Source: an uncultured Candidatus Saccharibacteria bacterium (GTDB lineage Bacteria > Patescibacteriota > Minisyncoccia > Phycocordibacterales > UBA9973). Taken from it: DNA of 64,000 nt. The notes under the pieces are model-generated. The model was given only the letters and a program-made list of their open reading frames with translations, had not been told where the DNA came from and searched no databases. The position numbers were made by a program, and so were the translations under genes. The stretch lies in contig CAYZYV010000001.1 in the NCBI GenBank assembly GCA_964482735.1, forward strand, positions 80,172-144,171. Direction: 5' to 3'. The stretch's first letter is position 1, and the number at the start of each line of letters is the position of its first letter. This document shows positions 1-64,000 of the stretch, in pieces.

Positions 1-132
1 CTATGTAAATCTCGAAAACCAGAGAAGTAAAAATATCCAACCAAAGCATCTACCTTATCGCAATTAGGTAAAATGCTCTTTAAGTTTGACGAAAGCGTAT
101 TATCACCGGTGTTTGTTATTGATGACGACATA

Positions 133-339
133 TTATTTTAAAAGTTCGTTAGTTGAAACACCTAACGCCTTGGCTAAGCTAGTAATGGTTGAAAGAGTTG
201 GATTATTTTTTCCATTCTCGATATTACTCACAAAAGATCGATCAACACTCAACATGCGAGCGAGTTCTATTTGGCTAATATCTTTTTTGATCCTAAGTTT
301 TTTGAGATTTTCTCCCAACTTTTTGGCATCATCTTTCAT
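133..339 (-). CDS. XRE-family helix-turn-helix transcriptional regulator (68 aa)
   Basis: Translation has the canonical HTH_3 pattern LKKLRIKKDISQIELARMLSVDRSFVSNIENGK. TATAAT lies 6 nt upstream of the ATG on the minus strand. Confidence 0.7.
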   Translation of the reverse strand: MKDDAKKLGENLKKLRIKKDISQIELARMLSVDRSFVSNIENGKNNPTLSTITSLAKALGVSTNELLK

Positions 340-385
340 ACAAAGATTATAGCATAGTTTGTTGTAATATAAAACAACAAAAACA

Positions 386-420
386 CCTCTCGAATTTGAG
401 AGGTGTTTTTGTTTGTAAAC
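386..420. terminator. Bidirectional rho-independent terminator, downstream of tRNA-Gln
   Basis: Perfect hairpin aaaacacctctc-gaattt-gagaggtgtttt flanked by A/T runs on both strands. Confidence 0.5.
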
Positions 421-445
421 TAGCTATCTTTGAGCTAGCTCAAGT

Positions 446-519
446 TGGCTGCGAGACTAGGACTCGAACCTAGATTAGCGGAGCCAGAGACCGCTGTCCT
501 ACCATTAGACGATCTCGCA
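446..519 (-). tRNA. tRNA-Gln (anticodon CUG), CCA encoded
   Basis: The reverse complement folds as a cloverleaf with U1:A72 and G73, the Gln identity set. D arm is GTCT/GGAC, anticodon loop is CTCTGGC with G37, T arm is CTAGG-TTCGAGT-CCTAG, and the 3' end is GCCA. Confidence 0.6.
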
Positions 520-565
520 ATAAAAGATCACAACAAAATATTACCACAAAACCTTAAAAAAACAA

Positions 566-1327
566 TTGTATTACTGGCTATTTTGGGGTAAAATACAAAA
601 CATGAATGAAGATAAAAAATATGGATATAAAGAAATAACAGCGGAAGATATTAGAAACGGAGGAATAACCCTTAACGCTATTGACGGAGAGGAGAAAAAG
701 CTATGCATGATTGAAGACGAATTTCGAACAGGAATGGATATCGTAAAAGACCTCCCGCCTTCTGTCACTTTTTACGGATCAGCAAGATTAAAAGAAGATC
801 ATCCTGAATACATCAGAGCATATAAATTAGCTTATCGTTTAGCAAAAGAACTTGGTTTTATCGTTATCACAGGTGGTGGTCCAGGAATTATGGAGGCTGC
901 AAACAAGGGTGCAAAAGATGCAGGAGTAGAATCAATTGGTTTAGCAATAAGACTACCTCACGAGCAACACACTAACCCTTATGTAACAAAAGAAGCTACT
1001 TTTAATTTCTTTTTCGCTAGACAAGTTTGTATGTCTTATACCACAGAAGCTTGTATCTTTTGCGCAGGAGGTTTTGGAACATTAAATGAACTTTTTGAAG
1101 TTTTAACTATTCTTCAAACAAAGAAAGTTGGAAAGTTCCCTGTAATCTTATACGGAGTAGAATTTTGGACACCTCTTAAACAAATCATAAAAGACTTTTT
1201 GGAAGATAAATATGAATTAGTTGGTGAAAATGACGATCAGATATTTGTTATAACCGACGACGAAGATGAGGTTTTAAATATCGTAAAGAAAACAGGTACA
1301 AGAGACGGAAGCGACGCCCTTTACTAA
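566..1327 (+). CDS. LOG-family protein (cytokinin riboside 5'-monophosphate phosphoribohydrolase / TIGR00730-like)
   Basis: GGGPGIMEAANKGA and the PGGFGTLNELFE motif are typical of the LOG / lysine-decarboxylase-like family. True start may be the internal MNEDKK at 602. Confidence 0.75.
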   Translation: MYYWLFWGKIQNMNEDKKYGYKEITAEDIRNGGITLNAIDGEEKKLCMIEDEFRTGMDIVKDLPPSVTFYGSARLKEDHPEYIRAYKLAYRLAKELGFIVITGGGPGIMEAANKGAKDAGVESIGLAIRLPHEQHTNPYVTKEATFNFFFARQVCMSYTTEACIFCAGGFGTLNELFEVLTILQTKKVGKFPVILYGVEFWTPLKQIIKDFLEDKYELVGENDDQIFVITDDEDEVLNIVKKTGTRDGSDALY

Positions 1328-1355
1328 AGAATAAAATCATAAATCCCACAAGTAA

Positions 1356-3041
1356 TTACTTGTGGGATTTATGATTTTTTATACAAGCGTTTACAAAAGC
1401 ATTAAATAAAGGATGTGGCTCCAGAGGCCTTGCATTAAATTCTGGATGGAACTGAGTCCCTAGGAAAAATGGATGTTTATTTTTTGGTAATTCAGCTATC
1501 TCGCACAAAAGTCCATCTGGAGATTTGCCTGAAAAAACCATTCCTGCTTTTTCTAGTTTGTCTACATAAGCATTGTTAACTTCATAACGATGTCTGTGTC
1601 TTTCAGAAATTTCTTTTTTACCATAAGCTTTTTTGGCCACACTGCCATCTTTTAGAATTGCTTTATAAGCACCAAGTCTCATACTTCCACCCATTAATCT
1701 TTGTTTTATTTTTTCCTTTTGATCTTCCATCTCATCAACTATCAAATTTTTTGAATTTGGATTTATTTCCTTTGTGTTAGCATCCTTTAATCCGAGAACA
1801 TTTCTAGCATACTCTATCACCATTAGTTGCATTCCATAGCAAAGACCAAAATATGGTATCTTGTTCTTTCTAGCATATTCTATTGTCTTGATTATTCCTT
1901 CTATTCCACGAGAACCAAAACCTCCTGGAACTATTATTCCATCATATTGTTTTAGTTCCTTTAATTTTCTAGCGTCTTTTTCATATTCTGTTGATGATAT
2001 CCATGTTAAAGTTGGTTTTCGTCCATAGAAATATGAAGAATATTTGACTGCCTCTATAACACTCAAATACGAATCTGAAAAAGTAAAATCTCCCGTATTA
2101 AAATACTTACCAACGACGGCTATCTTTAATTCTTTTTTTAAATCATACGTGGATTTTGCAAATTTCTGCCAAGGAGTAACACCTCTGTTTTTACGATAAG
2201 GCAGACCTATAGTTTCGCTAATGATTTTACCTAAATTTTCTTTTTCATAATTGCGTGGAATGTTATAAATACTATCAACATCGGGAGATGAAATCACTCT
2301 GTCCTTAGAAATGTTACAGAACATTGAAATTTTCTCTTTTCGAGGGTCGTCTAGAGGCACTCGGCTTCTCGCTAGTATTATATCTGGTTGTATTCCCGAA
2401 GAATTAAGGGTACGGACGGCATATTGTGTTGGTTTTGTTTTCATCTCCCCAACCTTTGAAGGTATAGGTAAAAATGAAACCATCACAAAGAAGACATCTT
2501 TTGGATTTTTGATTTTCATCATTCTAGCAGCTTCCAAGAAAAGCATGTTTTGGTATTCTCCCACAGTTCCACCTATCTCTATCATTACGACGTTTGCGTT
2601 AGCTTTGTCTCTCGCTTCTTCAATACGACGAATAACTTCTAGCGGTATGTGAGGAACCACCTCTACACATTTTCCACCGTATTCCAGATTCCTTTCTCTT
2701 TTTATAACATTCTCATAAACCCTCCCCGTCGTCATGTAATTAATGTTTGGTAAGGTGGTGTTTAAAAATCTTTCATAATTACCCATATCTTGATCACACT
2801 CATATCCATCATCCAATACAAAAACTTCCCCGTGTTCTGTCGGATTCATCGTTCCCGCGTCTATATTTATATACGGATCTATTTTTATGGAAGTTACTCT
2901 GTGACCTTGATCAAGTAGTATTCTCCCTATAGAAGAAGAAGCCACCCCTTTACCTACACCTGAAATTACTCCACCGACGACAAAGATATACTTACAGTTA
3001 CTTTTCTTGTGTATATTTTTTGTCGATAGTGTGGTCTTCAT
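1356..3041 (-). CDS. pyrG: CTP synthase
   Basis: 561 aa. N-terminal synthetase P-loop GGVISGVGKG. C-terminal glutamine amidotransferase with GLCYGMQL and the HPEF motif. Confidence 0.9.
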   Translation of the reverse strand: MKTTLSTKNIHKKSNCKYIFVVGGVISGVGKGVASSSIGRILLDQGHRVTSIKIDPYINIDAGTMNPTEHGEVFVLDDGYECDQDMGNYERFLNTTLPNINYMTTGRVYENVIKRERNLEYGGKCVEVVPHIPLEVIRRIEEARDKANANVVMIEIGGTVGEYQNMLFLEAARMMKIKNPKDVFFVMVSFLPIPSKVGEMKTKPTQYAVRTLNSSGIQPDIILARSRVPLDDPRKEKISMFCNISKDRVISSPDVDSIYNIPRNYEKENLGKIISETIGLPYRKNRGVTPWQKFAKSTYDLKKELKIAVVGKYFNTGDFTFSDSYLSVIEAVKYSSYFYGRKPTLTWISSTEYEKDARKLKELKQYDGIIVPGGFGSRGIEGIIKTIEYARKNKIPYFGLCYGMQLMVIEYARNVLGLKDANTKEINPNSKNLIVDEMEDQKEKIKQRLMGGSMRLGAYKAILKDGSVAKKAYGKKEISERHRHRYEVNNAYVDKLEKAGMVFSGKSPDGLLCEIAELPKNKHPFFLGTQFHPEFNARPLEPHPLFNAFVNACIKNHKSHK

Positions 3042-3042
3042 G

Positions 3043-3993
3043 TTATCTCTTTAAGTATTTATGGACAGCAAAGAAACTAGATATTCCTCCTATGATAGTT
3101 CCAGAGCCGAGCATTATAATAAATAATTGTAAGAAGTTAGATTTATAGTAAGAAAATAGATTTATTCCTATAAATTCTGTCATTTGATTACCAAGCCATA
3201 TCGAAACAGGAATAAAGATTATCATCGTTGCCAATGAAGCGATAACTCCCACGATGATTCCAGACACGATAAATGGTCCGCGAATATAGTCACCTCCTGC
3301 ACCAACCAATTTCATAACACCTATTTCTTCTCGTGATATATAGATAATTAATTTAACAGTACTAAATGTTATCACCAAAGAAATAATGACTAGAATCAAA
3401 GATACAGCAAAGCCTAATTGCTTGGCTCCATTGATTATCGAAGTCAATCTATCTATAACCATTTTATTCTGACTATAATCTATTTTATCTATAATCATCA
3501 ATTCTCCTCGCGAGATTGTATTTTCACTTTCAAAATACTTAGAAATGCTTTCATATTGAGACGGATCTTTTGCTCTGACATTCAAAGATGCTCCTAGTGG
3601 ATTTTCACCTAATTCTTCGAGGGCTTGTAATGTTAAATAATCGTTAGCATGTTTCTCTTTAAAGTCCATTAATGCTTGGTCTTCAGAAACGTACTCAATA
3701 TCTTTAACTTCTGGTAATTTTTCGAGAGATTCTTTGATATTTAGGATAGATGTTTCAGAAGCATTAGGAACAAAATAAACAGTTACGTCTACCTTATCTT
3801 TTATTTCATTAAGGGAAGCATTAAGAGCTGCTTGTATAAAGACAAGAGAAGTAATAACAAACAAGGTGATTGTCATTATCAGAACGCTAGCAACAGAAGT
3901 AAAACCACTTCTTTTAAAGTTACGACATCCAGATATTACAACTCTTTTAAATTTAATAAAATTCATATTTTTATTATAGCATGTACTTGCCAT
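3043..3993 (-). CDS. ftsX: Cell-division ABC transporter permease FtsX
   Basis: N-terminal TM, periplasmic domain and three C-terminal TM helices. Overlaps the upstream ftsE by 20 nt. Confidence 0.75.
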   Translation of the reverse strand: MASTCYNKNMNFIKFKRVVISGCRNFKRSGFTSVASVLIMTITLFVITSLVFIQAALNASLNEIKDKVDVTVYFVPNASETSILNIKESLEKLPEVKDIEYVSEDQALMDFKEKHANDYLTLQALEELGENPLGASLNVRAKDPSQYESISKYFESENTISRGELMIIDKIDYSQNKMVIDRLTSIINGAKQLGFAVSLILVIISLVITFSTVKLIIYISREEIGVMKLVGAGGDYIRGPFIVSGIIVGVIASLATMIIFIPVSIWLGNQMTEFIGINLFSYYKSNFLQLFIIMLGSGTIIGGISSFFAVHKYLKR

Positions 3994-4699
3994 CTTTATC
4001 GTCTCTTACTATGCGACCATTTTCTAGTGTAATAACTCTCTTTTTAACTTGGTCTATGACTGTCCTATTGTGAGTTGTTAAAATGACAGTTGTCCCCAAT
4101 TCGTTAATTTTCTTTAATAAATTAACAACATCGTTTGTGTTTATTGGATCAAGATTCCCAGTTGGTTCGTCAGCAATAATTATATCTGGTTGAGTAATTA
4201 TTGCACGGGCTATAGCAAGTCTCTGTTTCTCACCACCAGACAACTGATGAGGGAAATTATTTTCTTTTCCATTTAAGCCTACCAATTCTAAGACTCTAGG
4301 GACATCTTCTTTTATCTCATCCTCATCTTTATCTACAGCCTCCATAGCAAAAGCAATGTTCTCATAGACGGTTTTGTTGGGTAAAAGACGAAAATCCTGA
4401 AAAACTGTTCCGATTTTTCTTCTTAATTTAGTTAATTCTTTACTTGTTAGCTTAGTAATATCTGTTGAGTCAAAAAAGATAGAGCCTTTGGAAGGATCTT
4501 CTTCTGCCAAAATCAATTTAGTTAATGTTGTCTTTCCTGCTCCCGAATGTCCAACGATAGAAACAAACTCCCCTTGAGAGATTGTAATATTAATGTCCTC
4601 AAGACAAACATTGTCCGAATATTTTTTTGTTACATTATTAAAATAAATCATTGTCTTTGTTATGATATCACAAATCCTTTTCCGCTTCAATAAAATCAT
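3974..4699 (-). CDS. ftsE: Cell-division ABC transporter ATP-binding protein FtsE
   Basis: Walker A GHSGAGKTTL, signature LSGGEKQRLAIARA, Walker B IIIADEPTGNLD. Likely true start is the internal MIYFNNV near 4651. Confidence 0.85.
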   Translation of the reverse strand: MILLKRKRICDIITKTMIYFNNVTKKYSDNVCLEDINITISQGEFVSIVGHSGAGKTTLTKLILAEEDPSKGSIFFDSTDITKLTSKELTKLRRKIGTVFQDFRLLPNKTVYENIAFAMEAVDKDEDEIKEDVPRVLELVGLNGKENNFPHQLSGGEKQRLAIARAIITQPDIIIADEPTGNLDPINTNDVVNLLKKINELGTTVILTTHNRTVIDQVKKRVITLENGRIVRDDKDGKYML

Positions 4700-5555
4700 C
4701 TAATTCACCATCTTGTAAAACAGCATCCACCTTACTAGTTTCCATTAGGGTGCGATGGTCTTTGATCATTTTATAAGGATGGAGGACGTAAGACCTGATT
4801 TGGCTTCCCCACTCTATTTCTGTTGTTTTTGATATAGAAAAACCTTCTTTTTCTCTCTTTTTATCGTCTTCCTGTTTTTTATAAATTTTGCCCTTCAACA
4901 TCTCCATGGCCTTTTCTTTGTTTTGTTCTTGGGAACGTTCGCTTGTTACGTGGACAGAGATATTTGTGGGTATGTGAACTATCCGGACCGCTGTCTCTCT
5001 TTTGTTCACATTCTGTCCTCCAGGACCCCCAGCTTTCGAAAGTTCTATTCTGATGTCGTCTGGAGATATTTCTATTTCTTTATCATTCTTCTCAAACTCT
5101 GGTACAACTTCTACAAGCGAAAATGATGTGTGGCGAAGAGATTTGGCATTAAATGGTGAGATACGAACAAGACGATGAACTCCAGATTCGTTCTTTAATG
5201 TTCCATAAGCATTTTTACCTATTATTTCTAATGAAACATTTCGATATCCACCTAAGTCGTTTTTATTTTCGTGAATTATGCTATATGAAAAATTTTTTCT
5301 ATCAAGAAATTTCATATACATTCGCAAAAGCATGGCCGAGAAATCTTCTGCATCATCTCCTCCTGCTCCAGACAGGATAGATAAAATACAATTGCCCCTA
5401 TCATATTTGCCGACACCTTGAAGTTGATCTTTTAGTTCATTCATCCTCTTAATGACATTCTGAGCATTAACCTTATCATCCCAAAAGTTAACTTGAAGCA
5501 TTTGATCTTCAAGATTTTTTAATTCTTCTTCTATTTTTATCTTATCACTATCCAT
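4668..5555 (-). CDS. prfB: Peptide chain release factor 2; short N-terminus, no programmed frameshift
   Basis: GGQ motif GGQNVNKRETAVRIVHIPT. SPF tripeptide (RISPFNAK) marks RF2 rather than RF1. The listed ORF's first 20 codons are the antisense of tRNA-Thr, so the real start is taken as MDSDKIKIEE at 5555. Confidence 0.8.
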   Translation of the reverse strand: MDSDKIKIEEELKNLEDQMLQVNFWDDKVNAQNVIKRMNELKDQLQGVGKYDRGNCILSILSGAGGDDAEDFSAMLLRMYMKFLDRKNFSYSIIHENKNDLGGYRNVSLEIIGKNAYGTLKNESGVHRLVRISPFNAKSLRHTSFSLVEVVPEFEKNDKEIEISPDDIRIELSKAGGPGGQNVNKRETAVRIVHIPTNISVHVTSERSQEQNKEKAMEMLKGKIYKKQEDDKKREKEGFSISKTTEIEWGSQIRSYVLHPYKMIKDHRTLMETSKVDAVLQDGELDDFIEAEKDL

Positions 5556-5630
5556 GGAGCCGAAGGTCAGGATTGAACTGACGACCTGCGGTTTACGATA
5601 CCGCCGCTCTACCAACTGAGCTACTTCGGC
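5555..5630 (-). tRNA. tRNA-Thr (anticodon CGU), CCA encoded
   Basis: Cloverleaf GCCGAAG / TAGCTCAGTTGGTAGAGC / GCGGT-ATCGTAA-ACCGC / GTCAG-TTCAATC-CTGAC / CTTCGGC-T-CCA. Its last A is the A of the prfB ATG. Confidence 0.8.
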
Positions 5631-5659
5631 TTAGTGATTTTTTTAAAAAATCTAAATTG

Positions 5660-5718
5660 AGCCCACGATCGGAATTGAACCGATGACCTCGCCCTTACCA
5701 TGGGTGTGCTCTACCAAC
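5660..5718 (-). pseudogene. tRNA-Thr(GGU)-like 3' two-thirds lacking a 5' acceptor/D arm (pseudo-tRNA)
   Basis: Nearly identical to 5782-5854 from the D-stem 3' strand through the acceptor 3' strand. That stretch is GGTAGAGCACACCCATGGTAAGGGCGAGGTCATCGGTTCAATTCCGATCGTGGGCT. The 5' part is replaced by the 40-bp repeat at 5719-5758. Confidence 0.5.
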
Positions 5719-5758
5719 TCCTGCCCGCAATGCTTAAAGCATAGCTTTTGCAGGCGGG
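5719..5758. repeat. 40-bp GC-rich repeat CCTGCCCGCAATGCYTAAAGCATAGCTTTTGCAGGCGGG (copy 1 of 3)
   Basis: Same sequence at 63161-63199, with a variant at 63123-63160. It contains the crossed complementary blocks CCTGC/GCAGG and CCGC/GCGG. Confidence 0.6.
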
Positions 5759-5781
5759 GAGCTACAAAACTTCATCCGCTG

Positions 5782-5854
5782 AGCCGTTGATCGGGATTGA
5801 ACCGATGACCTCGCCCTTACCATGGGCGTGCTCTACCAACTGAGCTACAACGGC
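5782..5854 (-). tRNA. tRNA-Thr (anticodon GGU)
   Basis: GCCGTTG / TAGCTCAGTTGGTAGAGC / CGCCC-ATGGTAA-GGGCG / ATCGG-TTCAATC-CCGAT / CAACGGC-T. CCA is not encoded. Confidence 0.8.
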
Positions 5855-5944
5855 TTATGGTTTTATTATATTACTATTTTTTTGTCTTTTTTACAATTAT
5901 CCTTGCATTTTTTTGGATTTTGGGTTATTATGCTTTTTATACAT

Positions 5945-6009
5945 CGCGGGATAGAGAAAAGGTATCTCGCAAAGGAATAATAGCTCGAATGACCTAAGGT
6001 TATGAGCCT
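5945..6009 (+). repeat. Partial direct copy of the initiator-tRNA 5' end plus an inverted copy of its anticodon arm
   Basis: 5945-5969 is CGCGGGATAGAGAAAAGGTATCTCG and matches tRNA positions 1-25 at 6059 with one change. 5993-6009 is CCTAAGGTTATGAGCCT, the reverse complement of the anticodon arm at 6083-6099. Confidence 0.55.
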
Positions 6010-6058
6010 GTTCCTTAAAAGGTTAGTTTTTGCATTTAAGTTTAAAGTTTGTACATAT

Positions 6059-6129
6059 CGCGGGATAGAGAAATGGTATCTCGTAAGGCTCATAACCTTA
6101 AGATCTTGGTTCAATTCCAAGTCCCGCAA
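6059..6129 (+). tRNA. tRNA-Met (CAU), initiator-like with a C1:A72 mismatch
   Basis: CGCGGGA / TA / GAGA-AATGGTA-TCTC / G / TAAGG-CTCATAA-CCTTA / AGAT / CTTGG-TTCAATT-CCAAG / TCCCGCA / A. Unpaired C1-A72 resembles bacterial tRNA-fMet, but the anticodon stem has only two G-C pairs. Confidence 0.65.
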
Positions 6130-6212
6130 CATTTATTTATAACCTATTTTAATAGAGGGTTTTTAAGGTTGAAAATATATTAAAATATGCTATATTTATA
6201 TCGCACAGATAG

Positions 6213-6290
6213 ATGTTGGTGTAGCTGTTTTGGTTAGGTTATATGTGAAATATGTCGGTGTAGCTGTTTTGGTTAGGTTATATGTGAAAT
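6213..6290 (+). repeat. 2 x 39-bp tandem repeat, a degenerate copy of the tRNA-Met 5' end and leader
   Basis: Unit ATGTYGGTGTAGCTGTTTTGGTTAGGTTATATGTGAAAT occurs twice. The third unit runs into the real tRNA, ATGTCGGTGTAGCTCAGCTGGTTAGAGC. The D loop CAGC is replaced by GTTT in the decoy copies. Confidence 0.7.
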
Positions 6291-6292
6291 AT

Positions 6293-6366
6293 GTCGGTGT
6301 AGCTCAGCTGGTTAGAGCGTGGGACTCATAAGCCCAAGGTCGGAGGTCCGAGCCCTCCCACCGACA
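6293..6366 (+). tRNA. tRNA-Met (CAU), elongator-type
   Basis: GTCGGTG / TAGCTCAGCTGGTTAGAGC / TGGGA-CTCATAA-GCCCA / GGAGG-TCCGAGC-CCTCC / CACCGAC-A. Resembles Bacillus elongator tRNA-Met. A lysidine-type tRNA-Ile2 is less likely given the tRNA-Ile(UAU) at 36116. Confidence 0.7.
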
Positions 6367-6367
6367 C

Positions 6368-6586
6368 ATGAAAATAAAGAAAATACAAAAAATTAGTTTA
6401 ATATCATTTCTGTCTTGCATGATTCTATGTACCTGTTTGGCTATATTTATGATTTGGAACGAACCAAAGGATTTTGGCGTAATTAATCAATTAACTCTTA
6501 CCTTCTTTATTATTGGGTTAGCTTCTTTTTTAACATGGATTACTGTTATAATATTAGAAATTAAAAGGGGTATTGAAAAAAAATAA
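6368..6586 (+). CDS. Hypothetical small membrane protein (72 aa, two predicted TM helices)
   Basis: ORF starts 2 nt after the tRNA-Met 3' end. Only hydrophobic helices, no recognisable motif. Confidence 0.3.
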   Translation: MKIKKIQKISLISFLSCMILCTCLAIFMIWNEPKDFGVINQLTLTFFIIGLASFLTWITVIILEIKRGIEKK

Positions 6587-6651
6587 GTTTTAGGTTAAGA
6601 TAATACTTGCAGAAAAGAAAAACATGCTTTGTTAAAAAACAAATAACACAT

Positions 6652-6725
6652 GCAGCCGTAGCTCAACTGGTTAGAGCACCCGCCTGTCACGCGGGAGGTT
6701 GAGGGTTCAAGTCCCTTCGACTGCG
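6652..6725 (+). tRNA. tRNA-Asp (anticodon GUC)
   Basis: GCAGCCG / TAGCTCAACTGGTTAGAGC / CCCGC-CTGTCAC-GCGGG / GAGGG-TTCAAGT-CCCTT / CGACTGC-G. Anticodon arm identical to E. coli tRNA-Asp. Confidence 0.85.
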
Positions 6726-6735
6726 CAAATAAAAA

Positions 6736-6765
6736 AAGAAGCCTAAATGGCTTCTTTTTTTCAGT
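6736..6765 (+). terminator. Rho-independent terminator after tRNA-Asp
   Basis: GAAGCC-TAAAT-GGCTTC followed by TTTTTTT. Confidence 0.55.
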
Positions 6766-7060
6766 CGAAGGGACTTGAAAGACGGAGCACGACGGTGCGA
6801 GGCGGGGTCGCGAGATTTTTCAGCAGAAAAATACTTGTGACCAAGTCCCTCGTTTTGTATTTTATTTATATATACTGGGTGATTTTGTTTTTTGCATAAG
6901 AAGGGACTTGAACCGGGGGCTTGCGAAGCCCGCGACAGCGGAAAGCCCGAGTGGAGGTCAATGAAGTGAGATATTTTATGAGTGATAACGAAATAAAATA
7001 TCCACGAGAGTGACCAAGTCCCCCATTTTGCCTGCGTAGGGACTTGAACAGCGGAGTCAT
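6766..7060. repeat. Non-coding block of tRNA-derived fragments and mini-elements (GGGACTTGAA motif five times, both orientations)
   Basis: Inverted copy of the tRNA-Asp 3' end (CAGTCGAAGGGACTTGAA) at 6762-6780. TIR-like GGGACTTGAA / TTCAAGTCCC pairs bracket cores at 6770-6848 and 6899-7020. Confidence 0.55.
6941..7012. repeat. ~62-bp hairpin element, copy A; copy B at 39911-39985
   Basis: GAGTGGRGGTC...GTGAGATATTTTATGAGTGRTAACGAAATAAAATATCCACGAGAGTGACC, about 90% identical between the two loci. Contains a perfect stem GATATTTTAT / ATAAAATATC. Confidence 0.6.
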
Positions 7061-7171
7061 ATTTTTCTAACAAGAAAAATAGACGAGTTAGTGACTAGAC
7101 AAAAATTTTTGACAAAAGTGTTTTTTGAGAATAAGCTATAATTAAAATAAACCTTTTAAAAACTTAATAAC

Positions 7172-8539
7172 ATGGAAACAGAGAAGCCTAAAATTTTTGT
7201 ACTAGACACGAATGTTCTACTACATGATTCTTTATCTATCTTTTCTTTTAAGGAGCATAATGTTTATATCCCCATAGAAGCAATCGAGGAACTCGATAGG
7301 GTTAAAAAGGGAAATGATACATTAAACTACAACTCAAGAGACTCCGCCAGAAACCTTGACGAAAAATTCCCACCAGAAAAACTTTTCGACGGTGGAGCTT
7401 CGTTGGGAGAAGGCCTTGGGTTAATCAGAATTATAATGAGTTTTCCATACAATCCAGAGGTTGAAAAATACTTTTCTCCTCTAGAAGTTAAGAATGGTTA
7501 TTTACAAAAAAATGTAGATCACCATATCATTAATACCGCCTACTGTTTATCTAAAGAAGAAAAAGGTAGCGAGATTATTCTTGTTTCAAAAGACGTAAAT
7601 GTACGATTAAAAGCAAAATCTCTCGGTTTAAGAGCCGAAGATTACAAAGCCGATAAGGTAGTAGATGTTAACTCTTTATACAGAGGGGCTAGAAAAATAA
7701 TAGTTCCTAAGGAAAAAATAGATCAGCTATACAAACTGAAATATTTTGAATTTTCAGGGAAAGAAAGATTGGACCCTAATGAATGTTTAATACTAACAAC
7801 GCACGGGGTAATGGGGGTGAATCAGACAGCACTTGGAATTCACGAGGATGGAATTATAAAATTGGTAACAAAAGATGGAGTTTCTGCTTTTGGAATAAGG
7901 CCTAAAAATTCAGAGCAAGCATTTGCCTTGTCATTCTTATTGAATCCAGCAATAACCCTAGTAACAATTATAGGCAAGGCTGGAACGGGAAAAACAATCC
8001 TTTCTATCGCTGCCGCTCTTGATCAGGCAATGGAAAGAGACGGGGAAGAATTATACGAGGAGGTATTATTCACAAGGCAAACAATATCACTTTGTGATAA
8101 CGACATCGGTTTTCTTCCCGGAACAGCAAAAGAAAAAGTTAACCCGTATATGCAAGGACTTTATGATAATCTTGGAGTCATAAAAAGCGACACAAAAAAT
8201 ACCAACAAGGTACAAAGATTGCAAGATGAAGGAAAAATAATAATTGAACCACTTTCTCTGATAAGAGGAAGGAGTTTAGCAAAAAAATTTTTCATCATAG
8301 ATGAGGCACAAAATCTTACACCTGGTGAAATAAAAGCAATAATCACTAGGGCCGGAGAAGGAACAAAAATAGTCCTTATTGGGGATATTTCTCAAACTGA
8401 CACTCCCCTATTAGATGAAAGATCCAACGGCCTTAGTGTTCTAATAGAAAAAATGCGTGGACAAGATTTTTATGCTCATGCCGTCTTAAAAAAGGGCGAG
8501 CGAAGCCATATGTCCGAAGTCGCGGGAAATCTTCTCTAG
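7172..8539 (+). CDS. PhoH-like ATPase with N-terminal PIN domain (PhoH2/YlaK type)
   Basis: N-terminal PIN-like acidic residues (VLDTNVLL). C-terminal PhoH P-loop GKAGTGKT and Walker B IIDEAQNL. Confidence 0.8.
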   Translation: METEKPKIFVLDTNVLLHDSLSIFSFKEHNVYIPIEAIEELDRVKKGNDTLNYNSRDSARNLDEKFPPEKLFDGGASLGEGLGLIRIIMSFPYNPEVEKYFSPLEVKNGYLQKNVDHHIINTAYCLSKEEKGSEIILVSKDVNVRLKAKSLGLRAEDYKADKVVDVNSLYRGARKIIVPKEKIDQLYKLKYFEFSGKERLDPNECLILTTHGVMGVNQTALGIHEDGIIKLVTKDGVSAFGIRPKNSEQAFALSFLLNPAITLVTIIGKAGTGKTILSIAAALDQAMERDGEELYEEVLFTRQTISLCDNDIGFLPGTAKEKVNPYMQGLYDNLGVIKSDTKNTNKVQRLQDEGKIIIEPLSLIRGRSLAKKFFIIDEAQNLTPGEIKAIITRAGEGTKIVLIGDISQTDTPLLDERSNGLSVLIEKMRGQDFYAHAVLKKGERSHMSEVAGNLL

Positions 8540-8588
8540 TTTTTAAAAACATAAAAAGGGCTGACATCTGTCAGCCTCTTTTTTTATT

Positions 8589-9200
8589 TTATATTACCTC
8601 CAATTCTTCAAAAAAGTTTTCGTACATCTTTATAGCCCTCCTTGCTTCATTTTGATTGAAAGCAAAATCAGAGCCTTCGTGAGCTATTTGATTTCTAATC
8701 AAATGAGCCTTCCATGCGTCATCAACATATTGCACCCCTCCACCTTGTGCATCTTTTAATAATTCACTTAAACTTTCTCCTACAAAATTCTTATCGCGCA
8801 AAAATTCTTCCATCATAGTATCTGCTTCTATTACAGCAACTCTCCAATCTGAAGGATTTAAACTTTCTACCAAACTTAAAACATAGTGCCATCTAGGGTC
8901 TGCACTTTTTTCCTTTTGTTTTTTCTTGTACAACGCATCAGCAATAGCTTGATCTATTCGTTCTCTTTCATCCTGTCTTAATTCTCTGGTCCTAATTAAC
9001 GTATATGTAATAATTGCAATACAAAAAACAGATAACAATCCAGATATTAAACCTATTAAATCCCAAGTTTCTCCGTCTAGAACATAAGACAATATCAGGT
9101 TTAACCATTCCCTGACCTGGCTGAAAATATACTCTATGTTTAGATAGTGTGGTGTAAAAAGAGGCTTCTCTACTACTTGGTTTATTATTTCATTTTGCAT
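8589..9200 (-). CDS. Hypothetical membrane-anchored protein (203 aa)
   Basis: ORF with one TM segment. No motif recognised. Terminator hairpin GGGCTGACATCTGTCAGCC at 8550-8585 separates it from phoH. Confidence 0.35.
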   Translation of the reverse strand: MQNEIINQVVEKPLFTPHYLNIEYIFSQVREWLNLILSYVLDGETWDLIGLISGLLSVFCIAIITYTLIRTRELRQDERERIDQAIADALYKKKQKEKSADPRWHYVLSLVESLNPSDWRVAVIEADTMMEEFLRDKNFVGESLSELLKDAQGGGVQYVDDAWKAHLIRNQIAHEGSDFAFNQNEARRAIKMYENFFEELEVI

Positions 9201-9208
9201 AAAAATTA

Positions 9209-10630
9209 TTAATCACTAATTTCTTTTTCAAAATCCTTACCTATTGTAAACAAAACATCTTCTCTCAAAAATGGTGCTGTAATTTGAAGACTAAATGGAA
9301 GACCTGAATTATTTTTCCCTGCAGGAATAGCTATTGCAGGAAGGTCGGCAAGGTTAGCTGGTGCAGAGAAGATGTCGCTAAGATACATTGAGACTGGATC
9401 ATTCAATTTTTCTCCCAGTTTAAATGGAAGGAAAGGAACAGCTGGAGTTACAAGAGCATCAACTTCTTCAAAAGCTTGATACAAAGAATCTTTAATCATT
9501 TTTCTTACAAACAACGCTTTGTTGTAGTAAGCATCATGATACCCATGAGAAAGCACATACGTTCCCAAAAGAATTCTACGTCGAGCTTCTTTGCCAAAAC
9601 CTTGCCCACGGCTTTTTGTATAAGTTTCAAAAAGATTATCAGCCTTGGCTGAAAGACCATAACGAATACCATCATATCTAGCCAAGTTGCTTGAGACTTC
9701 CGCTGGCATAATTATATAATAAACGGCCAAAGAATATTTTAGAATGGGTAGATCAATATCAATAATTTCATACCCCGCTTTCTTTAGCTTCTCACAGTTC
9801 TGATTAAAATTATCTAGAACTTCCTTGTCCAAACCTTCTCCTGTTAAAAATTCTCTAGGTACTCCAATCCTTTTTTTAAGTGTTTTGTTTTTTATTTCTC
9901 TCTTTTCATCTTTAATTGAAGTGCTATCTTTTTTGTCATATTTAGATATGGCATTAAAAATAATTTCAACATCTTTGACAGTTCTACCCATTGGCCCCAC
10001 TTGATCAAGAGAACTCCCCATAGCTATTATTCCAGACCTCGAAACTGCTCCATATGTTGGTTTTAGCCCTACAAGCCCCGTAAATGCCGCTGGTTGCCTT
10101 ACAGAACCACAGGTCTCCGTTCCTAGGGCGATAAGAGCCATATCACCAGCAACCGCTGATGCTGAGCCCCCTGATGAACCACCTGGAACACAGGACTCAT
10201 CTAATGGATTTCTGGTTACTCCGAAAGCACTAGTTTCTGTTGAAGAACCCATAGCAAATTCATCCATATTTGTTCTTCCTAGTATTATGACACCTTGTTC
10301 TTTTAGTTTTTCTATCACAAAAGAATCATATGTTGCAACATAATTTTCTAGAATTTTAGAAGCAGCCGATGCTTTATGACCTTCACAAAGAATGTTGTCT
10401 TTGATTGCCATAGGAATACCAGTTAGCAAAGTGTCCTTCCCTTCTTTGAACATGTCTTCTGCTATTTTAATTGACGCCTCTAAATCATTAAAAATTTCAA
10501 GATAAGCATTTATAGTAGAATTTTTCGTTTTAATATTATCTAAATAAAAATCAACTAAATCTCGAACAGTAATTTCTTTATTCTTTAATAATTCGTGAGC
10601 TTTTTCAATTGTAAGATTTTTTAGATCCAT
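9209..10630 (-). CDS. gatA: Glutamyl-tRNA(Gln) amidotransferase subunit A
   Basis: Amidase signature GGSSGGSASAVA with the Ser-cisSer-Lys context. Start trimmed to MDLKNLTIEKAHELL, because the upstream 43 codons of the listed ORF cross a tandem repeat. Confidence 0.85.
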   Translation of the reverse strand: MDLKNLTIEKAHELLKNKEITVRDLVDFYLDNIKTKNSTINAYLEIFNDLEASIKIAEDMFKEGKDTLLTGIPMAIKDNILCEGHKASAASKILENYVATYDSFVIEKLKEQGVIILGRTNMDEFAMGSSTETSAFGVTRNPLDESCVPGGSSGGSASAVAGDMALIALGTETCGSVRQPAAFTGLVGLKPTYGAVSRSGIIAMGSSLDQVGPMGRTVKDVEIIFNAISKYDKKDSTSIKDEKREIKNKTLKKRIGVPREFLTGEGLDKEVLDNFNQNCEKLKKAGYEIIDIDLPILKYSLAVYYIIMPAEVSSNLARYDGIRYGLSAKADNLFETYTKSRGQGFGKEARRRILLGTYVLSHGYHDAYYNKALFVRKMIKDSLYQAFEEVDALVTPAVPFLPFKLGEKLNDPVSMYLSDIFSAPANLADLPAIAIPAGKNNSGLPFSLQITAPFLREDVLFTIGKDFEKEISD

Positions 10631-10680
10631 CTTTTTGTATTTTGTTTTATCTATTATTTTTCTTTTTAAAGATTTAACGC

Positions 10681-10792
10681 TCCTTCTCCATTCCTTATTC
10701 GTGTCATTCGTTCCCGTTCGTGGATTTGCGTCGTGTTTGCCTCCTTCTATTCGTGTCATTCGTTCTCATTCGTGTATTTGTGTCGTGTTTGC
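10681..10792. repeat. 2 x ~52-bp tandem repeat in the gatC-gatA spacer
   Basis: CTCCTTCTATTCGTGTCATTCGTTCYCRTTCGTGKATTTGYGTCGTGTTTGC appears twice, and each unit contains TTCGTG sub-repeats. Confidence 0.55.
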
Positions 10793-10795
10793 ATT

Positions 10796-11086
10796 TTACA
10801 TTATCTTTTTAACTTTTATAAACCCATCTTCTGTTTCTGGTGCATTCGAAAGAATTTTATCAGTATTTTCTTTTGAGTTATTGGTGACCACATCTTCTCT
10901 CATAACATTTCTCGTAAAATAATCATCTTTATTTTTTACCTCATCTGTCATTTCTCCAGAAACCTCCTGAACTTGTCCTACATAGGCCAAAATAGACTGG
11001 AAGTCTTTTGCAATACCTTCCATTTCTTCTTCGCTCATATCTATACGTGCCAAATCGGCAAGTTTTTTGATTTCTTTACTATCCAT
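10796..11086 (-). CDS. gatC: Asp/Glu-tRNA amidotransferase subunit C
   Basis: 96 aa. MDSKEIKKLADLARIDMSEEEMEGIAKDFQSILAYV matches the GatC N-terminal pattern. Sits directly upstream of gatA. Confidence 0.7.
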   Translation of the reverse strand: MDSKEIKKLADLARIDMSEEEMEGIAKDFQSILAYVGQVQEVSGEMTDEVKNKDDYFTRNVMREDVVTNNSKENTDKILSNAPETEDGFIKVKKIM

Positions 11087-11123
11087 ATATTAAAGAATAG
11101 CATATTTTAAGGTGATTTAAAAC

Positions 11124-13310
11124 TTAACCTTGTATCATTTTTAAAAACTCTTGTTCGGAGATTGTTTTTATTTTTAGTTTCTCTGCTTCTTTTATTTTAC
11201 TTCCTGGGTTCTCTCCTGCTAAAACATACGAAGTGTTAGAAGAAACTGTTCCGGAAACCTTTCCGCCATTTTCTATTATTTTCTTCTTCGCCTCCTCTCT
11301 TGATAAAGTAGGCAATGTTCCAGTCAATACAAAAGTTTTTCCTGTAAAAACTCCTACTTTTTTCTTCTCAGTAATTATTTCTACTCCATTTTCTTTTAAT
11401 TTTTCTATGAAATGTAGGTTGTTTTTGTCTTTGAAAAATTCATATATACTTTTTGAAACTACAGGACCAATGTTTTCTATGCTATTTATTTCTTCTTCTT
11501 TAGCTTCTATTAAATTATCTAAAGTATGAAAGTACTCCGCCAAATCTATAGCTGTTTGTTCCCCTACATGAATAATTCCAAGGGCATAAATAAATCGCCA
11601 AAATGGAACCTTTTTATGTTCTTCGATTGAATTTATTATATTTTCTGCTGATTTATCACCGAATCTTTCTAGACCAGCAAGATCACTTTTTTCGAGGGTA
11701 AATAAATCAGTCGCATCACTGATAAGTCCCTCTTCTTTTAATCTATCCAAAATCTTAGGCCCTATTTCATAAATTTCAAAAACATTCACAAAGTGTTGCA
11801 AACCTCGCCTGTTTCGAGCTGGACAATTTTTATTTGTACAATAAAAAGCTACAGAATTTTTAGCTGGTGAAAAGTTGTTCGGAGAAAAGACTAGCGAGTC
11901 TCGACGGAGCGAGCTTGCTTGAAAGCAAACTGCTTTGCTTTCAAGGTGCTCACGAAGTGATGTGCCGATGTCTTTAGACAGGCACAAACGGGCATTTTTC
12001 GAGTGAATTATATCCGTGCTTTTCGAGGAATTACTTAAACCAGCAATCCTATCCACTCTTCCCCCACATACTGGACAAGAACTTGGCATCTCAAAATTCT
12101 TTTCTTTGCCAGAGCGTAAATCTTTCAAGACTTCAACAACTGCTGGTATAACATCACCGGCCTTTTCAATAATGACAGTGTCTCCTATTTTAACGTCCAA
12201 TCTTTTAATCTGATCGTAATTGTGCAAAGTAGCTTTAGAGACAGTTGATCCAGCTACCAAAGTTGGTTCAAAATGTGCCACAGGTGTTAGAACCCCAGTT
12301 CTACCAACATTAACTGAAATACTCTTAAGTACGGTTGCTGCTTGTTCAGCTTTGTATTTATAGGCAACTTTGAATCTTGGAGCCTTACCTACGATACCGA
12401 GAGTTTCTTGAGTTTTTAAATCTTCTATCGAAATAACTATGCCATCTGTTCCAAAAGGTAAACTTTCTCTAACCTTCTCAACTTCGTTTATAAAATCAAA
12501 AGCCTCGTTTAATACTCCAACTTTTTTAACATATTTATGAGTCAAAAATCCCCACTCTTTAAAGTATTTTTGCTTTTCAGATTGTGTTTGAATTCCTATA
12601 TTAGAATTAACTATTTCCCAAGGATAAAAGCTAAGTTTTCTTTCTTTAACTAGATTTGGATCAAGCTGTCTAAGACTTCCTGCCGCAGCGTTTCTAGTGT
12701 TAGCAAAAGGAGATTTACCGAGCTTCGCTTGTTCTTCGTTTAATTCTTCTAAAACTTTTTTAAGCATTATAACCTCCCCTCTTATCTCTACTTTATCAGG
12801 ATAATTTCCTTTTAGTTTTAAGGGGATAGCTTCTATCATTTTTAAATTTTCAGTCACATCTTCCCCAATCAATCCATCTCCCCTCGTAGCTCCTCGGACA
12901 AAAACTCCGTTTTTATAAGTTAAAATAGCAGTTAAACCATCTAGCTTTAATTCACAAAAATAATCTGTCTTTTTATTTGTAAGTTTATAAATTCTTTCTT
13001 GCCAATCTTCTACTTCTTCAAAAGAAAAAACATCATTTAGGCTTGTTGCCCTTGATTCATGTTTAACTTTACGAAAAGATTCGAGAGGTTTACCTCCCAC
13101 TCTTTCAAGAGTTGATTTTTCTTCTTTTACATCAGGATATTTTTTCTCTAGCCCCCTTAGTTCCCTAACCAGAGAATCATAAACTTCATCTGAAACAGAC
13201 GGACTATCTTGTTCATGATATTCTTTCTGATATCGAGAGATAAGTTCTCTTAAAAATTTTATCCTCTTTAAATCCTGAGAATAATCTTGTGGTAATTTAA
13301 TCTTTGGCAT
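11124..13310 (-). CDS. ligA: NAD-dependent DNA ligase
   Basis: Adenylation motif ELKLDG, OB domain, Zn finger CPVCG...CTNKNC, HhH and C-terminal BRCT. The Zn finger carries an insertion of about 60 aa; see the repeat at 11878-12032. Confidence 0.9.
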   Translation of the reverse strand: MPKIKLPQDYSQDLKRIKFLRELISRYQKEYHEQDSPSVSDEVYDSLVRELRGLEKKYPDVKEEKSTLERVGGKPLESFRKVKHESRATSLNDVFSFEEVEDWQERIYKLTNKKTDYFCELKLDGLTAILTYKNGVFVRGATRGDGLIGEDVTENLKMIEAIPLKLKGNYPDKVEIRGEVIMLKKVLEELNEEQAKLGKSPFANTRNAAAGSLRQLDPNLVKERKLSFYPWEIVNSNIGIQTQSEKQKYFKEWGFLTHKYVKKVGVLNEAFDFINEVEKVRESLPFGTDGIVISIEDLKTQETLGIVGKAPRFKVAYKYKAEQAATVLKSISVNVGRTGVLTPVAHFEPTLVAGSTVSKATLHNYDQIKRLDVKIGDTVIIEKAGDVIPAVVEVLKDLRSGKEKNFEMPSSCPVCGGRVDRIAGLSNSSKSTDIIHSKNARLCLSKDIGTSLREHLESKAVCFQASSLRRDSLVFSPNNFSPAKNSVAFYCTNKNCPARNRRGLQHFVNVFEIYEIGPKILDRLKEEGLISDATDLFTLEKSDLAGLERFGDKSAENIINSIEEHKKVPFWRFIYALGIIHVGEQTAIDLAEYFHTLDNLIEAKEEEINSIENIGPVVSKSIYEFFKDKNNLHFIEKLKENGVEIITEKKKVGVFTGKTFVLTGTLPTLSREEAKKKIIENGGKVSGTVSSNTSYVLAGENPGSKIKEAEKLKIKTISEQEFLKMIQG
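11878..12032. repeat. GC-rich palindromic mini-element inserted in-frame inside the ligA Zn-finger region
   Basis: Local GC far above the surrounding gene. Perfect 12-bp hairpin CTTGAAAGCAAA-CTGC-TTTGCTTTCAAG. Shares GAGCGAGC, AAACTGCTTTGCT and ATATCCGTGCT with the recG and tmRNA-region elements. Confidence 0.5.
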
Positions 13311-13313
13311 ATT

Positions 13314-13781
13314 TTATTCGTAGACTATTTTAATTTGTCTTTCTACTGTTCTTATATTGTTTTTATTACAGATATTATAACCGTTCGCTATAATAGTAGT
13401 GGAAGGATCATTTTTGGTAGTTTGGATTCGATAACAGGGGTCCTGACTTTCCCCAATATTTCCAGAAGGCTCGATGTCATAACTTCCATCGATATTAGGA
13501 TCTACTGTCATATCAAAACCACCACAATTCCATGAATAACTTTCAAGATTTAGAAAATCTGGAATAGTGTCTTTTATTTCCATATCAAATAACAGCGCAC
13601 AGTCCGAAGCTGTATCTGCCATATAAAATGCAGTTTGAGAATCTCTAGACAAAGAAGAGAGAACTATTTGTTTATAAATTGCATTAGTAATACCAGCCGC
13701 AATAACAGAAATAGCGCTTACTATTATCACAGTAAACAAAATAGCATAACCTTTTTGATTTTGATTAAATGTTTTAAACAT
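13314..13781 (-). CDS. Pilus-associated protein with hydrophobic N-terminus (PilX-like minor pilin candidate)
   Basis: 155 aa with an N-terminal hydrophobic helix and no strict GFTLxE. First gene of the pseudopilin run. Confidence 0.4.
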   Translation of the reverse strand: MFKTFNQNQKGYAILFTVIIVSAISVIAAGITNAIYKQIVLSSLSRDSQTAFYMADTASDCALLFDMEIKDTIPDFLNLESYSWNCGGFDMTVDPNIDGSYDIEPSGNIGESQDPCYRIQTTKNDPSTTIIANGYNICNKNNIRTVERQIKIVYE

Positions 13782-13784
13782 AAG

Positions 13785-14402
13785 TTATTGCCATTTTGAT
13801 AAGGTAGTGGTTAACACTCTCGACTTATTTAAATTACCATTTTTCCAAGATACTTTTGCCGTTACTACCAACTGATCATCCCCCTCACTGACAACGGTTA
13901 ATGTTCTTTTAAAATTTGTTCTAGTCTTTCCAGATATTCCACTTGGATGATTGTTAGTCAAATAGAAAGAGTTACTTGTTGCCGTTTCATCTAGGTATAA
14001 ATATCGACAATCATCACTTGAACAAGTAAAGATATTTGAACCACTAGGCACGTTGACATCTATTGTACATCCCACAGAAGTATTGTTGCATTCGACATTA
14101 GTGTATTTAGTATAAAAATTAGTCCAAGCTGTGTTTATGTCATTTTCTACATTTAAAAAGACGCTGGTGTCCCTATCGTTTCTAACAAAATCAATGGCCT
14201 CTTGTAATAAATAATTTGCAGTAATCTCATCTCTTGCATATTTAGTTGCGAACAAACTATCAGATACCACAGTCATCAAACCAACAACTACAAAAGTCAA
14301 AATAAAAATAGCCGTCAACGCTTCTACCAAAGTAAAGCCACCATTTTTATTTTTAATGTCTTTAATTACCGTTATGTTGTTTTTTATTCTATTTATTATC
14401 AT
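13785..14402 (-). CDS. Prepilin-type minor pilin (pseudopilin)
   Basis: N-terminal class III signal GGFTLVEALTAIFILTFVVV (G-F-T-L-x-E). Confidence 0.6.
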   Translation of the reverse strand: MIINRIKNNITVIKDIKNKNGGFTLVEALTAIFILTFVVVGLMTVVSDSLFATKYARDEITANYLLQEAIDFVRNDRDTSVFLNVENDINTAWTNFYTKYTNVECNNTSVGCTIDVNVPSGSNIFTCSSDDCRYLYLDETATSNSFYLTNNHPSGISGKTRTNFKRTLTVVSEGDDQLVVTAKVSWKNGNLNKSRVLTTTLSKWQ

Positions 14403-14409
14403 AAAATCA

Positions 14410-15006
14410 TTAAAAATTCCTTTGTGATGCCATTGTTTGAATCATAAAAGAAGCTGGTTTGCCTTTAACATCAATCGTCCCTTTTAATAAAATATAAACA
14501 TTAGCTTGAGTTGAGTCATATGGGTTAGATCCTTTTACAAAAAACGTTAATTTATTGATATTAATATCAGAGGAGACAATCTCTATACAATCACTATCTA
14601 ATGTTCCAATACATCTCTGAATAGTATAGCTATCCACCTCTGTATCTCTTTTATGTAATTTATAGCTGACCCTTTCTTCCGAAAGACTGCCGTCATTTAA
14701 TTGTGGGACAAAAGAAAATAAATTCGCCCCCAAAGGACAATCTTGGGTATCAGTTATAAGATCAGGAACTGCGTCACCACAGTAATAATTCACACCCATT
14801 CTTATAGATCTAGTCATACTCTCCATTGCAAAATTAACATTATCCATTGAAAAACGAAGTCCTCGAGAATCCTTAGACGCCCCCATTAAAGCTATGAGTG
14901 ACCCGATAGAAGAAATGACAATTACAACAAAGACGGTTGTTGCCACCATAAGCTCTACTAGAGTGAATCCACCTTCGTTTTTAATTTTATTTTTTATATT
15001 AAACAT
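14410..15006 (-). CDS. Prepilin-type minor pilin (pseudopilin)
   Basis: N-terminal GGFTLVELMVATTVFVVIV. Confidence 0.6.
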   Translation of the reverse strand: MFNIKNKIKNEGGFTLVELMVATTVFVVIVISSIGSLIALMGASKDSRGLRFSMDNVNFAMESMTRSIRMGVNYYCGDAVPDLITDTQDCPLGANLFSFVPQLNDGSLSEERVSYKLHKRDTEVDSYTIQRCIGTLDSDCIEIVSSDININKLTFFVKGSNPYDSTQANVYILLKGTIDVKGKPASFMIQTMASQRNF

Positions 15007-15007
15007 A

Positions 15008-15694
15008 TTATTCTGATACGCTTATTTGCCCACTATTTGAGATCCGAATAGTTCTGATAGTCTCAACCCCTCCTGCAGTATTTTTAACATCTATTTTTAC
15101 ATAAACTACGTCTTCCATACCTATAGAGCAATAACCACTTAATGGATTTTCTTTGTAACAAAAAAACGGCTCTGGGTTAGGTCTATAAAAAACAATATCT
15201 AAGGCATCATCTCCGACCAAAGTACCTATCTCAGAATCACTGGCTCCATATATTTTTATACTTGATATTTCATCTGAACTTAATATCTTTAAAATTTCTA
15301 TACATTCATCTCCGTCGATTGGATCACCACATCCATTATAAGCTCCGTAATCATATCCATAGTTTTTATCACCCATTTCAGCAAACACCACAAACGATTT
15401 ATTGGAACTTTTATATTCATCTCCTGAAACTAGAGGGTTTATACTGAATCTAACTCCATAACCTCCAAGAAAAACATCATTTACCCCCCTAACCCCAATT
15501 GCGTAGCTTTGAGCCTTTCTGATAGAAAGTGCTATGTCATCAACTAAATTTTGAGTCGACATTGATGAATTAAATTGCCCATAGTTAAAAACAGTAACAG
15601 TACTAATCACCACAAAGATACTTATAACCACCATCATTTCTAAGAGGGTTGCACCTTTTGTGTATTTATTTTTGTTACCAAATTTAAACATCAA
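15008..15694 (-). CDS. Prepilin-type minor pilin candidate
   Basis: N-terminal KGATLLEMMVVISIFVVIS, a degenerate GxTLxE prepilin motif. Confidence 0.5.
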   Translation of the reverse strand: MMFKFGNKNKYTKGATLLEMMVVISIFVVISTVTVFNYGQFNSSMSTQNLVDDIALSIRKAQSYAIGVRGVNDVFLGGYGVRFSINPLVSGDEYKSSNKSFVVFAEMGDKNYGYDYGAYNGCGDPIDGDECIEILKILSSDEISSIKIYGASDSEIGTLVGDDALDIVFYRPNPEPFFCYKENPLSGYCSIGMEDVVYVKIDVKNTAGGVETIRTIRISNSGQISVSE

Positions 15695-15697
15695 AAA

Positions 15698-16513
15698 TTA
15701 AAAGGTAAAAATGTTAATTAAGGTATTAAAATTAAATCCAAAAAGAAAAGTGATTAGAATTCCAAGAATAAGAAATGGGGCAAAAGGAATTTCTGTTTTA
15801 AACCCAACTTTCTTTTTATTAAATATCATCATAGCTAGGCCTACAATAGCCCCTATCCAAAATGCAAGAATAACTGCAAATACCCCACCAGATAATCCAA
15901 GCATCCAACCTATCCCTATCATTAATTTTACATCCCCAAACCCCATCAATCTTCCTTTAGAAAATAGCCAGATTAAAACAAATGGTAATGCAATAATTGG
16001 ACCTGCAAAAATGTCTAGGAGTGCTGCCCAAGAAAAGATATTTCCAAATAGTAATAGATTTGAAATTGTTACCAAGAAAGATAGAAAGATAAACGGAAAT
16101 ACTGTTTTATTTGGGATAATTTTATGTCTCAAGTCATACACAAACATAACTATCAACAATGAAAATAGAATTAAATAGATAGAGGCATACCCGACATATA
16201 ACCAATAAGAAAAGAATAGGAATGGAATAAACTTAACAGAAACTGATAAGAATATTAATCCTGTTAGTATTTCAACTATTGGATATTGAGGAGAAATACG
16301 ACTTTTACATTTTCTGCACCTGCAACCTTGAATAAAATAAGATATCACAGGAATAAGTTCGAACCATCTCAATTTATGCCCACAAGTCATACACATAGAA
16401 CTGTCATTAACAATTTTTCGCCCCGAGTTAAGACGATAAATGACTACGTTAAGAAAACTCCCTATAATCGTTCCTAAAATAAATATAAAAATTAAAATAA
16501 GTATTGGTGTCAT
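15698..16513 (-). CDS. pilD: Prepilin peptidase (A24 family)
   Basis: Polytopic membrane protein with a cytoplasmic Zn tetracysteine (CMTCGH...CRCRKC). Conserved Asp-containing MGFGDVKLM motif. Confidence 0.85.
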   Translation of the reverse strand: MTPILILIFIFILGTIIGSFLNVVIYRLNSGRKIVNDSSMCMTCGHKLRWFELIPVISYFIQGCRCRKCKSRISPQYPIVEILTGLIFLSVSVKFIPFLFFSYWLYVGYASIYLILFSLLIVMFVYDLRHKIIPNKTVFPFIFLSFLVTISNLLLFGNIFSWAALLDIFAGPIIALPFVLIWLFSKGRLMGFGDVKLMIGIGWMLGLSGGVFAVILAFWIGAIVGLAMMIFNKKKVGFKTEIPFAPFLILGILITFLFGFNFNTLINIFTF

Positions 16514-16590
16514 ATGCTTTTATTATACCACCTTGTCCCCTAAAAACAAAAACAACCCGAGCAGGGTTGTTTTTAAGACACGTCTTAAAG

Positions 16591-17049
16591 CTAGCAGGTT
16601 GCATCTCCAGAAGCCAAAGTATTTCCTGTTGTTTGTTTTGAAGCCCCCGTTGAATCTACACACCAAGAATTAGAGCTGCTTGTTTTTAAAGGCATAGAAA
16701 CTGCCCACGCAGCACCACCTGTGGTAACTGAGCATACCCCAGTAGATGAACCACTCGCTGATTCTGCTGAAGCAAAAGCACTCCTAATAGTTGCATCTGT
16801 GAACACCCCCGTTCCAGCTGTATCACAAGTCCCATCTGCACTATAATACAATGCAGAACCATAGTTATTGTTTGTATCGTAATACATTTCTGCTTGAGCT
16901 CTCATGTTCGATAAGTTATTTTTAATCGCAGCATCTGCTCCTTTGTTTCTAGCACTATTTAATGATGCTAAAACAACAGATGACAAGATACCAATGATCG
17001 CAATAACAACCAACAATTCGATCAATGTAAAACCTTTGTTTTTGTTCAT
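16591..17049 (-). CDS. Type IV major pilin, paralog 1
   Basis: MNKNKGFTLIELLVVIAIIGILSSVVLASLNSARNKGADAAIKNNL: prepilin leader and N-methyl-Phe motif. Terminator AACAACCCTGCTCGGGTTGTT at 16546-16580. Confidence 0.8.
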   Translation of the reverse strand: MNKNKGFTLIELLVVIAIIGILSSVVLASLNSARNKGADAAIKNNLSNMRAQAEMYYDTNNNYGSALYYSADGTCDTAGTGVFTDATIRSAFASAESASGSSTGVCSVTTGGAAWAVSMPLKTSSSNSWCVDSTGASKQTTGNTLASGDATC

Positions 17050-17168
17050 ATTTATATAAAAATTGAATTCAATTTAACGACCATAGTAATATGTTATATT
17101 ATATCATTCTTTGTATATAAAAAGCAAAATACCCAAGCTTTTAACTTGAGTATTTTTATTCCTAACTA

Positions 17169-17624
17169 TTATGCACCGCAGTCTCCATCCGAATTTGAAT
17201 CTGTACCGGAAACTGAAGCCCCAGTCGAATCAACACACCAGCTACCTCCTGCTTTTAATGCAGCAGATGCGGACCAGGAACTAGCTTTTGCTCCACTCGT
17301 TCCACCCATTACACAAGTAGGAGCAGAGTTTGCAGACGTAATGGAAGCTATCATTGATGTTATGGTAGGGTCCAAGAAGACGCTTGTTGCTGCCGTACAA
17401 CCAGAGGCAGGAAGTGTAGCAACTGTCGCGCTGCTATATCCAGAATTTGTATCATAATACATTTCTGCTTGTGGTCTCATATTTGCCAAGTTGTTTTTAA
17501 TCGCAGCATCTGCTCCTTTATTTCTAGCACTGTTTAATGATGCCAAAACAACTGAGGACAAGATACCAATGATCGCAATAACAACCAACAATTCGATCAA
17601 TGTAAAACCTTTGTTTTTGTTCAT
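17169..17624 (-). CDS. Type IV major pilin, paralog 2
   Basis: N-terminal 48 aa identical to paralog 1, C-terminus divergent. Upstream 80-bp promoter block repeated. Confidence 0.8.
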   Translation of the reverse strand: MNKNKGFTLIELLVVIAIIGILSSVVLASLNSARNKGADAAIKNNLANMRPQAEMYYDTNSGYSSATVATLPASGCTAATSVFLDPTITSMIASITSANSAPTCVMGGTSGAKASSWSASAALKAGGSWCVDSTGASVSGTDSNSDGDCGA

Positions 17625-17742
17625 ATTTATATAAAAATTGAATTCAATTTAACGACCATAGTAATATGTTATATTATATCATTCTTTGTATATAAAAAGC
17701 AAAACCCTCAAGTTTAAATTGAGGGTTTTATATATTTTGCTT

Positions 17743-18192
17743 TTAGCAATCGTAATCGTTGGCTCCTAGGTATCCTGTTATCTGTTTTGAAGCCCCTGTA
17801 GAATCTACGCACCATGAATTGGCAGAGCTTGTCTTTAAAGGAGAAGAGGCTGCCCAACTACCAGCTTGAGAATGACATATTACAGTAGTAGATGTTCCGG
17901 CGGTAGCTGGAGCTGTAACCACAGAAGTTGCTCCAGCGGCACTTTTTGCTGATTCCAACATAGCAGCCACAGGGCTGGTTGTTGTAGTACACAACGTCGC
18001 ATAACTATTGCTATTGTCGTCATAGTGCATCTCAGCTTGTGCTCTGATGTTCGATAAGTTGTTTTTAATCGCAGCATCTGCTCCTTTATTTCTAGCACTG
18101 TTTAATGATGCCAAAACAACTGAGGACAAGATACCAATGATTGCAATAACAACCAACAATTCGATCAATGTAAAACCTTTATTTTTGTTCAT
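17743..18192 (-). CDS. Type IV major pilin, paralog 3
   Basis: Same N-terminus, C-terminus divergent with a Cys pair. Terminator AAACCCTCAA-GTTTAAAT-TGAGGGTTT at 17705-17735. Confidence 0.8.
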   Translation of the reverse strand: MNKNKGFTLIELLVVIAIIGILSSVVLASLNSARNKGADAAIKNNLSNIRAQAEMHYDDNSNSYATLCTTTTSPVAAMLESAKSAAGATSVVTAPATAGTSTTVICHSQAGSWAASSPLKTSSANSWCVDSTGASKQITGYLGANDYDC

Positions 18193-18305
18193 ATTTTATA
18201 AAATTGAATTCAATTTAACGACCATAGTAATACGCTAATTATATCATTTTTTGTATATAAAAAGCAAAACCTCCAGTTTAGACTGGAGGTTTTGCTTTTT
18301 AATTA

Positions 18306-19517
18306 TTAGTTGATTCCACCTGCGATATTGTAAATTGGAAGCAAAATAGAAGACAAAAGCACACCAACTCCAAGCCCAAGAATAACAATCATAATCGGCT
18401 CAATCAAGCTAACTAAAGTGTCGACAGCTTCATTAACTTCTCGGCTATAGAATTTACCTAACGTCTTAAGAATATTTCCCAAAGAACCGGTTTCCTCCCC
18501 CACCTTGATCATTCCTGACATTATGGATGGTATTTCCTGGTGTTTACTGAAAGCTAAAGATAGAGAACTACCACTTTTTACAGAGTCCGCAATATCTCTA
18601 AGCAGTCTTTCGTAAACAAGATTACCTACCACAACACTTGTAAGTTCTATTGCCCTAACGATTGGAATACTAGCGGAAAGCATAGTATCCATATTGTCTG
18701 ATATTCTTGATAAATATAATTTATTATAAATATTTTTAACAACAGGCAATGTAATTTTTAATTTATCAAAATAAAGTCTACCAGATGGTGTTTTAGAATA
18801 TCTAATAACATACACCACGAGAACTATAACTATAACTAGCAAGAAAATACCATAATCCACAAACAAATTACTGACAGCGATAATCAATTTAGTAGAAAGA
18901 GGAATTTCTGTTCCAGATTCGGCAATAATAGCAGCGAGTTTAGGCACGATAAATGTAAACATCAAAACCATCACGATCACGAATATTCCGACAACGAAAG
19001 AAGGATAGATTAAAGCATTTTTTGTCTTGGAAGTAAGTTGATATTGTCTATCCAAATAGTCAGCTAAATATGCAAAAACCTGAGTTAATTTACCTGACTC
19101 CTCCCCTGACTTAACCATATTAACGTAAAAGTCAGAAAAAGCTTCTTTATGTTTTGACAATGCAACAGAAATATAAACTCCAGATTTAATATCTTCAGCG
19201 ACTTCATTAAGAATAGAAGCCAACTTTTTATTGGTGGTATTTTCGGCAATAAGATTAAAAGCTTTAAGGGCAGACACTTGTGATTCAAACAAAGTAGACA
19301 TCTGACGAGACATCATCACGATATCTTTCATGGGGATACTTTTCTTTTCAAAAATAGAAAGATTAAAAAGGCCTTTTTTCTTTGTTGTTTCAGTTAACGA
19401 AGAAACAATATAACCTCTTTTTTGAACAGCGGCAATCGCCAAATCCTTATTGATGGCCTCTACAGAACCAACCTTGCGTTCTCCTTCTGCTGTAATAGCT
19501 TCGTAATTAAATAACAT
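18306..19517 (-). CDS. pilC: Type IV pilus assembly platform protein (GspF/PilC family)
   Basis: 403 aa, two GspF repeats and three TM segments. Terminator hairpin at 18262-18300. Confidence 0.85.
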   Translation of the reverse strand: MLFNYEAITAEGERKVGSVEAINKDLAIAAVQKRGYIVSSLTETTKKKGLFNLSIFEKKSIPMKDIVMMSRQMSTLFESQVSALKAFNLIAENTTNKKLASILNEVAEDIKSGVYISVALSKHKEAFSDFYVNMVKSGEESGKLTQVFAYLADYLDRQYQLTSKTKNALIYPSFVVGIFVIVMVLMFTFIVPKLAAIIAESGTEIPLSTKLIIAVSNLFVDYGIFLLVIVIVLVVYVIRYSKTPSGRLYFDKLKITLPVVKNIYNKLYLSRISDNMDTMLSASIPIVRAIELTSVVVGNLVYERLLRDIADSVKSGSSLSLAFSKHQEIPSIMSGMIKVGEETGSLGNILKTLGKFYSREVNEAVDTLVSLIEPIMIVILGLGVGVLLSSILLPIYNIAGGIN

Positions 19518-19527
19518 AAAAATTTAA

Positions 19528-20589
19528 CTAAAACAATTGTTCTAGAGCTTTAGGATTAATAGAATGATCATACGCACTTTCAAGACTAATTTCTCTTCTT
19601 TGGACCAAATCTATTAAACATCTATTCATGTCGACCATGCCCTCTCTCGAGGAAGTTTCTAGTACTGTGTCTATTTCGTGTGTTCTCTTTTCTCTTATTA
19701 AGTTTGCGATTGCTTTGTTATTTATCAAAAGTTCATAGGCAGGAACTCTTCCCCCTGAAACTCTTGGTATCAATCTCTGAGAGAAAATTCCGAGCAAGCT
19801 GGATGCTAACTGCAATCTAATTTGATCTTGTTGGTCTGATGGGAACGAGTCAATAATACGATCTATTGTTTGAGAAGCATTATTAGTATGAAGAGTAGAT
19901 AAGACCAAGTGTCCTGTCTCAGCTGCTGTCACAGCTGCTGCAATAGTTTCTGGATCCCTCATTTCTCCTATCAAAAGAACATTGGCATCCTCACGAAAAG
20001 CAGACTTAAGAGCACTCAAGAAAGTTTCAGTATCTGTTCCTACTTCTCTTTGACTAATTATTGATTTATCTGGTTTATAAATAAATTCAATAGGTTCTTC
20101 AATCGTTACTATGTGTCTAGATGATTCACTATTAATAAAATTTATCATTGTAGACAATGTAGTTGATTTACCTTGACCAACCGGACCAACCACCAAGAAG
20201 AATCCTTGTTTCTTCCTAGAAAAATCTTTAAGTATTTCGGGCAAGCTTAATTCTTCAAAAGTTTTTGGCTTTGGAATTAGACGAAGAGCCACTGAGGGAG
20301 TTCCTCTTTGGTAAAAAGCATTTCCTCTTAGCTGAGTTTGTCCTTCATTTAAATTGCTAGAGAAATCTATAACTTTATTTTTTCTAAAAATAGCAATCCT
20401 CTCTTGATCCAAAAGTACTTCAAGTATTCCAAAAACGTCCGCTTCTGTTGTCTCTTTGAAATTTACAAGAAAGATAAGTTCTCCATCTATTCGAATAGAT
20501 GGTTTAATACCAGTTCCTATGTGTAAATCGGAACCGTTTTGATTAATTAAATTTTCCAATAAATCATTAAATAGCTGCTTGTAGTCCAT
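19528..20589 (-). CDS. pilT: Twitching-motility / pilus retraction ATPase
   Basis: 353 aa. Walker A GPVGQGKSTT, Asp box, Walker B and His box typical of PilT-type secretion ATPases. Confidence 0.8.
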   Translation of the reverse strand: MDYKQLFNDLLENLINQNGSDLHIGTGIKPSIRIDGELIFLVNFKETTEADVFGILEVLLDQERIAIFRKNKVIDFSSNLNEGQTQLRGNAFYQRGTPSVALRLIPKPKTFEELSLPEILKDFSRKKQGFFLVVGPVGQGKSTTLSTMINFINSESSRHIVTIEEPIEFIYKPDKSIISQREVGTDTETFLSALKSAFREDANVLLIGEMRDPETIAAAVTAAETGHLVLSTLHTNNASQTIDRIIDSFPSDQQDQIRLQLASSLLGIFSQRLIPRVSGGRVPAYELLINNKAIANLIREKRTHEIDTVLETSSREGMVDMNRCLIDLVQRREISLESAYDHSINPKALEQLF

Positions 20590-20623
20590 ATGAAGTAATT
20601 ATACTATATCGAAAGTTATTTTG

Positions 20624-22411
20624 CTAGAAATTATAAACTTCTTGCAATGGAATTTCTCCTTTTATGCTTTTTATGATTGCATCTTCCTTAATAGTTAACA
20701 TCCCTTTCTTTCTGGCAATTTTATAAATTTCTTGTTCTTGTGGAGTTTTTAAAATAATCCCTTGCATTTCTTTATCTACCATAAAACCTTCGAAAAGAGC
20801 AATACGTCCAGATAGTCCAGTAGGGTTGTCTTGGCTTGGTTGCGCTTCGTAAATAGTATTGCTGTTAATATTGAGTTTGCTCTTATATTCCTCTGGTAAA
20901 TCTTCAAATTGCTTATCAATAGCATGTCTCACTGACTCGTCTATAGGAATTTCATGTTTACAACTAGGATGAATTCTCCTTGCTAGTCTTTGAGCCATAC
21001 AAAGAATCAAAGTTGGTGCTATCAAATAAGGGTCAATTCCCATATCGATAAGACGAGGTATCGCTCCGACAGCACTATTCGTGTGAAGAGTAGAGAAAAC
21101 CAAGTGACCTGTAAGAGCGGCTTGAATAGCTAGTTCTGCTGTTTCCCTGTCTCGGATCTCTCCAACAAGAATGATGTTTGGGTCTTGACGAAGAATGGAT
21201 CTCAATCCTGTAGCAAAAGTATATCCAATTTCAGGCATGATTTGAGACTGGTTAACTCCATCAATCTTGTATTCAACCGGATCTTCTAGCGAAACGATAT
21301 TTTTATCTTCTTTATCTATCTCACTAAGCATCGAATAAAGAGAAGATGTCTTACCTGAACCAGTTGGTCCTGTCATTAATATGAGACCATAAGGTTTCTT
21401 TAGCGCAGTTCTAATCATTTTGATATTCTCTTCTGAAAGTCCAAGTCCTTCGAGTGTAAAGATACCCTTCTCTGCATCCAAGATACGAATAGCTATTTTT
21501 TCTCCGTAATAAGCTGGCATTGTAGAAACACGGAAGTCAATCTTTCTTTCATCTATTCTTGCGGAAAAACCCCCATCTTGTGGTTTCCTTTTTTCATCTA
21601 GTCTCAATTTTGACAAGATTTTGACACGAGCAATCACTCCATTATAAACAGATATTGGAAGAACAAGAGAGGTGTGGAGAACACCATCTATTCTAAATCT
21701 AACCTTAACTTTATCGCCAGAATTTTCTATGTGAATATCGGATGCTAAACTTTCTACGGCACTTCTTAGAATAACTGCTACGATTTTTATAATCGGAGCA
21801 TCTTCAACAATTTTTTCTTCTTCCCCCGGTTTTAGAGTGTCCGATGTCTTAGAGTTTTCTATTACAACACCCTGATCAATCGCATTCGCAATTTCAGAGT
21901 CAAGCTCATTTAAGGCCTGATCAACCTCAATATCTTTATTTCCTTCGTAAGCATAAACCAAATTACGATAGGAAGAATTTTTGATTAAGTAAAGTTTAAA
22001 GGGCTTATTTAATTTAGCCGTAATAAACGTAAGGGCATCAACAGCTCTAACATTTTCGGGATTAACGATACCAACTTCTAGATAAGTATCAGTTAAACTA
22101 ATAGGAACAAACTTGTATGTTTTTGCTGCATCTACTGGAATAAGCTTTAGAGTTGCAGCTGGAACTTTTTTAACATCTATATCTTTTATTGGTATACCAA
22201 AAATAGCCTTTCTTGCTTCAAGGATTTGGTCTTCATCGACTTTAAGCTCAGTCAAAGCATCATCTAAATCACCATTATATTTCTCATCTGCGAGTTTTAA
22301 AGCCTTTGATTCAAGGGCATCATCTATTACCCCTCTTTTTTTTAACTCTTCTATAAATAACATACTAATTTGTTGCAAAAGACACTGTGTCTCCACAGTA
22401 AGAGATTCCAT
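20624..22411 (-). CDS. pilB: Type IV pilus assembly ATPase (GspE/PilB family)
   Basis: 595 aa. N-terminal GspII-like domain, Walker A GPTGSGKT and a tetracysteine-like region. Confidence 0.85.
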   Translation of the reverse strand: MESLTVETQCLLQQISMLFIEELKKRGVIDDALESKALKLADEKYNGDLDDALTELKVDEDQILEARKAIFGIPIKDIDVKKVPAATLKLIPVDAAKTYKFVPISLTDTYLEVGIVNPENVRAVDALTFITAKLNKPFKLYLIKNSSYRNLVYAYEGNKDIEVDQALNELDSEIANAIDQGVVIENSKTSDTLKPGEEEKIVEDAPIIKIVAVILRSAVESLASDIHIENSGDKVKVRFRIDGVLHTSLVLPISVYNGVIARVKILSKLRLDEKRKPQDGGFSARIDERKIDFRVSTMPAYYGEKIAIRILDAEKGIFTLEGLGLSEENIKMIRTALKKPYGLILMTGPTGSGKTSSLYSMLSEIDKEDKNIVSLEDPVEYKIDGVNQSQIMPEIGYTFATGLRSILRQDPNIILVGEIRDRETAELAIQAALTGHLVFSTLHTNSAVGAIPRLIDMGIDPYLIAPTLILCMAQRLARRIHPSCKHEIPIDESVRHAIDKQFEDLPEEYKSKLNINSNTIYEAQPSQDNPTGLSGRIALFEGFMVDKEMQGIILKTPQEQEIYKIARKKGMLTIKEDAIIKSIKGEIPLQEVYNF

Positions 22412-23039
22412 TTATTTTTGCACAGGCTTTGTAAAAATATACTGTCTTTGATTTTAATTCTGAAATACTTTTTAGAAATGTTCCTACCATTGATTGTTGC
22501 TTAACAACACTAGTTGAGCTTCCTAAAGCTTCTGTTTCTCCATATTCAAAATAAGTTTCTGTTACCCCCTCTGTAGTAGCAAGAGATCCATTCAAAACAG
22601 CCGTTTTGTCGGTAATTTGAGTAGCTTGGCTTGTAGAAACAAACTCTGTGATAACACTTTTAGCTACAGCAGACTCATCTATAGGAGCAAATGGGTTTTG
22701 GCGTCCTGGTGTTGCTGTACCGATAGACACAGAATTGCTTTTTAGTTTTTTGAAGAGATTGTTGCTGAAAAAATTGATATCTATTTTTATATTTTTTAAA
22801 GAAGCCAAAGTCGACAGGAAGGAAATGTCTGAGCTTATTTTACTATTTAAGGATGAACCTTGATCAGCTGTCTTTGTATCTTCTGCGGCTGTAGCACTAG
22901 ATGATAAATTACCTTGAGCAACCTTTACCACCTCTCCTGTTCTTAATTCATTGGCAAAATACAAATAACCAACACCCAAAACCACAATAGAGAATGCTGT
23001 TAGAAAAAATTTACTTTTATTTGAGCGTTTCTTTTTCAT
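22365..23039 (-). CDS. Hypothetical secreted/membrane protein within the T4P locus
   Basis: N-terminal TM. No motif recognised. Its 3' end overlaps the pilB start by 47 nt. Confidence 0.35.
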   Translation of the reverse strand: MKKKRSNKSKFFLTAFSIVVLGVGYLYFANELRTGEVVKVAQGNLSSSATAAEDTKTADQGSSLNSKISSDISFLSTLASLKNIKIDINFFSNNLFKKLKSNSVSIGTATPGRQNPFAPIDESAVAKSVITEFVSTSQATQITDKTAVLNGSLATTEGVTETYFEYGETEALGSSTSVVKQQSMVGTFLKSISELKSKTVYFYKACAKINGISYCGDTVSFATN

Positions 23040-23040
23040 A

Positions 23041-23679
23041 TTATTTTAGCCAGTAGGTTTCTACTTTTAATGAATATTTATAAATACTTGGATCTATGAT
23101 TGTCTTCTTTTTTTGATCAACTAAAGGATCTTGAGATCCTGAATCTGGTACATTGAAAGAAATTGATTTAACGTCTACTATTCTTAGATTGTTTTCTAGG
23201 TCTTGTAAAAAGTCTAAGAAAACTCCATATTTACCTTCAATTGTAAATGAAATTGGGAAGATTCCATAAGGCAAGTAACTTGATGGGTCATTTTCTGCCA
23301 CTGCCTTTCCTCCAGCACCAGAAGAACTTCCACCTTCTGTAGAATTAGCCTTTATTCCTACCGAAGAATCAAATCTAATATCACTAATCGGCATACCGTG
23401 CATATTTGCAATTTTCTCTATTTCTAATATCAATTCGATATTATTTATAGTGCTAGGAAGTAAGTGATTTAACTTTTCTCTGTCTTTTTCATTGATTTGC
23501 TTATATGAGTCAACAAGTTCGTCTCTTGTCTTTTGTAAATCTGTCGAATTGTTAAGCGCTGAGTTATAGGTAGTTACGTTAGTTCTTAGTTCTTTAACAT
23601 CACCATAAAGCGGATCTATCAAAAAGAAAAATACCAATACGGAAGCTGTTAAGAATAAAATTGAAGAAATTAATTTCAT
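23041..23679 (-). CDS. PilO-like pilus biogenesis protein
   Basis: N-terminal TM followed by a coiled-coil (DVKELRTNVTTYNSALNNSTDLQKTRDEL). Sits between a pilN-like gene and pilB. Confidence 0.5.
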   Translation of the reverse strand: MKLISSILFLTASVLVFFFLIDPLYGDVKELRTNVTTYNSALNNSTDLQKTRDELVDSYKQINEKDREKLNHLLPSTINNIELILEIEKIANMHGMPISDIRFDSSVGIKANSTEGGSSSGAGGKAVAENDPSSYLPYGIFPISFTIEGKYGVFLDFLQDLENNLRIVDVKSISFNVPDSGSQDPLVDQKKKTIIDPSIYKYSLKVETYWLK

Positions 23680-23682
23680 ATA

Positions 23683-24366
23683 CTATATTGTTGGTTCTTC
23701 TGAATCATTGCTTGGTAATTTCGACTCAATTTCAACATTCTTATTTTGATCAGATACTTCTTCAGATGTTGATTTGACTGATGGAATCATTAAATTCTTT
23801 TCGTATGACAAAAGCTCAGGTTCTATCTCAAAAGATAGATTGAAAGATATGTAGTTATTCTTATCTCTCGTCAAATCAGAAAATAGCACATTCTTAAATG
23901 ATCGTCCTTTTGTAGTATTAAAAGCATCAGATTGTTGAGCAATCGAGCGATAGTCTTTGGCTATACCTTTTATGCTAACAGCATGTGCATTAGTCCCAGA
24001 TTGATATTCAAAAGTCCTGTATTGAACAGATGGGATGGTTATTTCTGACAACCTACTAAATAACGGGGTCAAAACTATATGCCCTGCTAGAATTTTAGTT
24101 GCCGCCTCTGATCTCTTGTTAAACAATTCGAGCTCTTCTAGGGTATCTTTTTCAAAAGTATCTCTCGTCTTAGAAAGAGATGATGAAAGACTGCTTTCTT
24201 GCTTGATTAAATAAGTTTTATATAAATAAATACCACCAGAAGCCAATAGGGTAACAATAAACAAAAATAAAGCTATCATAGTAAATAAGCTTCTTGGCTC
24301 TTTAGAGGCACCTGTTGAGGATATTTCTTTTTTAGGTATGAAAGATGTTTGAAATGAATTGTCCAT
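23683..24366 (-). CDS. PilN-like fimbrial assembly protein
   Basis: Short cytoplasmic N-terminus, one TM (LFTMIALFLFIVTLLASGGIYLY) and a periplasmic domain. Directly downstream of pilM. Confidence 0.5.
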   Translation of the reverse strand: MDNSFQTSFIPKKEISSTGASKEPRSLFTMIALFLFIVTLLASGGIYLYKTYLIKQESSLSSSLSKTRDTFEKDTLEELELFNKRSEAATKILAGHIVLTPLFSRLSEITIPSVQYRTFEYQSGTNAHAVSIKGIAKDYRSIAQQSDAFNTTKGRSFKNVLFSDLTRDKNNYISFNLSFEIEPELLSYEKNLMIPSVKSTSEEVSDQNKNVEIESKLPSNDSEEPTI

Positions 24367-24372
24367 ATTTTA

Positions 24373-25506
24373 TTAAGATAATTGATGAAGTGCTAAACCT
24401 AAGGCTACCGAAAATTCAGGTCCACTAGTTTGCAATACGGGCTGTATAAAAGCAGGAGTTTCTGTCTTGGAAAAAGGATCTGCATAAACAACATCAGAAC
24501 GGAAATTTTCTCTTGATGCCTCAAGAAAACCTTTTAGCATAGAACCTCCTCCAGTTAAAAATATTTTACTGACATCTCTATTATACTTCTTTTGATAATT
24601 AAAAACAATACTATTTATATCTGTGTATATGTATTGAATGGACATTTTAACAATTTTTTCTATCCTAGGATCCATAGAGGCATCTAACCCCACACTTCTC
24701 TTCAATCTTTCTGCTTCATCAAAAGTTAGATTGAGGGATTGAGAGATATTTCTAGTAATATCTTGTGAACCTCTGTTTACCACGTGAAAAACTCGAAGAA
24801 TCCCATTTTCAATTATGGAAACTTTAACTTTAGATGCACCAAAGTCTATGATCATAACAGGGGCTAGTTCGTGTCCTAGTATAGACCTTATATTACTAAA
24901 TATCTCCATTTCAAGTGATTCACAAACAAGAGATGTTTTTTTAACAATATCTTTGTATTGGGCTATCGTGTCGTTATGAATAGCCACAACCAAAACATCT
25001 ATTTTATCTTTCATCCTATTCTCCTCTTTTGTTTCTTCAAACGAACCTCCATCATCTGGAATTACAAACCAATCAAGGGTAACTTCTGATATCGGAACGG
25101 GAATATATTTTCTAGCTTCTATTGGAATTATTTTAGCCATCTCCCCTTCAGCGATTTTGTTGGGTAAAGATAGCGTAAAAATTAAACTCGAAAGTGACGG
25201 AATTGAAACGACAGCATTGTTGATAGTAACATTTGATTCTTTCATTAAATCAGTAATTGCTTTCGCCACATCTTCAGATTTTAGATTAGTCACACTTCCA
25301 ACTTCAGTTTTATTATAGGGACCAAGGGCTAAAACTCCGTATGTTTCTAGTACGGGTTTACCTCCTTTCTTTTTGAGCTGGACAATTTTCACGTAAGAAG
25401 AACCTATGTCAACTCCGATAGCTTGTTTTTTTGAGCTATCATCTCTAAAAGATTTAATCAGTCCAGACAAACCTTCTTTAATAATTTTCTTAAATGACTC
25501 ATCCAT
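24373..25506 (-). CDS. pilM: Type IV pilus assembly protein PilM (actin-like ATPase)
   Basis: GVDIGSSYVKIVQL phosphate-1 motif, FtsA/PilM fold length. Confidence 0.8.
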   Translation of the reverse strand: MDESFKKIIKEGLSGLIKSFRDDSSKKQAIGVDIGSSYVKIVQLKKKGGKPVLETYGVLALGPYNKTEVGSVTNLKSEDVAKAITDLMKESNVTINNAVVSIPSLSSLIFTLSLPNKIAEGEMAKIIPIEARKYIPVPISEVTLDWFVIPDDGGSFEETKEENRMKDKIDVLVVAIHNDTIAQYKDIVKKTSLVCESLEMEIFSNIRSILGHELAPVMIIDFGASKVKVSIIENGILRVFHVVNRGSQDITRNISQSLNLTFDEAERLKRSVGLDASMDPRIEKIVKMSIQYIYTDINSIVFNYQKKYNRDVSKIFLTGGGSMLKGFLEASRENFRSDVVYADPFSKTETPAFIQPVLQTSGPEFSVALGLALHQLS

Positions 25507-25562
25507 AAATTGTAATTTTCATTAACCTTTTCATTATAACACAATTGTAATAAAATAAATAC

Positions 25563-26231
25563 ATGAGAACACTCATAATAATGGGAAAAATTGGTAATTT
25601 TATTCTAGACATATTTTTTCCTGTCCACTGCCAAGGTTGTGGTCTAAAAGATAGCGTTTTGTGTGATGAATGCTTACTCAAAATAAAACTTAATGGCAGA
25701 GAAACTGAAAAAAATATCATTTCTGTTTTTGATTATCGGGACCAGTTAATAAAAAATATTATTTGGAATCTCAAGTATCACAAACAAAAAAGTTTAGGAA
25801 AAAAGTTAGGACAAATATTGTTTGATTTTTCTAAAGATCAAATTTCAGAAATGAAATTTTTAACGGCTGGAAAACCTATTATAGTTATTCCGGTTCCTTG
25901 TTCAAGAAAAAGATTGATGGAACGTGGTTATAACCATACTGAAATTTTGGCAAAATGGTTTTGTAATGAAGATAAAAATAGTCTTGAGTTCATAAAAAAT
26001 GCCGTCTTTAAAAAACTTGAAACTAAACACCAAGCAAAAATAACAAACAAGAGAGAACGCCTACAAAACATAAAAGACACTTTTGGAATTAACCCAAACA
26101 TTTCTTTAAAAGGAAGGAGTATTATAGTAATCGACGATGTGACAACTACAGGGGGCACTTTCTTAGAGATTTTAAAAATACTCAGGAAAGCTGGGGCTAA
26201 AACTGTGCTTGGGGTTGCCCTTGCCCATTAG
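25563..26231 (+). CDS. comF: ComF-family phosphoribosyltransferase (competence protein F)
   Basis: N-terminal Zn-finger cysteines (CQGCG...CDEC) and C-terminal PRTase motif IIVIDDVTTTGGT. Confidence 0.75.
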   Translation: MRTLIIMGKIGNFILDIFFPVHCQGCGLKDSVLCDECLLKIKLNGRETEKNIISVFDYRDQLIKNIIWNLKYHKQKSLGKKLGQILFDFSKDQISEMKFLTAGKPIIVIPVPCSRKRLMERGYNHTEILAKWFCNEDKNSLEFIKNAVFKKLETKHQAKITNKRERLQNIKDTFGINPNISLKGRSIIVIDDVTTTGGTFLEILKILRKAGAKTVLGVALAH

Positions 26232-26389
26232 TTGGTGCTTTTTCTACTTTGACTGCATTATATTTGTCTACTGTTTTGTAATAAACATATTCTTCTAGCT
26301 GTTTTGAGAAAAAATAGAAAATAATTATGTTAGCTATCACCCCGAGTAAAATAAAAGTTCCGTAACTTTTTAGAGAAATTTTCATCATC

Positions 26390-27340
26390 TTACAAAGTAT
26401 CCAATGCTTCTTCTACTAGATCCATAACCTCATCTGCTAGATCCATTGCTTCTTCATAGTCTTCATCATTGTAAGCTGTTCTAGCATCTTTGTATGTATC
26501 ATTTGCCTCGTCAATCAAATCGTTAGCATCATCTACATCTTCATCATCATCCTCTGCTTCGTTGATTTCATCTTTTGCATCACTTATCGCAGTCTTAGCT
26601 TCATCAATTGCTTCTTTTGCATCAGACTTGTCTCCTCCACCTAGGTTATCATAAACATCTTCTCCCGTGCTGTAAGCATCGTCTGCTAGGTCTAGGGCTT
26701 TGGTATAATTATTCTTGAAAAAATAATTTACAGCATCAAACAAGTCACTTTTTGCTTCCTTAATGTCTGCTTCTTCATTTTTTGTACTTCCGCTTGCGTC
26801 TTCTATCGCATCTTCTGCATCGTTAATCATTTCTATTGCACTTTTTATTTTGTCAGCGGCCTTTTTCTGATCTCCTGAATAACTGGTAGTGCTTTTTGCA
26901 TTTGCTAATTCTTGTTTAAGAGTTGATATTTGGCTATTTAAATCTGCAATTGTGGATGCTTGACTGGCAAGAGTTGTATCATTAGTAGTCGTAGGTGTTG
27001 TAACCGTACTTGAAGTAGAAGAAACCAATGAATTATATTTTGTTTTTGATTTTGCACCAAAATAACCTTCTGCTGGATAAACTCCGTTAGTTATTTGCCA
27101 AATCATAACAGCTTCTTTAGTTTTTGTACCATAAAAATTAGTCTCTTTACCTTTTGAACCATTTCCTGAGACGGCTATTTCAAAACCATTATCGTTTAAA
27201 TACTTTTGAAGACAACGAACATCTTCCCCCTTGTCATTCTCCTTGAGGTCACGAGTAAAGTTACAATTAGCAGCTTCAGCCTTAAAACCAACAACAGCTA
27301 TTGCTAAAATAAATAAAAATTTCAAAAATTTTTTAAACAT
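26390..27340 (-). CDS. Secreted protein with peptidoglycan-binding (PG_binding_1) domain and acidic coiled-coil tail
   Basis: Signal peptide. DVRCLQKYLNDNGFEI...YGTKTKEAVMIWQ is the PG_binding_1 pattern. C-terminal D/E-rich repeats. Confidence 0.5.
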   Translation of the reverse strand: MFKKFLKFLFILAIAVVGFKAEAANCNFTRDLKENDKGEDVRCLQKYLNDNGFEIAVSGNGSKGKETNFYGTKTKEAVMIWQITNGVYPAEGYFGAKSKTKYNSLVSSTSSTVTTPTTTNDTTLASQASTIADLNSQISTLKQELANAKSTTSYSGDQKKAADKIKSAIEMINDAEDAIEDASGSTKNEEADIKEAKSDLFDAVNYFFKNNYTKALDLADDAYSTGEDVYDNLGGGDKSDAKEAIDEAKTAISDAKDEINEAEDDDEDVDDANDLIDEANDTYKDARTAYNDEDYEEAMDLADEVMDLVEEALDTL

Positions 27341-27467
27341 ATAAAATAAAAGATTAAATAAGGTTAATAAAGGACATTTATATTATCTCACAAAGACCAT
27401 TTTTGAGCAATTTAATGCCTTGTGATTAAAATAAACAACCTAGTAATCCATACTAAGTTCATTATTT

Positions 27468-27490
27468 TGTTGCGGAGACGCAGGGATTCG
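27468..27490 (-). repeat. 23-bp exact direct repeat of the tRNA-Ser 3' end (att-like remnant)
   Basis: GTTGCGGAGACGCAGGGATTCG is identical to 27666-27688. Shuffled fragments of the T arm also occur at 27588-27612. Confidence 0.6.
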
Positions 27491-27635
27491 GTCACGAGTT
27501 ACTAAATTTTTTATTTCGCTTTGCTCATAAAAAATAAAGTACTCTCGACCCCGACTCGGCAGTTTGAAAAGTTTTTCAAACTTTTCTCTGCCTGCGTCTT
27601 TCGAATCCCGCCCCGCACACATACGCCAAAAATCG

Positions 27636-27664
27636 ATACCTATGTAAACGGTATCGATTTTGGT
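27636..27664. terminator. Hairpin terminator downstream of tRNA-Ser
   Basis: AAATCGATACC-TATGTAAAC-GGTATCGATTT, an 11-bp stem with A/T runs on both sides. Confidence 0.45.
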
Positions 27665-27669
27665 CGTTG

Positions 27670-27756
27670 CGGAGACGCAGGGATTCGAACCCTGGAGCCT
27701 TTTTACGGGCTACCTCGTTAGCAGTGAGGCGCTTTCGACCACTCAGCCACGTCTCC
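27670..27756 (-). tRNA. tRNA-Ser (anticodon GCU)
   Basis: GGAGACG / TGGCTGAGTGGTCGAAAGCG / anticodon loop CTGCTAA / long variable arm GGTAGCCCGTAAAAAGGCTCC / AGGGTTCGAATCCCT / CGTCTCC-G. Confidence 0.85.
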
Positions 27757-27915
27757 AAAATTTTTCACTTTTACCGTTAAGACTTTCTACACATTATCAC
27801 AAAATTAATTATTTCTCAACGGGATAAATAAAAAACCTCCCATGACTTTTGTCGAGGAGGTTTTAAAAAAATATAACCCTATTTGGAATTCTTCTTTGCC
27901 ACTTTTTTAGGTGGC

Positions 27916-28038
27916 TTACTTTTTGGTTTTGGAGGCCACGGATTCTTTTGTCCGCTTTGTCACCCTTTTTGGTGACTTGCTTTTTGGAGACCGGGGGTTC
28001 TTTTGCCCGCCAGCGCTTCCAGTATTTGCTCCTGCCAT
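27916..28038 (-). CDS. Candidate 40-codon Lys/Ser/Pro-rich small ORF lying on a 2 x ~60-bp tandem repeat (uncertain: peptide or structured RNA)
   Basis: Hand translation gives MAGANTGSAGGQKNPRSPKSKSPKRVTKRTKESVASKTKK. Starts 12 nt after the radical-SAM stop on the same strand. The underlying DNA forms two repeat units, each with a 6-bp hairpin (GCCAC-TTTTTTA-GGTGGC and GTCAC-CCTTTTT-GGTGAC). Confidence 0.25.
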   Translation of the reverse strand: MAGANTGSAGGQKNPRSPKSKSPKRVTKRTKESVASKTKK

Positions 28039-28049
28039 TTTGTTATTTT

Positions 28050-29192
28050 TTAAAAATTAAACAAATTTGAGAAGAAAAGATATTCTCTTTTTAATTCTTC
28101 TTTACCATAAAGGCTAAACCATTTTTGAGCCCCGAGAGAGTACAATTCTCTAAAATTAGAATTAGCTTCTAATTCAGAGACGTTATGGCTTTCGTTTCCG
28201 AATAATTCTTCCAGTGTGTATTGCATACAATACGGCAACCTGTATGTCGCATCCGCGTCGATAAGAAAAGTCTCTGCTATACACATACTTATAGGAACAT
28301 ATTCGATTCTAATACCATCAATAAGGAAGCTGACACAACTAGAATCAACTAAGACCGTATCTTTTTTGATTTTATTATTTCTCGTAGTTAACATGAACTT
28401 TTTTAAATCTTCTAGTTTATAAAATCTTAGAAAGATTTTACCTTCTCCGGCAAAGGAGTAAATTTTCTTGTATTGATTCCAAAAGGCACTATAATCATCC
28501 AAGACAAAATCGGAATCCTTTGTAACAACTTCAGACGCAGGAGTTACATGTATTTCGTCAACAAGATTATTAGCCAACAAATAATTAGCTGTTTTCTCAA
28601 AATCACAAAAGTTAATTTTTGTGAGAGTAAACAAGCTAGTTACTTTTTTAGCGTAAGACCTCGCCTCTCTTAGCCCAACGACAGCCTCTTCAAAAGACTT
28701 GTTCGAATTTCTCTGAATGTTATGAACTTTTTCCATTCCATCTAAAGAGATGTCAATCCAATCAAATAAGAGACTGCTTTCTTTTAAAATCTTTCCTTGT
28801 TTAATATAAGAGCCATTATCCAATAATCCGATACAGATGTCTGGTCTTGTCTCTTTTATTTTTTTCATTACGGGAATATGCCATCCTTGTAAGATTCTCC
28901 CCTCGTGAACAACAAAAGAATTTTTTGGAAGCTGAGATACAATGTTTAAAATTTTTTGTTCTAAACAATTATTCTCAGATATAACACGAGAAGACTTTTC
29001 TCTTTGAAAAAAACAATGTTTGCAGTTAAGATTACAAGTCCTTTCCATTATCAGAGAACAGATTTTTGGATATTCTCTTTCTAGAGATTTTTCAAGGCCC
29101 CAAATGTTCTTGTGGAAAATATGACTTGAGGTCATTATTTGAAACCATTTATCTATTGTTCCCATATATCTAATTTTTAAATTTTTAAACAA
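28050..29192 (-). CDS. Radical SAM domain protein
   Basis: CNLNCKHC = CxxxCxxC cluster near the N-terminus. 380 aa. C-terminal region has scattered Cys but no canonical SPASM spacing. Confidence 0.7.
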   Translation of the reverse strand: MFKNLKIRYMGTIDKWFQIMTSSHIFHKNIWGLEKSLEREYPKICSLIMERTCNLNCKHCFFQREKSSRVISENNCLEQKILNIVSQLPKNSFVVHEGRILQGWHIPVMKKIKETRPDICIGLLDNGSYIKQGKILKESSLLFDWIDISLDGMEKVHNIQRNSNKSFEEAVVGLREARSYAKKVTSLFTLTKINFCDFEKTANYLLANNLVDEIHVTPASEVVTKDSDFVLDDYSAFWNQYKKIYSFAGEGKIFLRFYKLEDLKKFMLTTRNNKIKKDTVLVDSSCVSFLIDGIRIEYVPISMCIAETFLIDADATYRLPYCMQYTLEELFGNESHNVSELEANSNFRELYSLGAQKWFSLYGKEELKREYLFFSNLFNF

Positions 29193-29382
29193 CTTTTGAT
29201 TAAATTATAAATAAATATACTAATTGGTCAAATAAAGTCAGATAAAATAACAGATAAACGTTAATTTAATCATTGGTTTACAACGTGTTTTGTTAATATA
29301 CTATAGTGTTGTCAGTTTAGTTGACATTTTTAATTAATAGAATACAATATAATTATTAATCTTTTAGGAAAAATAAGAAAAA

Positions 29383-30120
29383 ATGAGCACAATTATTAAC
29401 ACCTTAATGGATCTTGGCCTTACAAACAAAGAAGCCAGTCTTTATTATGCCCTACTAAGGAAAGGAAGGTCTACTGTCCTAGAATTAGCCAAGGAATCTG
29501 GTCTTAAAAGGCCAACGGTTTATTTAACTTTGGATTCATTGAGAAATAAAGGTTTAATTTTAAAAATACCATACGCCAAGAAATCAGTTTATATAGCAAA
29601 GGAGCCGGACGAGTTTTTCAGAGATACTTACAACAAGATAAAGAGAGCTGGTGACAATCTGTCTCAAATAAAAGCCCTTTCTAAAAAGGAAGATAAGGTT
29701 TTTGTTAGATATTACGAAGGAGAGGGAGAGGTCAAAGAATCACTTTTCTACAGAATAGAAGAATTAAAAGGAACCGAAGACGTTGGTTTTTTTGCTAAAG
29801 CTGAAGAGATTAGTCCTTTTTTAATAAAATCATCACACCAATGGAGAGAAGAAAGTAAACACAGAAATATAAAAGTGAAAGGAATTGCTCCTTTTCACCC
29901 TACATTAGAAGAATTTAGAAAAACAGATAAAAATCTAGATCAAGTTTTTAAATCTATACCGATTAGTCTGTACTCTTCTAACTGTTCCATAGATGCCACT
30001 GATTTATTTGTAAGGATTGTTTTATTTAACGAAAATCAATCAGTTATTATAGAAAATAAAGAAATTGTAAAAACAATAAAACAAATTTTTAATATCTGTT
30101 GGGAAAGTATTAAAAATTAA
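29383..30120 (+). CDS. TrmB-family transcriptional regulator (sugar-specific HTH)
   Basis: N-terminal LGLTNKEASLYYALLRKGRSTVLELAKESGLKRPTVYLTLDSL, the TrmB wHTH pattern. Divergent from the radical-SAM gene. Confidence 0.55.
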   Translation: MSTIINTLMDLGLTNKEASLYYALLRKGRSTVLELAKESGLKRPTVYLTLDSLRNKGLILKIPYAKKSVYIAKEPDEFFRDTYNKIKRAGDNLSQIKALSKKEDKVFVRYYEGEGEVKESLFYRIEELKGTEDVGFFAKAEEISPFLIKSSHQWREESKHRNIKVKGIAPFHPTLEEFRKTDKNLDQVFKSIPISLYSSNCSIDATDLFVRIVLFNENQSVIIENKEIVKTIKQIFNICWESIKN

Positions 30121-30156
30121 TTATTTCTCAACGAGGTTTTTTGATATAATAATTCC

Positions 30157-30873
30157 ATGAGAATATCAGTTTTAATCATTGCGCATAATGAGGAAGAAAT
30201 AATTAAAAAATGTCTTTACTCTGCTATAAACCAAACCGTTAAACCAGATGAGATTATTTTAGTTGCCCATAATTGTACAGATAGGACGATTGAAATTGCT
30301 CAGGAGTTTAAAACAATAAAGATAATTCGATTTGATGGACCTCGAGGCACTGCTTACCCTAGAATAGAAGGATTGTCTCACGTATCGAATGAAAATGACA
30401 TAATTCTATGTATAGATGGTGATTGTGTAGCTAAAGAAAACTGGGTTGAAGAAATGTCGCACACTTTGAATCTCAACAACAACATTTTGGTTGGAAGTTA
30501 TATCAAATTTAAGGGCGATTTATTTTTATCAATTTCTAATATATTTAATAAAATAAAATGTAAAACTTCTGGAGAAAAAGCAGTTCGCTGGCTATGGGGA
30601 GGAAGTTTCGCCTTTTGGAATAAAGATAAGGATTTAGTAAAAAATATATTTGAAAAAACAATAGAATTATCAAGGGATTTACAACTTAGTAGAAATCCTG
30701 AAGACTTCTTACTTGCAAAGTTTTTAAAGAAAAAAGGAAACATAGAAATCACAAATAAAACTTTTGTGGTAGCTATGGCTAAAGAAAAATCTATTTTTGA
30801 ATCTTTCAAAAGGAATAGAGAGAATAACAAAAATGCTGAAAGGATAGAAAAATACTTTTTAACCTTAAAATAA
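30157..30873 (+). CDS. Family 2 glycosyltransferase
   Basis: VLIIAHNEEEII...DGDC: GT-A fold with DxD-like motif. Confidence 0.7.
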   Translation: MRISVLIIAHNEEEIIKKCLYSAINQTVKPDEIILVAHNCTDRTIEIAQEFKTIKIIRFDGPRGTAYPRIEGLSHVSNENDIILCIDGDCVAKENWVEEMSHTLNLNNNILVGSYIKFKGDLFLSISNIFNKIKCKTSGEKAVRWLWGGSFAFWNKDKDLVKNIFEKTIELSRDLQLSRNPEDFLLAKFLKKKGNIEITNKTFVVAMAKEKSIFESFKRNRENNKNAERIEKYFLTLK

Positions 30874-30945
30874 AGGTTATTTTGCTTGACAAAATCACAA
30901 AAACGTGTATACTCTATATGAAAACCTTAAAAAACATTTACAGCT

Positions 30946-31287
30946 ATGACAAAAACACAAGAAAGGTACTCGGATGAGGACCTTAATTTCTTCCGCGGGA
31001 TTATTCTCGAAAAGCTTTCTGCAGCAAAAGCTGAGTACAAAATCCTTACAGGAGCTGCGTATGATGATGACCCCAAAGATCTTGGGGAACGATCAAAGGA
31101 TGATGAGTCGAAAGACTTAAATTCCATCCTAGCGAAAAGGCAGAAAAAGTTCATTGAGGGACTGGAAGGTGCCCTCATAAGAATCGAGCAGAAAACTTAC
31201 GGGATTTGCCGTAAAACCGGCAAACTAATCCCAAAAGAGAGGCTTATCCTTGTTCCTCATGCTACACTGTGTGCCGAGGAAAAATAA
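30946..31287 (+). CDS. DksA/TraR-family protein
   Basis: Coiled-coil N-terminus with the DDDPKD acidic tip motif and a C-terminal C-x-C finger remnant (GICRKTG...HATLC). Confidence 0.55.
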   Translation: MTKTQERYSDEDLNFFRGIILEKLSAAKAEYKILTGAAYDDDPKDLGERSKDDESKDLNSILAKRQKKFIEGLEGALIRIEQKTYGICRKTGKLIPKERLILVPHATLCAEEK

Positions 31288-31352
31288 TTTATCTCAAAAA
31301 GACGTAAAGCGCCCAAGCAATATAGCAAGGGCGCTTTTTTTATTTTTAATAT

Positions 31353-32567
31353 TTATTTTTCTTTAGATAATCGTAATGTTTCTTTGGCGATTTCTTCCAT
31401 TTCATCTGTTTTGACAATCAAAACCTTGGCCTTGGAATCTTTTTTACTTATTTCTACTTCTACTCCTTCAGACTTATCGTTTATTTCATTATCTATTTCT
31501 ATTCCCAAAAATTCCATATCTTTACATATTCGGTCTCTCATAATAAAAGATCTTTCCCCTACTGTCCCAGCTAAGATTAGAAGATCCAAGCCTCCCAGGA
31601 TAGCAGACATCTTACCAATCTGTTGTTTTACTCGATTAACATAAACACGTAGTGCCAAAGCAGAATCTTCGTGTCCGTCTTTTTCGTATTGTAACAATTC
31701 TCGGATATCAGAGCTTTTACCTGAAAGTCCAAGTAGTCCACATTCATTATTTAAATACTTTTCCATTTTTCTAGGACCCTTCTTTAATTTTTCAGACAAG
31801 TAAAGAATAGCTCCTGCATCTATATCTCCAACTCTCGTTGCCATGACAAGACCAGGTAAAGGTGTGAACCCCATTGAAGTATCTATACTCTGACCATTTT
31901 TAACAGCCGTTACACTTCCCCCTCCGCCCAAGTGACAAACAACAATTTTTTCTGGAAGATTACCTAGTGTTTTCTCTGCTTTAGAGACAACAGACTGAAC
32001 CGAGATTCCATGATATCCGAACATTTTCAATCCAAGTTTTCGGCTATCATTTATTGGAATTGCATAAAGCCTACCGTGATCAGGAATAGTTGAGTGAAAT
32101 GCACTATCAGAAACTCCATAGATTGGGAATTTTTCACCAAAGGATTTTCTTATTGTTTTTATTTCTTCAAGAGCTGGTCCTAGGTGAAGTGGAACTTTTT
32201 TTAAAGCCACTTTTGCAAGTTTCATGTATTCTTTATCTATAAGACGGTTGGTCAAGAAGTAATCTCCTGGGGCAACAATTCTTATCCCCACACTATCAAT
32301 GTCTGACTTTTTTTCTATAATTTTATTTTTTACCAACGAATCTATAATAAAATTTATAGCCTCAACATAATTCTTTTTTGTTATTTCTGTTTTTTCTTTT
32401 TTATCATCAAAAAATTCAGTTACAATCGGACTGCCATTTTCCATTTCGAAGTGAGCAGTATATACTCTCTCTTCATCTTTATAAAATGCATACTTTTTTG
32501 ATGCACTTCCTGTATTTACAATCAAATATTTCTTTTGCATAAGTTTTTTCAATGTAATAGTTTGCAA
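31353..32567 (-). CDS. ackA: Acetate kinase
   Basis: 404 aa. VLIVNTGSASKKYAFY, VCHLGGGGSVTAV and GTVGERS motifs of the acetate/propionate kinase family. Confidence 0.85.
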   Translation of the reverse strand: MQTITLKKLMQKKYLIVNTGSASKKYAFYKDEERVYTAHFEMENGSPIVTEFFDDKKEKTEITKKNYVEAINFIIDSLVKNKIIEKKSDIDSVGIRIVAPGDYFLTNRLIDKEYMKLAKVALKKVPLHLGPALEEIKTIRKSFGEKFPIYGVSDSAFHSTIPDHGRLYAIPINDSRKLGLKMFGYHGISVQSVVSKAEKTLGNLPEKIVVCHLGGGGSVTAVKNGQSIDTSMGFTPLPGLVMATRVGDIDAGAILYLSEKLKKGPRKMEKYLNNECGLLGLSGKSSDIRELLQYEKDGHEDSALALRVYVNRVKQQIGKMSAILGGLDLLILAGTVGERSFIMRDRICKDMEFLGIEIDNEINDKSEGVEVEISKKDSKAKVLIVKTDEMEEIAKETLRLSKEK

Positions 32568-32833
32568 TAAAAATAATTTGATTTTCGCTGTCGCGTAGTT
32601 TCCCTTATCGTCTGTTCGCTTAAAAGCTCACATCGACGATTTCTTTCAGAACCAGACAAATCGTAAAGTAGTTTACGATTTGTCCCACTCTGGGGTAAAG
32701 CGCAAGAAAATTAAATTATTTTTATGAAAAACTATCCATTATATTTATTTTTTAAAATTAATAACCAATAGAGTATAGCACTTTTTATCTCTTTGTGCTC
32801 ATCAATTGTTAAAAATTTTGGTATAATGAACAT

Positions 32834-32965
32834 ATGAAAATAGAACTATCAAAAGCACAAACCATAATACTTCTTATGATTTTTATTGCTATTGGTGGAA
32901 TAGTTCTATATAGCGATACCAACCCAAACAATTTTTCACCCCTAGACCATGTATTTAAACGATAA
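32834..32965 (+). CDS. Possible 43-aa membrane peptide, leaderless-like
   Basis: MKIELSKAQTIILLMIFIAIGGIVLYSDTNPNNFSPLDHVFKR. A TATAAT sits 6 nt upstream. Overlaps the recG start by 17 nt. Confidence 0.25.
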   Translation: MKIELSKAQTIILLMIFIAIGGIVLYSDTNPNNFSPLDHVFKR

Positions 32966-35219
32966 AATAGAATCTCATTTTCGAATAGATATTAACCAAA
33001 AGAAAGCTCTAATAAAGCTAGGGCTTAATACTATTTCTGATTTGTTATTTTACTTTCCTTTTCGGTACTCAAACATAAGTGAATTCAGAAATATCAATAC
33101 TTTAGAAGATGGAGAATTGGTGACCATCATCGGCAAGGTTTCTAATCTTAAGACCAAGAAAGGGTTTAAGAGCAAAATCCCTATGGGACAAGCAACAATT
33201 ACTGATATGACAGGAAAAATAAACATTATCTGGTTCCACCAGCCATATTTAGCAAAAATGATAAAAGATGGAGCAACTGTTAAGGTAACAGGTAAGGTCT
33301 CAAATAGCAAAACTTACGGATTAACTTTAACTAATCCAGAAATTAGTAAAGAGGATATTTTGCCAATAGATATTAGTGATTCTTTGTTTAATAACCAGGA
33401 AAACATTTCTCAATTTGGCTTCCCTATATACGGAGAAACAAGAGGCATAACTTCTAAGTGGATTTATCATGCTATTAATAAAATCCTTAAGCAAGACTTT
33501 ATAAAGGGAATTTCAGACTATTTACCAAAAGAGATTTTAGATAAATACAAATTACCAACCCTTCACACTGCTCTTGTCTGGATACACACCCCACAAAAAA
33601 AAGAACATGCTGAAATTGCAAGAAAAAGATTCGCTTTCGAAGAAGTTTTCTTTATCCAATTGTCTCGATTACAAGAAAGAAAAAGGTACGAGGAGCTATT
33701 TTCTTATAAATTAAAAATAGACAATGACGATATCAAGGACTTCACTTCTCGTTTTCCATTCTCTCCCACCCTCGCACAAAAAGAAACCATTAAAACAATT
33801 TTGGATGATTTAAAGAAAGATAAACCAATGTCTCGTCTTATCGAAGGTGATGTTGGAAGCGGAAAAACTTTTGTCGCTGCGACAATTGCATATTCGGTTA
33901 TCAAGAATAGACCAGCTGGCCAAGATTTTGGAAATATTCAAGTCGCCTATATGGCTCCGACAGAAGTCTTAGCTACTCAACTCTTCGAAAATTTTATAAA
34001 ATATTTTGATCATACTGGAATATCCATAGGTCTAATTACTTCTTCAGGATGTCGTAAGTTTCCTAGCAAAAGTGCTGCTTGGGAAAATGGGAAACAAATT
34101 CACACTTGGACAACTATTTCTAAAAACCAGTTATTAAAATGGGTTAAAAATGGAGAAATACCTATTGTTATCGGAACACACTCTCTGATTTCTAAATCAG
34201 TTGATTTTGAAGATTTAGGTTTAGTTGTTATTGATGAGCAACATCGCTTTGGAACAAACCAAAGAATGAAACTAGCTAAAAAAGAAGGCCACTCCCCTCA
34301 CTACCTTTCCATGACTGCCACCCCTATTCCTCGAACTCTCGCTTTGACTATCTACGGAGATCTTGATTTATCTATCATAGACGAAATGCCAGCCGGAAGA
34401 AAAAAAGTTATCACTGAAATAGTTCCTGAAAATAAAAGGGAGTTGGCCTACGACAAAATTCGTGAAGAATTAAAAGCTGGCCGTCAACTTTATGTTATTT
34501 GCCCAAAAATCGAAAATGGAGATGGTGGCGAGATCGAGATTATTGATTCCGAGAGACCAGCGAGTGCGACGGCACGAGCTCGAGGAATTTTTCAGCAGAA
34601 AAATATCCGTGCTCTCGGAATCAATAATCTCGATCTCAAAAGCGTATCTTCCGAAGCAAAAAGATTAAAGAAAGAAGTTTTCCCTGAATACGAAATTGCA
34701 ATTATGCACAGTAAAATGAGTAAACAAAAAAAAGAACAGGTCATGAAAGACTTCGAAGATCATAAGATTGATATACTCGTCTCAACTTCTGTAATTGAAG
34801 TTGGAGTTAATGTTCCAAATGCCACAGTTATCGTTATCGAAGGAGCAGAAAGATTTGGGCTCGCTCAACTCCACCAGCTTCGTGGAAGAGTTATTAGATC
34901 AACTTATCAATCGTATTGTTACCTGTTTGCTAATGCAAAAGCGGATAAGACAATCGACAGATTGAAAGCACTTACCAAAGCTGCTAATGGTTTTGAACTT
35001 GCCGAATTAGATTTACAACTTCGAGGAGCAGGACTTCTTTCTGGAGACAAACAATGGGGTGTAAGTGACCTAGCTATGGAGGCTATGAAAAATATAAAAA
35101 TGGTAGAAGCTGCCCGTAGTGAAGCAAAAGAAATCATAGAAAAAGACGTTGAACTGAGAAATCACCAAACCCTTGCAAACACATTAAAAAACAAGCATCT
35201 AAACTTGCATTTTGAATAA
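32949..35219 (+). CDS. recG: ATP-dependent DNA helicase RecG
   Basis: 756 aa. Wedge domain, helicase motifs DVGSGKT, DEQHRFG, SATPIPRT and HQLRGRVIRS. Carries a 36-aa in-frame insertion encoded by the element at 34530-34637. Confidence 0.9.
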   Translation: MYLNDKIESHFRIDINQKKALIKLGLNTISDLLFYFPFRYSNISEFRNINTLEDGELVTIIGKVSNLKTKKGFKSKIPMGQATITDMTGKINIIWFHQPYLAKMIKDGATVKVTGKVSNSKTYGLTLTNPEISKEDILPIDISDSLFNNQENISQFGFPIYGETRGITSKWIYHAINKILKQDFIKGISDYLPKEILDKYKLPTLHTALVWIHTPQKKEHAEIARKRFAFEEVFFIQLSRLQERKRYEELFSYKLKIDNDDIKDFTSRFPFSPTLAQKETIKTILDDLKKDKPMSRLIEGDVGSGKTFVAATIAYSVIKNRPAGQDFGNIQVAYMAPTEVLATQLFENFIKYFDHTGISIGLITSSGCRKFPSKSAAWENGKQIHTWTTISKNQLLKWVKNGEIPIVIGTHSLISKSVDFEDLGLVVIDEQHRFGTNQRMKLAKKEGHSPHYLSMTATPIPRTLALTIYGDLDLSIIDEMPAGRKKVITEIVPENKRELAYDKIREELKAGRQLYVICPKIENGDGGEIEIIDSERPASATARARGIFQQKNIRALGINNLDLKSVSSEAKRLKKEVFPEYEIAIMHSKMSKQKKEQVMKDFEDHKIDILVSTSVIEVGVNVPNATVIVIEGAERFGLAQLHQLRGRVIRSTYQSYCYLFANAKADKTIDRLKALTKAANGFELAELDLQLRGAGLLSGDKQWGVSDLAMEAMKNIKMVEAARSEAKEIIEKDVELRNHQTLANTLKNKHLNLHFE
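34530..34637. mobile_element. MITE-like palindromic element (108 bp, perfect 26-bp TIR) inserted in-frame in recG
   Basis: Left arm GAGATCGAGATTATTGATTCCGAGAG (34530-34555) is the exact reverse complement of the right arm (34612-34637). The 56-bp GC-rich core contains CGACGGCACGAGCTCGAGG and the hairpin ATTTTTC-AGCA-GAAAAAT, also present at 6812-6830. Confidence 0.65.
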
Positions 35220-35221
35220 AA

Positions 35222-35252
35222 AAAGGGAGAACAACTCGTGCTCCCCCTCGCA
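35222..35252 (+). terminator. Terminator after recG
   Basis: GGGAGAACAACTCGTGCTCCCC hairpin. Confidence 0.45.
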
Positions 35253-35450
35253 TACCATCAGATTATTCTGGTGATATTTTTTATCTTTCATAAAATCTTT
35301 TCTATTCTTATTCAGAATAAAACCCGCTTTCGTTTGTAACTACTAACGACAATTTATTTCAGATAGAGCTTGATCCTTTAATTGAAGAAGATTGCTCGAT
35401 TCTATCTCCGGATAAAATCAAAGTACCACAGCACAAACAAAAAATCAACC

Positions 35451-35485
35451 ATTATCACTTTGAAACGGCCGTCAGATATGATAAT
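35451..35485. promoter_or_regulatory. Palindromic site ATTATCA-N19-TGATAAT containing the AACGGCCGTCAGAT core, upstream of the wHTH gene
   Basis: Inverted arms around the CGGCCG palindrome. A near-copy lies downstream of the gene at 36011-36049. Confidence 0.5.
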
Positions 35486-35494
35486 ATATAAAGT

Positions 35495-35992
35495 ATGAAA
35501 AATGATATTAGTTTAAATGTTGAAGATAAATTACAAAGTATTGGTGATTTATTAATAGCAATGCTTTGTAGCGCTAGAAATTCAAAACGTTTTCGTTCTA
35601 TAATTAGAGAAAGAGAGTTTATGAGATACAACAAGGAAAGTGTTCGCGTTTCCCTAACTAGACTAAGCAAGAAAGGATATGTAAGAAATTTAAACGGTGA
35701 GTGGAAAATAACCGATAAAGGAAAAAAATACTCACAATTTAATAACAAAAATGAATACATGTCTTCACCTTTTGAGAAAAGAGCAGAATGTAATACTATT
35801 TTATCTTTTGATATTTCAGAAAACTCAAGAAAAATAAGAAACTGGCTTAGAAACCAACTAAAAATTTTTGGGTATAAAATGCTACAGCAAAGTCTTTGGA
35901 TTGGACCAGGACCATTACCTCAAGAATTTCTAAAAAAACTTAAAGAATTAAAAATTCGTGAAAATATAAAAATATTCACAGTTAGTAAATAA
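35495..35992 (+). CDS. Winged-helix DNA-binding protein with C-terminal Cas2/VapD-like motif (paralog A)
   Basis: wHTH pattern VSLTRLSKKGYVRNLNGEWKITDKG. C-terminal ILSFDISENSRKIRNWLRNQLKIFGYKMLQQSLWIGPGPLP resembles Cas2 beta1-alpha1-beta2 (YDI...R..L..L..G.R.Q.SVF). Paralog at 50916-51395. Confidence 0.5.
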   Translation: MKNDISLNVEDKLQSIGDLLIAMLCSARNSKRFRSIIREREFMRYNKESVRVSLTRLSKKGYVRNLNGEWKITDKGKKYSQFNNKNEYMSSPFEKRAECNTILSFDISENSRKIRNWLRNQLKIFGYKMLQQSLWIGPGPLPQEFLKKLKELKIRENIKIFTVSK

Positions 35993-36010
35993 AAAATAAT
36001 TTTTACATTC

Positions 36011-36049
36011 TTATTATCATTATTAACGGCCGTCAGATGATGATAATAA
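36011..36049. repeat. Second copy of the AACGGCCGTCAGAT palindromic site (TTATTATCAT-N16-ATGATAATAA)
   Basis: Perfect 10-bp inverted arms. Direct repeat of the site at 35451-35485. Confidence 0.5.
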
Positions 36050-36115
36050 ATAAAAAATAAATCTATCTTTGGAAGATATATAAATAAACTTTTTAACCTA
36101 TTAAAATTACTTTTG

Positions 36116-36189
36116 TCCGTCCTCTAGGATTCGAACCTAGGACCCCAGAGGTATAAGCTCTGTGCTCTAACCAGCTGAGCTAAGGACGG
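36116..36189 (-). tRNA. tRNA-Ile (anticodon UAU)
   Basis: CCGTCCT / TAGCTCAGCTGGTTAGAGC / CAGAG-CTTATAC-CTCTG / CTAGG-TTCGAAT-CCTAG / AGGACGG-A. Anticodon TAT read directly from the loop. Confidence 0.75.
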
Positions 36190-36240
36190 AAGTCTGGTTT
36201 ATTATTTAAAACTAAACTATTACAACCATACACTTCCCGC

Positions 36241-36273
36241 CTAACCAAAACAGCTAAGGACGGAAGTCTGGTT
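36241..36273 (-). repeat. Degenerate duplicate of the tRNA-Ile 5' end plus 5' flank (decoy copy with a GTTTT D loop)
   Basis: CTAACCAAAACAGCTAAGGACGGAAGTCTGGTT at 36241-36273 versus CTAACCAGCTGAGCTAAGGACGGAAGTCTGGTT at 36169-36201. Same CAGC to GTTT substitution as in the tRNA-Met decoys. Confidence 0.6.
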
Positions 36274-36386
36274 AAAGACATATTAACCAAAAAAACAGTT
36301 ATTTGCAAATTTTACCGAACACAATTAAAGAAACAAGGCCTTGAACAGTTAATTATAAAAACCTTACTTTCGTAAGGTTTTTATAA

Positions 36387-38273
36387 TTAATCTTCTTTTT
36401 TCTTTGGGATTATTCCGTTGGCAATTAGAATATCGTTATATTCTTTTTGTTCTAGGGTCTCTACTTCAATAAGCTTCTTGGCTATCACATCTAGAACATT
36501 TCTCTTTTCTGTGATTACCGTTCTAGCCTTAGCGAAAGCGTCTTTCATTATCTTTGAAACTTCTTCATCAATAACAGCGCTAACCTTCTCTGAATATTCT
36601 TTATCATCTACGCCTTGTCCAAAGATCGTTCTTCCACCATCGCTTTCGAGAGCTATTGGACCAATATCATCACTCATCCCCCATCTTGTAACCATAGCTC
36701 TGGCTAAACTAGTTGAGACCTGAAGATCGTTTGATGGGCCTGTAGTAATATCACCAAAGACTTCTTGCTCTGCAACATAGCCTCCGAGAGACATAGCGAT
36801 ATCATCAAGGAATTCTCTCTTGCTTTGCAATTTCTTTTCTTCCAACGGAAGCTTTAGTGTGTAACCACCAGCATGCCCACGAGAAACAATAGAAATTTTA
36901 TGAACAGGGTCTGCATCAGGAAGACATGAAGCAACAAGTGCATGCCCTGCTTCATGATAAGCAACAATTTCTTTCTCTTTGCCAGTTAACAAGTGACTCT
37001 TTCTCTCTGGACCCATCATGACTTTTTCAATAGAACGAATAAGATCATATTGAGAAACCTTTTTCCTGTCTTCCCTTGCTGCAAGAATTGCCCCTTCGTT
37101 CATAATTGAATATAGGTCTGCTCCAGAAAATCCTGGTGTACGTTCAGCAATCACTTTGAGATCAACATCCTCAGCAAACGGCTTCTTTCTGGCGTGAATA
37201 TTTAAAATTTCTTCTCTATCTTCTCTGTCAGGTAAATCAAGCAAGACTCTTCTATCAAAACGTCCTGGGCGAAGAAGAGCAGGATCAAGAACGTCAGAAC
37301 GGTTTGTTGCCGCCATAACAATCACCTTTTCGTTAGGTTCGAAACCATCCATTTCTACGAGTATCTGGTTTAAAGTTTGTTCCCTTTCATCATTTCCTCC
37401 TCCTACACCAGTTCCTCTCACTCGTCCAACAGCATCTATTTCATCTATAAAAATTATTGATGGAGCAGCTCTTTTGGCCATTTTAAATAAATCTCGAACA
37501 CGTGATGCTCCAACCCCAACGAACATTTCAACGAATTCTGAGCCAGACAAATGGAAGAATGGGACTGAGGCTTCACCGGCAACCGCACGAGCTAAGAGTG
37601 TTTTACCTGTACCAGGAGCACCTGTAAGAATTACCCCCTTTGGTATACGAGCCCCAATGTCCAAAAATTTCTTTGGATTTTTCAAAAAGTCTACAATTTC
37701 TTTTAATTCTTCTTTTGCTTCCTTAACACCAGCAACATCCTTAAATGTGACTTTATTATTTTTATCATTTGGATCAGTAATACGAGCTTTTGATTGCCCA
37801 AAAGAGAATGCTTGCATACCCTGTCCTTTCGCTTGTCTTGTTAAGGTCCAAACAAAAAATGCTATCAAAAGAACTGGTAGGGCAAAAGGTAATATTGCCA
37901 ATAAGACATAACCAAAGCTTGACTGATTTTTAATTTCTATAGGAGTTGCAGAAATTGTTTCTCCTGTGATTCCATAGTTAGATAAAGTTTCAGATAAAGA
38001 ACTTTCAGTTTCTTTTTTTGCTTTACCTTTTGTTCCATCTTTAAAATTAATATTAATGTTTTCTCCAGAGATAACAATTTTTTCAACAGAACCGTCACTA
38101 ACACTTTTAGCAACATCTGAAATTGTTAAATTTTTAACTTCTTCTTTTTTCTCTGAAATTAATGTATAAGCCAAAGTAATACTAAAAAATATCAAAATCG
38201 CTATCGTAATTTGATTCATTAGCCCAGGAACCTTTGGTTTTAATTGTTTTTTATTATCTTTACTTGTATTCAT
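36387..38273 (-). CDS. ftsH: ATP-dependent zinc metalloprotease FtsH
   Basis: Two TM segments. AAA Walker [12 protein letters not shown], and the Zn site HEAGHAL. Confidence 0.9.
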
Positions 38274-38358
38274 AAGTAGTATGATTATACCCCAAAAACT
38301 AAATAGTTAAAACAATTCCACCCCTAAGAAAAGTATCTTAGGGGTGTATGTTTAGACG

Positions 38359-38739
38359 TTATTTCTTCTGACGGAAATGTTTTGCAAGGCCTTTCCCTTT
38401 GTTTGCTTTTGCCAAAGGATTAGGCCATGGATTCCAATCTGAATAGAAATAAGTAGGTGGTTTTCTTTTCTCGTCAAAGAGAATGAAATCTTTTTGATGA
38501 AAAAAATTCTTCTTTTCTTTCGGACGAATCGGAGGTTCTGCGTCTTTATGGCTTGTAAGCACACAAAGTTTTAAGTCTTCAAGAAACAAAGGTCTGTACT
38601 CCAAAGAACTCGTGTGGAACCTCTCGTTTCTTTTTTCTAGGTAGGCTTTATGGGCCTCCATAATTTCTCCTATACTAATAGGAGAAACTGTGTCTATTTC
38701 TATCGAAACGACACAAATAAGAACAACTATTAAACTCAC
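38359..38739 (-). CDS. Hypothetical protein (126 aa)
   Basis: ORF only, no motif recognised. An alternative overlapping ORF at 38352-38564 is less likely. Confidence 0.3.
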   Translation of the reverse strand: MSLIVVLICVVSIEIDTVSPISIGEIMEAHKAYLEKRNERFHTSSLEYRPLFLEDLKLCVLTSHKDAEPPIRPKEKKNFFHQKDFILFDEKRKPPTYFYSDWNPWPNPLAKANKGKGLAKHFRQKK

Positions 38740-38855
38740 GGTCTAAGCTTTAATTATTTACCCCCATATATACCACAAAAGAAGTTAAATTCAAAACATC
38801 TAAAAGTCTCTAGGAGTCTATTTGAAAATAATCTATTTGCTGATAACATATAAGT

Positions 38856-39299
38856 ATGGCGATATTTTTGGACAACAGAAAAGCTCACTTCAACTACTCT
38901 ATAGAGGATACTTTTGAGGCAGGGATAGAATTGCTTGGTTTTGAAGTGAAATCAATTAAAAAAGGTCAGGGTAATCTAAACTCGGCTTTTTGTATCGTAA
39001 GAGGTGGAGAGGCTTATATAATAGGACTCCACGTTCCACCATATCAGCCAAACAATACTGACACAACTTATGACCCAGACAGAACCAGAAAGCTCTTGCT
39101 ATCAAAAAAAGAAATTAAGAAACTAGCCGACAAGGATGACATTAAAGGTTTGACTCTAGTCCCCCTTTCAATGTATAGTAAGGGTCCATACATCAAAGTC
39201 TCTGTAGCGGTTGCTCGTGGTAAAAAAGTTTTTGATAAAAGGGAAACAATTAAAAACCGTGACTTGGACAGAGAAATGGCTAGAGAGTATAAAAGATAG
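38856..39299 (+). CDS. smpB: SsrA-binding protein
   Basis: 147 aa. NRKAHFNYSIEDTFEAGIELLGFEVKSIK and the C-terminal basic tail match SmpB. tmRNA follows 16 nt downstream. Confidence 0.9.
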   Translation: MAIFLDNRKAHFNYSIEDTFEAGIELLGFEVKSIKKGQGNLNSAFCIVRGGEAYIIGLHVPPYQPNNTDTTYDPDRTRKLLLSKKEIKKLADKDDIKGLTLVPLSMYSKGPYIKVSVAVARGKKVFDKRETIKNRDLDREMAREYKR

Positions 39300-39315
39300 T
39301 TCGTTGAAAAATTTT

Positions 39316-39704
39316 GGGGATGATCGGCTTCGACAAGTGGAATCATCTTATATATGCATGTAAAGTACTCAGGAATCTTTTGAAACTTCCTGAAAAAGAC
39401 TAAGTGCAAACAAAGTCGCAAAGGTTGCATCACCCTATGCTTCGGCATTCGGTAATCCAGCTTTCGCTTTCGCCTAAACGGCCAGAGCGATGTCTGCTCT
39501 TTTGACACCCGATATAAAGAGTAGGCATCATTCATCGGGTTAAGGTTTTGCAGGTGCTTGTCGCAAAATCTGACAAGTTAAAGCTCGATATTTATCTTTT
39601 TTGTGTGTTCTCTAGGATAAATATTTAAAACCAATGAACACAATAAACATGTAGATTTATTTAGGAGTTTCATTTGCACGCGGGTTCGATTCCCGCCATC
39701 TCCA
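39316..39704 (+). ncRNA. ssrA: tmRNA (ssrA)
   Basis: 5' end GGGGATGATCGGCTTCGAC and 3' end GCGGGTTCGATTCCCGCCATCTCCA form a tRNA-Ala-like acceptor/T arm with the G3:U70 wobble. Resume codon GCA at 39406 opens the tag ORF ANKVAKVASPYASAFGNPAFAFA, with stop TAA at 39475-39477. Confidence 0.8.
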
Positions 39705-39711
39705 CACGTTG

Positions 39712-39748
39712 AAAAAAGAGTCCGTCGCAAGACGGCCTTTTTTCTTGT
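39712..39748 (+). terminator. Terminator after tmRNA
   Basis: CCGTC-GCAA-GACGG followed by CCTTTTTTC. Confidence 0.5.
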
Positions 39749-39751
39749 GTG

Positions 39752-40068
39752 GAGATGAGCGAGCAAACTGCTTTGCTCGCGTGCGGGAATCGAAAGGCTT
39801 TTCCGTACGAACGAAGTGAGGTGGAAAAGCACCCGCGACCGTAGGGCGAGATTCCCGTTTCAATGATGGCGGGAATCGAACCGAGCTCCGACAAAGTCCG
39901 CGAAGCGGCCGGAGCGAGTGGGGGTCGAGCGAGTGAGATATTTTATGAGTGGTAACGAAATAAAATATCCACGAGAGTGACCGATGAACCTATTCTGCTT
40001 TGCTCGCGTGCGGGAATCGAAAGGCTTTTCCGTACGAACGAAGTGAGGTGGAAAAGCACCCGCGACCG
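39752..40068. repeat. Repeat-dense non-coding block downstream of tmRNA
   Basis: Holds inverted copies of the tmRNA 3' end (39752-39762, 39873-39893) and a 9-bp hairpin GCGAGCAAA-CTGC-TTTGCTCGC. It also holds a 73-bp exact direct repeat at 39772-39842 and 39998-40068, plus hairpin element copy B (39911-39985). Confidence 0.65.
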
Positions 40069-40155
40069 TTTAATATTACATAATGGCTGGGATAGAGCTG
40101 GGGAGCTCAAATTGTGTCTATAGGGAGAGAATTAATTATTTAATTCTCTCTTTTT

Positions 40156-41919
40156 TTATTTCACCAATTTCTCTAATTTTTTAATATCTTCCTCAATTGC
40201 TTTAATTCCATTTTCAAAAAACTTAGGATTTCTTATGTTTATACCTATATCTCCAAAAATATCTTCAGGACTTTTACTACCTCCAGCTTTTAGAAATTGT
40301 TCTATTTTGTCTTTAAAATTTTTATCTTTCTTGTATTCATAATACAAAGCATTACTTATAAGACAACCATAAGCATACGAATAGACATAAAAGAATGTCC
40401 GGATATGCCTCCACGATACAAAGAAGTAACCATCTTCGTCAGTAAGATCAAACAAAGGGCCCAGATAATTTTTCATATGCTTATTCATTATTTTGGCGAT
40501 ATCTTCTTTTGTGCAATAACCATCTTTTCTAATCGTTTCGTGCAATTCTTTCTCAAAATTAAAACAAGCTATTTGTCTAAAGATCGTAGCAATACCATCA
40601 TTTATCCTATTGTGTAGGGCAACTATTTTTTCCTTATCAGAAAGTTTTTCATATATTTCTTCAAAAACAAAATTTTCAAACAAAGTACTGGCAGTTTCTG
40701 CGACAGATATTGTGTAATCAGCATAAATAGCAGGTTGTGTATGGGCCATCTCTGTATGGATGGCATGCCCCATTTCATGTCCTATAGTTAAAACAGAATT
40801 ATAGTTGTCTGCATGATTTAGCAAGACAAAAGTTGGCAAACCATACCCTCCCCAACAGTAAGCTCCTCCCCTTTTCCCTTTTTTAGGATAAACATCTATT
40901 TGCCCATTCTTTAAATAATTGGTAAAAATTTCCAAGTATTTTTCATCAATTTTTTTATATGTATCTGAAAGTAGTTTAACTGTTTCTTCAAAGGAAAAGT
41001 TTTTATTAATTGTTCCGACAGAAGCAGACCTGTCGGCATAGGTTAATCTTTTTTCTTTTAACAACTTAGCTTTTATTTTGTAAAAACGGTGAGCCACTTT
41101 AAAATTATCAGTTACTACCTTTACTAAATTCTCAACGACAGCCTCATCGTTCTCATAACTTTTAACAGTGGCCTGATAAGGCGTTTTAAATCCCCTTAAT
41201 TCATCAGATATTTTCTTCGTGGTATAAACAGCATTAATTTCTGCTTCGCTAAAGTCAGACGCTTCCATTAGTTTTTTATTAATCAAACTATTTAAAGACC
41301 TCCTATCCTTTGTTTTAAGATTAGACAGTATTCCAGAAGCTTTGCTTATAGGAATTAATTCATTTTTAAATTTTATTTCCTGTTTGCTTAAAACCTTGTC
41401 CACACCTTCTGTCCACATTGAAGTCGAAGGGGTGCTTAATAAATTAATCATCTTTTCTTCTGCTTCAGAAAGTGAATACCTTGACTCTTCAAAAACTTTT
41501 TTTAAGAAGTAGTGATATTTGCTAAGAGATTTATCTTTTAAAAACATTCTTTGATCTTTAATATCTATTTTACCCAAAGCCAAAACAAAAAATAAAGTTC
41601 TGTTGCTTATTTTATTTAACCTTTCTTGATATAAATTAATTTTTGCACTTAAAATTTTGTTATCTGAATCAATATCTTTTCTTAAATGAAAATAAAAATA
41701 AGGTTTAGCAAAACGAGGTGTAGTGTTTAATTTTTCATAATCCTTACAAGCCTGTAGTAGACTATTTGGATTAGTAGTATAACTAAAATTATTACGATAT
41801 TTTTTTTCAAAAGATATCGCCTCTTTCTCAAAATCATTAAAATCCTTTTCTATCTGTGGATCATTGTCGTTTTTATAAAAAAGCTTAAAATTCCAGTTTG
41901 TCTTGATATTATTCTTCAT
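40156..41919 (-). CDS. pepF: Oligoendopeptidase F (M3 family)
   Basis: 587 aa. HEMGHAIH zinc motif and the downstream Glu in the M3B arrangement. Confidence 0.85.
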   Translation of the reverse strand: MKNNIKTNWNFKLFYKNDNDPQIEKDFNDFEKEAISFEKKYRNNFSYTTNPNSLLQACKDYEKLNTTPRFAKPYFYFHLRKDIDSDNKILSAKINLYQERLNKISNRTLFFVLALGKIDIKDQRMFLKDKSLSKYHYFLKKVFEESRYSLSEAEEKMINLLSTPSTSMWTEGVDKVLSKQEIKFKNELIPISKASGILSNLKTKDRRSLNSLINKKLMEASDFSEAEINAVYTTKKISDELRGFKTPYQATVKSYENDEAVVENLVKVVTDNFKVAHRFYKIKAKLLKEKRLTYADRSASVGTINKNFSFEETVKLLSDTYKKIDEKYLEIFTNYLKNGQIDVYPKKGKRGGAYCWGGYGLPTFVLLNHADNYNSVLTIGHEMGHAIHTEMAHTQPAIYADYTISVAETASTLFENFVFEEIYEKLSDKEKIVALHNRINDGIATIFRQIACFNFEKELHETIRKDGYCTKEDIAKIMNKHMKNYLGPLFDLTDEDGYFFVSWRHIRTFFYVYSYAYGCLISNALYYEYKKDKNFKDKIEQFLKAGGSKSPEDIFGDIGINIRNPKFFENGIKAIEEDIKKLEKLVK

Positions 41920-41952
41920 AAATATAATAATATCATATTTTTCTTTCTTTGT

Positions 41953-42480
41953 TTGACTTCGTTGTTTTTGAGAGATAATATGATATTAAACAGTTTAAAT
42001 AGAAAGATTATGGAGATAAACCTTGACGACATAAGGACTTTTAAGGGGCCTTATGAGGAAATTCCAGACATTGATCCTATAGGACTACAAGTATACAACT
42101 TGATATTCTTGGGAGAGATGAATCTGGTAGAAAAAATATCTTATACTTTATATGTCAGATGTACAAAGGAAGCAGAGGAAATTTACAAAAGTTTATCTGG
42201 GGGTCAAGAGATGGACGAGGTGGCAAATCTAGACGAAAAGTTGTTCGAAATTTTCACTCGTGGAAATAAGAAAGAAAAACGTGAAACTGATAGGATTGCA
42301 ACTGCCTTAGAAAAAGCAGACTCGTGGTATTCATTTTTTTCGTCCCAGGTAAGACAAAGATTTTTCTTACCACCACACAGAGGACTTTTCTATTTGCCAG
42401 GGTACTTAATTTTATCTTTCTCTTCTACTAGAGAACAAGGGATTGATATTTTTTCTAATCGTAAAGAGTTTTTGGTTTAA
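41953..42480 (+). CDS. Hypothetical protein (175 aa)
   Basis: ORF followed by terminator AAACCGCC-N10-GGCGGTTTTTTT at 42481-42515. No motif recognised. Confidence 0.35.
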   Translation: MTSLFLRDNMILNSLNRKIMEINLDDIRTFKGPYEEIPDIDPIGLQVYNLIFLGEMNLVEKISYTLYVRCTKEAEEIYKSLSGGQEMDEVANLDEKLFEIFTRGNKKEKRETDRIATALEKADSWYSFFSSQVRQRFFLPPHRGLFYLPGYLILSFSSTREQGIDIFSNRKEFLV

Positions 42481-42585
42481 GAAACCGCCTACAATTCTCG
42501 GCGGTTTTTTTATTTTTAAATTGTTTGACACTCCACATTAACTGGTTTAAGATATAAGCAAAACCAAATTAAAAACAATATAATC

Positions 42586-42912
42586 ATGGACGAAAAAGAC
42601 GAAGAAGATATATCTAAGAATTGCTTAGGTATCTTCAAGAAAGTAGGATTTGTCTTTTCTACCCCAGAAGGAGTTATTCCTGATTTAGGGGAAATAAAGG
42701 ATGGGCGCATAGTGATCCGTGGAAGGATAGAGGTTTCAGCAAAAGATAACAACAATTTTGTTCTTTCTTTTGTCAAAAAAAACCAAAACAAGGAAATCCG
42801 AGATCTAGACAGGAGCCCTGATCTAGAGTTATACGAGGACTGCGGACTCTTTGGATATCACTACGCAATAGTAGTTCCTAGAAACCAAATTACCCTGGCC
42901 AGAATGGCCTAG
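42586..42912 (+). CDS. Hypothetical protein (108 aa)
   Basis: ORF followed by a bidirectional terminator at 42920-42965. Confidence 0.35.
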   Translation: MDEKDEEDISKNCLGIFKKVGFVFSTPEGVIPDLGEIKDGRIVIRGRIEVSAKDNNNFVLSFVKKNQNKEIRDLDRSPDLELYEDCGLFGYHYAIVVPRNQITLARMA

Positions 42913-42979
42913 AGCTGTATATAAAAAGACCTGTTTTGCTTAAGGCAAGACAGGTCATTTTTATTTCGAACCCAGTATA

Positions 42980-43243
42980 TTACATTTGTGGTTCTGTTGG
43001 TGTTTGAGCTGGGGTTACTGGAGCTTCTTTGGTTTCTACTTTTTTATCACACTTTTTGCATGAAAAAAGAGAGAAAATGCTATAGATTGCAGATATTCCA
43101 ACTAGAATATATATTATCCTAGAAACAAGTGCACCCTGCCCTCCGAAGATAGAACCAACATCAACTCCAAATAATCCTACTAGAAGCCAGTTAAGACCTC
43201 CGATTATTAGAAGCACAAAAGTTATTAAGCCTAAATCTTTCAT
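42980..43243 (-). CDS. DUF378-family small membrane protein
   Basis: GGLNWLLVGLFGVDVGSIFGG matches the DUF378 GLNWGLVG signature. Two TM helices. Confidence 0.6.
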   Translation of the reverse strand: MKDLGLITFVLLIIGGLNWLLVGLFGVDVGSIFGGQGALVSRIIYILVGISAIYSIFSLFSCKKCDKKVETKEAPVTPAQTPTEPQM

Positions 43244-43422
43244 TTTTTTAAAAATAATAGTTATTATAATAAATATCGACTCATTTTTACTAATACATAT
43301 ATTATACCAAACAATCTATTTTATTAACAATCAAGCCCCTAAAACCCATTTGCTATATTCCATCAAATATGCTAGTATTTGGCTTAGGTAGGTAATCTAT
43401 TTATTTCTATCGGAATTATAAA

Positions 43423-43932
43423 TTGAGAGAACGAATCAACAATCAAATAAGAGCAAGTGAGGTCAGAGTGATCTCAAATGAAGGAGTCAATCTAGGCGTT
43501 TTTAGTATTAAAGAAGCTCTAGAAAAAGCTGTTTCTGCTGGTTTTGATTTGATTGAAGTCTCTCCCAACACTAATCCCCCAATAGTAAAAATAGCAGATT
43601 ACGGTAAGTACAAATACGAACAAAAAAAGAAACTGCAGAAATCTAAAGCTGGCGCTAAAACAACCGAAACCAAGTCAATTCAAATAAAGATTGGTACAGG
43701 TGATAATGATTTAGCTCTCAAGGCCAGAAAGGCTTCTCTTTGGCTTAAAGAAGGACATCGTATAAAAGTAGAACTATTTGTTTCCGGTCGTTCTAAATTT
43801 ATGCAAGAATCATTCTTAAAAGAGAGATTGGACAGAGTACTTCACTTAATTACCGAAAACTTTAAAATAGCAGAGGATTATAAAAGGGGTCCAAAAGGTC
43901 CAACAATTACAATAGAAAAAGATAATAAATAA
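43423..43932 (+). CDS. infC: Translation initiation factor IF-3
   Basis: INNQIRASEVRVISNEGVNLGVFSIKEALEKAVSAGFDLIEVSP... matches IF3 N- and C-domains. The true start may be a non-ATG codon upstream. Confidence 0.85.
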   Translation: MRERINNQIRASEVRVISNEGVNLGVFSIKEALEKAVSAGFDLIEVSPNTNPPIVKIADYGKYKYEQKKKLQKSKAGAKTTETKSIQIKIGTGDNDLALKARKASLWLKEGHRIKVELFVSGRSKFMQESFLKERLDRVLHLITENFKIAEDYKRGPKGPTITIEKDNK

Positions 43933-43937
43933 GTTTT

Positions 43938-44129
43938 ATGTCTATCAAAACAAACAAATCACTAACCAAGAGACTAAAGGTTACCAAAAACGGTAAGGTT
44001 TTATCTAGGGCTCCTGGGTTTAACCATTTTAATGCTAAGCAATCAAGAAAAAAACAACTTAACGGTCGCAAATCTGTAGAAAAGAAGTTTTCTAACAAAA
44101 TCAAGAGAACTTATTTACCAAACGCTTAA
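43938..44129 (+). CDS. rpmI: 50S ribosomal protein L35
   Basis: 63 aa, KTNKSLTKRLKVTKNGKVLSRAPG. infC-rpmI-rplT synteny. Confidence 0.85.
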   Translation: MSIKTNKSLTKRLKVTKNGKVLSRAPGFNHFNAKQSRKKQLNGRKSVEKKFSNKIKRTYLPNA

Positions 44130-44149
44130 TAATAAATTAATAAAATACC

Positions 44150-44491
44150 ATGACAAGAGTTAAAGTAGGAGTAATAAAAAACAAGCGAAGAAAGAACATC
44201 TTATCACAAGCAAAAGGATTTCGTTTTGGTCGTAGCAAGAAAGTTATTCAAGCTAAAGATGCATTGTTGCACGCTGGTAGCCACGCCTTTGCACACCGAA
44301 AAGATAAAAAAGCTGATGCAAGAAGACTTTGGACAACTAGAATCAACGCTGCTCTAAGACCCCTAAACATATCTTACAGTAAATTCATTGACGGTCTTAA
44401 GAAAAAGAACAGTATCATTGACCGAAAAATACTTTCTGACCTAGCAAAAAACAATCCCGAAACTTTCGAAAGAATAGTAAAGAGTATTTAA
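44150..44491 (+). CDS. rplT: 50S ribosomal protein L20
   Basis: MTRVKVGVIKNKRRKNILSQAKGFRFGRSK...RRLWTTRINAA matches L20. Confidence 0.9.
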   Translation: MTRVKVGVIKNKRRKNILSQAKGFRFGRSKKVIQAKDALLHAGSHAFAHRKDKKADARRLWTTRINAALRPLNISYSKFIDGLKKKNSIIDRKILSDLAKNNPETFERIVKSI

Positions 44492-44541
44492 AAAAAATAA
44501 AAACCCTTCAACACAAATCGAAGGGTTTTTATTTTTTTAAA

Positions 44542-45963
44542 TTAACATTCAAGATAGACAGTCTCCCCTGCAACAGGGGCTCTAGCCTTTACACCAAGAG
44601 AATCATTAATCCTCTGTGCAAGAAACATGGCTGATTTCGGTTCTCCCATCACTGCATAAACCTTTTCTAGGGTTTTAGAATTTTCTTCTACAAAAGATAA
44701 CAGTCTATCAGAATCTTTATGTCCAGAATATCCATCTATAAAAACAACTCCAGCCTTTACCTTCACTTCCGCTCCCATTATGCGTATCTTTTTAGCTCCA
44801 TCTTGGATAGTTCTTCCAAGAGTCCCCATTGTTTGATAACCAGTAAGCAAGAGGGTGTTTTTCCGATCTGGAAGATAGTTTCTTTCGTGATGCAAAATTC
44901 TTCCACCGTTAGACATTCCACTACCAGCTATCACTATCTTAGGTGGAGGTACTTCTAAAATCCCCTTTGACTCTTCAGTTTCTGGTGTTTTTCTTAAACC
45001 TGGAAAATCAAAAAGTTGATCACCTGAAGCAATTAATTTTTTGGCAGTTTCATTGAAATAGTCTCCGTACTTTAAGTAGATATTAGTTAACTTAATAGAA
45101 AGCGGTGAATCCAAATAAATAGGCATTTGAGGGACTATTTTATTCTCGACTAGAGAGTTTATTTCATATAACAGTTCTTGTGTTCGTTCCAAAGAAAAAG
45201 TTGGGATAATTAATGTTCCACCTTTTTTATAATTATCTTTGATAATTTTTTCAAGTTTGTGTTTTCTTTCTGTTCTTTCTTCGTGATTTCGATCACCATA
45301 AACAGATTCCATAATTAGATAGTTAACATCTTTCAAAACTTCTGTATCTGGCAAAAGAGGAGATGGAGAATTCCCAAGGTCTCCTGTAAAAACTATTTTT
45401 TTATCATTATAAACAAGCTCTAGCATACCTGATCCTAGTATGTGCCCAGCATCTCTAAAAACAAATTTAAAACCATGGTCAACATTAATCTCTTGTCCAT
45501 ATTTAACTGTCTCCCAAAGTTCAAAAGCCCTGTCTACATTCTTGTGAGTAAATATATCTTCAATAATAGGATCCTCATCTCTCAATAGTAACTGAGCGGT
45601 ATCGGACAACATTTCTCTTGTAATAAATTTAGTAGGTTCTACAGAGATTATTTTACCCTTAAAACCTTCATGAATAAGCTTGGGAATACGTCCAATATGA
45701 TCAACATGGCTGTGGGTTACAAATAAAATATCAATCTCACTGGCATCGTATGGAAATTTTGTCCAGTTTAATTCATCAATAAATTTTTCCCCCTGAATTA
45801 ATCCACAATCAATCAAAAATTTCTTACCATTCCCTTCTAAAAGAAAATTAGCCCCAGTAACTGTTCCCGCTCCAGAGCAAAACGTTAGCTTTAGATTTTT
45901 ATCTTTTTCCATTCCTCTATTATACACAATCGTGTTAAAAAAATGAAATAAAAAATCCCCCAC
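44542..45963 (-). CDS. Beta-CASP family metallo-beta-lactamase-fold ribonuclease (RNase J-like)
   Basis: HSHVDHIGRIP (HxHxDH) motif, then beta-CASP motifs and C-terminal H. Confidence 0.7.
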   Translation of the reverse strand: MGDFLFHFFNTIVYNRGMEKDKNLKLTFCSGAGTVTGANFLLEGNGKKFLIDCGLIQGEKFIDELNWTKFPYDASEIDILFVTHSHVDHIGRIPKLIHEGFKGKIISVEPTKFITREMLSDTAQLLLRDEDPIIEDIFTHKNVDRAFELWETVKYGQEINVDHGFKFVFRDAGHILGSGMLELVYNDKKIVFTGDLGNSPSPLLPDTEVLKDVNYLIMESVYGDRNHEERTERKHKLEKIIKDNYKKGGTLIIPTFSLERTQELLYEINSLVENKIVPQMPIYLDSPLSIKLTNIYLKYGDYFNETAKKLIASGDQLFDFPGLRKTPETEESKGILEVPPPKIVIAGSGMSNGGRILHHERNYLPDRKNTLLLTGYQTMGTLGRTIQDGAKKIRIMGAEVKVKAGVVFIDGYSGHKDSDRLLSFVEENSKTLEKVYAVMGEPKSAMFLAQRINDSLGVKARAPVAGETVYLEC

Positions 45964-46257
45964 AAGATAATGTTTTTGAGCAAAAATCTTATGGGGAATT
46001 CCTTATTAGGACTATCAAATAATGTATTACCCTAGCTCTTACGCTAGGTGGGAATAGGAGTGATACGAATTTGTTAACATTAATACGTCACAGCATCGCA
46101 TAACCACCGGACATCCCATTTTAAATTGTTCTAGGTAATACACCTTGAATAATCCTATCTAAAGTATACTCCAAGCCTAGTTATCTGCAAGACTATTTTA
46201 TCAAAACATCACGTTTTTGATACAAATTCAAATAAAATTTTGAACGAAGATTATAAG

Positions 46258-46788
46258 CTAAAGGCTTTTGGAATCAGTATTTTTTCTTTGAGTAAATTTC
46301 TCATAAACCGTCTCATAAGAATACAATTCTGGTTCTGAAAACCAGTAATCAATCTCCTTTTCTGCGTCTTCTTGACTACCTGAAGCATGAATAATGTTGC
46401 ATATTCCAACTTTTTCACTATCTGCATAATCAAAACTAATGTGTGCATAATCTCCTCTGATAGTTCCAGGCAAAGAAGCCTTTGGCTCTGTGACCCCTAC
46501 CATCTTTCTAACCATAGCGACAGCCTCTATTCCTTCTATAACGAAAGCAATAACAGGACCTTCACACATCATTCTAACTGTCATATCAAAAGCTTCTTGA
46601 CCTCTTCTCGTTATCATCTTGCCTATTTCTTCATAATGATGATAATAATGCTTCTGACTAGGTTGCAACATTTTAGCTCCAACAATTTTAAAACCAGCTC
46701 TTTCGAAACGAGTTAAAATTTCTCCAACGATACCTCTCTGGACTGAATCTGGTTTAAACACAATCAAAGTTCTCTCTATTTTTGCCAT
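46258..46788 (-). CDS. ndk: Nucleoside diphosphate kinase
   Basis: ERTLIVFKPDSVQRGIVGEILTRFERAGFKIV and NIIHASGSQEDAEKEIDYWF, with the active-site His in NIIHAS. Start trimmed to MAKIERT. Confidence 0.85.
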   Translation of the reverse strand: MAKIERTLIVFKPDSVQRGIVGEILTRFERAGFKIVGAKMLQPSQKHYYHHYEEIGKMITRRGQEAFDMTVRMMCEGPVIAFVIEGIEAVAMVRKMVGVTEPKASLPGTIRGDYAHISFDYADSEKVGICNIIHASGSQEDAEKEIDYWFSEPELYSYETVYEKFTQRKNTDSKSL

Positions 46789-46857
46789 ATAAAAAATATA
46801 TTCATGATTAACTAAGTAATAAGTAAAAAATAGCACAAAAACCCCAAAAAACAAAAT

Positions 46858-49602
46858 TTAATTTCTGTATTTGTCGAGTATTTCATCCTCCACTTCTTCT
46901 CTTGGCCTTCCATATTTTAGATAGGATAATTCTTTAATTTTTTCTACTATATCCGGATTACCACTTTCAAGAAGTGTGTAGTGAGATCTCATACTAAATG
47001 GTCTTACGGGAACACCGTTAATTAGCATGCTCACATATGAACAGAAATTATCGAGTTTCATAATATCAGATGAAGTAAAATTTGGACTTAGTCGAGACTC
47101 TAGTACTTTTGCATCCTCCTGACTTATTCTATATACGATCATAGAACCGACGTTACCAAAAACAGCGTTCTTAATAGATTCTTCTAATTGTGCTACGTAT
47201 TGGTGAGCTACTGTTAGAGAAAGATGATATTTACGAGCTTCAGAAAGTATTGAGGCAATAGAATCAGTTGTTACGTTTTGGAATTCATCTATGTATAAAT
47301 AAAAATCATTCATTTTTTGACCATACATATCTACACGAGACATCGCTGCCATTTGAATTTTACCAACAAGCAATAACCCAATTAAGTTTGCGTTTATTTC
47401 TCCTAGTCGCCCCTTAGCCAAGTTGATTAACAATATCTTTTTATTGTCCATTATTTCTCTAAAATTAAATACAGACTTTTCTTGCAAAACCACAGGCCTC
47501 ATAATATCGTTCGATATAAAATTATCAAATTTTGAAGTAATATACGGAATAAAGTTGGCAATAGATTGATCTCCTGTTGTTTTCTCAGCATTAGTCCAAA
47601 ATTCTCTAATTATTGGATTTCGACATTTAGCTAGGAGTGAATCTCTGTATTCCTTATTACCCAAAACTCGAGTAATATCGAGAAGAGTAGCATGATTTTC
47701 TGGGTCATCCATCGCTAAGAAGGCGCTATTTTTGAAGTATTGTTCAAACATCGGGCCTCCCGTTGTCTTCATATCAAATAATTTATTAAATATACCCATT
47801 AGTTCATTGACCACAAAAGTTTTCTGTTCTGGATATTTAGGATCATATTCAAGCATGTTTAATCCCATAGGTCTCGCTGTATATGAAGGATCGAAATAGA
47901 TAACATCATCTATTCTTTCTTTTGGAATATGACTTAAGATATCTTGGACATCACTTCCATGTGGGTCGATAAAACAACAACCGTTACCGTTTTTGATATC
48001 CTGAATTATCATGTTCTTCAATATCGTTGTCTTACCTGTACCAGTTTGACCTATCACATAAAGGTGTCTTAGCCTATCCTCTGGGGTTATGAAGATTTTA
48101 GTATCCTTACCTCTGTATGAGTTTATTCCAAGCAACAAACCATCTTCCCCCATTTCAAGAGGAGCAGGGCCGTCACCAGCTTTTGATTGTTTTAATTGAG
48201 GGGACTTAATTCCATAAGGAAAGTGGAAGATTGTTGAAAGCTCTTTTAGGTTTAGTGGCATTGAATCATCTTCTGAATAACTTCGATAAGAATACAACCT
48301 GATTAGATTTGCTAAAGAAGATCCTTTGGTTCTTTCAAATTTAAAACCATTTTTATTGGCTTCGCTAAATTGATTAAACGAAGACTCTAGCTCAGACATT
48401 AGCTGATTTGCCCGATCTTCATTTTCAGCTGAAACAACAACCCTGATATTAACCCCCATTACCATACCTTTTGTTTTTTCTTCTATCGATTCGAGGGCTT
48501 TTTCGTCTATTTTTTTATCTTCTTTTTTATCCTTTTCTTCTGTTGAACTAGAAAATAAACCTTTCACAAAAGAACCCATTTCTTTTCTTAAGGTATACCC
48601 AAATGAAGCAGTTGCATCTTTTACAGAAACACCTTTTTTGACTTCTTCTTTGATGCTATTAAACCTCTTTATCGTAGAATCATCTTTCGGACAAATTAAA
48701 AATTGAATTGAGGCTCCCTCACCTTTTCTTTTTAATTTTGAGAAAATATTTAAGATTATATTTAAAGGATCATATTCTAAGAAGTCGTAAGTTTTTATAG
48801 GAAAGACTTCGTAGGATGAGAGCTTGGCTTTAGAAGCTTCAATATGACCATTCTCTGTAAAGATGTTATAGTCATCTGGAACTTCTATAATTTTCGCATC
48901 TAAATGAACCCCTAAAAGTTGTTTTTCAAAAAGATCTGCTTTCTTGGAAGGAACTGCAACATAAATAACAAAATTCTCTGAATTTTCAGGCTGTGCTATT
49001 TCTATCGTAAAATGCCTTTCTTCCTTGTTGTCTCTGTCATCACCGACAGATTGCATCCCAGCATAAAATTGTTCCATGGCCCCCAATAACTCTTTTAAGG
49101 ACTTTTTATTACCTTCCTTATCTTCCATTTCTGGTAATGAGACTTCAAACAATTTCATGTCTAGAGTTTTAAATAGCGGAGTCCCTTCTTTCAAACCGGG
49201 TATATTACTTGTTGTAGCTAGATACTGAACTAGGAAACGATGAAAATCGTCATCCAAATGAGGGTTATTTAACTTCATCACCAAGGCTAAGGTATTAGAG
49301 ATACCCTTCTCAGTTAAAATTCCAAAAAGTTCTTCTATTTTTTTATCATGTTCTTCTGGGTGGAGTTTGAGAACCAATTTTTCTAGCTCTAGTTCTTTAA
49401 TAACAACTTTTTTTTCTAGCACTTCTTTCGGTTCATATTTTTTATATTCGGAAACGACTTGTTCTGCCAAAGATTCTTTATTGGTTTTTTCTCCAGCCTC
49501 TCTCAATACTTTTTCTCTCTCTGCAATGTGTGCTCGCAAAAAAGCAAGCTCTTCTTCCGGGCTTTTAAATTTCGGCGCATTGTTTAAATTTAATCCTTCC
49601 AT
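46858..49602 (-). CDS. Large AAA-like ATPase of the VirB4/TraG/HerA (DUF87-type) class with a ~450-aa unique N-terminal region
   Basis: C-terminal half has Walker A VIGQTGTGKTT, Walker B LYIDEFQNV and a conserved VAHQ. Spacing and context resemble type IV secretion / conjugation ATPases. The N-terminal half has no recognisable motif. Confidence 0.55.
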   Translation of the reverse strand: MEGLNLNNAPKFKSPEEELAFLRAHIAEREKVLREAGEKTNKESLAEQVVSEYKKYEPKEVLEKKVVIKELELEKLVLKLHPEEHDKKIEELFGILTEKGISNTLALVMKLNNPHLDDDFHRFLVQYLATTSNIPGLKEGTPLFKTLDMKLFEVSLPEMEDKEGNKKSLKELLGAMEQFYAGMQSVGDDRDNKEERHFTIEIAQPENSENFVIYVAVPSKKADLFEKQLLGVHLDAKIIEVPDDYNIFTENGHIEASKAKLSSYEVFPIKTYDFLEYDPLNIILNIFSKLKRKGEGASIQFLICPKDDSTIKRFNSIKEEVKKGVSVKDATASFGYTLRKEMGSFVKGLFSSSTEEKDKKEDKKIDEKALESIEEKTKGMVMGVNIRVVVSAENEDRANQLMSELESSFNQFSEANKNGFKFERTKGSSLANLIRLYSYRSYSEDDSMPLNLKELSTIFHFPYGIKSPQLKQSKAGDGPAPLEMGEDGLLLGINSYRGKDTKIFITPEDRLRHLYVIGQTGTGKTTILKNMIIQDIKNGNGCCFIDPHGSDVQDILSHIPKERIDDVIYFDPSYTARPMGLNMLEYDPKYPEQKTFVVNELMGIFNKLFDMKTTGGPMFEQYFKNSAFLAMDDPENHATLLDITRVLGNKEYRDSLLAKCRNPIIREFWTNAEKTTGDQSIANFIPYITSKFDNFISNDIMRPVVLQEKSVFNFREIMDNKKILLINLAKGRLGEINANLIGLLLVGKIQMAAMSRVDMYGQKMNDFYLYIDEFQNVTTDSIASILSEARKYHLSLTVAHQYVAQLEESIKNAVFGNVGSMIVYRISQEDAKVLESRLSPNFTSSDIMKLDNFCSYVSMLINGVPVRPFSMRSHYTLLESGNPDIVEKIKELSYLKYGRPREEVEDEILDKYRN

Positions 49603-49889
49603 CCTGTAGTGAATTTTTTAATTAAATAATAATTATATTATTTGTATTATACCATTATTACTAATTTAAAAATACCTCTTTGAAACGCTCCTCTGGGAGT
49701 CGTTTCTAAGAGGATGTAATAAATGAATAAATGTAAAATTCTAGGCTTACCCCTATACCTATATTTTTATTATTCTGTTTACAGAATATAATCACATAAC
49801 TCCAACTTATTTTAAACATATAGTTTTATATCTTATTCCAACATGTTTTTAAAAACTATAAAAATATAGGTGTGTGGGCGAGGACACCA

Positions 49890-50696
49890 CTAACGAACAC
49901 ACCTAACATAGTTCCCGATACCCTGACTGCGGTCGCTCAAGCCACCACTGACCATGCTCTGGTAGTAAGCGAGCGAGAGAGGCGAAGACGGGACGGGGGT
50001 AGAAGACCAATAGTAGCTCGCAACGAAACCTATTGGTGCCCATGGATCGGCATCTCCATCAGAAGAAGCTTTTGAATTCCATGCATGAGATAAAGTTCTT
50101 GCTTGTTCAATAGAGGGAAGTTTGCCTCCATTTTTAGCACAGGCATCTGCTGCAACATATACACCGCTTGTACTATCTTTCCATGCCATAGTTCGATCTG
50201 TAGTTCTGTTTGTTCCATCTATTTCTACTCCATGAGTATCCCATTTAACTACTCCATTTTCATCTACAGACCATGCTTTTAGTTCACCTGCGTCATATAT
50301 GAGTGCAGTGGCTCCGAAACGTTGATAGATATCGGAAGTGGAATTACTATAACTAAAACATTTAACAATGATTCCTTGGTCAATAAGAGGTTGAACAATT
50401 TTAGCTAAATTACCACTGGTAGAATCTCCAAAGCCTCCATCTTCCTTTAAACCTGTACATGTTAAATTTGCATATCCAACGTTAGACCCTTCAAAGCTAC
50501 CTTTTGTTAACTGATTTAACGCCGCTTGATTATATAGCTGTTTTAAAGTTGATTTAATAGTAGCAATCTTTCCTTTTTCTCTTGCAGAATTTAGCGAGGC
50601 GATAACTACAGCAGAAAGAATTCCGATAATAGCGATGACCACTAGTAACTCAATCAACGTAAATGCTTTGTTGGATTTTAGAGATTCTTTTTTCAC
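49890..50696 (-). CDS. Type IV pilin-like N-terminus fused to a DUF1566 (Lcl C-terminal-like) domain
   Basis: N-terminal KAFTLIELLVVIAIIGILSAVVIASLNSAREKGK prepilin motif. C-terminal WSSTP...YVRCVR is the DUF1566 ending. The 3'-terminal 150 bp are strikingly GC-rich. Confidence 0.6.
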   Translation of the reverse strand: MKKESLKSNKAFTLIELLVVIAIIGILSAVVIASLNSAREKGKIATIKSTLKQLYNQAALNQLTKGSFEGSNVGYANLTCTGLKEDGGFGDSTSGNLAKIVQPLIDQGIIVKCFSYSNSTSDIYQRFGATALIYDAGELKAWSVDENGVVKWDTHGVEIDGTNRTTDRTMAWKDSTSGVYVAADACAKNGGKLPSIEQARTLSHAWNSKASSDGDADPWAPIGFVASYYWSSTPVPSSPLSLAYYQSMVSGGLSDRSQGIGNYVRCVR

Positions 50697-50874
50697 TTTT
50701 TTATTATACCACAGTAGCTCTAAAACTAAACACTTTTCCCCTAGGTCGGACCTAGGGGAATACCACAGTTTTGTCTAGAAATCTCCTTTGGTGTTCCTCA
50801 AAGGAGATTCTCATCCAAAACTGTTTGGTTACCCACTTAAACCTATAAGCTTAAAGACAACTCTTGGCTTTACC

Positions 50875-50910
50875 TCTCTACACTTTTACACAGGTGTGTG
50901 AAAGTGTAGA
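50875..50910. promoter_or_regulatory. 36-bp near-palindrome CTCTACACTTTTACACAGGTGTGTGAAAGTGTAGAG, between the wHTH gene and the pilin-DUF1566 gene
   Basis: Near-perfect dyad. A related copy (CACTTTTACACACCTGTGTGAAAATGTGAG) lies upstream of the wHTH gene at 51447-51476. Confidence 0.5.
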
Positions 50911-50915
50911 GAAGC

Positions 50916-51395
50916 TTAATAATTATTACTCGTTTTGAATATTTTAATGCAATCTTTAATCTTTATTTTTTTTAATCTACACAAGAATTCTTCTGGCAAT
51001 GGTCCAGGGCCCAACCAAAGACTTTGTTGCATCATCTCATATCCAAATATTTTCAACTGGCTCCTTAACCAATCTCTTGTTTTTCTCTGTGGACCGGGAA
51101 TATCAAAAGATATAATTGTGTTTTTGCGACTGTTCTTATTAAAAGGAGATACTATATAAGAAAACAGGTCATTACGAAGAGATTTTTTTATACCCTTTTT
51201 TGTTAATATAATTAAGTCTTCTTTTTTCTTTATATACCCATTATTTTTTAATCGATAAATAGCCATCCTTGATGATTGATTTTTATATCTTTCTTTTTCT
51301 AATCTGTTCATTATTTCTCTGAATCTTTTGGCGTTTTTACCACTAGATAACATAGCAATGATAAAATCAGAAATACTATTGTTAATTATGGGCAT
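50916..51395 (-). CDS. Winged-helix DNA-binding protein with C-terminal Cas2/VapD-like motif (paralog B)
   Basis: Clear paralog of 35495-35992. Shared blocks are ISFDI..R..R.WLR.QLKIFGY.M.QQSLW.GPGPLP.EFL and IKIF. Confidence 0.5.
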   Translation of the reverse strand: MPIINNSISDFIIAMLSSGKNAKRFREIMNRLEKERYKNQSSRMAIYRLKNNGYIKKKEDLIILTKKGIKKSLRNDLFSYIVSPFNKNSRKNTIISFDIPGPQRKTRDWLRSQLKIFGYEMMQQSLWLGPGPLPEEFLCRLKKIKIKDCIKIFKTSNNY

Positions 51396-51446
51396 AATCT
51401 ATAATTTGAATAGTTGATAAATTATCAAACCTTTTTCTAGTATTAT

Positions 51447-51476
51447 ACACTTTTACACACCTGTGTGAAAATGTGA
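51447..51476. promoter_or_regulatory. Upstream copy of the ACTTTTACACA..TGTGTGAAA dyad (putative operator of paralog B)
   Basis: Direct repeat of the site at 50875-50910, centred about 60 bp upstream of the paralog B start. Confidence 0.45.
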
Positions 51477-51478
51477 GA

Positions 51479-52243
51479 TTATTTAGTTAAAATTTCTGGT
51501 TTGTTCTTTGTTATTAAAATAGAGTGTTCAAAGTGAGCAGAGTTTTTACCGTCCCGGGTTCTGATTGTCCAATCGTCATCATCTACCTCTATTTGATGCG
51601 TCCCGAGACAAAGCATTGGTTCGATAGCTATTATCATACCTGGCACAAGTTTAGCTCCCTGCCCTTTCTTACCATAATTTGGAACATAAGGATCTTCGTG
51701 AATTTCCTTACCCACACCATGACCAGCTAAATCTCGAACTATCCCATATTTATTGTTCACAAAAGATTCTATAGCATACCCTATATCCCCTATTGTATTT
51801 CCCCCCACAGCGGCTCTAATTCCAACTTCTAGAGCCTTCTTGGTATCCTCTATTAATTTTTTATTTGAATCAGAAATTCTCCCTACAGCTACGGTCATCG
51901 CGTGGTCGGTAAATAGTCCCTTGTATTTCAAACCAATATCTATTGAAACAATATCTCCTTCTTTTAAGATTTTATTTTTACTTGGGATTCCATGAACAAT
52001 TTCATCATTAACTGATACACAAGCAGATGCGGGGAATGGTGTTCTCATTCCTTGCGGTCGATAATTAAGAAAGGCTGGAATGCCACCATATTCTTTAATC
52101 AAATCATAAACATATTTATCAATTTCCAATGTCGAAATACCAGGCTTAACCATCTTTGCAGTTTTAGATAAAACTTTGGCTATTATTTTGCCTCCTTCTC
52201 TTATCTTTTTTATTTCCTCTTTATTTTTAATTATTATATTCAT
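51479..52243 (-). CDS. map: Methionine aminopeptidase type I
   Basis: 254 aa, pita-bread fold metal ligands (D..D..H..E..E). HGVGKEIHEDP motif. Confidence 0.9.
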   Translation of the reverse strand: MNIIIKNKEEIKKIREGGKIIAKVLSKTAKMVKPGISTLEIDKYVYDLIKEYGGIPAFLNYRPQGMRTPFPASACVSVNDEIVHGIPSKNKILKEGDIVSIDIGLKYKGLFTDHAMTVAVGRISDSNKKLIEDTKKALEVGIRAAVGGNTIGDIGYAIESFVNNKYGIVRDLAGHGVGKEIHEDPYVPNYGKKGQGAKLVPGMIIAIEPMLCLGTHQIEVDDDDWTIRTRDGKNSAHFEHSILITKNKPEILTK

Positions 52244-52361
52244 GCTTAATTTTAGTGAAACTTATTTATTTGTATTTTTAACCTATCTTGATAACACAAC
52301 TTCTCGCCCTGTAGTAAGCTTTGCTTCACTACGGAGTTATTATATTCATTCTATCTTTGAT

Positions 52362-53048
52362 CTATTTTATTATTGTTCCTTTAAAAGTTTTACCTTCTAG
52401 ACAATTTCCCAGGTTCTCCAAGTCTCGTCCATTTAAAATTACAACTTCTTGTTCATTATTTTTTGCTTCACAAGAAGCTATAGGATCAAAAGGTCTATTT
52501 GATCCTGGGATCCAATTGTTATCAGGGAAAAGCAAAAGAAAATCTAACCATGATATGTTCTCAATTGGTTTTGCATTAGGATTTTTATTAGGATCACTAT
52601 CATAGACAAAATCTATATTTGTTAGATTAATAACTCTTTTTGCTCCAAGGCTTTTTGCAGCATGGACGGCAGCCAGGTCACTACTATTGCCAGGTTTCCA
52701 CCCACCTCCGACCAACACAGGCTTTTTTGTCTCAGGTATAGAATCAGGGTCTAGTATAACCTTTTCATAAGCTAAATCCCCTAAACAAATTTTTACAAAT
52801 TCTGCATTAGCCCTAGTTATAGAGATACCAAGCCAGTCAATCTCAGTATTATTAGGACTAATTATTTCTTTTAAGGCATCACCATAAGTTCTTGCTAGCT
52901 TTCCTCCCCCTGTAATCAGCATAAAAGTATACCCTTTCTCTACATACTCCTTAATAAAAGAAACAAAAGTTTTAACAAAATTTGTGTCTATACCATCTGG
53001 CACAATCAATGATCCACCAAGAGACATTACAATTTTTTTGTTTTCCAT
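52362..53048 (-). CDS. pyrH: UMP kinase, archaeal-type (amino-acid-kinase family)
   Basis: VMSLGGSLIVPDGID...FMLITGGGKLARTY...GISITRANA closely parallels archaeal-type PyrH (GGSVL..VVGGGKLAR..GIQITRANA). Confidence 0.65.
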   Translation of the reverse strand: MENKKIVMSLGGSLIVPDGIDTNFVKTFVSFIKEYVEKGYTFMLITGGGKLARTYGDALKEIISPNNTEIDWLGISITRANAEFVKICLGDLAYEKVILDPDSIPETKKPVLVGGGWKPGNSSDLAAVHAAKSLGAKRVINLTNIDFVYDSDPNKNPNAKPIENISWLDFLLLFPDNNWIPGSNRPFDPIASCEAKNNEQEVVILNGRDLENLGNCLEGKTFKGTIIK

Positions 53049-53053
53049 AGTAT

Positions 53054-53653
53054 TTATTTTAAACCTAAAGCTACTAATATATTCTTATGAATATCTTCGA
53101 CTGTACCCTCTCCATCTATTTCAATATAATTAAAATAATCGTCGCTTTTAGCTTTTTCTATCATTGGAAAAACGAATTTATCATATTCATCTAGTCTGTT
53201 TTCTATCGCTTCATTATGATCATCTCCTCTACCTCGAAGAAGCATTCTATCTTTAACGCTCTGCCTAGAAACTTCAAGATTAATAAAAATAGGTTTTTCT
53301 CTTCCTAGGTATTCAAGTAATTCTTTTAGTAGTTCAAGCTGATGAGAGTTTCTTGGATATCCATCAAAAAACATTACTGACTCCTTATCTACGTTTTTAA
53401 TTACATTTGATACAAAAAGAGCATCGGTCAAAAAATCTGGTTGGAATTTACCCTGTCGAACGCTCAAGTCTTTCGCAACTTCTTGAATATAACCATCTTC
53501 ACCAAAAAAGCTTCTGAAAATATCGCCCATAACGATAGATTTTATTAATAAACCTTTCTCTTCAATAATAAATTGTTTTAATAAGTCTATTTGAGTTCCT
53601 TTGCCTGATCCTGAGCGACCGACAAAAATTATTGTTTTTGTATCACTGTTCAT
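53054..53653 (-). CDS. adk: Adenylate kinase (short form, no Zn lid)
   Basis: P-loop GRSGSGKGTQ. Usual secY-adk-map neighbourhood. Start trimmed to MNSDTKTIIF. Confidence 0.75.
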   Translation of the reverse strand: MNSDTKTIIFVGRSGSGKGTQIDLLKQFIIEEKGLLIKSIVMGDIFRSFFGEDGYIQEVAKDLSVRQGKFQPDFLTDALFVSNVIKNVDKESVMFFDGYPRNSHQLELLKELLEYLGREKPIFINLEVSRQSVKDRMLLRGRGDDHNEAIENRLDEYDKFVFPMIEKAKSDDYFNYIEIDGEGTVEDIHKNILVALGLK

Positions 53654-53713
53654 ATTTATGATTATATCATAAAAAACAAAAAGACCCCGACTCAAAGCCG
53701 GGGTCTTTTTGTT

Positions 53714-54988
53714 TTAATATTCTCTCATTGAAAGCTGAGCATCCGTTTTCTTTATAAGGTCTAGAACAACAGAAACTGCAATCAAAAGTGAGGTTCCTCC
53801 AATAGCGAATGAGTCGATACCAGTAGCTGATTTAATAACTAGAGGTAACACCGCTATGACTCCTAGGAACACCGCACCTATCATTGTCACTCTTCCTAAA
53901 ATCTTTGAAATATATTCTACGGTTGATGGTCCTGGTCTAATTCCTGGAACAAAGGCACCATTCTTCTGTAAATTAGTTGCTACTTGTTGTGGGTCAAATG
54001 TTACAGCGGTATAGAAGTAAGTAAACAAGAAGACAAATATGAAGTAACACAAAGAATATATCCACGTACTATTAACAAACCATAGTAATCCTTTTGAGAT
54101 TGCCAAGAGAGTTCCATTAGCCGAAGTCGCTAAGAAGTTTCCAATCATTTGTGGGAACATCAGTATCGACAAAGCGAAGATGATAGGAATAACACCAGCT
54201 TGGTTTACTCTTAGAGGAAGATAAGTCTGAGCTCCTCCTGAAGATGATCCATCTCCTCTTATCTGTCTAGCATAAGTTACAGGTATTGGTCTCTCTGCTT
54301 CTGAAACCATCACAACACCAGCTATGATTAACAAGCTTAATGCACCAAGCAAAAGGTACATTGGTATATCTGCGACGTTAAACGTAAAGAAGAACTGAGA
54401 AACACCTTTTGGAATACGAGAAACTATTCCGGCAAAGATTATCAAAGAAACTCCATTTCCAATTCCAAATTCAGTAACGAGTTCACCTATCCACATGATA
54501 AGCATAGAACCAGCAACAATAACTGAAAGGTTCGCAATCATTTGGAATAGTGATAGCTGACCGATGATTCCTTGTTTTTGTAAAAGAATTACAAGTGCTA
54601 ATCCTTGAACAAGTGCAAGCGGAACTGTAATGTTTCTACTTAATTGTGTAAACTTTCGACGACCAATTTCTCCGTCTTCTTGGTACATCGCCTTTAGACG
54701 AGGAGACATCATAGTCAAAAGTTGCATGATAATCGATGATGTAATGTATGGACTAACTCCCAACATTATTATTGATAAGTTAGAAAGTCCTCCTCCTGAA
54801 AAGATGTTTAGAACACCTACAAACTGGTTATTCGTTAAGAAAGCTTGAAGTTTAGTCGTGTCTACACCTGGAATCGGAATAGCTGATAGAAGTCTAAACA
54901 CCACAAGAGCTCCGAGAACAAATAAGATTCTGTTTCTCAAAACCTTGTCACTAAACATCATTTTAATTTTTATCCAGATGTTTTCCAT
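53714..54988 (-). CDS. secY: Preprotein translocase subunit SecY
   Basis: 424 aa, 10 TM segments, conserved LGVSPYITSSIIMQLL plug/TM2 region. Confidence 0.9.
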   Translation of the reverse strand: MENIWIKIKMMFSDKVLRNRILFVLGALVVFRLLSAIPIPGVDTTKLQAFLTNNQFVGVLNIFSGGGLSNLSIIMLGVSPYITSSIIMQLLTMMSPRLKAMYQEDGEIGRRKFTQLSRNITVPLALVQGLALVILLQKQGIIGQLSLFQMIANLSVIVAGSMLIMWIGELVTEFGIGNGVSLIIFAGIVSRIPKGVSQFFFTFNVADIPMYLLLGALSLLIIAGVVMVSEAERPIPVTYARQIRGDGSSSGGAQTYLPLRVNQAGVIPIIFALSILMFPQMIGNFLATSANGTLLAISKGLLWFVNSTWIYSLCYFIFVFLFTYFYTAVTFDPQQVATNLQKNGAFVPGIRPGPSTVEYISKILGRVTMIGAVFLGVIAVLPLVIKSATGIDSFAIGGTSLLIAVSVVLDLIKKTDAQLSMREY

Positions 54989-54989
54989 G

Positions 54990-55418
54990 TTATTTTATTT
55001 CGCCTCCGAGTTTTTCAATTTGTTCTTTAGCTTTTTCGGAAACAAGACAACCTACGATAGTAATTTTCTTGGTTAGTTCTCCCTTCGCTAAAATTTTAAC
55101 TGAAGGTAAAACACCTCCGACTTTTCGAATTAAGTTCTTTTCAAACATTAATTCTTTTGTAACAGTTGATCCGTTTTCAAAAATTTCCAAGGCACCTAGA
55201 TTTACAGGGGCATTCTTTTTTTCAAAAGTTTTGGTTCTGTAACCTCTCATTTTTGGAAGTTTCTTTATAATATCTCTAAGTTCTGGACGTCTCTTATTAC
55301 CAGCTCGGGCTGTTTGCCCCTTTCCTCCTCTTCCAGAAGTTTTTCCTCTAGTACCTCCTCGGCCAACTTGTCTAGCTTTTTTATTAGGATTTTCCCTTTT
55401 TAAATTATGTAATTGCAT
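54990..55418 (-). CDS. rplO: 50S ribosomal protein L15
   Basis: KRENPNKKARQVGRGGTRGKTSGRGGKGQ matches L15. Start trimmed to the internal MQLHNLKR. No L30 gene between S5 and L15. Confidence 0.85.
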   Translation of the reverse strand: MQLHNLKRENPNKKARQVGRGGTRGKTSGRGGKGQTARAGNKRRPELRDIIKKLPKMRGYRTKTFEKKNAPVNLGALEIFENGSTVTKELMFEKNLIRKVGGVLPSVKILAKGELTKKITIVGCLVSEKAKEQIEKLGGEIK

Positions 55419-55422
55419 AAAA

Positions 55423-56043
55423 TTATTCTGATTTAGAATCCGAAACGGTAGCAGGTTCTTCTGGAGAAACAAAAGAAGCTGTTTTTACTATTGGATTCTT
55501 GTCCTTAAGTTGATAAAGAACCTCGTAAGTCACTCTGGCGTTGTTTAGTTTATTCTTACTACCAGAATGGATTTTACCAGTTACGTTTTTAATTCCAGCA
55601 AGCAAAAGCATATCACGAACAGTACTTCCAGCTACTAATCCTTTGTCATGATTTGGACGAAGAACAAGTTTAGAGCTAGCATATTTTCCACTTACTTCGT
55701 AAGGTAGAGACATGTCTTTTGTTATCTTTATCTTGAACATATTTTTCTTTGCTTGTCTTAGAGCTTTAGCTATTGCTGCAGCTGTATCTCCTCCTTTACC
55801 TGTACCTAAGCCAATCGAGCCTTTTTTATCTCCAATAGCTAGAGCTACTGCAAAAGTCATTCTGCGTCCTCCTGCTACAACACGAGTAACTCGACGGATA
55901 GAAACCATTTTTTGATCAAATTCTGGTTTTGGTCTTTCAAATGATGGTCTTGATCGTCTTTGATTGTCTTGTCCATCTTTTTTAACAAAAGATCTTCTTG
56001 GACCATTGGTTCTTGTATTTTGTTTTGGTTTTGATGTTTCCAT
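55423..56043 (-). CDS. rpsE: 30S ribosomal protein S5
   Basis: VTRVVAGGRRMTFAVALAIGDKKGSIGLGTGKG matches S5. Basic N-terminal extension. Confidence 0.9.
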   Translation of the reverse strand: METSKPKQNTRTNGPRRSFVKKDGQDNQRRSRPSFERPKPEFDQKMVSIRRVTRVVAGGRRMTFAVALAIGDKKGSIGLGTGKGGDTAAAIAKALRQAKKNMFKIKITKDMSLPYEVSGKYASSKLVLRPNHDKGLVAGSTVRDMLLLAGIKNVTGKIHSGSKNKLNNARVTYEVLYQLKDKNPIVKTASFVSPEEPATVSDSKSE

Positions 56044-56094
56044 AAAATTTTAATCAGTTATTTTTCAATTTAAGAAGATAACTGATGTTTATTG

Positions 56095-56439
56095 TTAGAA
56101 TTGAAGTCCAGCTTCTCGCGCAGCGTCAGCTAGAGATTTTACTCGACCAGTGTATTTGAAACCATTACGATCAAAAACGCAATTTTTAACACCTTTTCCA
56201 AGCGCCAACTTTGCTACTTCACTTCCAACTGTTTTTGCTCTTTCGGTTTTAGTACCCTTATCTAATTTTATATCTGAAGCAGAAACAAGGGTTACACTTT
56301 TTTCATCATTTATAATTTGAGCATAAATGTAATTATTTGAACGAAAAACAGAGAGTCTTGGCCTTTCTTCCGTTCCAAAAATTTTAGCACGAATTTTGCT
56401 CTTTAGTCTTATTCTTTTGTCTGTCTTTTTGATAGTCAT
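56095..56439 (-). CDS. rplR: 50S ribosomal protein L18
   Basis: [18 protein letters not shown]... matches L18. Confidence 0.9.
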
Positions 56440-56475
56440 AATTTTAATTTAAATTAATCTTATTGATGTTAGATT

Positions 56476-57012
56476 TTAGGAAGCTTTCTTACCTTGTTTT
56501 CGGCGAATAACTTCATTATCGTAACGGAAACCTTTACCTTTATAAGGTTCTGGTTTTTTGTTTGATCTAACAAGTGCGGCAAAAGAACCGACTAATTCTT
56601 TGTCTATTCCAGAAACAGTTATGTTGTTCTTCTCAGCTGTAACAGTAAGACCTTTTGGTATAGATATTTTAACTGGATGAGAAAAACCAAGTGCTAAGAC
56701 TAGATTATCTCCAGATACCTCTGATTTAAACCCTACCCCTTCAAGTATTAATTTCTTCGCATAACCTTCAGTTACTCCTAATATCATGTTTTTAACATGT
56801 GAGGCATAAGTTCCCCAAAGAGCATTCGTCTTTTTATCGTTTTCTTTTTTAGGAGTGAAAGTTATTTCATTACCATTAATGTTAATGGTAATTGCATCCT
56901 TAAGCTCTCTTGCAAGAGAACCTTTTGGACCTTTTACATTAAGAATGCCGGCAGAAAAATTGACTTCTACACCAGCGGGAATTGTTATGATTTGTTTTCC
57001 TATTCTACTCAT
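56476..57012 (-). CDS. rplF: 50S ribosomal protein L6
   Basis: MSRIGKQIITIPAGVEV matches L6. Confidence 0.9.
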   Translation of the reverse strand: MSRIGKQIITIPAGVEVNFSAGILNVKGPKGSLARELKDAITININGNEITFTPKKENDKKTNALWGTYASHVKNMILGVTEGYAKKLILEGVGFKSEVSGDNLVLALGFSHPVKISIPKGLTVTAEKNNITVSGIDKELVGSFAALVRSNKKPEPYKGKGFRYDNEVIRRKQGKKAS

Positions 57013-57037
57013 ATTTTTTAAAAAAATTATTGGTGTT

Positions 57038-57427
57038 CTACCACATCTTAAATAATACTTCTCCTCCGACCATTTCTTTTCTAGCTTCTTTGTCTGTCAA
57101 AATACCCTTAGGAGTAGAAAGAACTGTTATCCCTCGATAACCTCTTGTACCCTTTAAGTCTTTGATTCCTTTATAAACACGGCATGAAGACTTAGAAACC
57201 CTTTTTGTATCTTTTACTTTTGGTTCTCCATCTTCTTCGTAAGATAATTCCAATTCAATCACAGGGAAACCTTTTTTCATCTTTTTAGTTATATTCTTTA
57301 AATAACCTTCTCTGACTAGGCATTCTGCAATTGAATATTTTATATTTGAATGAGAAACAACCACAAGTTCGTGCCCTTTTAGGCTTGCGTTCTTGATCGT
57401 ATTTATCATGTTTGCAATTTGATCCAT
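57038..57427 (-). CDS. rpsH: 30S ribosomal protein S8
   Basis: DQIANMINTIKNA...ITVLSTPKGILTDKEARK matches S8. Confidence 0.9.
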   Translation of the reverse strand: MDQIANMINTIKNASLKGHELVVVSHSNIKYSIAECLVREGYLKNITKKMKKGFPVIELELSYEEDGEPKVKDTKRVSKSSCRVYKGIKDLKGTRGYRGITVLSTPKGILTDKEARKEMVGGEVLFKMW

Positions 57428-57546
57428 TCCGTTAGAAGTAAGTTCTAGTTCAGGACTTTAACCTACTGTATTTTAATTCTAAAATTGATAACTTAATTGT
57501 GATCCACTAATATTGTGACCGCAGTATTAGTAGCTTCCTTGTGTTT

Positions 57547-57732
57547 TTACCAAGAAGATTTTCTTACTCCTGGGAGCATACCTTCGTTAGCTAATTCTCT
57601 AAAACAAATTCTGCAAAGGCCAAAATCTCTCATGTAGCCATGAGCTCTTCCGCACTTAAAACAGCGATTCGTTTCTCGTGTGCTAAACTTAGACTTTTTC
57701 AAGTGTCTAGCTATAACTGATGTTTTTGCCAT
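57547..57732 (-). CDS. rpsZ: 30S ribosomal protein S14 type Z (zinc-binding)
   Basis: 61 aa with CFKCGR...CRICFR. Confidence 0.9.
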
Positions 57733-57965
57733 CCTAAATAAAAATTAAATATATTAATTAACTACCCTTCTGTTTAAAAGAGTAGATTACGACTTTAGTT
57801 AATAAAAATCACTCGCAGGTGATATCTCGTTTATTTTCTTACTTGTCTAAAAATCTTTATTTCTAGGCAAAAAAGGAGACAAACGGATCAAGACCTACTC
57901 AAAAATACTAGCAAATAAAGCCTTTTTTGTCAAACACAAGACCTAATTATTCAATAATAATAAAA

Positions 57966-57993
57966 CCCAAGGCATTACCCTCGGGTTTTATCT
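57966..57993 (-). terminator. Internal hairpin between rplE and rpsZ (attenuator/terminator-like)
   Basis: AAACCCAAGG-CATTAC-CCTCGGGTTTT with one mismatch, immediately after the rplE stop, inside an unusual 267-bp spacer. Confidence 0.4.
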
Positions 57994-57999
57994 TAGAAA

Positions 58000-58539
58000 T
58001 TATTTTTTGAATGGGATTCCAATCGTTGCAAAGAAATCAGTTGCTTCTTCTTTGTTTTTAGCTGTAGAAACCAAGGTGATAGCCATTCCAAAGACATCTC
58101 TCAACTCTTCGTCTCCTGTCTCAGGGAATATAGTGTGCTCTTTGATACTCATAGTTAGGTTACCGATATTATCAACAACTTTTTTGTCTATCCCTCTAAA
58201 GTCTTTTGTTCGAGGAATCGCTACGTTGATAAGTTTATCCAAGAATCCATACATGCGGGCTCCACGAAGGGTTACCATAACTCCAACAGGATCCCCTTGT
58301 CTTATCTTAAAGCTTGCTATAGATTTCTTGGCGCTTTTTACGGCTGGTTTTTGTCCTGTTATTTTTGCGATTCTATCTGTAACCAAGTCGTTATAGTCTT
58401 TGCTTCTCTTTAATCCCGAACCCGTACCACTGGAAACAACCACCTTTAACAATCGAGGTGCGGACATGACATTCTTGTAACCATACTTCTCTTTAAGAAT
58501 GCTGTATGATTTTTTTTCTTTTTGTTTTACTGTTTCCAT
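58000..58539 (-). CDS. rplE: 50S ribosomal protein L5
   Basis: Matches L5 in sequence and in operon position. Confidence 0.9.
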   Translation of the reverse strand: METVKQKEKKSYSILKEKYGYKNVMSAPRLLKVVVSSGTGSGLKRSKDYNDLVTDRIAKITGQKPAVKSAKKSIASFKIRQGDPVGVMVTLRGARMYGFLDKLINVAIPRTKDFRGIDKKVVDNIGNLTMSIKEHTIFPETGDEELRDVFGMAITLVSTAKNKEEATDFFATIGIPFKK

Positions 58540-58560
58540 CTTTATAATTTAAAATTATTA

Positions 58561-58779
58561 TTAATCTTTTTTTGCTACGTTTGATACATCAATTGGCATC
58601 GCAACTTCTAGTATTTGGCTAGGATCTCCTTTTTTCTTCGATTTGTGTGCTTTCTTTCGAAGATTTACTCCTTCTACTATAACTTTATTTAAACTAGGAA
58701 GTGCTCGAACAACTTTTCCTTTCTTCCCCTTACTTGCTCCAGCAATAACTATTACATTGTCTCCTTTTTTGATTTTCAT
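58561..58779 (-). CDS. rplX: 50S ribosomal protein L24
   Basis: MKIKKGDNVIVIAGASKGKKGKV (KOW motif). Confidence 0.9.
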   Translation of the reverse strand: MKIKKGDNVIVIAGASKGKKGKVVRALPSLNKVIVEGVNLRKKAHKSKKKGDPSQILEVAMPIDVSNVAKKD

Positions 58780-58793
58780 ATTATTAAAAGAAA

Positions 58794-59165
58794 TTAAACA
58801 ACTTCTTGAGCTAATGAAATAATTTTTTGGTATCCTCTTTCTGCAAGTTCTCTAGGAATAGGACCAAACACACGACCTCCTTTAGGATCCATTTTACCTT
58901 TATCCAAAACAACAGCGGCATTATCATCAAATCTTATGTATGAACCGTCTTTTCGGCGAAAAGCTTTAACTGTACGAACGATTACGGCCTGACAAACATC
59001 TTTTTTCTTAACTGCCTTTCTAGGTTCTGCTATTTTGATGGAAAGGACAACCTTATCTCCAATTTTGGCATAACGCTTCTTGGAAGAACCAACAATCTTG
59101 AAAACCTTCCCGATTTTACCTCCGGCGTTGTCAACGATATTTACTATTGTTCCGTCTTGAATCAT
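58794..59165 (-). CDS. rplN: 50S ribosomal protein L14
   Basis: MIQDGTIVNIVDNAGGK matches L14. Confidence 0.9.
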   Translation of the reverse strand: MIQDGTIVNIVDNAGGKIGKVFKIVGSSKKRYAKIGDKVVLSIKIAEPRKAVKKKDVCQAVIVRTVKAFRRKDGSYIRFDDNAAVVLDKGKMDPKGGRVFGPIPRELAERGYQKIISLAQEVV

Positions 59166-59169
59166 ATAA

Positions 59170-59415
59170 TTATCCTATTATTTTAAATTTTTTATCCTTA
59201 GAAATTGGTTTTGTTTCTTCAATTTCTACTAGATCTCCGACTTTTTTAGCATTCAATTCATCATGGGCTTTGTAATTCTTGGTTTTCTTTATTCTCTTAC
59301 CGTATTTTTTGTGTTCAACAAATCTTGTAACTTTAACAACCACGGTCTTGTCCATTTTATCTGAAACAACAACTCCCTTTATTACTTTTTTTGAATTTTT
59401 TATTTGTTTTTCCAT
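59170..59415 (-). CDS. rpsQ: 30S ribosomal protein S17
   Basis: [19 protein letters not shown]...HDE matches S17. Confidence 0.9.
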
Positions 59416-59421
59416 AAAATT

Positions 59422-59838
59422 TTATCGTGCTACTACACGAGTACTTACTGGCAACTTTGTTCCAGCCTTTCGAAGAGCTTCTTTTGCTGTTGCTTCTGGA
59501 ACTCCATCCACTTCAAAAATAATACGACCTGGTCTTATGTACAAACAATATCCTTCTGGATCTCCCTTACCTTTACCCATACCTACATTTGCAGCTTTTT
59601 GAGTAAATGGTCTATCGGGAAAAATTCTAATCCACATCCTTCCTATTTTACCAATAGTTCTTGATGTTACCTTTCTAGCTGATTCTATTTGGTTAGATCT
59701 GATTCTACCTCCTGTGACGGCTTTTAGTCCAAAAGAACCAAAAGAAACATCTACGCCTCTAGTATCTGCGGAAGCCTTGGACATATCCTTACGTCCTGTT
59801 TGCCATTTTCTATATTTTACTTTCTTTGGAATTAACAT
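59422..59838 (-). CDS. rplP: 50S ribosomal protein L16
   Basis: MLIPKKVKYRKWQTGR matches L16. Abuts S17 with no room for L29. Confidence 0.9.
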   Translation of the reverse strand: MLIPKKVKYRKWQTGRKDMSKASADTRGVDVSFGSFGLKAVTGGRIRSNQIESARKVTSRTIGKIGRMWIRIFPDRPFTQKAANVGMGKGKGDPEGYCLYIRPGRIIFEVDGVPEATAKEALRKAGTKLPVSTRVVAR

Positions 59839-59863
59839 AAGCTTTTTAGTATTATTCTATAAA

Positions 59864-60568
59864 TTATTGGCGGGCTTCTGAAAACGAACCTCGCTTGTTG
59901 TTTGCGACGTTATTGTTTTCTCGAAAAACTTCACCACGATAAATCCAGACCTTTATTCCTATATCTCCATAACTCATATGAGCTTTTTCTCTTGCAAAAT
60001 CAACATCAGCTCTGAAAGTTTGTAGGGGGATTGAACCTCTTTTGATTTGTTCACTCCTAGCAATTTCTGCCCCTGCTAATCTTCCTCCTAAATAAATACG
60101 AGCACCTTTTACTCCGCGAGTAGCTATAACTTTCTCTATCGCTTGCTTCATCACTCTTCTGTAAGGTAATCTCTTTTCTAGGCCTTCTGCAATAGAACAA
60201 GCAACAATAGCAGCATCTGCATCTGGGTTAACTACTTCTACTATATCCAATTTAAAATCTTCGGCAGTCTTAACTCCTTTCTTTATCAAAGCTTTCATCA
60301 TTTCAGCTTTTAGCTTGTTTACTCCGTCTCCACCTCTTCCAATAATCATTCCTGGTCTTGAGGTGTGAATTATAACCTTAGTTGCTTTTGCATTTCTTTC
60401 TATTTCAATTCTGGAAATATAAAAGCCTCTAAGTTTCTTAGTTAAAAACTCACGAATAATTACATCATTTTGCAATAAATTCTTGTATTTTTTATCAGCA
60501 AACCATCGTGATTTCCAATCACGTAGTGTTACCAATCTATGAGCGTATGGGTGAACTACTTTTGACAT
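59864..60568 (-). CDS. rpsC: 30S ribosomal protein S3
   Basis: KH domain and GxxG. IHPYAHRL, GRGG and RLAGAEIAR blocks. Confidence 0.9.
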   Translation of the reverse strand: MSKVVHPYAHRLVTLRDWKSRWFADKKYKNLLQNDVIIREFLTKKLRGFYISRIEIERNAKATKVIIHTSRPGMIIGRGGDGVNKLKAEMMKALIKKGVKTAEDFKLDIVEVVNPDADAAIVACSIAEGLEKRLPYRRVMKQAIEKVIATRGVKGARIYLGGRLAGAEIARSEQIKRGSIPLQTFRADVDFAREKAHMSYGDIGIKVWIYRGEVFRENNNVANNKRGSFSEARQ

Positions 60569-60584
60569 AATATTTCAGTACTAA

Positions 60585-61049
60585 TTATTCGTTAGCAACC
60601 TTCTTTTTACTAGTTTTTTTCGACTTTGTATCTTTTTTAACAACTTTTTTCTTAGGTTCTTTAACTTCTGCTTTTTCTGCCTTCTCTTCCTTTACCGCTT
60701 CAACTTTCTTTGATTTTTTTGCAGACTTTTTCTCAGATAAACTAATCTCTACGTGGCTTGTTCTCTTGTTGATACGAGAAGCACTACCTCTAGCGCGAGG
60801 CATAATCCTCTTTAGAACAACACCTTTGTTAACTACCATGTTTTCTACTACCAAATCCTCTTCGTTTACTCCAAGATTCTTGGCATTAGAAATAGCTGAA
60901 ACTAATAATTTCTTTATTGGTAATGATGCCCTTTTTGGTAAATTATCAAGAATAATAAGAGCTTCGGCAACCCTCTTGCCTTTTATGAGTCCCGCTACAA
61001 GGGCAACCTTGCGAGGAGACTGTCTATAATTTTTTAAAAATGCTTTCAT
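60585..61049 (-). CDS. rplV: 50S ribosomal protein L22 with Lys-rich C-terminal extension
   Basis: AFLKNYRQSPRKVALVAGLIKGKRVAEAL matches L22. C-terminal approximately 50 aa are K/E-rich. Confidence 0.85.
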   Translation of the reverse strand: MKAFLKNYRQSPRKVALVAGLIKGKRVAEALIILDNLPKRASLPIKKLLVSAISNAKNLGVNEEDLVVENMVVNKGVVLKRIMPRARGSASRINKRTSHVEISLSEKKSAKKSKKVEAVKEEKAEKAEVKEPKKKVVKKDTKSKKTSKKKVANE

Positions 61050-61061
61050 ACTTTATTAATT

Positions 61062-61406
61062 TTACTTTTTCTTTGTATCAGTTGTACTTTTGGCGGCCTT
61101 GGCTGCAGCTATTTCTGCTTCTTTCTTCTTTGCTTCTAATTCTTTCTGCATCTTACCTCCGTGTCTAATGAACTTTCTTGTTGGTGAAAATTCTCCAAGT
61201 CGATGCCCTACCATATCTTCATTAACCAAAACTTCTATGTGATTCTTTCCATTGTGGACTCCAAAAACAAATCCAACCATTTCAGGAGATATAACACAAG
61301 CTCTTGACCATGTCTTAATAACCCCAGTTTCCAAGGGTTTCTTTCCGGCAATCTTTTGCAAAAGCCTTTCGTCTACATATGGACCTTTTTTAAGTGATCT
61401 TGTCAT
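61062..61406 (-). CDS. rpsS: 30S ribosomal protein S19
   Basis: [16 protein letters not shown]...[11 protein letters not shown] matches S19. Lys/Ala-rich C-terminal tail. Confidence 0.9.
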
Positions 61407-61476
61407 AATTAAATTAATAAGCTCATACTGAGCTCGTGAAGTCTATCTTAGCAGAAATAAAAATAAAGTCAAATAT

Positions 61477-61875
61477 TTATAGCAAAGCAATGACCTTTGG
61501 ACCAAAGATAAGTAGACCAACTAGTCCAGCTAAGAAACAGGCTAATAGAACCGCCCCTGCAGAAATATCTTTAATATCTTTTGCCATAGGATGATACCCT
61601 GGGCTTGTTAAATCAGTATCTACTTCTATTGCTGTATTTATTGTTTCCGTAATAATTACAAGAAGGGTAACGATCGCAATCAACGACCATTCAGTAGTGT
61701 TTAATTTTAGAACAAACCCTAAATATATAGCTAAAATCGCAAAAAAAACTTCTGCCCAAGCGTTATGAGTAGTCTTTAACATAATCCACAACCCTCTCCA
61801 AGCGTTATCAGAACTTCTTAATCTTGAAATTATAGAAAATTTCTTTTTTTCTGAAATTTTTTGATTTGATTCCAT
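61477..61875 (-). CDS. dgkA: Diacylglycerol/undecaprenol kinase (DgkA family) inserted between rpsS and rplB
   Basis: Three TM helices. RLRSSDNAWRGL, ETINTAIE and HPMAKDIKDISAGAVL blocks follow the DgkA motif order (E..N.AIE...D......HP.AK..KD.AA.AV). Confidence 0.6.
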   Translation of the reverse strand: MESNQKISEKKKFSIISRLRSSDNAWRGLWIMLKTTHNAWAEVFFAILAIYLGFVLKLNTTEWSLIAIVTLLVIITETINTAIEVDTDLTSPGYHPMAKDIKDISAGAVLLACFLAGLVGLLIFGPKVIALL

Positions 61876-61932
61876 ACGCTTATTATATACTAGTAAAAAT
61901 AAAAATAAAAATATTTTATTAATTCATCAATG

Positions 61933-61966
61933 CATCAAAAAATCCCCGATTGGGGGTTTTTTGATG
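61933..61966. repeat. 34-bp palindromic hairpin CATCAAAAAATCCCCGATTGGGGGTTTTTTGATG (copy 1)
   Basis: Near-identical copy at 63066-63099. The two bracket ORF 61975-63039. Confidence 0.65.
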
Positions 61967-61974
61967 ATAGGTGA

Positions 61975-63039
61975 TTAGTAATTAATCTTATATGTTAAGA
62001 CAGGTTCATCTAAAGCAGGAATGCTTGTTTCTAAAACCGAAAACCCCATAGGAACTAAAACTGTTTTGGTTACAGACATATCTTTGCCTTTCTTATCTTT
62101 ATAATTAAAAGTATAAGTGACTGAATATTCCCTGTCTGAATCAGACTCTAAATCATAAACTGCATCAAAAAGATCATCTGAATCAGTCATACCCAAAACA
62201 CCCATAAAAGATAAATCTAATTTATGCACAACGGCTGGTTTAATTTCAGAAGCTTTCTTGTCTGTATTATCAAGATATTTAAAATCAATTTCAACCACTC
62301 CGTCATCGGCTGATACTGAATCAATCATTGTTTTACCAGCGTCAACAGAGATAGTTTCCGAATAAACATTTTCTCTTTGTTCTGCCCCTGGATAAACTCC
62401 TGTATTTTTATAAGCAATAGTATACTGGATGGTTGCTGGTATCTCCGTATCAGCAATTATCCACAAAGGTTGACCACTGGTTCCAGGTACTGACCAACCG
62501 TTGCTTGGTTTAGTGTATAATTTCACCCTTCCTGTTTTGTCACTATTAGAATCTATATATGTTACAGAACGAATCGTGCTTTGAGTTTTGTCTTCTTTGA
62601 CTGTATCTATCTCGTCTGTTTTTGTTTTATCTGTACTTTTGTCTTCATCTTGTGGAGAATTTTTTTTGGCTGTTATGGAAGGTTCTTCTGTGGGCACTGG
62701 CAATACATCTTTATCTTCAACACTCTCTATTGCATCTTCCTGAACTATTTTTGAGTTAAAATTCAACAATATTTTGATATCTTTTTTAAAACAGAATACA
62801 CATATTAATATAATTATAAAAATACCAGAGCAAATAATTATTTTCACAAAACTCTTTTTACTCTTTTGAGGCAGCCCTTGTTGCCCTTCTAAAAACATGA
62901 AGCCTTCATTGATATCATCATTCGTCCAGCCTGCAGACAAAAGTTTTTGAGTGATATCTTCTTTTAAAGAACCTAATTCTTTTTGTGTTTTAATAAAATT
63001 TATGAGATCTTGATTAATCATATACATGTATTGTAACAC
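61975..63039 (-). CDS. Hypothetical membrane-anchored protein (354 aa) inserted in the S10 ribosomal operon
   Basis: Single N-terminal TM (FVKIIICSGIFIIILICVFCF). Large extracytoplasmic domain rich in T/D/K. No recognisable motif. Confidence 0.4.
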   Translation of the reverse strand: MLQYMYMINQDLINFIKTQKELGSLKEDITQKLLSAGWTNDDINEGFMFLEGQQGLPQKSKKSFVKIIICSGIFIIILICVFCFKKDIKILLNFNSKIVQEDAIESVEDKDVLPVPTEEPSITAKKNSPQDEDKSTDKTKTDEIDTVKEDKTQSTIRSVTYIDSNSDKTGRVKLYTKPSNGWSVPGTSGQPLWIIADTEIPATIQYTIAYKNTGVYPGAEQRENVYSETISVDAGKTMIDSVSADDGVVEIDFKYLDNTDKKASEIKPAVVHKLDLSFMGVLGMTDSDDLFDAVYDLESDSDREYSVTYTFNYKDKKGKDMSVTKTVLVPMGFSVLETSIPALDEPVLTYKINY

Positions 63040-63065
63040 AATTTTTTATCTTCGGACATCAAAAA

Positions 63066-63099
63066 ATCCCCGATTGGGGATTTTTTGATGATAGAGATT
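63066..63099. repeat. 34-bp palindromic hairpin (copy 2)
   Basis: CATCAAAAAATCCCCGATTGGGGATTTTTTGATG. Confidence 0.65.
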
Positions 63100-63122
63100 T
63101 TTCAAATCTATTTTTTTCTTGC

Positions 63123-63199
63123 CCTGCCCGCAATGCTTTCGCATAGGCGATGCAAGCGGGCCTGCCCGCAATGCCTAAAGCATAGCTTTTGCAGGCGGG
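63123..63199. repeat. Two tandem units of the 40-bp CCTGCCCGCAATGC...GCRRGCGGG repeat (copies 2 and 3)
   Basis: 63123-63160 and 63161-63199. The second unit is nearly identical to 5719-5758. Confidence 0.6.
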
Positions 63200-63236
63200 C
63201 CACCTTTCAATAAGTATTTTCTTGTATGAATCTTTC

Positions 63237-63998
63237 TTATTTGCCTCCTTTTCTAGTTTTACCTACACGGCGGCGAGAAACAATCCACATGTTTGAATAC
63301 TTCTTTGGTGTTCTTGTCTTTTGACCCTTTCCGGTTGGTTTACCCCACAAGCTTTTAGCTCTTCGGATACCCCTACCTTGTCGTCCTTCACCTCCACCAT
63401 GTGGGTGGTCTACAGGGTTCATCGCTGTACCTCTGACTGTTGGACGAATTCCTTTCCATCTGGATCTCCCAGCTTTACCAAAATTCTGAAGTTTGTATTC
63501 TGCGTTTGAAACTTCTCCAATTGAAGCCCATGCATTCTCAGAAATTTTTCTGATTTCTGTTGAAGGCATTTTTACGTTCGCATAGCCTAAGTCATTTGCG
63601 ACAACTTGTCCATAAGCTCCGGCAGATCTAACTAACTTAGCTCCATTACCTGGCTTAATTTCAACGTTGTAAACGAATGTTCCTACTGGTATCAATTTCA
63701 ATGGCAATCTATTTCCTACAGTAACTGGAGCCTTTTCTGAAACAACAAACGTATCTCCAACCTTTACTGTCTTAGGAACAACTACATATCTCTTTTCTCC
63801 ATCTTTATAGACAGCTAAGCCTATAAATGCATTACGATTTGGATCATATTCAATTGAAGTAATTTTTGCAGGAATTTCATATTTATTGTATTTGAAATCA
63901 ACAATACGATATGATCTCTTGTGTCCACCACCTTTATGTCTAGTGGTAATTCTTCCTTGATTATTTCTTCCAACTGATCTCTTGAAACCCTTAGTCAA
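63237..63998 (-). CDS. rplB: 50S ribosomal protein L2 (N-terminus runs off the window)
   Basis: GRNNQGRITTRHKGGGHKRSYR, GTAMNPVDHPHGGGEG. The reading frame is still open at the window edge. Confidence 0.9.
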   Translation of the reverse strand: MTKGFKRSVGRNNQGRITTRHKGGGHKRSYRIVDFKYNKYEIPAKITSIEYDPNRNAFIGLAVYKDGEKRYVVVPKTVKVGDTFVVSEKAPVTVGNRLPLKLIPVGTFVYNVEIKPGNGAKLVRSAGAYGQVVANDLGYANVKMPSTEIRKISENAWASIGEVSNAEYKLQNFGKAGRSRWKGIRPTVRGTAMNPVDHPHGGGEGRQGRGIRRAKSLWGKPTGKGQKTRTPKKYSNMWIVSRRRVGKTRKGGK

Positions 63999-64000
63999 TG

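Follow-up and report, generated by a model that had tools for sequence, protein, structure and literature searches.

The question raised by this locus is why the genes for elongator tRNA-Met and tRNA-Ile(UAU) are preceded by short copies of their own 5' ends, and why these copies share one four-base substitution, CAGC to GTTT, in the D loop. The window, by which we mean the whole 64-kb stretch of DNA analysed here, is a bacterial chromosome segment with a GC content of about 34%, and its PyrG shares 75-77% identity with proteins that carry the names Candidatus Nomurabacteria, Patescibacteria group, and Parcubacteria RAAC4_OD1_1, which places the source among the Paceibacteria-type Patescibacteria (CPR). 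Both ARAGORN and Rfam find eight tRNA genes plus a tmRNA, and the genes surrounding the Met and initiator region are pyrG, ftsX, ftsE, prfB, the tRNA cluster, PIN-PhoH, gatA, and ligA. The features discussed below are collected in Table 1. The window also holds a tRNA-Thr pseudogene that is interrupted by a palindromic repeat inserted in its D loop; a split or permuted tRNA was rejected, as the missing 5' strand of this pseudogene was not found elsewhere within the window.

Table 1. Positions of the tRNA genes, their 5' copies and neighbouring signals in the window
Feature	Position	Strand	Description	Source
Initiator-tRNA 5' pseudo-copy	5945..5969	+	Acceptor and intact D arm, 24/25 versus 6059-6083	
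Antisense copy of initiator anticodon arm	5995..6009	+	15 nt, perfect, inside initiator leader	
Initiator tRNA-Met	6059..6130	+		ARAGORN, Rfam
Sigma-70-like promoter	6169..6196	+	TTGAAA-16 nt-TATATT, TG-extended, 10/12, 5' of first Met unit	
Met unit 1	6208..6246	+	Leader-like GATAGAT, acceptor copy GTTGGTG (6/7), core TAGCTGTTTTGGTTAGG 6222-6238, spacer start	
Met unit 2	6247..6285	+	Leader GAAATAT, acceptor copy GTCGGTG (7/7), core TAGCTGTTTTGGTTAGG 6261-6277, spacer	
Elongator tRNA-Met(CAU)	6293..6367	+	D arm TAGCTCAGCTGGTTAGAGC, CCA not encoded	ARAGORN, Rfam
tRNA-Ile(UAU)	36115..36189	-		ARAGORN, Rfam
50-nt spacer, Ile unit to tRNA	36190..36239	-	Ends in duplicated leader AACCAGACTT	
Ile unit	36240..36273	-	Leader copy AACCAGACTT 36273-36264, acceptor copy CCGTCCT 36263-36257 (7/7), core TAGCTGTTTTGGTTAGG 36256-36240	
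Possible promoter	36280..36308	-	TTGCAA-17 nt-TAATAT, 8/12, by eye, below scan threshold, weak; 5' of Ile unit	
ftsH terminator hairpin	36348-36391		Possible Ile promoter lies downstream of hairpin	

Upstream of the elongator tRNA-Met gene, a repeat search finds three in-register 39-nt copies, the last of which (6286-6324) is the genuine 5' end of tRNA-Met, and the first two confirm the tandem 39-bp units that an earlier note on this DNA had described. Behind AT-rich leaders, the order in these units is GTTGGTG or GTCGGTG, then TAGCTGTTTTGGTTAGG, then TTATATGTGAAATAT, as against GTCGGTG TAGCTCAGCTGGTTAGAGC in the gene, and the period of 39 nt equals a tandem duplication of the gene's -16 to +23. 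The duplicate reported for tRNA-Ile(UAU) is likewise there: it is a 33-nt copy of the 5' end of the gene (36241-36273, 88% identity), made up of the leader AACCAGACTT, CCGTCCT, and TAGCTGTTTTGGTTAG(G), versus TAGCTCAGCTGGTTAGAG in the tRNA-Ile gene. Exact alignment of units with genes gives the same CAGC to GTTT swap in both Met units and in the Ile unit. The middle of the Ile spacer may be a decayed second unit, a reading that is not significant at this locus (p = 0.79) and is clearer elsewhere. The 25-bp copy of the initiator tRNA noted earlier is real and does carry a D-loop change, but it does not share the GTTT edit: its sole change is T to A in the D loop, the leader TACAT is common to copy and gene, and the copy is an element of another type than the GTTT units. 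A homologous initiator module occurs in a Nomurabacteria locus (L292), where the antisense arm is kept with that locus's own tRNA.

A unit consists of a leader, the cognate acceptor 5' strand, and TAGCTGTTTTGGTTAGG, and it copies the first ~22 bases of the tRNA gene. It measures 34-44 bp and corresponds to a stretch, duplicated in tandem, from about -16 to about +23 of a tRNA gene whose D arm is of the TAGCTCAGYTGG(T)TAGAGC class; D-loop positions 13-16 (C13, A14, G15, and Y16) are turned into GUUU, and homology to the tRNA stops at position 22/23. The 7 nt before the motif match the cognate acceptor strand at five or more of the seven positions in 41 of 44 units and at all seven in 26 of them, where the chance of at least 5/7 is 0.013 per unit; the copies also track lineage-specific acceptors (GCGATTG/ATGATTG, GCGGGTG/GCGGGTG, and GCGGGCG/GCAGGCG). 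TGGTAG tRNAs are paired with TGGTAG units and TGGTTAG tRNAs with TGGTTAG units, except that two TGGCTAG tRNAs have TGGTTAG units. The bases 3' of the motif bear on the age of the module, as they are conserved by tRNA type across classes: Asp has G(G/A)CAAGCA in Saccharibacteria as well as in Paceibacterota, whereas GGTAGGTATACGC is found for Phe, Thr, and Val.

Units occur in one to three copies, with arrays of two or three in L036, L038, and L150, and the distances from unit to unit or from unit to tRNA are bimodal (34-44 nt and 54-78 nt). Where the distance is long, the spacer usually shows a weak alignment to a second unit at the offset where one would be expected, clear in L013 and marginal elsewhere; the best interpretation of these long spacers is a pair of units, the one nearer the tRNA having decayed. 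The units are head to tail, their period equals the duplicated segment, and their copy number is polymorphic, as in simple tandem duplication, which accounts for the origin of the units and not for the constant GTTT. Mismatches in the acceptor copies of older units show no bias to wobble-compatible changes, and therefore acceptor identity may reflect recent duplication or gene conversion and not selection. The tRNA covariance model RF00005 gave no match on the units at E<=10, and ARAGORN calls the intact genes only.

Within the 64 kb, the 17-mer TAGCTGTTTTGGTTAGG has three exact matches, all at the Met and Ile units; with up to three mismatches there are four matches versus 0.22 expected, and none of 100 shuffles reached four. 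An exact scan for this 17-mer through one genome per species (185,579 species, 596 Gb) returned 35 loci. About 18 of these have the motif 11-120 nt 5' of a same-strand tRNA gene or of a tRNA cut by the locus end, which bears out the earlier suggestion of a conserved motif placed before tRNA genes, and every one of these tRNA-linked matches is in Patescibacteria or in unclassified MAGs. The other 17 loci, 16 in other phyla (including Flavobacteriaceae, Pirellulaceae, Variovorax, Lactiplantibacillus, and others) and one in Shapirobacteria (L016), have no tRNA near the match, and their number is about that expected by chance for a 17-mer in 596 Gb. Frequent occurrence away from tRNA genes, the finding that was to speak against such a motif, is not seen within this lineage. 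A looser pattern in which TGGTAG was also allowed, run on metagenome and viral sequences, gave 17 further tRNA-linked cases among 124 metagenome matches; none of 120 matches on viral contigs was near a tRNA, and a phage or attP origin was rejected on this ground.

Taken over genomes and metagenomes, TAGCTGTTTTGGTTAGG or its TGGTAG variant stands 5' of tRNA genes in at least 35 Patescibacteria loci, always on the tRNA strand. The tRNAs with units are those for Met, Asp, Ile(UAU), Val(CAC/GAC/UAC), Thr, Lys, and Phe, and they all share the D arm TAGCTCAGYTGG(T)TAGAGC. Most units were found via the motif itself, and its invariance is partly a matter of ascertainment; the GTTT rewrite is nonetheless a rule and not only a search effect, because eight of the nine D-arm-class cases that were found by acceptor similarity, and not by the motif, carry GTTTTG. 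The argument that the shared edit is not random duplication is supported. Rfam, searched at gathering thresholds and at E<=10, matched only the true tRNAs and the tmRNA and returned no family for the units. A search of the full-text literature found no description of upstream 5' copies, and the nearest paper, on group I introns in Patescibacteria tRNA genes, does not mention them (PMC13011429). Short tRNA 5' copies with CAGY changed to GTTT look like an undescribed, recurrent leader element of tRNA transcripts across Patescibacteria.

The units turn over rapidly among strains and relatives. Two independent assemblies of the same species (L001 and L002) have three Met units versus two in the window, the extra unit being identical, and a further contig (L003) begins inside the Met array; the array is real, though how many units it has may vary, or assembly may have collapsed some of them. 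The same two assemblies carry a diverged 39-nt unit (GTCAAAGTGGTTGTTTGGTAGCGGG...) before tRNA-Thr(CGT), and the window has no Thr unit. In relatives with ~80% PyrG identity and the same gene order (L289-L294) there are no GTTT units at the Met and Asp genes. The distribution is patchy because the units are polymorphic within a species and absent from close relatives; the motif is nonetheless the same in distant classes. The module is dispensable, since it is absent from the orthologous genes of relatives and polymorphic within species.

Other features also make the tRNA cluster a hot spot in this clade. A family of ~225-aa LAGLIDADG proteins with 1,731 homologues is encoded directly 5' of tRNA-Asp genes, some of which bear introns. 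The U8-A9-G10 of tRNA-Asp doubles as the LAGLIDADG stop codon in L289 and L291-L294, and in L021 the LAGLIDADG frame terminates at the TAG of an Asp unit with GTTT. GIY-YIG and HNH genes of relatives lie in the slots before tRNA-Gln and tRNA-Met, with a displaced 5' remnant of tRNA-Gln in L287.

It seems that the units are part of the transcript. The -10 hexamer of the promoter-like site before the Met array ends 18 nt ahead of the first acceptor copy, and in the relative L289 a TTGAAA...TAATAT lies 9 nt before the tRNA itself. Over the loci, the best promoter score 5' of the first unit averages 7.97 versus 7.19 in shuffled sequence and reaches at least 9/12 in 12 of 34 loci, an enrichment that is modest in genomes that are AT-rich; between unit and tRNA such a match occurs in one of 20 spacers. 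Units are placed between a promoter-like site or a preceding tRNA and the mature 5' end, and several lie between two tRNAs of one cluster (L027, L038, and L012). Because promoter-like sites tend to be 5' of the units, these are most likely transcribed in the pre-tRNA 5' leader and would be removed by RNase P. RNAfold with shuffles over 42 units gave no hairpin common to them (mean z -0.57, with only a subset significant), and a structured cis-regulatory RNA of the riboswitch or T-box kind was set aside for want of a common fold. A terminator is ruled out, there being no stem before the U run, and the NusG pause motif TTNTTT and T-box UGGN/NCCA pairing, compared by eye, showed no sequence fit or no covariation.

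Of 35 predicted precursors folded to minimum free energy, 20 have the 3' acceptor strand paired with a copy, 12 have it paired with the real 5' strand, and three show neither pairing clearly, as far as nearest-neighbour folding can tell, which ignores tRNA tertiary structure and co-transcriptional order. The copy-paired cases include the window Met precursor, by both the minimum free energy and centroid structures, and the Ile precursor by its centroid. On these models the copies, the putative decoys of the earlier note, can compete for the tRNA 3' strand. In a tRNA, the D stem is closed by the pair that involves C13, while U8 and C48 make their universal tertiary contacts with A14 and G15; as C13, A14, and G15 are all replaced in the units, a copy-paired conformer should be unable to become a tRNA.

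The reading that we tentatively favour, as a real possibility that stays short of probable, is that the units are a cis-acting, tRNA-derived leader module that combines competition in precursor folding with an exposed U-rich core read by a factor. In this module, which would act in cis on the precursor RNA, the copied acceptor strand would compete with the true 5' strand for the tRNA 3' acceptor strand. The copy-paired conformer would lack C13, A14, and G15 as well as the D stem's 3' half; for that reason it would build neither D arm nor tertiary core, and it would expose the invariant single-stranded CUGUUUUGGU(U)AGG. On this model, the identity of the U-rich core across at least eight tRNA families implies a sequence-specific trans-acting reader. 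This putative reader, perhaps an elongation or processing factor or an endoribonuclease, would resolve or discard the copy-paired conformer, and tRNA maturation would thereby gain an inbuilt brake or checkpoint that is tunable by copy number. We favour such a module because the constant core and the acceptor copy that tracks its tRNA need a joint explanation. Against a function it counts that the units are dispensable, polymorphic, and patchy, that much of the sample was collected through the motif, that the acceptor mismatches have no wobble bias, that the fold predictions leave out tertiary contacts and the order of synthesis, that promoter enrichment is modest, and that the units share no secondary structure; nor does competition alone call for the same four bases everywhere. 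More doubtful is the full scheme, a tRNA-specific, self-derived control element of an undescribed kind in Patescibacteria, in which the leader copy of the 5' quarter, its D loop rewritten, competes, a dedicated factor reads CUGUUUUGG, and the number of units sets the output of functional tRNA.

An unlikely alternative is that the units are a linear leader signal of the BoxA type, in which the core GCUGUUUUGG would serve to load a factor, NusB-NusE-like or other, onto the nascent RNA or the RNA polymerase. The resemblance to tRNA would then be ancestry only, the D arm being a few substitutions away from the motif, so that duplicated 5' ends were exapted. BoxA, the loading site for NusB-NusE/S10 in rRNA leaders, lambda nut sites, and CRISPR leaders, is like the units a short, single-stranded, U-rich, orientation-dependent motif, located in the leader of stable-RNA transcripts, and the sequences are similar in part (GCUCUUUA / GGCUCCUUGG versus GCUGUUUUGG). 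The core is identical in at least eight tRNA families and several classes, and CTGTTTTGGTTAG persists in partly decayed units after the acceptor copy is lost (L013 and L012), both in favour of this reading. The core AGCUGUUUUGGU also partly resembles the published BoxA sequences of E. coli (UGCUCUUUA; PMC2724277) and Aquifex (GGCUCCUUGGCA, also given as GGCUCCUU; PMC3177189) and the consensus GYTCTTTAANA (PMC5725501); compared by eye with these three references, AGCUGUUUU matches the G, C, U, and U run, or 5-6 of 8 positions. However, the C after GCU is G in every unit, and this position 4 C is critical in E. coli, in which its mutation abolishes function (C4T in PMC5725501; boxA16 is listed in PMC2724277). 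This is a failure by the E. coli standard only, because BoxA varies between phyla (PMC7665894). It weighs further against a BoxA-type signal that tRNA transcripts are short and structured, with no obvious need for Rho antitermination, that the Ser and Gln tRNAs of the window, which have other D arms, are without any such motif, and that the cognate match of the acceptor copies is left unexplained. In contrast to BoxA, the units adjoin their own acceptor copy, are often tandem, belong to one D-arm class only, and are dispensable among close relatives. No rRNA genes were found in the window or in the 290 fetched loci.

About equally unlikely is that the units are non-functional scars, with tRNA genes acting as recombination hot spots in naturally competent genomes rich in introns and endonucleases, where partial 5' duplications and displaced 5' remnants would arise again and again. 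By this account the GTTT units would be one old lineage that spread horizontally with a tRNA cassette and was homogenised with the neighbouring gene. The patchiness among close relatives, with whole 39-nt units present or absent within a species, fits, as do the visible decay of tRNA-proximal units and the type IV pilus/competence genes in the window. Relatives also have 5' remnants that lack GTTT, such as the tRNA-Gln 1-22 remnant before a GIY-YIG gene in L287, together with reciprocal Gln alleles (L287/L290), a disrupted Asp copy (L290), and a nested tRNA-Thr (L289), and LAGLIDADG, HNH, and GIY-YIG genes fill the same slots. Yet a neutral 17-mer would not remain identical across Saccharibacteria, Paceibacteria, and others, and the same four-base swap in Met, Asp, Ile, Val, Thr, Lys, and Phe cannot stem from one scar, because each unit carries the acceptor of its own tRNA and its own TGGTAG or TGGTTAG form. 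Insertion alone does not yield GTTT either, since the remnants made by insertion (Gln and Thr) retain an intact D loop.

Another account, which we hold to be improbable, places the function at the DNA level, with the unit as a D-arm mimic for a recombinase or homing endonuclease, either an uncleavable or non-recombining pseudo-site or the footprint of the enzyme. The copy would retain gene positions 4-12 and 17-22 with the central four base pairs changed. LAGLIDADG enzymes leave a 4-nt central overhang, and the units are changed in a block of exactly 4 bp, with ~9 conserved bp on one side and 7 on the other; in the clade, LAGLIDADG genes lie directly beside tRNA-Asp genes or Asp units, and the palindromic repeat of the tRNA-Thr pseudogene sits in the D loop. 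Against this, the LAGLIDADG genes go with a group I intron at tRNA-Asp anticodon position 35/36 (PMC13011429), and their target is therefore likely the anticodon loop and not the D loop. Moreover, the Met and Ile units of the window have no linked enzyme gene, many essential tRNA genes would be cut if an enzyme recognised the common D arm, copy and gene have no element between them, and tandem arrays with identical spacers are not integration products. The proposal in the earlier note of a recombinase acting inside the D loop, to which this account corresponds, is not supported: there is no recombinase or mobile element between copy and gene (spacers of 11-54 nt), the units are tandem and differ in number between strains, and the homology breaks at 22/23 and not at the four changed bases.

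The att sites of elements whose tyrosine integrases target tRNA genes are the most familiar partial tRNA copies, and like the units they are direct repeats of part of a tRNA beside the intact gene. In attL/attR pairs the copied segments come from the 3' end, the anticodon loop, or the T loop, and they flank kilobases of an element with its integrase. The units differ in copying the 5' end, in lying 11-54 nt away, in being tandem, and in carrying a constant 4-nt rewrite with no element or integrase. An integrase att-site scar is ruled out by these spacers and by the lack of a mobile element or integrase between copy and gene, and an att remnant also by the copied segment, which covers the leader and positions 1-22 and not the 3' part. 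The genes that flank the window units are the iMet/Asp tRNAs and ftsH/PaaX-like genes.

It is very improbable that the motif is a DNA-level promoter element or operator, that is, a -35-like or factor-binding site for a promoter of the downstream tRNA, even though the GTTT patch lies 16-18 bp 5' of an AT-rich box that directly precedes many such tRNAs. The genome uses canonical sigma-70 promoters, as before the Met units and before phoH (TTGACA-18-TATAAT), CTGTTT is poor as a -35 hexamer, transcription from a -10 box directly next to the tRNA would begin within the tRNA, and the scarcity of matches of 9/12 or better in the spacers (one of 20) argues against a promoter there. The distance from motif to tRNA is also variable (11-54 nt), and the motif is non-palindromic and strictly co-oriented with the tRNA. 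A sigma-70 promoter within the unit is ruled out by spacing and scores. Assembly artefact, in the form of chimeric or collapsed repeats at tRNA genes, has next to no probability, even though one contig has its start in the array and assemblies disagree on copy number, because the same architecture, with lineage-specific sequence, occurs in dozens of independent assemblies from different projects and lineages.

Three other known systems share features with the units. The tyrT operon of E. coli contains 178-bp repeats, each of which ends in a 3' piece of tRNA-Tyr. Like the units, these repeats are tandem in a tRNA operon, carry a fragment of the adjacent tRNA, and presumably arose by unequal recombination and are presumably transcribed with the tRNA; unlike the units, they are downstream, copy the 3' end, occur in one species only, and have no constant rewritten patch. 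Mimicry leaders, such as the operators of ribosomal-protein and ThrRS genes and the T-box, resemble the units in that a leader imitates or pairs with a stable RNA and couples expression to it. They regulate protein-coding genes, however, and have defined folds with covariation, whereas the units are a linear 5' quarter before the very tRNA that they imitate, and no conserved fold was found in them. The ToxI antitoxin repeats of type III toxin-antitoxin systems are, like the units, tandem 36-40-nt RNA repeats of variable copy number after one promoter, but they precede a toxin gene, are processed by the toxin, and are not derived from the downstream gene, and the units have no linked toxin.

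The motif provides a simple, specific sequence signature of the phylum. Even as a recurrent by-product, the units matter in practice, as they break assemblies and can mislead tRNA annotation, and they mark the tRNA genes of these organisms as unusually dynamic, beside group I introns, homing-endonuclease genes, and palindromic repeats. Patescibacteria make up a large share of bacterial diversity, and the expression and processing of their stable RNAs are almost unstudied. If functional, the units would be the first lineage-wide cis element known on tRNA precursors, a case in which a copy of the regulated RNA serves as the regulator, and if the self-derived control outlined above is true, tRNA biogenesis would follow a new regulatory principle in these organisms, from which most conventional regulators have been lost.

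Whole GTTT-type units, the short 5' copies of a tRNA gene that lie upstream of that tRNA with the D-loop CAGY rewritten to GTTT, are polymorphic within the species of the window, being present in some assemblies and absent from others. Relative to the window, two other assemblies of this species (L001 and L002) carry an insertion of 39 nt directly upstream of tRNA-Thr(CGU), and the inserted sequence is a diverged unit of this type (GTCAAAG TGGTT GTTTGG TAG CGGGAAAAG...). Moreover, a perfect GTTT unit stands 73 nt upstream of a tRNA in a metagenome locus (L159) to which ARAGORN assigns the anticodon UUA ('Stop'); this tRNA, from some CPR lineage, possibly acts as a suppressor or reads a reassigned codon.

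The window also holds a second, interrupted copy of tRNA-Thr(GGU), which is shared with L001 and L002 and was called by neither ARAGORN nor Rfam. It is 92% identical to the adjacent tRNA-Thr gene over the 3' three-quarters, has AGTTTTG in place of GCCCACG at the 5' acceptor strand, and contains a palindromic insert of 39 nt (CCCGCCTGCAAAAGCTATGCTTTAAGCATTGCGGGCAGG) in the D loop, directly after TAGCTC. This GC-rich palindrome recurs elsewhere as a dispersed repeat, REP/MITE-like in type. It occurs twice in tandem downstream of a gene at about 63.1 kb of the window and once between the initiator and elongator tRNA-Met genes of L292, a Nomurabacteria relative. At L289, another relative with the same gene order, its arms lie on both sides of a complete second tRNA-Thr(CGU) gene, which splits the resident tRNA-Thr(CGU) after its position 23, so that one tRNA is nested in another.

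Coordinates of the features at and around the tRNA genes
Feature	Location	Strand	Basis
GTTT-type insertion at tRNA-Thr(CGU)	L001 1381-1419		
Second tRNA-Thr(GGU) copy	window 5658-5765	-	similarity to neighbouring tRNA-Thr gene
Palindromic repeat, further copies	window 63140-63200	-	
	L292 4790-4825; L289 7314-7420		
Initiator-tRNA leader module	window 5903-6058; L292 4590-4711		
LAGLIDADG_3 genes at tRNA-Asp	L289 5545-6216; L291-L294 5001-5687; L021 464-1141		
GIY-YIG and HNH sites	L287 5134-5555; L290 5047-5421 and 12470-12585; L289 6285-6756		
tRNA-Asp 3' flank region	window 6706-7100; L006-L008 1-850; L290 downstream of tRNA-Asp		
Inverted copy of tRNA-Asp 3' end	window 6762-6779		
Type IV pilus/competence cluster	window 13314-20589	-	

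Many Paceibacteria carry a LAGLIDADG_3 gene of about 225 aa directly upstream of tRNA-Asp, belonging to a family with 1,731 homologues at E<=1e-10; remnants were found at L012 and L041. The reading frame enters the tRNA gene and uses U8-A9-G10 (TAG) of the tRNA as its stop codon, except in L021, where the stop is supplied by the TAG within an Asp GTTT unit. The tRNA-Asp genes of L291-L294 and L021 are broken in the anticodon loop directly after CCTGT (position 35/36), an intron being called there by ARAGORN in L294 only, and that of L289 is intronless. The LAGLIDADG_3 gene resembles a free-standing endonuclease that moves together with the intron, a pairing that contrasts with a published survey in which endonuclease genes were absent from most tRNA introns (PMC13011429).

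In close relatives, tRNA-Gln and tRNA-Met are immediately preceded by small genes of the GIY-YIG (86 aa) and HNH (128 aa) types. A displaced 5' remnant of tRNA-Gln (positions 1-22, with the D loop intact) precedes the GIY-YIG gene in L287, and L287 and L290 combine two tRNA-Gln alleles reciprocally, the allele that forms the gene in one being the remnant in the other, which suggests gene replacement through insertion.

The opposite end of tRNA-Asp resembles a classical hot spot for integration. Here, the 3' end of the gene and a bidirectional terminator are followed in the window by a perfect inverted copy of that 3' end (18 nt) and several T-arm-like fragments; L290 has two additional direct copies of the tRNA-Asp 3' end. 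The stretch between tRNA-Asp and phoH varies among strains, with a 171-aa ORF in L006-L008.

The leader of the initiator tRNA contains a 5' pseudo-copy together with a perfect antisense match to the tRNA's anticodon arm, spanning 15 nt in the window and 12 nt in L292, whose AUG stands opposite the CAU anticodon. This module, which might base-pair in cis or in trans with the tRNA, is conserved in both the window and L292, where it matches L292's own tRNA sequence at one position, and is absent from L289 and L290.

Since the 3' CCA is encoded in none of the four window tRNA genes read at the 3' end (initiator Met, elongator Met, Asp and Ile), their predicted maturation must rely on cleavage of the RNase Z type and on a CCA-adding enzyme. 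The window also encodes a type IV pilus/competence apparatus of the kind usual in CPR bacteria, comprising six pilin-like proteins with the N-terminal methylation motif, a prepilin peptidase, a PilC-like protein and a PilB/T-like ATPase, and these genes bear on how DNA is taken up and recombined at conserved tRNA genes.

Follow-up and report, generated by a model that had tools for sequence, protein, structure and literature searches.

The hairpin analysed here is the distal part of one arm (P3) of a larger element, about 125-135 nt long, which we found only in Patescibacteria (CPR), where it follows tRNA and tmRNA genes in hundreds of genomes. Among the RNA families and mobile elements described so far, we could find none that matches it. 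We read it as a cargo-less, non-autonomous integrative cassette, which would insert into the T-loop, restore the 3' end of the tRNA and carry a structured module resembling the top half of a tRNA; we give this reading about an even chance.

The genomes of Patescibacteria are very small and leave scarcely any DNA to spare, but this GC-rich conserved fold trails many of the tRNA and tmRNA genes in them. Should it prove to be a mobile cassette, it has found a way to live in tRNA genes without an integrase of its own, and its arms, matched to each target tRNA, raise the testable question of how a 20-nt targeting arm is re-templated. If it is instead a functional RNA, a widespread CPR-specific copy of the acceptor/T-arm half of the neighbouring tRNA would point to unknown tRNA biology. 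Either way, the element accounts for many partial-tRNA matches and assembly breaks beside tRNA genes in CPR MAGs, and it can be used as a sequence marker of CPR contigs.

Copies of the hairpin in the window

An earlier note on this DNA singled out a hairpin of about 62 bp with two copies of about 90% identity in the window (the whole 64-kb stretch analysed). A 50-mer matched the window exactly twice, at 6966-7015 and 39933-39982 (both + strand), with 49/50 positions identical and the sole difference at the R position; none of 100 shuffles gave a match. Over the 68 nt covered by our covariance model (6948-7015 and 39915-39982), 62/68 positions are identical, so the figure of 90% was fair. The perfect 10-bp stem (GATATTTTAT/ATAAAATATC) is also present, at 6970-6979/6993-7002 and 39937-39946/39960-39969. 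Both copies do lie in non-coding DNA, downstream of tRNA-Asp and tmRNA and on the same strand, and the reported T-arm-like flanks are real (GGGACTTGAA and AAGTCCC at Asp, GCGGGAATCGAA at tmRNA). The outer GGTC...GACC pair exists (6956-6959/7012-7015), but the interval given for the feature, 6941-7012, starts 15 nt early and ends 3 nt short. The hairpin does not hold up as a unit: it is the tip of P3 and is missing from related units such as 6798-6842.

Behind tRNA-Ser there is a third copy, diverged in sequence (27490-27558, - strand), and a covariance-model search of the window recovered shorter relatives at 6798-6842, 7047-7096, 39778-39840 and 40005-40067, giving seven units in total. Three of the nine tRNA genes in the window carry the element.

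Units at tRNA-Asp, tRNA-Ser and tmRNA

The gene for tRNA-Asp (GTC) lies at 6652-6726 (+; ARAGORN, Rfam tRNA 67.9 bits), and its 3' end is the source copied in the neighbouring units. Between it and the first unit is a palindrome of A-tract, GC hairpin and T-tract (6731-6761, +) with a 13-nt perfect inverted repeat (AAAAAAAGAAGCC/GGCTTCTTTTTTT); to judge from its sequence, it resembles a bidirectional terminator. Unit Asp-A (6762-6852, +; predicted fold -38.6 kcal/mol, z -4.5) begins with an antisense arm (6762-6779) that is the exact reverse complement of TTCAAGTCCCTTCGACTG in tRNA-Asp, an 18-nt inverted repeat with 100% identity. Its short core (6780-6842) has no counterpart of the flagged loop, terminates in GTGACC and is followed by the sense arm AAGTCCCTCG (6843-6852); the covariance model scores it at 25.7 bits (E=6.6e-4, 6798-6842). 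Unit Asp-B (6894-7022, +) carries the flagged hairpin at 6970-7002. Its predicted three-way-junction fold (-48.2 kcal/mol, z -5.6) consists of an antisense arm (6894-6914), P2 (~6915-6947), P3 (6956-7015) and the sense arm AAGTCCC (7016-7022), and its covariance-model score is 70.4 bits on the + strand vs 14.4 on the - strand. The third unit, Asp-C (7035-7096, +), is degenerate: an antisense arm (CGTAGGGACTTGAAC) leads through a short AT hairpin to GTGAC, with a 15-nt inverted repeat shared with tRNA-Asp and a weak covariance-model match (7047-7096, E=1.3).

On the minus strand, tRNA-Ser (GCT; 27669-27756; ARAGORN and Rfam) is followed by a complete cassette at 27469-27662, delimited by sequence and repeat search (predicted fold -57.6 kcal/mol, z -6.4; covariance model over 27490-27558, 88.8 bits on the - strand vs 18.4 on the +). 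Read along that strand, it comprises a terminator palindrome (~27662-27625), an antisense arm (27617-27600), a core ending in GTGACC (27599-27490) and a sense arm (27489-27469) in which the tRNA-Ser 3' end is copied exactly over 21 nt (GAATCCCTGCGTCTCCGCAAC).

Downstream of tmRNA (ssrA; 39316-39707, +; ARAGORN, Rfam 139.6 bits) stand three units. A terminator and unit tm-A occupy 39710-39857 (+; repeats and a weak covariance-model match), the terminator at 39722-39735 being called on both strands. The antisense arm of tm-A is split into TGTGGAGATG (39748-39757) and GCGGGAATCGAA (39783-39794) by an inserted hairpin (39760-39779); the core extends to GCGACCGT at 39842, and the sense arm GATTCCCG lies at 39850-39857. 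Unit tm-B (39865-39985, +; 75.3 bits) is the second flagged copy, with an antisense arm (39865-39882) that is an 18-nt exact reverse complement of tmRNA GGTTCGATTCCCGCCATC, a core (39883-39982) containing the hairpin (39937-39969), and a sense arm reduced to GAT. The third unit, tm-A' (39995-40069, +), is 75 nt long and 100% identical to 39768-39842.

Distribution and genomic neighbourhood

Pattern and covariance-model searches found more than 240 copies of the family, almost all in Patescibacteria. The motif occurs in 84 genome stretches, almost all labelled Patescibacteria, Paceibacteria, Parcubacteria or Saccharibacteria, and in at least 120 metagenome stretches; the covariance model gives 121 matches in the 84 genome loci. 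A tRNA or tmRNA gene lies on the same strand within 600 nt upstream for 60 of the 88 motif matches in genome loci and, among the metagenome matches listed, for 91 of 124, a further 18 being too near the edge of their locus. The median distance from tRNA to motif is 134 nt, and among the matches listed the hosts comprise 18 tRNA types as well as tmRNA. Placement is the same behind tRNA genes for covariance-model matches outside the search pattern, and it is unchanged in loci picked via a protein rather than the motif. Viral contigs contained no match to either of two patterns, and with both scans empty we rejected a phage or plasmid origin.

Searched with Rfam 15, the whole window gave tRNA and tmRNA matches only, and region 6730-7120, searched at E up to 10, gave only chance-level matches (best 27 bits against a threshold of 51). 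We found no description of the element in the literature. No recombinase, transposase or reverse transcriptase is linked to it: among the 204 loci listed, no recombinase family is enriched within 2.5-3 kb and no transposase-bearing parent element lies within 3 kb, and none of these enzymes was recognised by eye among the proteins encoded in the window.

A single neighbour family stands out: its protein (~226 aa) combines an HTH domain with a C-terminal domain that weakly resembles LAGLIDADG. The gene proved to be one that lies upstream of tRNA-Gly, tRNA-Met or tRNA-Arg, no more than ~40 nt away and in many cases in conserved synteny, so it gives no evidence of a linked enzyme.

Architecture and junctions

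The element always stands behind a tRNA or tmRNA gene on its own strand, with a terminator (A-tract, hairpin, T-tract) between them; then come the antisense arm, P2, P3 and the sense arm. The element proper is a three-way junction of ~125-135 nt (~190 nt with the terminator hairpin), in which P2 is a variable hairpin and P3 a long irregular hairpin with tandem G-A loops that ends in an invariant GTGACC. The closing helix is locus-specific: at each locus, an antisense and a sense copy of the local tRNA 3' end pair to form it. The antisense arm reproduces the neighbouring tRNA in reverse complement, from position 54 as far as the 3' end; it matches a 12-nt T-arm complement with at most two mismatches in 37/48 genome loci and 46/69 of the metagenome matches listed. 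Directly after GTGACC, the sense arm copies the tRNA from position 57; its first 7 nt agree with at most one mismatch in 31/48 genome loci and in 39 of the 69 metagenome matches listed. Even an unusual T-loop in Met is mirrored in the antisense arm (TGC as GCA). The antisense arm complements the 3' strand of the tRNA and does not copy the 5' strand, as seen from AAGGG and CAGTCG at Asp and from GGAGATG at tmRNA.

Arm lengths vary considerably. The sense arm runs to 18-39 nt in 14 of 40 loci, and the direct repeat that it forms with the tRNA ranges from 6 to more than 36 nt. Many sense arms are just 6-8 nt long with a sharp border, beside an antisense arm that is perfect over ~20 nt, and the converse also occurs. 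Copies with a full sense arm, such as L020 and the Ser copy of the window, have the equivalent of an acceptor/T-stem helix in sequence and predicted fold; many others retain only 6-10 bp of closing helix, and in some loci it consists of only the last 3 nt of the tRNA plus the terminator tracts. The likeness to tRNA goes further in five loci, where a hairpin of 24-26 nt interrupts the antisense arm at the precise point where acceptor stem and T-stem meet. The predicted fold of one of these units runs from an acceptor-like stem through a side arm and a T-like stem to the core (-79.5 kcal/mol, z -7.7). By sequence reading, tm-A has the same kind of boundary hairpin.

Retroviral primer-binding sites use the tRNA 3' end into the T-loop, and by analogy the antisense arm, which spans this same part of the tRNA, suggests a retroelement-like or target-templated element. 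Its arms would be rewritten from the tRNA used and its product would enter the tRNA gene by homology, the proposal being that the antisense arm serves the tRNA 3' end as primer-binding site or guide, or that a polymerase recognises the tRNA-like end as a tag. Exactly copied arms with sharp borders, beside cores that are 93-100% identical, are consistent with such templating, as is the fact that the antisense arm ends at position 54 and the sense arm begins only at 57, a 3-nt offset that resembles a defined break or stop point. However, no reverse transcriptase is linked among the 204 loci listed, and the antisense arm contains no CCA complement in CCA-less genes. In most loci (L014, L025 and L034 among them) it is the genomic trailer and terminator that are copied instead of CCA, which points to a DNA source, and we consider such an element quite improbable.

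Another origin would leave the element without function. The tRNA 3' segment occurs in the order sense/antisense/sense and its junctions lie at two hairpins, an arrangement typical of tandem inversion duplications; such a triplication would arise if the replicating strand snapped back and switched template at the hairpins of the T-arm and the terminator. At more than 240 loci, however, antisense and sense copies enclose a 100-nt core that is conserved and shows compensatory changes, which a by-product of this kind does not explain, and it seems to us scarcely credible.

Fold, covariation and strand

Three units in the window have fold z-scores of -3.4 to -6.4. In an alignment of which several invariant columns are imposed by the search pattern, 95% of P3 cells are paired, vs 41-53% with the partner column slid, and double changes fill 49 cells vs 19.5 in shuffles. 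The middle pair of a 3-bp helix at the base of P2 occurs as A-T (11), C-G (7), G-C (2), T-A (2) and T-G (1). These compensatory changes are not independent events, because they come largely from a few subfamilies. The earlier note had called for a motif search and a covariation analysis, and its proposal survives the objections it raised against itself (only two copies, no compensatory changes), because copies far exceed two and the changes exist.

The fold also has a strand. In 42/42 elements the sense strand folds more stably than its reverse complement (by a mean of 9.3 kcal/mol), the sense-strand folds of these 42 contain 103 G-U pairs, and the covariance model scores 70-89 bits on the sense strand vs 10-18 on the antisense. 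An RNA from the opposite strand, which would be the form that folds and scores worse, was rejected on these grounds; a promoter-like site for the opposite strand at Ser is within chance expectation. The suggestion in the earlier note of a small structured RNA thus agrees with the conserved fold, the compensatory changes and the strand asymmetry, and its status as an RNA is predicted; covariation and strand bias would be equally expected from folded sense-strand DNA.

These same features raise the possibility that the element serves its host and is not selfish: a non-coding RNA that would mimic a tRNA's top half, be fixed at tRNA loci and be kept uniform by gene conversion. RNase P, RNase Z or the CCA-adding enzyme would process it out of transcripts that read through the tRNA gene, and it would act on tRNA metabolism, perhaps as a decoy that diverts nucleases or proteins that bind tRNA, or by pairing in antisense with the tRNA 3' end. 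The tandem G-A internal loops, G-U pairs and strong sense-strand bias are RNA-like, the closing helix mimics acceptor and T stems, and the side hairpin stands where the D and anticodon arms exit a real tRNA. Even beside a short sense arm, the antisense arm still matches the functional tRNA copy perfectly, and no mobility gene is linked among the 204 loci listed. On the other hand, a general tRNA mimic need not match the neighbouring tRNA, and only a subset of tRNA genes (three of nine in the window) carry the element. Together with the insertion signature described below, this leaves a host RNA unlikely in our view, though well worth keeping in mind.

Insertion signature and strain variation

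The direct repeat can run through the terminator (~36-38 nt at L014, 30-39 nt at L025, >24 nt at L034). Inner and outer terminators bear no relation to each other at L030, L036 and L038, which is what a cassette importing its own would leave. A displaced terminator often follows the sense arm, an insertion footprint that argues against a host RNA, as do tandem and degenerate copies; arrays of units occur at Asp in the window (A-B-C), at L046 and at L060. Presence also varies between strains: tm-B is missing in strain variants L095-L097, whose flanks are 98-99% identical and whose surroundings also differ. Every strain variant recovered has the Asp and Ser units. Related genomes carry the element at orthologous loci (for Asp, the window and L034; for Ser, the window, L060 and L045), a persistence that would suit a host RNA. 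Among the strain variants, exact-protein look-ups for three flanking genes gave no clean empty site.

Cores are much closer within a genome than between genomes. Between different tRNAs of one genome, core identity is 100% (Asp/Leu), 96% (Arg/Phe) and 93% (Met/Tyr), vs a mean of 69% between genomes.

Integrases that target tRNA genes classically leave a footprint, namely a direct repeat in which the tRNA 3' end is copied from the T-loop onwards. The element could accordingly be regarded as the scar of an integrase-borne island or prophage, its tRNA 3'-end repeats being attL/attR remnants and its core a leftover of an island end. The direct repeat matches this footprint, and the same strains have other, gene-bearing inserts at the same sites that are bounded by the same tRNA 3'-end repeat, which we count toward the insertion signature as well. 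However, the gene-bearing inserts at tmRNA and Asp have ends without the core, att scars have no equivalent of the antisense arm, and a single structured core with covariation stands behind 18 tRNA types. No integrase fragments were found near the 204 loci listed and the motif is absent from the viral contigs scanned, so that scars of this kind appear very improbable.

How a cassette could work

In our preferred reading, a cassette would insert between positions 56 and 57, within the T-loop of a tRNA or tmRNA gene, and supply a replacement 3' end and terminator; because it brings both, the tRNA would remain functional. The old 3' end, often with the old terminator, would be displaced to the far side and survive as the sense arm. 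The core and the two arms would fold as one strand with the polarity of the tRNA; the simplest candidate is an RNA that the tRNA promoter yields by read-through, with the closing helix re-creating the acceptor/T-stem stack of the neighbouring tRNA. We infer that this fold is a functional module recognised by a factor encoded elsewhere. The near-identity of copies in one genome may be kept by repeated insertion or by gene conversion limited to the core; core-only conversion could yield such identity without current mobility.

Several observations sit awkwardly with this. A cassette specific to one tRNA cannot simply hop to another, and short, sharp sense arms beside perfect antisense arms of ~20 nt are not what simple decay of a displaced tRNA end predicts. 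It also seems odd, if units accrete one by one, to find the order A-B-A' at tmRNA with an identical repeat of 75 nt. Further points against the cassette are that no recombinase, transposase or reverse transcriptase is linked among the 204 loci listed, that the strain variants yielded the Asp and Ser units throughout and no clean empty site, and that the closing helix of some loci comes from just 3 nt of the tRNA and terminator tracts. Perhaps the element is instead a homing element without a protein gene, its core mimicking the top half of a tRNA and its arms rewritten from the target (antisense from 54, sense from 57). If the arms are copied anew from the target on entry into the T-loop, a single core lineage could colonise any tRNA; the antisense arm may just as well be a guide that selects the tRNA gene. 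Such homing would amount to a new class of programmable tRNA-directed mobile element peculiar to Patescibacteria, and we rate it as rather unlikely.

Comparison with known systems

Islands and prophages that use tyrosine integrases to target tRNA and tmRNA genes are among the closest matches to a cassette. They share the site behind the gene, the repeat starting in the T-loop, the intact tRNA and the possibility of arrays, and the Ser copy of the window is flanked by just such a repeat, exact over 21 nt. Unlike them, the cassette is a ~190-nt non-coding unit with neither an integrase gene nor cargo inside; it has an antisense copy and a structured, covarying core, and one core type serves many tRNAs.

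The earlier note had also considered a MITE-like passenger homing to tRNA-like sequence. The multi-copy nature of the element and its tie to tRNA and tmRNA 3' ends agree with this, but it is not an ordinary MITE. Like MITEs, REP/REPIN with RAYT, Correia and Rickettsia palindromic elements, it is small, non-coding, multi-copy and hairpin-forming, with near-identical copies per genome and no enzyme of its own. In contrast to these repeats, its termini are locus-specific tRNA copies and its placement and orientation are strictly tied to tRNA 3' ends; the arms vary per locus, there are no common terminal inverted repeats and no short fixed target duplication, and no related autonomous transposase element was found within 3 kb.

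Folded recombination sites (integron attC, and the attP of CTX phage used with XerCD) are likewise bulged hairpins of ~60-140 nt, strand-specific, arranged in tandem arrays and placed at a fixed site. Here, however, RYYYAAC/GTTRRRY core sites are absent, no integron integrase is near and the stem is derived from the target. An integron gene cassette was rejected, the ends being ..TCGAA(CC) and GTGACC followed directly by GAAT, with T-loop GTTCGAA, and no integrase found nearby.

The tRNA-like structures of tmRNA, viral 3' ends, YrlA and mascRNA resemble the element in their acceptor and T-stem helix, in adjoining tRNA genes and, for some copies, in a side arm at the 7/49 junction. They differ in that the T-loop (elbow) is here replaced by P2 and P3, and that many copies keep just the T-stem part. 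Self-cleaving ribozymes (hammerhead, twister, pistol, hatchet, HDV-like) are absent from region 6730-7120 at Rfam E up to 10; reading UAUGAG...CGAAA as a hammerhead fails in addition on the missing C3 and G5 of the core. By inspection, the bulge geometry of the G-A loops is unsuitable for a kink-turn or box C/D motif. A leader or riboswitch was rejected since downstream genes vary and lie on either strand, and the TIGR-Tas arrays of the literature, with 36-nt units and a Nop-domain protein, are unrelated.

Guide-bearing elements (group II introns with EBS/IBS, including IIC; IS110 bridge RNA; IS605 omega RNA) are also structured RNAs with target-matching segments, and may insert beside a terminator hairpin (IIC introns do so after terminators). 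In contrast to them, the present element has no adjacent DEDD recombinase, TnpB or IscB, and its two matching segments pair together to close the fold, where guides lie in open loops. We rejected bridge RNA and IS605-IS607 omega RNA, no recombinase or TnpB/IscB gene adjoining in the window or at the 204 loci listed. A TnpB/IscB guide RNA with either arm as guide was rejected because such a nuclease would cut the intact tRNA copy and no nuclease gene is adjacent. A group II intron needs a six-domain ribozyme of at least ~600 nt with domain V, and the unit, at 125-135 nt, has no overlapping Rfam intron match. At locus L042 a group I intron match lies upstream of the element, probably in the tRNA.

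The hairpin belongs to a tRNA-matched unit

From the sequence alone, an earlier note had flagged a hairpin of about 62 bp beside tRNA-Asp (given as 6941-7012), with a second copy beside the tmRNA gene. The observation holds, its coordinates being slightly loose: the 50-mer quoted there occurs exactly twice in the window (6966-7015 and 39933-39982, both on the forward strand), the sole difference between the copies being an ambiguous position, and had no match in 100 shuffles. The identity, put at about 90%, comes to 62 of the 68 nt bounded by our covariance model, and the 10-bp stem with its outer GGTC/GACC pair is present as described. On the same strand, tRNA-Asp (6652-6726, forward) and the tmRNA (39316-39705, forward) lie upstream of the two copies, 222 and 210 nt away when measured to the model match, or 240 and 228 nt to the start of the 50-mer. 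The ORFs called over the Asp region are spurious calls overlapping the tRNA. The tag peptide that ARAGORN predicts for the tmRNA (ANKVAKVASPYASAFGNPAFAFA) is unusually long and terminates in AFAFA.

Each copy is part of a larger unit (the element, or cassette), consisting of an antisense arm, a core and a sense arm. After tRNA-Asp there is a perfect palindrome of A-tract, hairpin and T-tract. The antisense arm (CAGTCGAAGGGACTTGAA) is an 18-nt exact reverse complement of the tRNA-Asp T-loop, T-stem and acceptor 3' strand, and is followed by a GC-rich core running to GTGACC and then the sense arm, which repeats the tRNA directly from its T-loop on (AAGTCCCTCG). Three such units are consecutive on the forward strand (6762-6852, 6894-7022 and 7035-7096), the second holding the flagged hairpin. 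The tmRNA locus is organised likewise, its arms matching the tmRNA, with GCGGGAATCGAA occurring three times and an 18-nt exact complement at 39865-39882; its units run in the order A, B, A', B being the hairpin-bearing type. A k-mer screen over all nine tRNA-like genes of the window revealed a third locus on the minus strand, behind tRNA-Ser. A terminator and an antisense arm precede a diverged core that shares the loop (TTTTATGAG...CGAAATAAAA) and GTGACC, and the next 21 nt repeat the tRNA-Ser 3' end exactly. The antisense arm is truly complementary to the tRNA 3' strand and is not a 5'-strand copy, as the positions of G-U pairs or mismatches in the tRNA show: here the arm has the Watson-Crick partner (at Asp, AAGGG instead of GAGGG and CAGTCG instead of CAGCCG; at tmRNA, GGAGATG instead of GGGGATG).

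A second recurrent motif, ACGAACGA(A)GTGAGG, occurs within a hairpin loop in the shorter tmRNA-type units (39795-39842 and 40022-40069) and in tRNA-flanking arrays from other genomes (L010 at ~2700-2740, L019 and L064), and may mark a sister family.

Distribution in Patescibacteria

A gapped pattern of the features common to the three window copies, scanned against one genome per species, matched 84 genome stretches, well beyond the two copies that the earlier note had proposed to extend by a wider search. Nearly all were labelled Patescibacteria, Paceibacteria, Parcubacteria, Saccharibacteria, Kaiser-, Lloyd-, Yonath- or Nomurabacteria; the rest, few in number, come from short, plausibly mis-binned contigs in MAGs of other phyla. 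The pattern also matched at least 120 metagenome stretches, while viral contigs had no match with it or with a second pattern. A covariance model built on the P3 region of the core (see below) scored the three B copies of the window at 70-89 bits, with the shorter units lower, and found 121 copies in the 84 genome loci. About 33 of its matches fall outside the search pattern, and they too are placed after tRNA genes, or follow a first copy in arrays. Loci fetched with an unrelated protein query also had the element behind tRNA-Gly and tRNA-Pro.

Of 88 matches at genome loci, 60 have a tRNA or tmRNA on the same strand within 600 nt upstream, typically at 105-160 nt. The metagenome loci are an independent replicate of this placement: among the matches listed, 91 of 124 have an upstream tRNA or tmRNA (median distance 134 nt), and 18 more are too near the locus edge to judge. 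At least 18 tRNA types plus tmRNA are represented, and some apparently tRNA-less matches actually have an intron-containing or damaged tRNA upstream. At L042, a group I intron (2941-3140) lies immediately upstream of an element copy, presumably within an intron-containing tRNA. LOOT RNA (RF03000) occurs away from the element at four loci (L029 1534-1651, L044 4402-4539, L061 5440-5564 and L072 6460-6575).

Rfam has no family for the element, at gathering thresholds or permissive E-values, and TIGR-Tas was ruled out, its published array being 36-nt and unrelated. The flagged hairpin is real, and is the visible tip of a feature that is widespread at Patescibacteria tRNA loci and described nowhere in the literature we searched.

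Fold and junctions

Each B unit is predicted to fold as a three-way junction: P1, a closing helix formed by the two arms; P2, a hairpin whose variable sequence is unrelated between copies; and P3, a long irregular hairpin with the flagged stem-loop at its tip. Fold energies range from -41 to -58 kcal/mol (z-scores -3.4 to -6.4 against shuffles), and the reverse complements fold more poorly. Across 42 of 42 distinct elements, the tRNA-sense strand is the stabler (by 9.3 kcal/mol on average), and the covariance model scores sense copies 50-70 bits above antisense. In the P3 alignment, where several invariant columns are forced by the search pattern, 95% of cells are paired, against 41-53% with partners slid by 1-3 columns. 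Compensatory changes, which the earlier note had proposed as a check, were found, with 49 double-change cells in P3 against 19.5 in shuffles; they are mostly contributed by a few subfamilies. Of 35 sequences, 29 have G-U and five A-U as the closing pair of P3, and in the 3-bp helix at the P2 base the middle pair is seen as all four Watson-Crick types plus wobble. These signals would be expected equally from folded sense-strand DNA and from RNA.

The junctions with the tRNA are exact. At most loci the sense arm starts at tRNA position 57, immediately 3' of GTGACC, and over its first seven bases it differs from the local tRNA by no more than one base in 31/48 and 39/69 tested loci. The last base of the antisense arm is the complement of position 54 (52 in one subfamily), and the arm agrees with the local T-arm (12-nt complement, up to two mismatches) in 37/48 and 46/69, tracking even the unusual Met T-loop (TGC to GCA). 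Its acceptor end has a conserved one-base bulge. Often the antisense arm is perfect over 20 nt and the sense arm only 6-8 nt long; the reverse also occurs, and at some loci the closing helix consists only of the last three tRNA bases and the terminator tracts. At five loci and, by reading, in the first tmRNA unit of the window, a 24-26-nt hairpin with linkers AG and CGT sits within the antisense arm, exactly between the acceptor and T-stem complements; in a real tRNA, the D and anticodon arms branch off at this place. One such unit has a predicted fold of acceptor-like stem, side arm, T-like stem and core (-79.5 kcal/mol, z -7.7).

Signs of insertion and turnover

At three loci (L014, L025, L034) the direct repeat extends beyond the tRNA end, into or through the terminator, and at three others (L030, L036, L038) the terminator beside the tRNA is unrelated to that after the sense arm. 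The latter would follow from a cassette that carries in a new 3' end and its own terminator, displacing the old ones. In one subfamily the terminator is conserved among cassettes at different tRNAs (L007, L010, L039, L046, L054). The most economical reading, to which we give an even chance, is that the element is a cargo-less, non-autonomous integrative cassette for the tRNA/tmRNA T-loop, with a structured module resembling a tRNA top half on the tRNA strand.

Within a genome, cores at different tRNAs are 100% (Asp/Leu), 96% (Arg/Phe) or 93% (Met/Tyr) identical, compared with a mean of 69% between genomes, and this identity stops sharply at both arms. The main rival, which we consider improbable, is a host-serving tRNA-mimic RNA, fixed at tRNA loci and homogenised by gene conversion; the two readings are not mutually exclusive. 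Neither explains how both arms come to match each tRNA, and the central oddity is that exact antisense (from 54) and sense (from 57) copies surround cores that are near-identical across loci. Possibly the arms are re-templated at each insertion, or conversion tracts are confined to the core. With a low but real probability the target-matched arms reflect a new mechanism; we rate site-specific non-autonomous elements and tRNA-like RNAs as the nearest known kinds. At L018 (~4100-4330, minus strand), a tRNA 5' half runs from its anticodon loop straight into the final 15 nt of a B-type core and the tRNA 3' end, with a complete cassette after the fused tRNA; this looks like a deletion between the tRNA and the first cassette copy.

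Strain variants of the tmRNA locus, retrieved by exact SmpB match, show other inserts. L095-L097 are without the B unit; directly after the tmRNA they have instead an insert of ~880 bp (L095 3852-4732), delimited by a direct repeat of the tmRNA 3' end that begins in the T-loop. This insert has no integrase gene, and its opposite strand codes for a NYN-domain protein of 188 aa. Window positions 39858-40144 are exchanged for another 570 bp, which contain a 123-aa ORF of unknown family. The Asp-locus variants L090 and L092 (1-770) have a different insert, which contains a 171-aa ORF lacking a Pfam match and is flanked on one side by a copy of the tRNA-Asp 3' end plus its terminator and on the other by the PhoH/PIN gene. 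The tRNA 3' flanks of this organism are hot spots for several unrelated small inserts. The Ser unit is kept in all strain variants recovered. Upstream of tRNA-Ser, ~2.9 kb of the window with three genes (27852-30759; 380, 245 and 238 aa) is missing from the otherwise near-identical variants L105-L107, in which a DksA-like gene lies ~370 nt from tRNA-Ser (L105: 709 to ~1080).

Candidate enzymes

Across 84 and then 204 loci (metagenome loci among the matches listed), the neighbourhood of the element is not enriched in any recombinase, transposase or reverse transcriptase family. The window itself has ordinary CPR functions, including type IV pilus genes, ribosomal proteins, SmpB and a PhoH/PIN protein. 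The only neighbour family standing out is a ~226-aa Patescibacteria protein with 531 database relatives, found at L007 (2086-2763), L046 (1259-1939), L008, L023, L025, L040, L115-L121, L122, L163, L177, L179, L183, L196 and L212. Its N-terminal domain is HTH_23; the C-terminal domain, in which a G-D motif is conserved, is weakly homing-endonuclease-like (Foldseek probability 0.77; structure model mean pLDDT 84). The gene is always on the element's strand, and in 12 of 13 cases ends at most ~40 nt upstream of a same-strand tRNA-Gly(GCC), tRNA-Met or tRNA-Arg; the Gly-linked group is highly conserved and syntenic. A paralogue is inserted in the tRNA-Arg leader of L007, and the orthologous leader in the related L046 is without it. 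We regard the protein as a candidate tRNA-directed nuclease, not established as a partner of the cassette.

Other irregularities at tRNA genes

Between two called tRNA-Thr genes is a third tRNA-Thr(GGT)-like sequence (5631-5780, minus strand), called by neither ARAGORN nor Rfam, with a GC-rich hairpin of ~39 nt (cccgcctgcaaaagctatgctttaagcattgcgggcagg) in its D-arm region; possible readings are a tRNA that is interrupted, decaying or carrying an insertion. The leader and first ~20 nt of tRNA-Ile (36115-36189) are duplicated ~70 nt upstream of the gene (~36240-36290, minus strand; ccagacttccgtccttagct, then gttttggttaggcgggaagtg). In the strain variants, a duplicate of the first 18 nt of tRNA-Ser, a CTGC-loop hairpin and a GC-rich stretch precede that gene (L105 ~970-1080). 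Together, the tRNA-Ile and tRNA-Ser duplicates indicate that the 5' (D-loop) side of tRNA genes receives insertions as well.

What the first reader, a model, noticed from the sequence alone, without database searches (positions are those of the whole stretch)
11878..12032. Related GC-rich palindromic element inside the ligA zinc-finger region
The LigA Zn finger normally has about 12-15 residues between CPVCG and the second Cys pair. Here it has about 72, which is about 57-60 residues above that norm. The extra DNA is locally GC-rich. It contains a perfect 12-bp hairpin CTTGAAAGCAAA-CTGC-TTTGCTTTCAAG. It shares AAACTGCTTTGCT, GAGCGAGC and ATATCCGTGCT with the tmRNA-flank repeats and the recG element. 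This makes a second essential gene with an in-frame copy of the same element family.
Basis: partly seen in the sequence, partly recalled or inferred. Interest (0 to 1): 0.7.

Follow-up and report, generated by a model that had tools for sequence, protein, structure and literature searches.

The report
Hairpin repeat inside DNA ligase gene
A small GC-rich, hairpin-forming repeat has landed in frame inside the zinc-finger loop of the essential DNA ligase gene of an ultra-small (CPR) bacterium. It belongs to a large, apparently undescribed family of such repeats that sit in many housekeeping genes of these bacteria, much as the palindromic elements of Rickettsia do.

Summary
ligA (11124-13310, minus strand) carries about 54-61 extra residues between the two Cys pairs of its zinc finger. 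They are encoded by a 182-nt imperfect palindrome (11863-12044; GC 45-49% against 34.6% for the window).

The insert belongs to a dispersed repeat family. The family has a conserved, asymmetric Y-shaped core of about 55 nt: P2 GCGC-GACGG-GCGC and P3 GGAATTTTTC-AGCA-GAAAAATATCC. The core is flanked by locus-specific inverted arms. Other copies in the window lie in recG (34530-34637) and beside tRNA-Asp (6769-6850).

A core-pattern scan of metagenomes reached its 120-stretch limit. A model built from those copies found 107 copies in 0.72 Mb of the fetched loci. 25 of 111 copies lie in frame inside genes such as TsaD, UvrD, PheT, KsgA and IscS-like genes. None breaks a large gene.

Strains 97.7-99.4% identical to the window show three states at this ligA site: this copy, a near-empty site, and a different element.

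AlphaFold predicts the inserted peptide as a disordered loop.

The best reading is a selfish, translated, Rickettsia-RPE-like element. Its arms come partly from inverted duplication of the host flank, which is not how a classical MITE is built. How it moves is unknown. I found no report of it in CPR bacteria.

The parts
11124..13310 (-). ligA, NAD-dependent DNA ligase, 728 aa, intact ORF that holds the insert
   Evidence: ORF list. Homologues carry the LigA Pfam domains. phmmer to E. coli LigA 2OWO gives E 1.8e-154.
11823..12077 (-). Cys4 zinc-finger segment, CPVC ... C-TNKN-C. It is 85 codons long, against 25-33 in uninterrupted orthologues.
   Evidence: PF03119 (the LigA zinc-binding domain) is not reported for this protein or for many of the longer orthologues.
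11863..12044 (+). The whole palindromic element (arms plus core). The core orientation is taken as the window + strand, antisense to ligA.
   Evidence: Fold z -4.4. Alignment to L068, the recG copy and L001. Window 11872-12023 is absent from the 97.7%-identical L028, and 11858-12051 is replaced in the 99.4%-identical L029.
11863..11889 (+). Left arm GCTGGTGAAAAGTTGTTCGGAGAAAAG. It encodes ...FSPNNFSPA... in ligA and is the inferred inverted copy of the host flank.
   Evidence: It pairs with 12019-12044 in the MFE fold. It matches the corresponding arm of the L001 LigA copy.
12019..12044 (+). Right arm CTTTTCGAGGAATTACTTAAACCAGC. It encodes AGLSNSSKS and its outer part is host-like (the conserved x-G of the finger turn).
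   Evidence: Uninterrupted orthologues keep similar codons here, for example L011 GGTTTGAATAATTCATC. Peptide comparison.
11890..11913 (+). Conserved 5' core: junction ACTAGCGAG plus helix P2 (tCTC-GACG-GAGC) and GAGC
   Evidence: Aligned to the model consensus in the third-ranked hit in the window (15.5 bits, E 0.24, not significant on its own). The motif CGACGGNNCGAG has 3 hits against 0.00 expected.
11914..11987 (+). Extra 'long-form' segment at the variable site between P2 and P3. It holds hairpin H1 (11918-11945, 12 bp perfect) and hairpin H2 (11962-11985).
   Evidence: The same segment occurs in the intergenic copy L068:3160-3345. Other copies carry other extra hairpins at this same site.
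11988..12018 (+). Diverged P3-equivalent hairpin and the conserved 3' end ...ATATCCGTG
   Evidence: Fold. Alignment with the recG, L068 and L001 copies. ATATCCGTGCT is shared with recG.
34530..34637 (+). Sister copy, in frame in recG (32949-35219). It has 26-bp perfect arms (34530-34555 and 34612-34637) and a canonical 56-nt core (34556-34611).
   Evidence: Model R1 gives 99.8 bits, but this copy was in the training set. It is absent from L033 (93-95% nt identity) and from L035.
6769..6850 (+). Sister copy (subfamily 2) in the 3' flank of tRNA-Asp, intergenic. Its arms copy the tRNA T-arm.
   Evidence: Model R1 gives 49 bits, E 1e-9, and this copy was not in the training set. Sequence read.
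39758..39780 (+). Hairpin module GCGAGCAAA-CTGC-TTTGCTCGC in the tmRNA 3' flank. It shares 16 nt with H1 of the ligA copy and splits an inverted copy of the tmRNA 3' end.
   Evidence: The same module occurs in 7 other loci.

Best explanation
**What it is.** The ligA insert is one copy, a 'long form', of a non-autonomous, structured, GC-rich palindromic repeat family found in AT-rich CPR/Patescibacteria (Paceibacteria-type) genomes.

**Architecture of the family**
- The core is a conserved, asymmetric sequence of about 55 nt, (C)TTGCGAGCGCGAC(T)GGCGCGAGCACGAGGAATTTTTCAGCAGAAAAATATCCGT(G).
- The core forms two hairpins, P2 and P3, with conserved loops GACGG and AGCA.
- A third helix, P1, closes the structure. 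Its two arms are locus-specific.
- A variable site between P2 and P3 can carry extra hairpins, as it does in ligA.

**In ligA (shown).** The element sits in the loop between Cys pair 1 and Cys pair 2 of the Cys4 zinc finger. It is in frame and free of stop codons.

**In ligA (inferred).** It is transcribed and translated with the gene. The result is a disordered excursion of about 55-63 residues at the tip of the finger hairpin. The enzyme tolerates it, and it brings no benefit to the enzyme.

**Why copies in genes are all in frame (inferred).** Five of the six reading frames of the core are free of stops. Selection removes insertions that break a frame or a fold. Only copies in permissive surface loops survive. 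This would explain why the same few sites (LigA finger, a RecG loop, and sites in TsaD, IscS-like and UvrD proteins) are occupied again and again.

**How it spreads (inferred, low confidence).** The element is recognised or propagated as a folded single strand.
- The arms are made, at least in part, by fold-back (intrastrand template-switch) synthesis. This copies the adjacent host flank in inverted orientation: U-D becomes U-T'-core-T-D.
- Fold-back synthesis would also keep the two arms complementary.
- Alleles at a site then turn over by nested insertion, deletion, core replacement and homologous exchange between strains.
For: **Insertion and polymorphism**
- L028 is 97.7% nt identical over 5.6 kb and lacks window 11872-12023.
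- L029 is 99.4% and 97.3% identical on the two sides and carries an unrelated 146-nt element in place of 11858-12051.
- P0241 is a chimera of that other element plus a remnant of the right arm of this one.
- 120 LigA homologues range from 661 to 739 aa. At this one site they carry at least six or seven insert peptide families. Families B and C are the same DNA read in opposite orientations.

**Family membership**
- Core motifs.
- Arms equal to those of the L001 copy, which model R1 detects at E 9e-10.
- A long-form middle shared with intergenic L068.

**Dispersal**
- The metagenome scan hit its limit at 120 stretches.
- R1 found 107 copies in 0.72 Mb, with up to 6 in 13 kb.

**Conserved structure**
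- 92.8% of cells are paired, against 66.7% in shuffles and at most 57% in the slid controls.
- All 28 pairs show compensatory double changes. P2 is 96% paired and P3 99%.
- The diverged copy in L015 keeps P2 and P3 with different stem sequences.

**Copies in genes**
- 25 of 111 copies lie inside stop-free ORFs of 190 aa or more.
- Pfam identifies the host proteins as TsaD, UvrD, an AddA-like helicase-nuclease, Aminotran_5 (both orientations), PMT_2, PheT, RrnaAD, RsmE and a Mur ligase.
- No copy is flanked by 120 aa or more of open frame on both sides while being interrupted.

**Arms**
- Length is 9-43 bp (median 22) and 17 of 38 are perfect.
- Arm GC is 0.35, like the host, against 0.51 for the core.
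- Only 13 of 703 pairs of copies share a 10-mer in the arm.
- In recG the outer 12 nt of the right arm (AATCTCGATCTC, coding NLDL) is host sequence, present in the uninterrupted L035 and L033. The left arm is its reverse complement and is absent from those loci.
- The L031 recG copy has changed at 11 of 26 arm positions on both arms together.

**Protein**
- AlphaFold2 gives pLDDT 21-38 and no secondary structure for residues 423-485.
- The flanking finger strands 418-421 and 489-491 are kept.
Against: - There is no transcript or protein evidence that the insert is retained in the mRNA and translated.
- No mobilising enzyme or autonomous partner was found. There are no split halves around a cargo gene, no IS with the long TIR, and no hit in viral contigs.
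- The ligA copy itself scores only 15.5 bits (E 0.24) with the model, because of its 73-nt internal expansion. Its membership therefore rests on motif positions, arm homology and the L068 alignment.
- Host origin of an arm is demonstrated cleanly only for recG. For ligA, the 'empty' alleles may themselves be deletion footprints.
- A sub-group with long conserved TIRs shows 6-7-bp direct target duplications. This points to ordinary transposase-type insertion for at least some members.
- The polarity of host arm against copied arm is not constant relative to the core. L076 is opposite to the window copies.
- The conserved structure could reflect a host-level RNA or DNA function rather than selfish spread.
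- The alignment used for pair counts was fitted to the model, which inflates the pairing figures.
Confidence: 0.75

Rival explanations
1. The extra segment is a lineage-specific functional domain or expansion segment of LigA. It would have been selected at the protein level, for example as a new DNA- or partner-binding loop of the zinc finger.
For: The ORF is intact, and many CPR LigA orthologues have long linkers at this position. The family-A peptide AGLSNSSKSTNISLLGNFSARPSRPAQVFSQNNSSPAQ recurs in orthologues with only 60-72% identity. The insert adds two Cys residues inside the finger loop.
Against: - At least six or seven unrelated peptide families occupy the site, including the same DNA read in opposite orientation.
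- Strains 97.7-99.4% identical differ completely here.
- The same DNA core occurs in intergenic DNA and, in three frames and both orientations, in unrelated proteins.
- AlphaFold predicts disorder, with pLDDT 21-38.
- What is conserved is base pairing, not codons.
Confidence: 0.05
2. The element is an intervening sequence that is removed before the protein is made. Candidates are a small self-cleaving or self-splicing RNA, excision guided by helix P1 with religation of the flanks, or intein-like protein splicing. On this reading LigA itself is unaffected.
For: The fold is a conserved three-way junction with invariant loops and strong covariation, as expected of a functional RNA. Helix P1 brings the two host flanks together. 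Introns are unusually common in Patescibacteria (PMC13011429).
Against: - All intragenic copies are in frame and stop-free. The count is 25 against 0 frame-breaking copies inside large genes. Such a bias would not be needed if the element were excised.
- No intron or ribozyme family matched in Rfam at the gathering threshold, nor up to E 5-10 in the regions scanned.
- At 55-130 nt the core is far below group I or II intron size.
- The peptide has no intein motifs, and the reading frame differs between copies.
- Excision by RNase III alone would destroy the mRNA (established knowledge).
Confidence: 0.08
3. The element is not mobile. On this reading it is a local palindrome that grew in place by template switching, or a single ancient insertion inherited vertically. 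The differences between strains would then reflect only deletion and import of alleles by recombination.
For: The arms are locally derived. Alleles appear to be exchanged, since the flanks are 97-99% identical while the site itself is unrelated. No transposase was found. The same sites in LigA, RecG, TsaD and IscS-like proteins are occupied in many lineages.
Against: - The same 55-nt core occurs at more than 100 unrelated loci and in more than 10 different genes.
- Copy density reaches 6 per 13 kb.
- Uninterrupted RecG alleles are nearly invariant across 75-92% identical orthologues. That is the expected ancestral state, with later insertions.
- The recG copy of the relative L031 has a core closer to the ligA copy of the window than to the recG copy of the window.
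- 6-7-bp target duplications occur in one sub-group.
Confidence: 0.1
4. The insert is an assembly artefact or chimera in a metagenome-assembled genome.
For: The source is an uncultured MAG. Palindromes can provoke misassembly. The exact protein forms a cluster of one and was not found in the gene index.
Against: The reading frame is preserved exactly. Independent assemblies from other samples carry homologous inserts at the same site with the same arms (L001; P0006, P0023 and others). The long-form middle is found independently in L068. The recG copy is seen in several assemblies.
Confidence: 0.02

Closest known systems
[quoted passage not shown] 2000, 2002; Claverie & Ogata 2003; summarised in PMC10969869 and PMC6649704)
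   Same: - Short (about 100-150 bp) palindromic repeats with no coding capacity of their own.
- Many copies in a small, AT-rich, reduced genome.
- A large share is inserted in frame in unrelated housekeeping genes and also next to RNA genes.
- The inserts are thought to sit in permissive surface positions and to be translated.
- Several families coexist.
   Different: - The host phylum is unrelated, and no sequence relation was tested.
- Here the conserved part is an asymmetric core of about 55 nt with two covarying hairpins, and the palindrome arms are locus-specific and partly host-derived. In RPEs the palindrome itself is the family consensus.
- RPEs are reported to encode a conserved peptide in one frame (PMC10969869). 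Here three or more frames and both orientations are used.
- RPE copies are described as decaying (PMC6649704). Here 17 of 38 canonical copies have perfect arms.
Classical bacterial MITEs (Correia/NEMIS, ERIC, RUP, BOX and others; reviews PMC10969869, PMC2229807, PMC3184786)
   Same: They are small, non-coding, hairpin-forming, dispersed and mostly intergenic, with occasional in-frame intragenic copies. One sub-group here (CTTTGAATTACGAAAC... ends) has conserved TIRs and 6-7-bp direct target duplications.
   Different: Most copies have no conserved terminal inverted repeat and no direct target duplication. The sequence next to the core is arbitrary and is mirrored on the other side. No parent IS was found.
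GC clusters and other GC-rich palindromic elements of AT-rich organelle genomes, and the coding palindromes of Nematomorpha mitochondria (PMC6649704; the yeast GC clusters are from my own knowledge)
   Same: These are GC-rich hairpins in AT-rich reduced genomes, some of them inside coding regions and translated. Perfect arms are thought to be kept by template switching or arm-to-arm correction.
   Different: The Nematomorpha palindromes have no shared mobile core, and both of their arms encode conserved protein. Here a conserved core is shared by hundreds of loci and the arms encode dispensable loop sequence.
Hairpin-dependent single-strand elements: IS200/IS605-derived PATEs, REP/BIME with RAYT (PMC3733652), and integron attC sites
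   Same: What is conserved is a folded structure with specific loops, as expected for recognition in single-stranded form. There are no classical TIRs or target duplications.
   Different: - The two hairpins are unlike each other.
- I saw no conserved target tetranucleotide and no GTAG or CGTC tag.
- No TnpA, RAYT or integrase partner was seen.
- REPs are extragenic and 20-40 bp long.
- attC sites conserve their ends and vary in the centre, which is the reverse of this family.

Membership tests
RPE-like protein-coding palindromic repeats (functional class) | A dispersed family with multiple copies per genome | tested here: met
   There are 3 core copies in the 64-kb window. Model R1 found 107 copies in 0.72 Mb, with up to 6 per 13 kb.
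RPE-like protein-coding palindromic repeats (functional class) | A palindromic element that forms a stable hairpin | tested here: met
   The ligA copy has z -4.4 as DNA and z -4.1 as RNA. Family helices P1-P3 are 92.8% paired and show covariation.
RPE-like protein-coding palindromic repeats (functional class) | Insertion in frame in unrelated protein-coding genes with the ORF preserved | tested here: met
   ligA and recG in the window. 25 of 111 metagenome copies lie in ORFs of 190 aa or more from at least 9 Pfam families. No copy breaks a large gene.
RPE-like protein-coding palindromic repeats (functional class) | The insert is compatible with protein fold and function (surface position, active enzyme) | tested here: inconclusive
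   AlphaFold2 places residues 423-485 as a low-confidence unstructured loop between preserved finger strands. Enzyme activity cannot be tested here.
Rickettsia RPE families proper (homology) | Sequence similarity to the RPE-1 to RPE-10 consensus sequences | not tested
   No RPE consensus was available in the tools used. The host phylum is unrelated, so homology is not expected.
Classical MITE | Conserved terminal inverted repeats shared by all copies | tested here: not met
   The arms are locus-specific. Only 13 of 703 copy pairs share a 10-mer, and the sequence adjacent to the core is arbitrary. One sub-group (L042, L057, L067, L079, L141, L150) is an exception.
Classical MITE | Direct target-site duplication flanking the element | tested here: not met
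   I saw none at most copies, nor at the recG copy when compared with the empty sites L035 and L033. 6-7-bp duplications (AGAATA, CATATAC, TCATAC) occur only in the long-TIR sub-group (read by eye).
Classical MITE | A related autonomous IS with the same ends | tested here: inconclusive
   None was found in 1.34 Mb of held loci. Complete genomes were not available.
Group I / group II intron or known self-cleaving ribozyme | A match to a curated RNA family; the size and catalytic core of that family | tested here: not met
   The Rfam gathering scan of the window found only tRNAs and the tmRNA. E-value scans of the ligA, recG and tRNA-Asp-flank copies gave only chance hairpin matches far below threshold.
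REP / BIME | 20-40-bp extragenic palindromes with a GTAG or CGTC tag and an associated RAYT (PMC3733652) | tested here: not met
   The elements are 80-180 nt, about a fifth are intragenic, and the consensus has no terminal GTAG or CGTC tag. No RAYT was seen, though it was not searched for exhaustively.
NAD-dependent DNA ligase LigA (host gene) | Adenylation, OB, Cys4 zinc finger, HhH and BRCT domains in order | tested here: met
   Pfam domains on P0001. Full-length alignment to 2OWO in two blocks around the insert. All four Cys residues are present.

The most novel reading that the evidence does not exclude
This may be a previously unrecognised class of structured mobile element in CPR bacteria.
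- It has a Y-shaped core of about 55 nt with conserved loops.
- It would be propagated as a folded single strand, without terminal repeats or direct target duplications.
- It would build its own stem by fold-back copying of the host flank at each new site.
- It would repeatedly colonise, flip and replace itself in the same permissive loops of essential proteins.

Alternatively, the conserved fold may have a host-level RNA or DNA function that is carried inside coding regions.
Probability: 0.3. Interest if true: 0.8.

Novelty: new variant of a known kind. Interest (0 to 1): 0.62.

Why it matters
- It would extend the 'selfish DNA inside protein-coding genes' phenomenon to a second, very large and unrelated bacterial radiation with reduced genomes. 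So far that phenomenon is essentially a Rickettsia speciality.
- It would explain many unexplained length differences and missed domain calls in CPR housekeeping proteins. For example, the LigA zinc-finger Pfam model fails on the interrupted proteins.
- The three allelic states in strains 97.7-99.4% identical offer a natural system for catching insertion, replacement and deletion in progress.
- The conserved-core, host-derived-arm architecture points to a propagation mechanism unlike that of classical MITEs.
- For annotation, a covariance model of the core would flag these inserts and prevent them from being misread as novel protein domains.

Tried and rejected
- **Known RNA families.** The Rfam gathering scan of the whole window and the E-value scans of three copies gave no intron, ribozyme or sRNA family.
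- **Group I introns of Patescibacteria tRNAs** (PMC13011429). I considered these for the tRNA-flank arrays. The units are too small and do not match Rfam.
- **Phage carriage.** The core pattern has 0 hits in 2.9 M viral contigs.
- **Autonomous partner.** I found no P2 and P3 halves separated by cargo. No inverted pair of the long TIR encloses a gene. The ORFs of the copy-rich contig L042 show only a LAGLIDADG-like ORF, read by eye, and no transposase.
- **Fixed polarity of host arm against copied arm.** ligA and recG in the window suggested it, but the L076 IscS-like copy contradicts it, so I dropped the idea.
- **'Family A insert plus a private nested insertion' for the ligA copy.** I rejected this because the same long middle exists in L068.
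- **The 13-mer AAACTGCTTTGCT as a family marker.** It is not enriched at 2 mismatches. Only the exact 16-mer and its recurrence in other loci are informative.
- **tRNA-Thr-like copy at 5658-5780.** Deleting its 39-nt hairpin does not restore a tRNA that ARAGORN recognises.
- **Source record and literature.** The source record of the window could not be retrieved by exact protein look-up. Six literature searches found no description of such elements in CPR/Patescibacteria. The library is incomplete, so this is absence of evidence only.
Full report
**1. The observation**

- ligA is an intact 728-aa ORF on the minus strand, 11124-13310.
- Its zinc finger reads CPVC-(75 residues)-C-TNKN-C. Uninterrupted orthologues from related bacteria have 15-18 residues between the two Cys pairs.
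- phmmer against solved structures aligns residues 17-425 and 491-726 to E. coli LigA (2OWO) residues 8-421 and 426-669. So 65 residues stand where E. coli has four.
- The extra DNA has GC 0.45-0.49 in a window of GC 0.346.
- It contains the perfect 12-bp hairpin at 11918-11945.
- As a whole (11863-12044) it folds into a multi-branched structure closed by a terminal stem. This fold is better than all 200 dinucleotide shuffles (DNA z -4.4, RNA z -4.1).

**2. It is an insertion, and the site is polymorphic**

The 120 best LigA homologues come from bacteria that the sources label Nomurabacteria, Moranbacteria or Paceibacterota.

- They are 661-739 aa long.
- The short ones have a canonical finger loop.
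- The long ones carry, at exactly this loop, at least six or seven different peptide families.
- At the DNA level, families B and C are the same element in opposite orientations.

Three contigs from very close relatives settle the matter:
- L028 is 97.7% identical in nucleotides on both sides and lacks window 11872-12023.
- L029 is 99.4% and 97.3% identical on the two sides and carries an unrelated 146-nt element in place of 11858-12051.
- The window carries the present element.

A fourth allele, P0241, is a chimera of the L029-type element and a remnant of the right arm of the present type.

The same pattern holds for recG (32949-35219):
- The base length is 722-728 aa.
- About half of the orthologues carry 13-60 extra residues at one site.
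- The 93-95%-identical L033 is uninterrupted.
- The 94%-identical L031 carries a different variant.

**3. What the insert is**

I took a pattern from the hairpin shared by the recG copy and the tRNA-Asp-flank copy and scanned metagenome contigs with it.

The canonical copies share an asymmetric core of 55-57 nt: (C)TTGCGAGCGCGAC(T)GGCGCGAGCACGAGGAATTTTTCAGCAGAAAAATATCCGT(G). Inverted arms border the core directly:
- They are 9-43 bp long (median 22).
- 17 of 38 are perfect.
- Their composition is host-like (GC 0.35, against 0.51 for the core).
- They are essentially unrelated between loci. Only 13 of 703 pairs share a 10-mer.

RNAalifold gives a three-way junction made of P1 (the arms), P2 (GCGC-GACGG-GCGC) and P3 (GGAATTTTTC-AGCA-GAAAAATATCC).

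I built a covariance model from 32 copies. It found 107 copies in 0.72 Mb of held loci. These included copies without the search pattern, and up to six in 13 kb.

On that alignment:
- 92.8% of cells are paired, against 66.7% in shuffles and at most 57% when partners are slid.
- Every one of the 28 pairs shows compensatory double changes.
- The alignment is fitted to the model, which favours pairing. However, P2 was not part of the search pattern or of the arm selection.
- The diverged copy in L015 keeps both hairpins with different stem sequences and the same loops.

**4. Membership of the ligA copy**

- In the window the model finds the recG copy (which was in the training set) and the tRNA-Asp-flank copy at 6769-6850 (49 bits, E 1e-9, independent).
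- The 5' half of the ligA insert is the third-best hit at 15.5 bits, E 0.24. That is not significant on its own.
- The score is low because the ligA copy has 73 extra nucleotides at the P2/P3 junction. Several other copies also carry extra hairpins at that site.
- The family motif CGACGGNNCGAG occurs three times in the window, at these three copies and all on the + strand, with 0.00 expected.
- The conserved 3' end ATATCCGTG abuts the right arm, as it does in the family.
- The arms match those of the family-A LigA insert of L001. The model detects that insert independently (52 bits, E 9e-10).
- The 73-nt middle, including hairpins H1 and H2, is shared with an intergenic copy in another organism, L068:3160-3345.
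- The ligA insert is therefore a 'long form' of the family sitting in family-A arms. It is not a private oddity.
- The H1 module (GCAAACTGCTTTGC) recurs at eight other places. Most of them lie inside inverted copies of tRNA or tmRNA 3' ends, including the tmRNA flank of the window.

**5. Copies in genes are translated rather than removed (inference)**

- 25 of 111 copies lie in stop-free ORFs of 190 aa or more.
- Pfam identifies the host proteins as TsaD, UvrD/PcrA, an AddA-like helicase-nuclease, class-V aminotransferase (both orientations), PMT_2, PheT, KsgA, RsmE and a Mur ligase.
- Five of the six frames of the core are open. I read this from the consensus, and the peptides SATARARGIFQQKNIRA, ASTRNFSAEKYPC, ELRRRELEEFFSRKISV, HGYFSAEKFLVLAPSRSQ and TDIFLLKNS are all seen.
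- No copy is flanked by 120 aa or more of open frame on both sides while being interrupted. With a 70-aa threshold the count is 14 spanned against 4 interrupted, and the 4 are compatible with ordinary gene boundaries.
- If the element were spliced out, there would be no reason for this bias.
- No intron or ribozyme family matches.
- AlphaFold2, run with 50 homologues, gives mean pLDDT 76.5 for LigA. Residues 423-485 have pLDDT 21-38 and no secondary structure. The finger strands 418-421 and 489-491 on either side are kept.
- The likely outcome is a disordered loop at the tip of the finger hairpin. Activity was not testable.

**6. The arms and the mechanism**

In recG the case is clean.
- The uninterrupted L035 reads ...GATGACAAC-AGTCTCGATCTA-AAAAGT...
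- The window reads ...GATGGTGGC-[GAGATCGAGATTATTGATTCCGAGAG-core-CTCTCGGAATCAAT]-AATCTCGATCTC-AAAAGC...
- The outer part of the right arm (NLDL, which is conserved in all RecG orthologues) is host sequence.
- The left arm is its reverse complement and is new.
- Between the window and L031, 11 of 26 arm positions differ on both arms together.

In LigA the left arm (in gene orientation) contains the conserved x-G of the finger turn, and the right arm mirrors it.

These facts fit fold-back (intrastrand template-switch) synthesis at a hairpin-forming element, giving U-T'-core-T-D. They also fit continuing arm-to-arm correction, as proposed for other palindromes (PMC6649704).

This part is inference, for four reasons:
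- One sub-group has conserved long TIRs and 6-7-bp direct duplications.
- The polarity is not constant (L076).
- No enzyme or autonomous partner was found.
- No phage carriage was found.

How the core first reaches a new site is unknown.

**7. Comparison with what is known**

- In behaviour this is closest to the Rickettsia palindromic elements: short palindromic repeats, many of them in frame in unrelated housekeeping genes of a reduced AT-rich genome (PMC10969869, PMC6649704).
- It differs in architecture. The core is conserved and asymmetric with covarying hairpins, the arms are locus-specific and partly host-derived, and most copies have no common TIR or target duplication.
- It also differs in reading-frame usage and in the high proportion of perfect arms.
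- It fails the defining tests of a classical MITE, of REP/BIME, of attC sites and of known introns or ribozymes (see the membership table).
- Six literature searches found no description of such elements in CPR/Patescibacteria.

**8. Verdict**

- The element is best filed as a new variant of a known kind: an RPE-like, protein-coding palindromic repeat.
- Three features are of real interest: its unusual structure, the hot-spot turnover between near-identical strains, and its wide distribution in CPR housekeeping genes.

Noticed in passing
window 6706-7100: The 3' flank of tRNA-Asp (6652-6726) holds an 18-nt perfect inverted copy of the tRNA 3' end (6706-6723 against 6762-6779) across the terminator. 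Three tandem GC-rich units follow, each bounded by GGGACTTGAA / CAAGTCCC, which is T-arm sequence in both orientations. The same layout (tRNA, terminator, inverted tRNA end, element, duplicated tRNA 3' end) recurs in metagenome loci such as L039, L043, L078 and L139.
   Followed up: partly
window 39683-40070; L035:7121-7910: The 3' flank of the tmRNA gene (39316-39705) has two inverted copies of the tmRNA 3' end. One (39865-39882) is an 18-nt perfect copy. The other (39749-39798) is split by the 25-nt hairpin module. There is also a 75-nt perfect direct repeat (39768-39842 = 39995-40069) and a 95-nt unit that is 81% identical to 6937-7031. In the relative L035 the tmRNA-pepF interval holds a 78-aa GIY-YIG ORF instead.
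   Followed up: partly
window 5658-5780, 63123-63199: A tRNA-Thr-like copy (92% identical to the 3' part of tRNA-Thr-GGT) is interrupted by a 39-nt GC-rich hairpin, CCTGCCCGCAATGCTTAAAGCATAGCTTTTGCAGGCGGG. The same hairpin (97%) and a variant lie at 63161-63199 and 63123-63160. Removing the hairpin does not restore a tRNA that ARAGORN recognises.
   Followed up: partly
window 27536-27665 and 27852-30759: Downstream of tRNA-Ser (27669-27756, minus strand) lies another GC-rich segment with an inverted T-arm-like motif. About 2.9 kb with three ORFs (27852-30759) is absent from L031, which is 99% identical on one side. This looks like a small island at the tRNA gene.
   Followed up: no
window 10696-10792: Two 45-nt direct repeats rich in ATTCGTG (91% identical) lie at the annotated 5' end of the gatA ORF. 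A similar CATTCGTGGATTCGTGTCG motif flanks an element copy in L051. The N-terminal 40 residues of the gatA ORF as listed may not be coding.
   Followed up: no
LigA homologues P0003, P0004, P0012, P0025, P0049, P0063, P0070, P0241; loci L003-L010, L029, L030: The LigA finger loop holds several other insert families, B/C, D, E, F and G. B/C is a distinct palindromic element (AAAGCTCCTCTTCGCAAGGTCCTCGG...GGCCAGACCATTGCTCAnAGGACTTT) with its own locus-specific perfect outer stems. Some proteins carry two elements in tandem (P0078, P0110), and P0241 is a chimera.
   Followed up: partly
window 11124-13310 (LigA residues about 444 and 462): The insert adds two cysteines (NARLCLSK and KAVCFQ) inside the Cys4 zinc-finger loop. 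In principle these could compete for zinc coordination.
   Followed up: no
L063, L087 against L076; L041, L094, L138; L056, L060: Other recurrent hot spots exist. The same site of an IscS-like aminotransferase is occupied in both orientations in different genomes. One TsaD site is occupied in three genomes and one UvrD site in two.
   Followed up: partly
window 16591-18301: Three tandem paralogous ORFs of about 150 aa share a 270-nt repeat (94% and 68% identical) spaced about 570 nt apart, next to the type IV pilus-like gene cluster.
   Followed up: no
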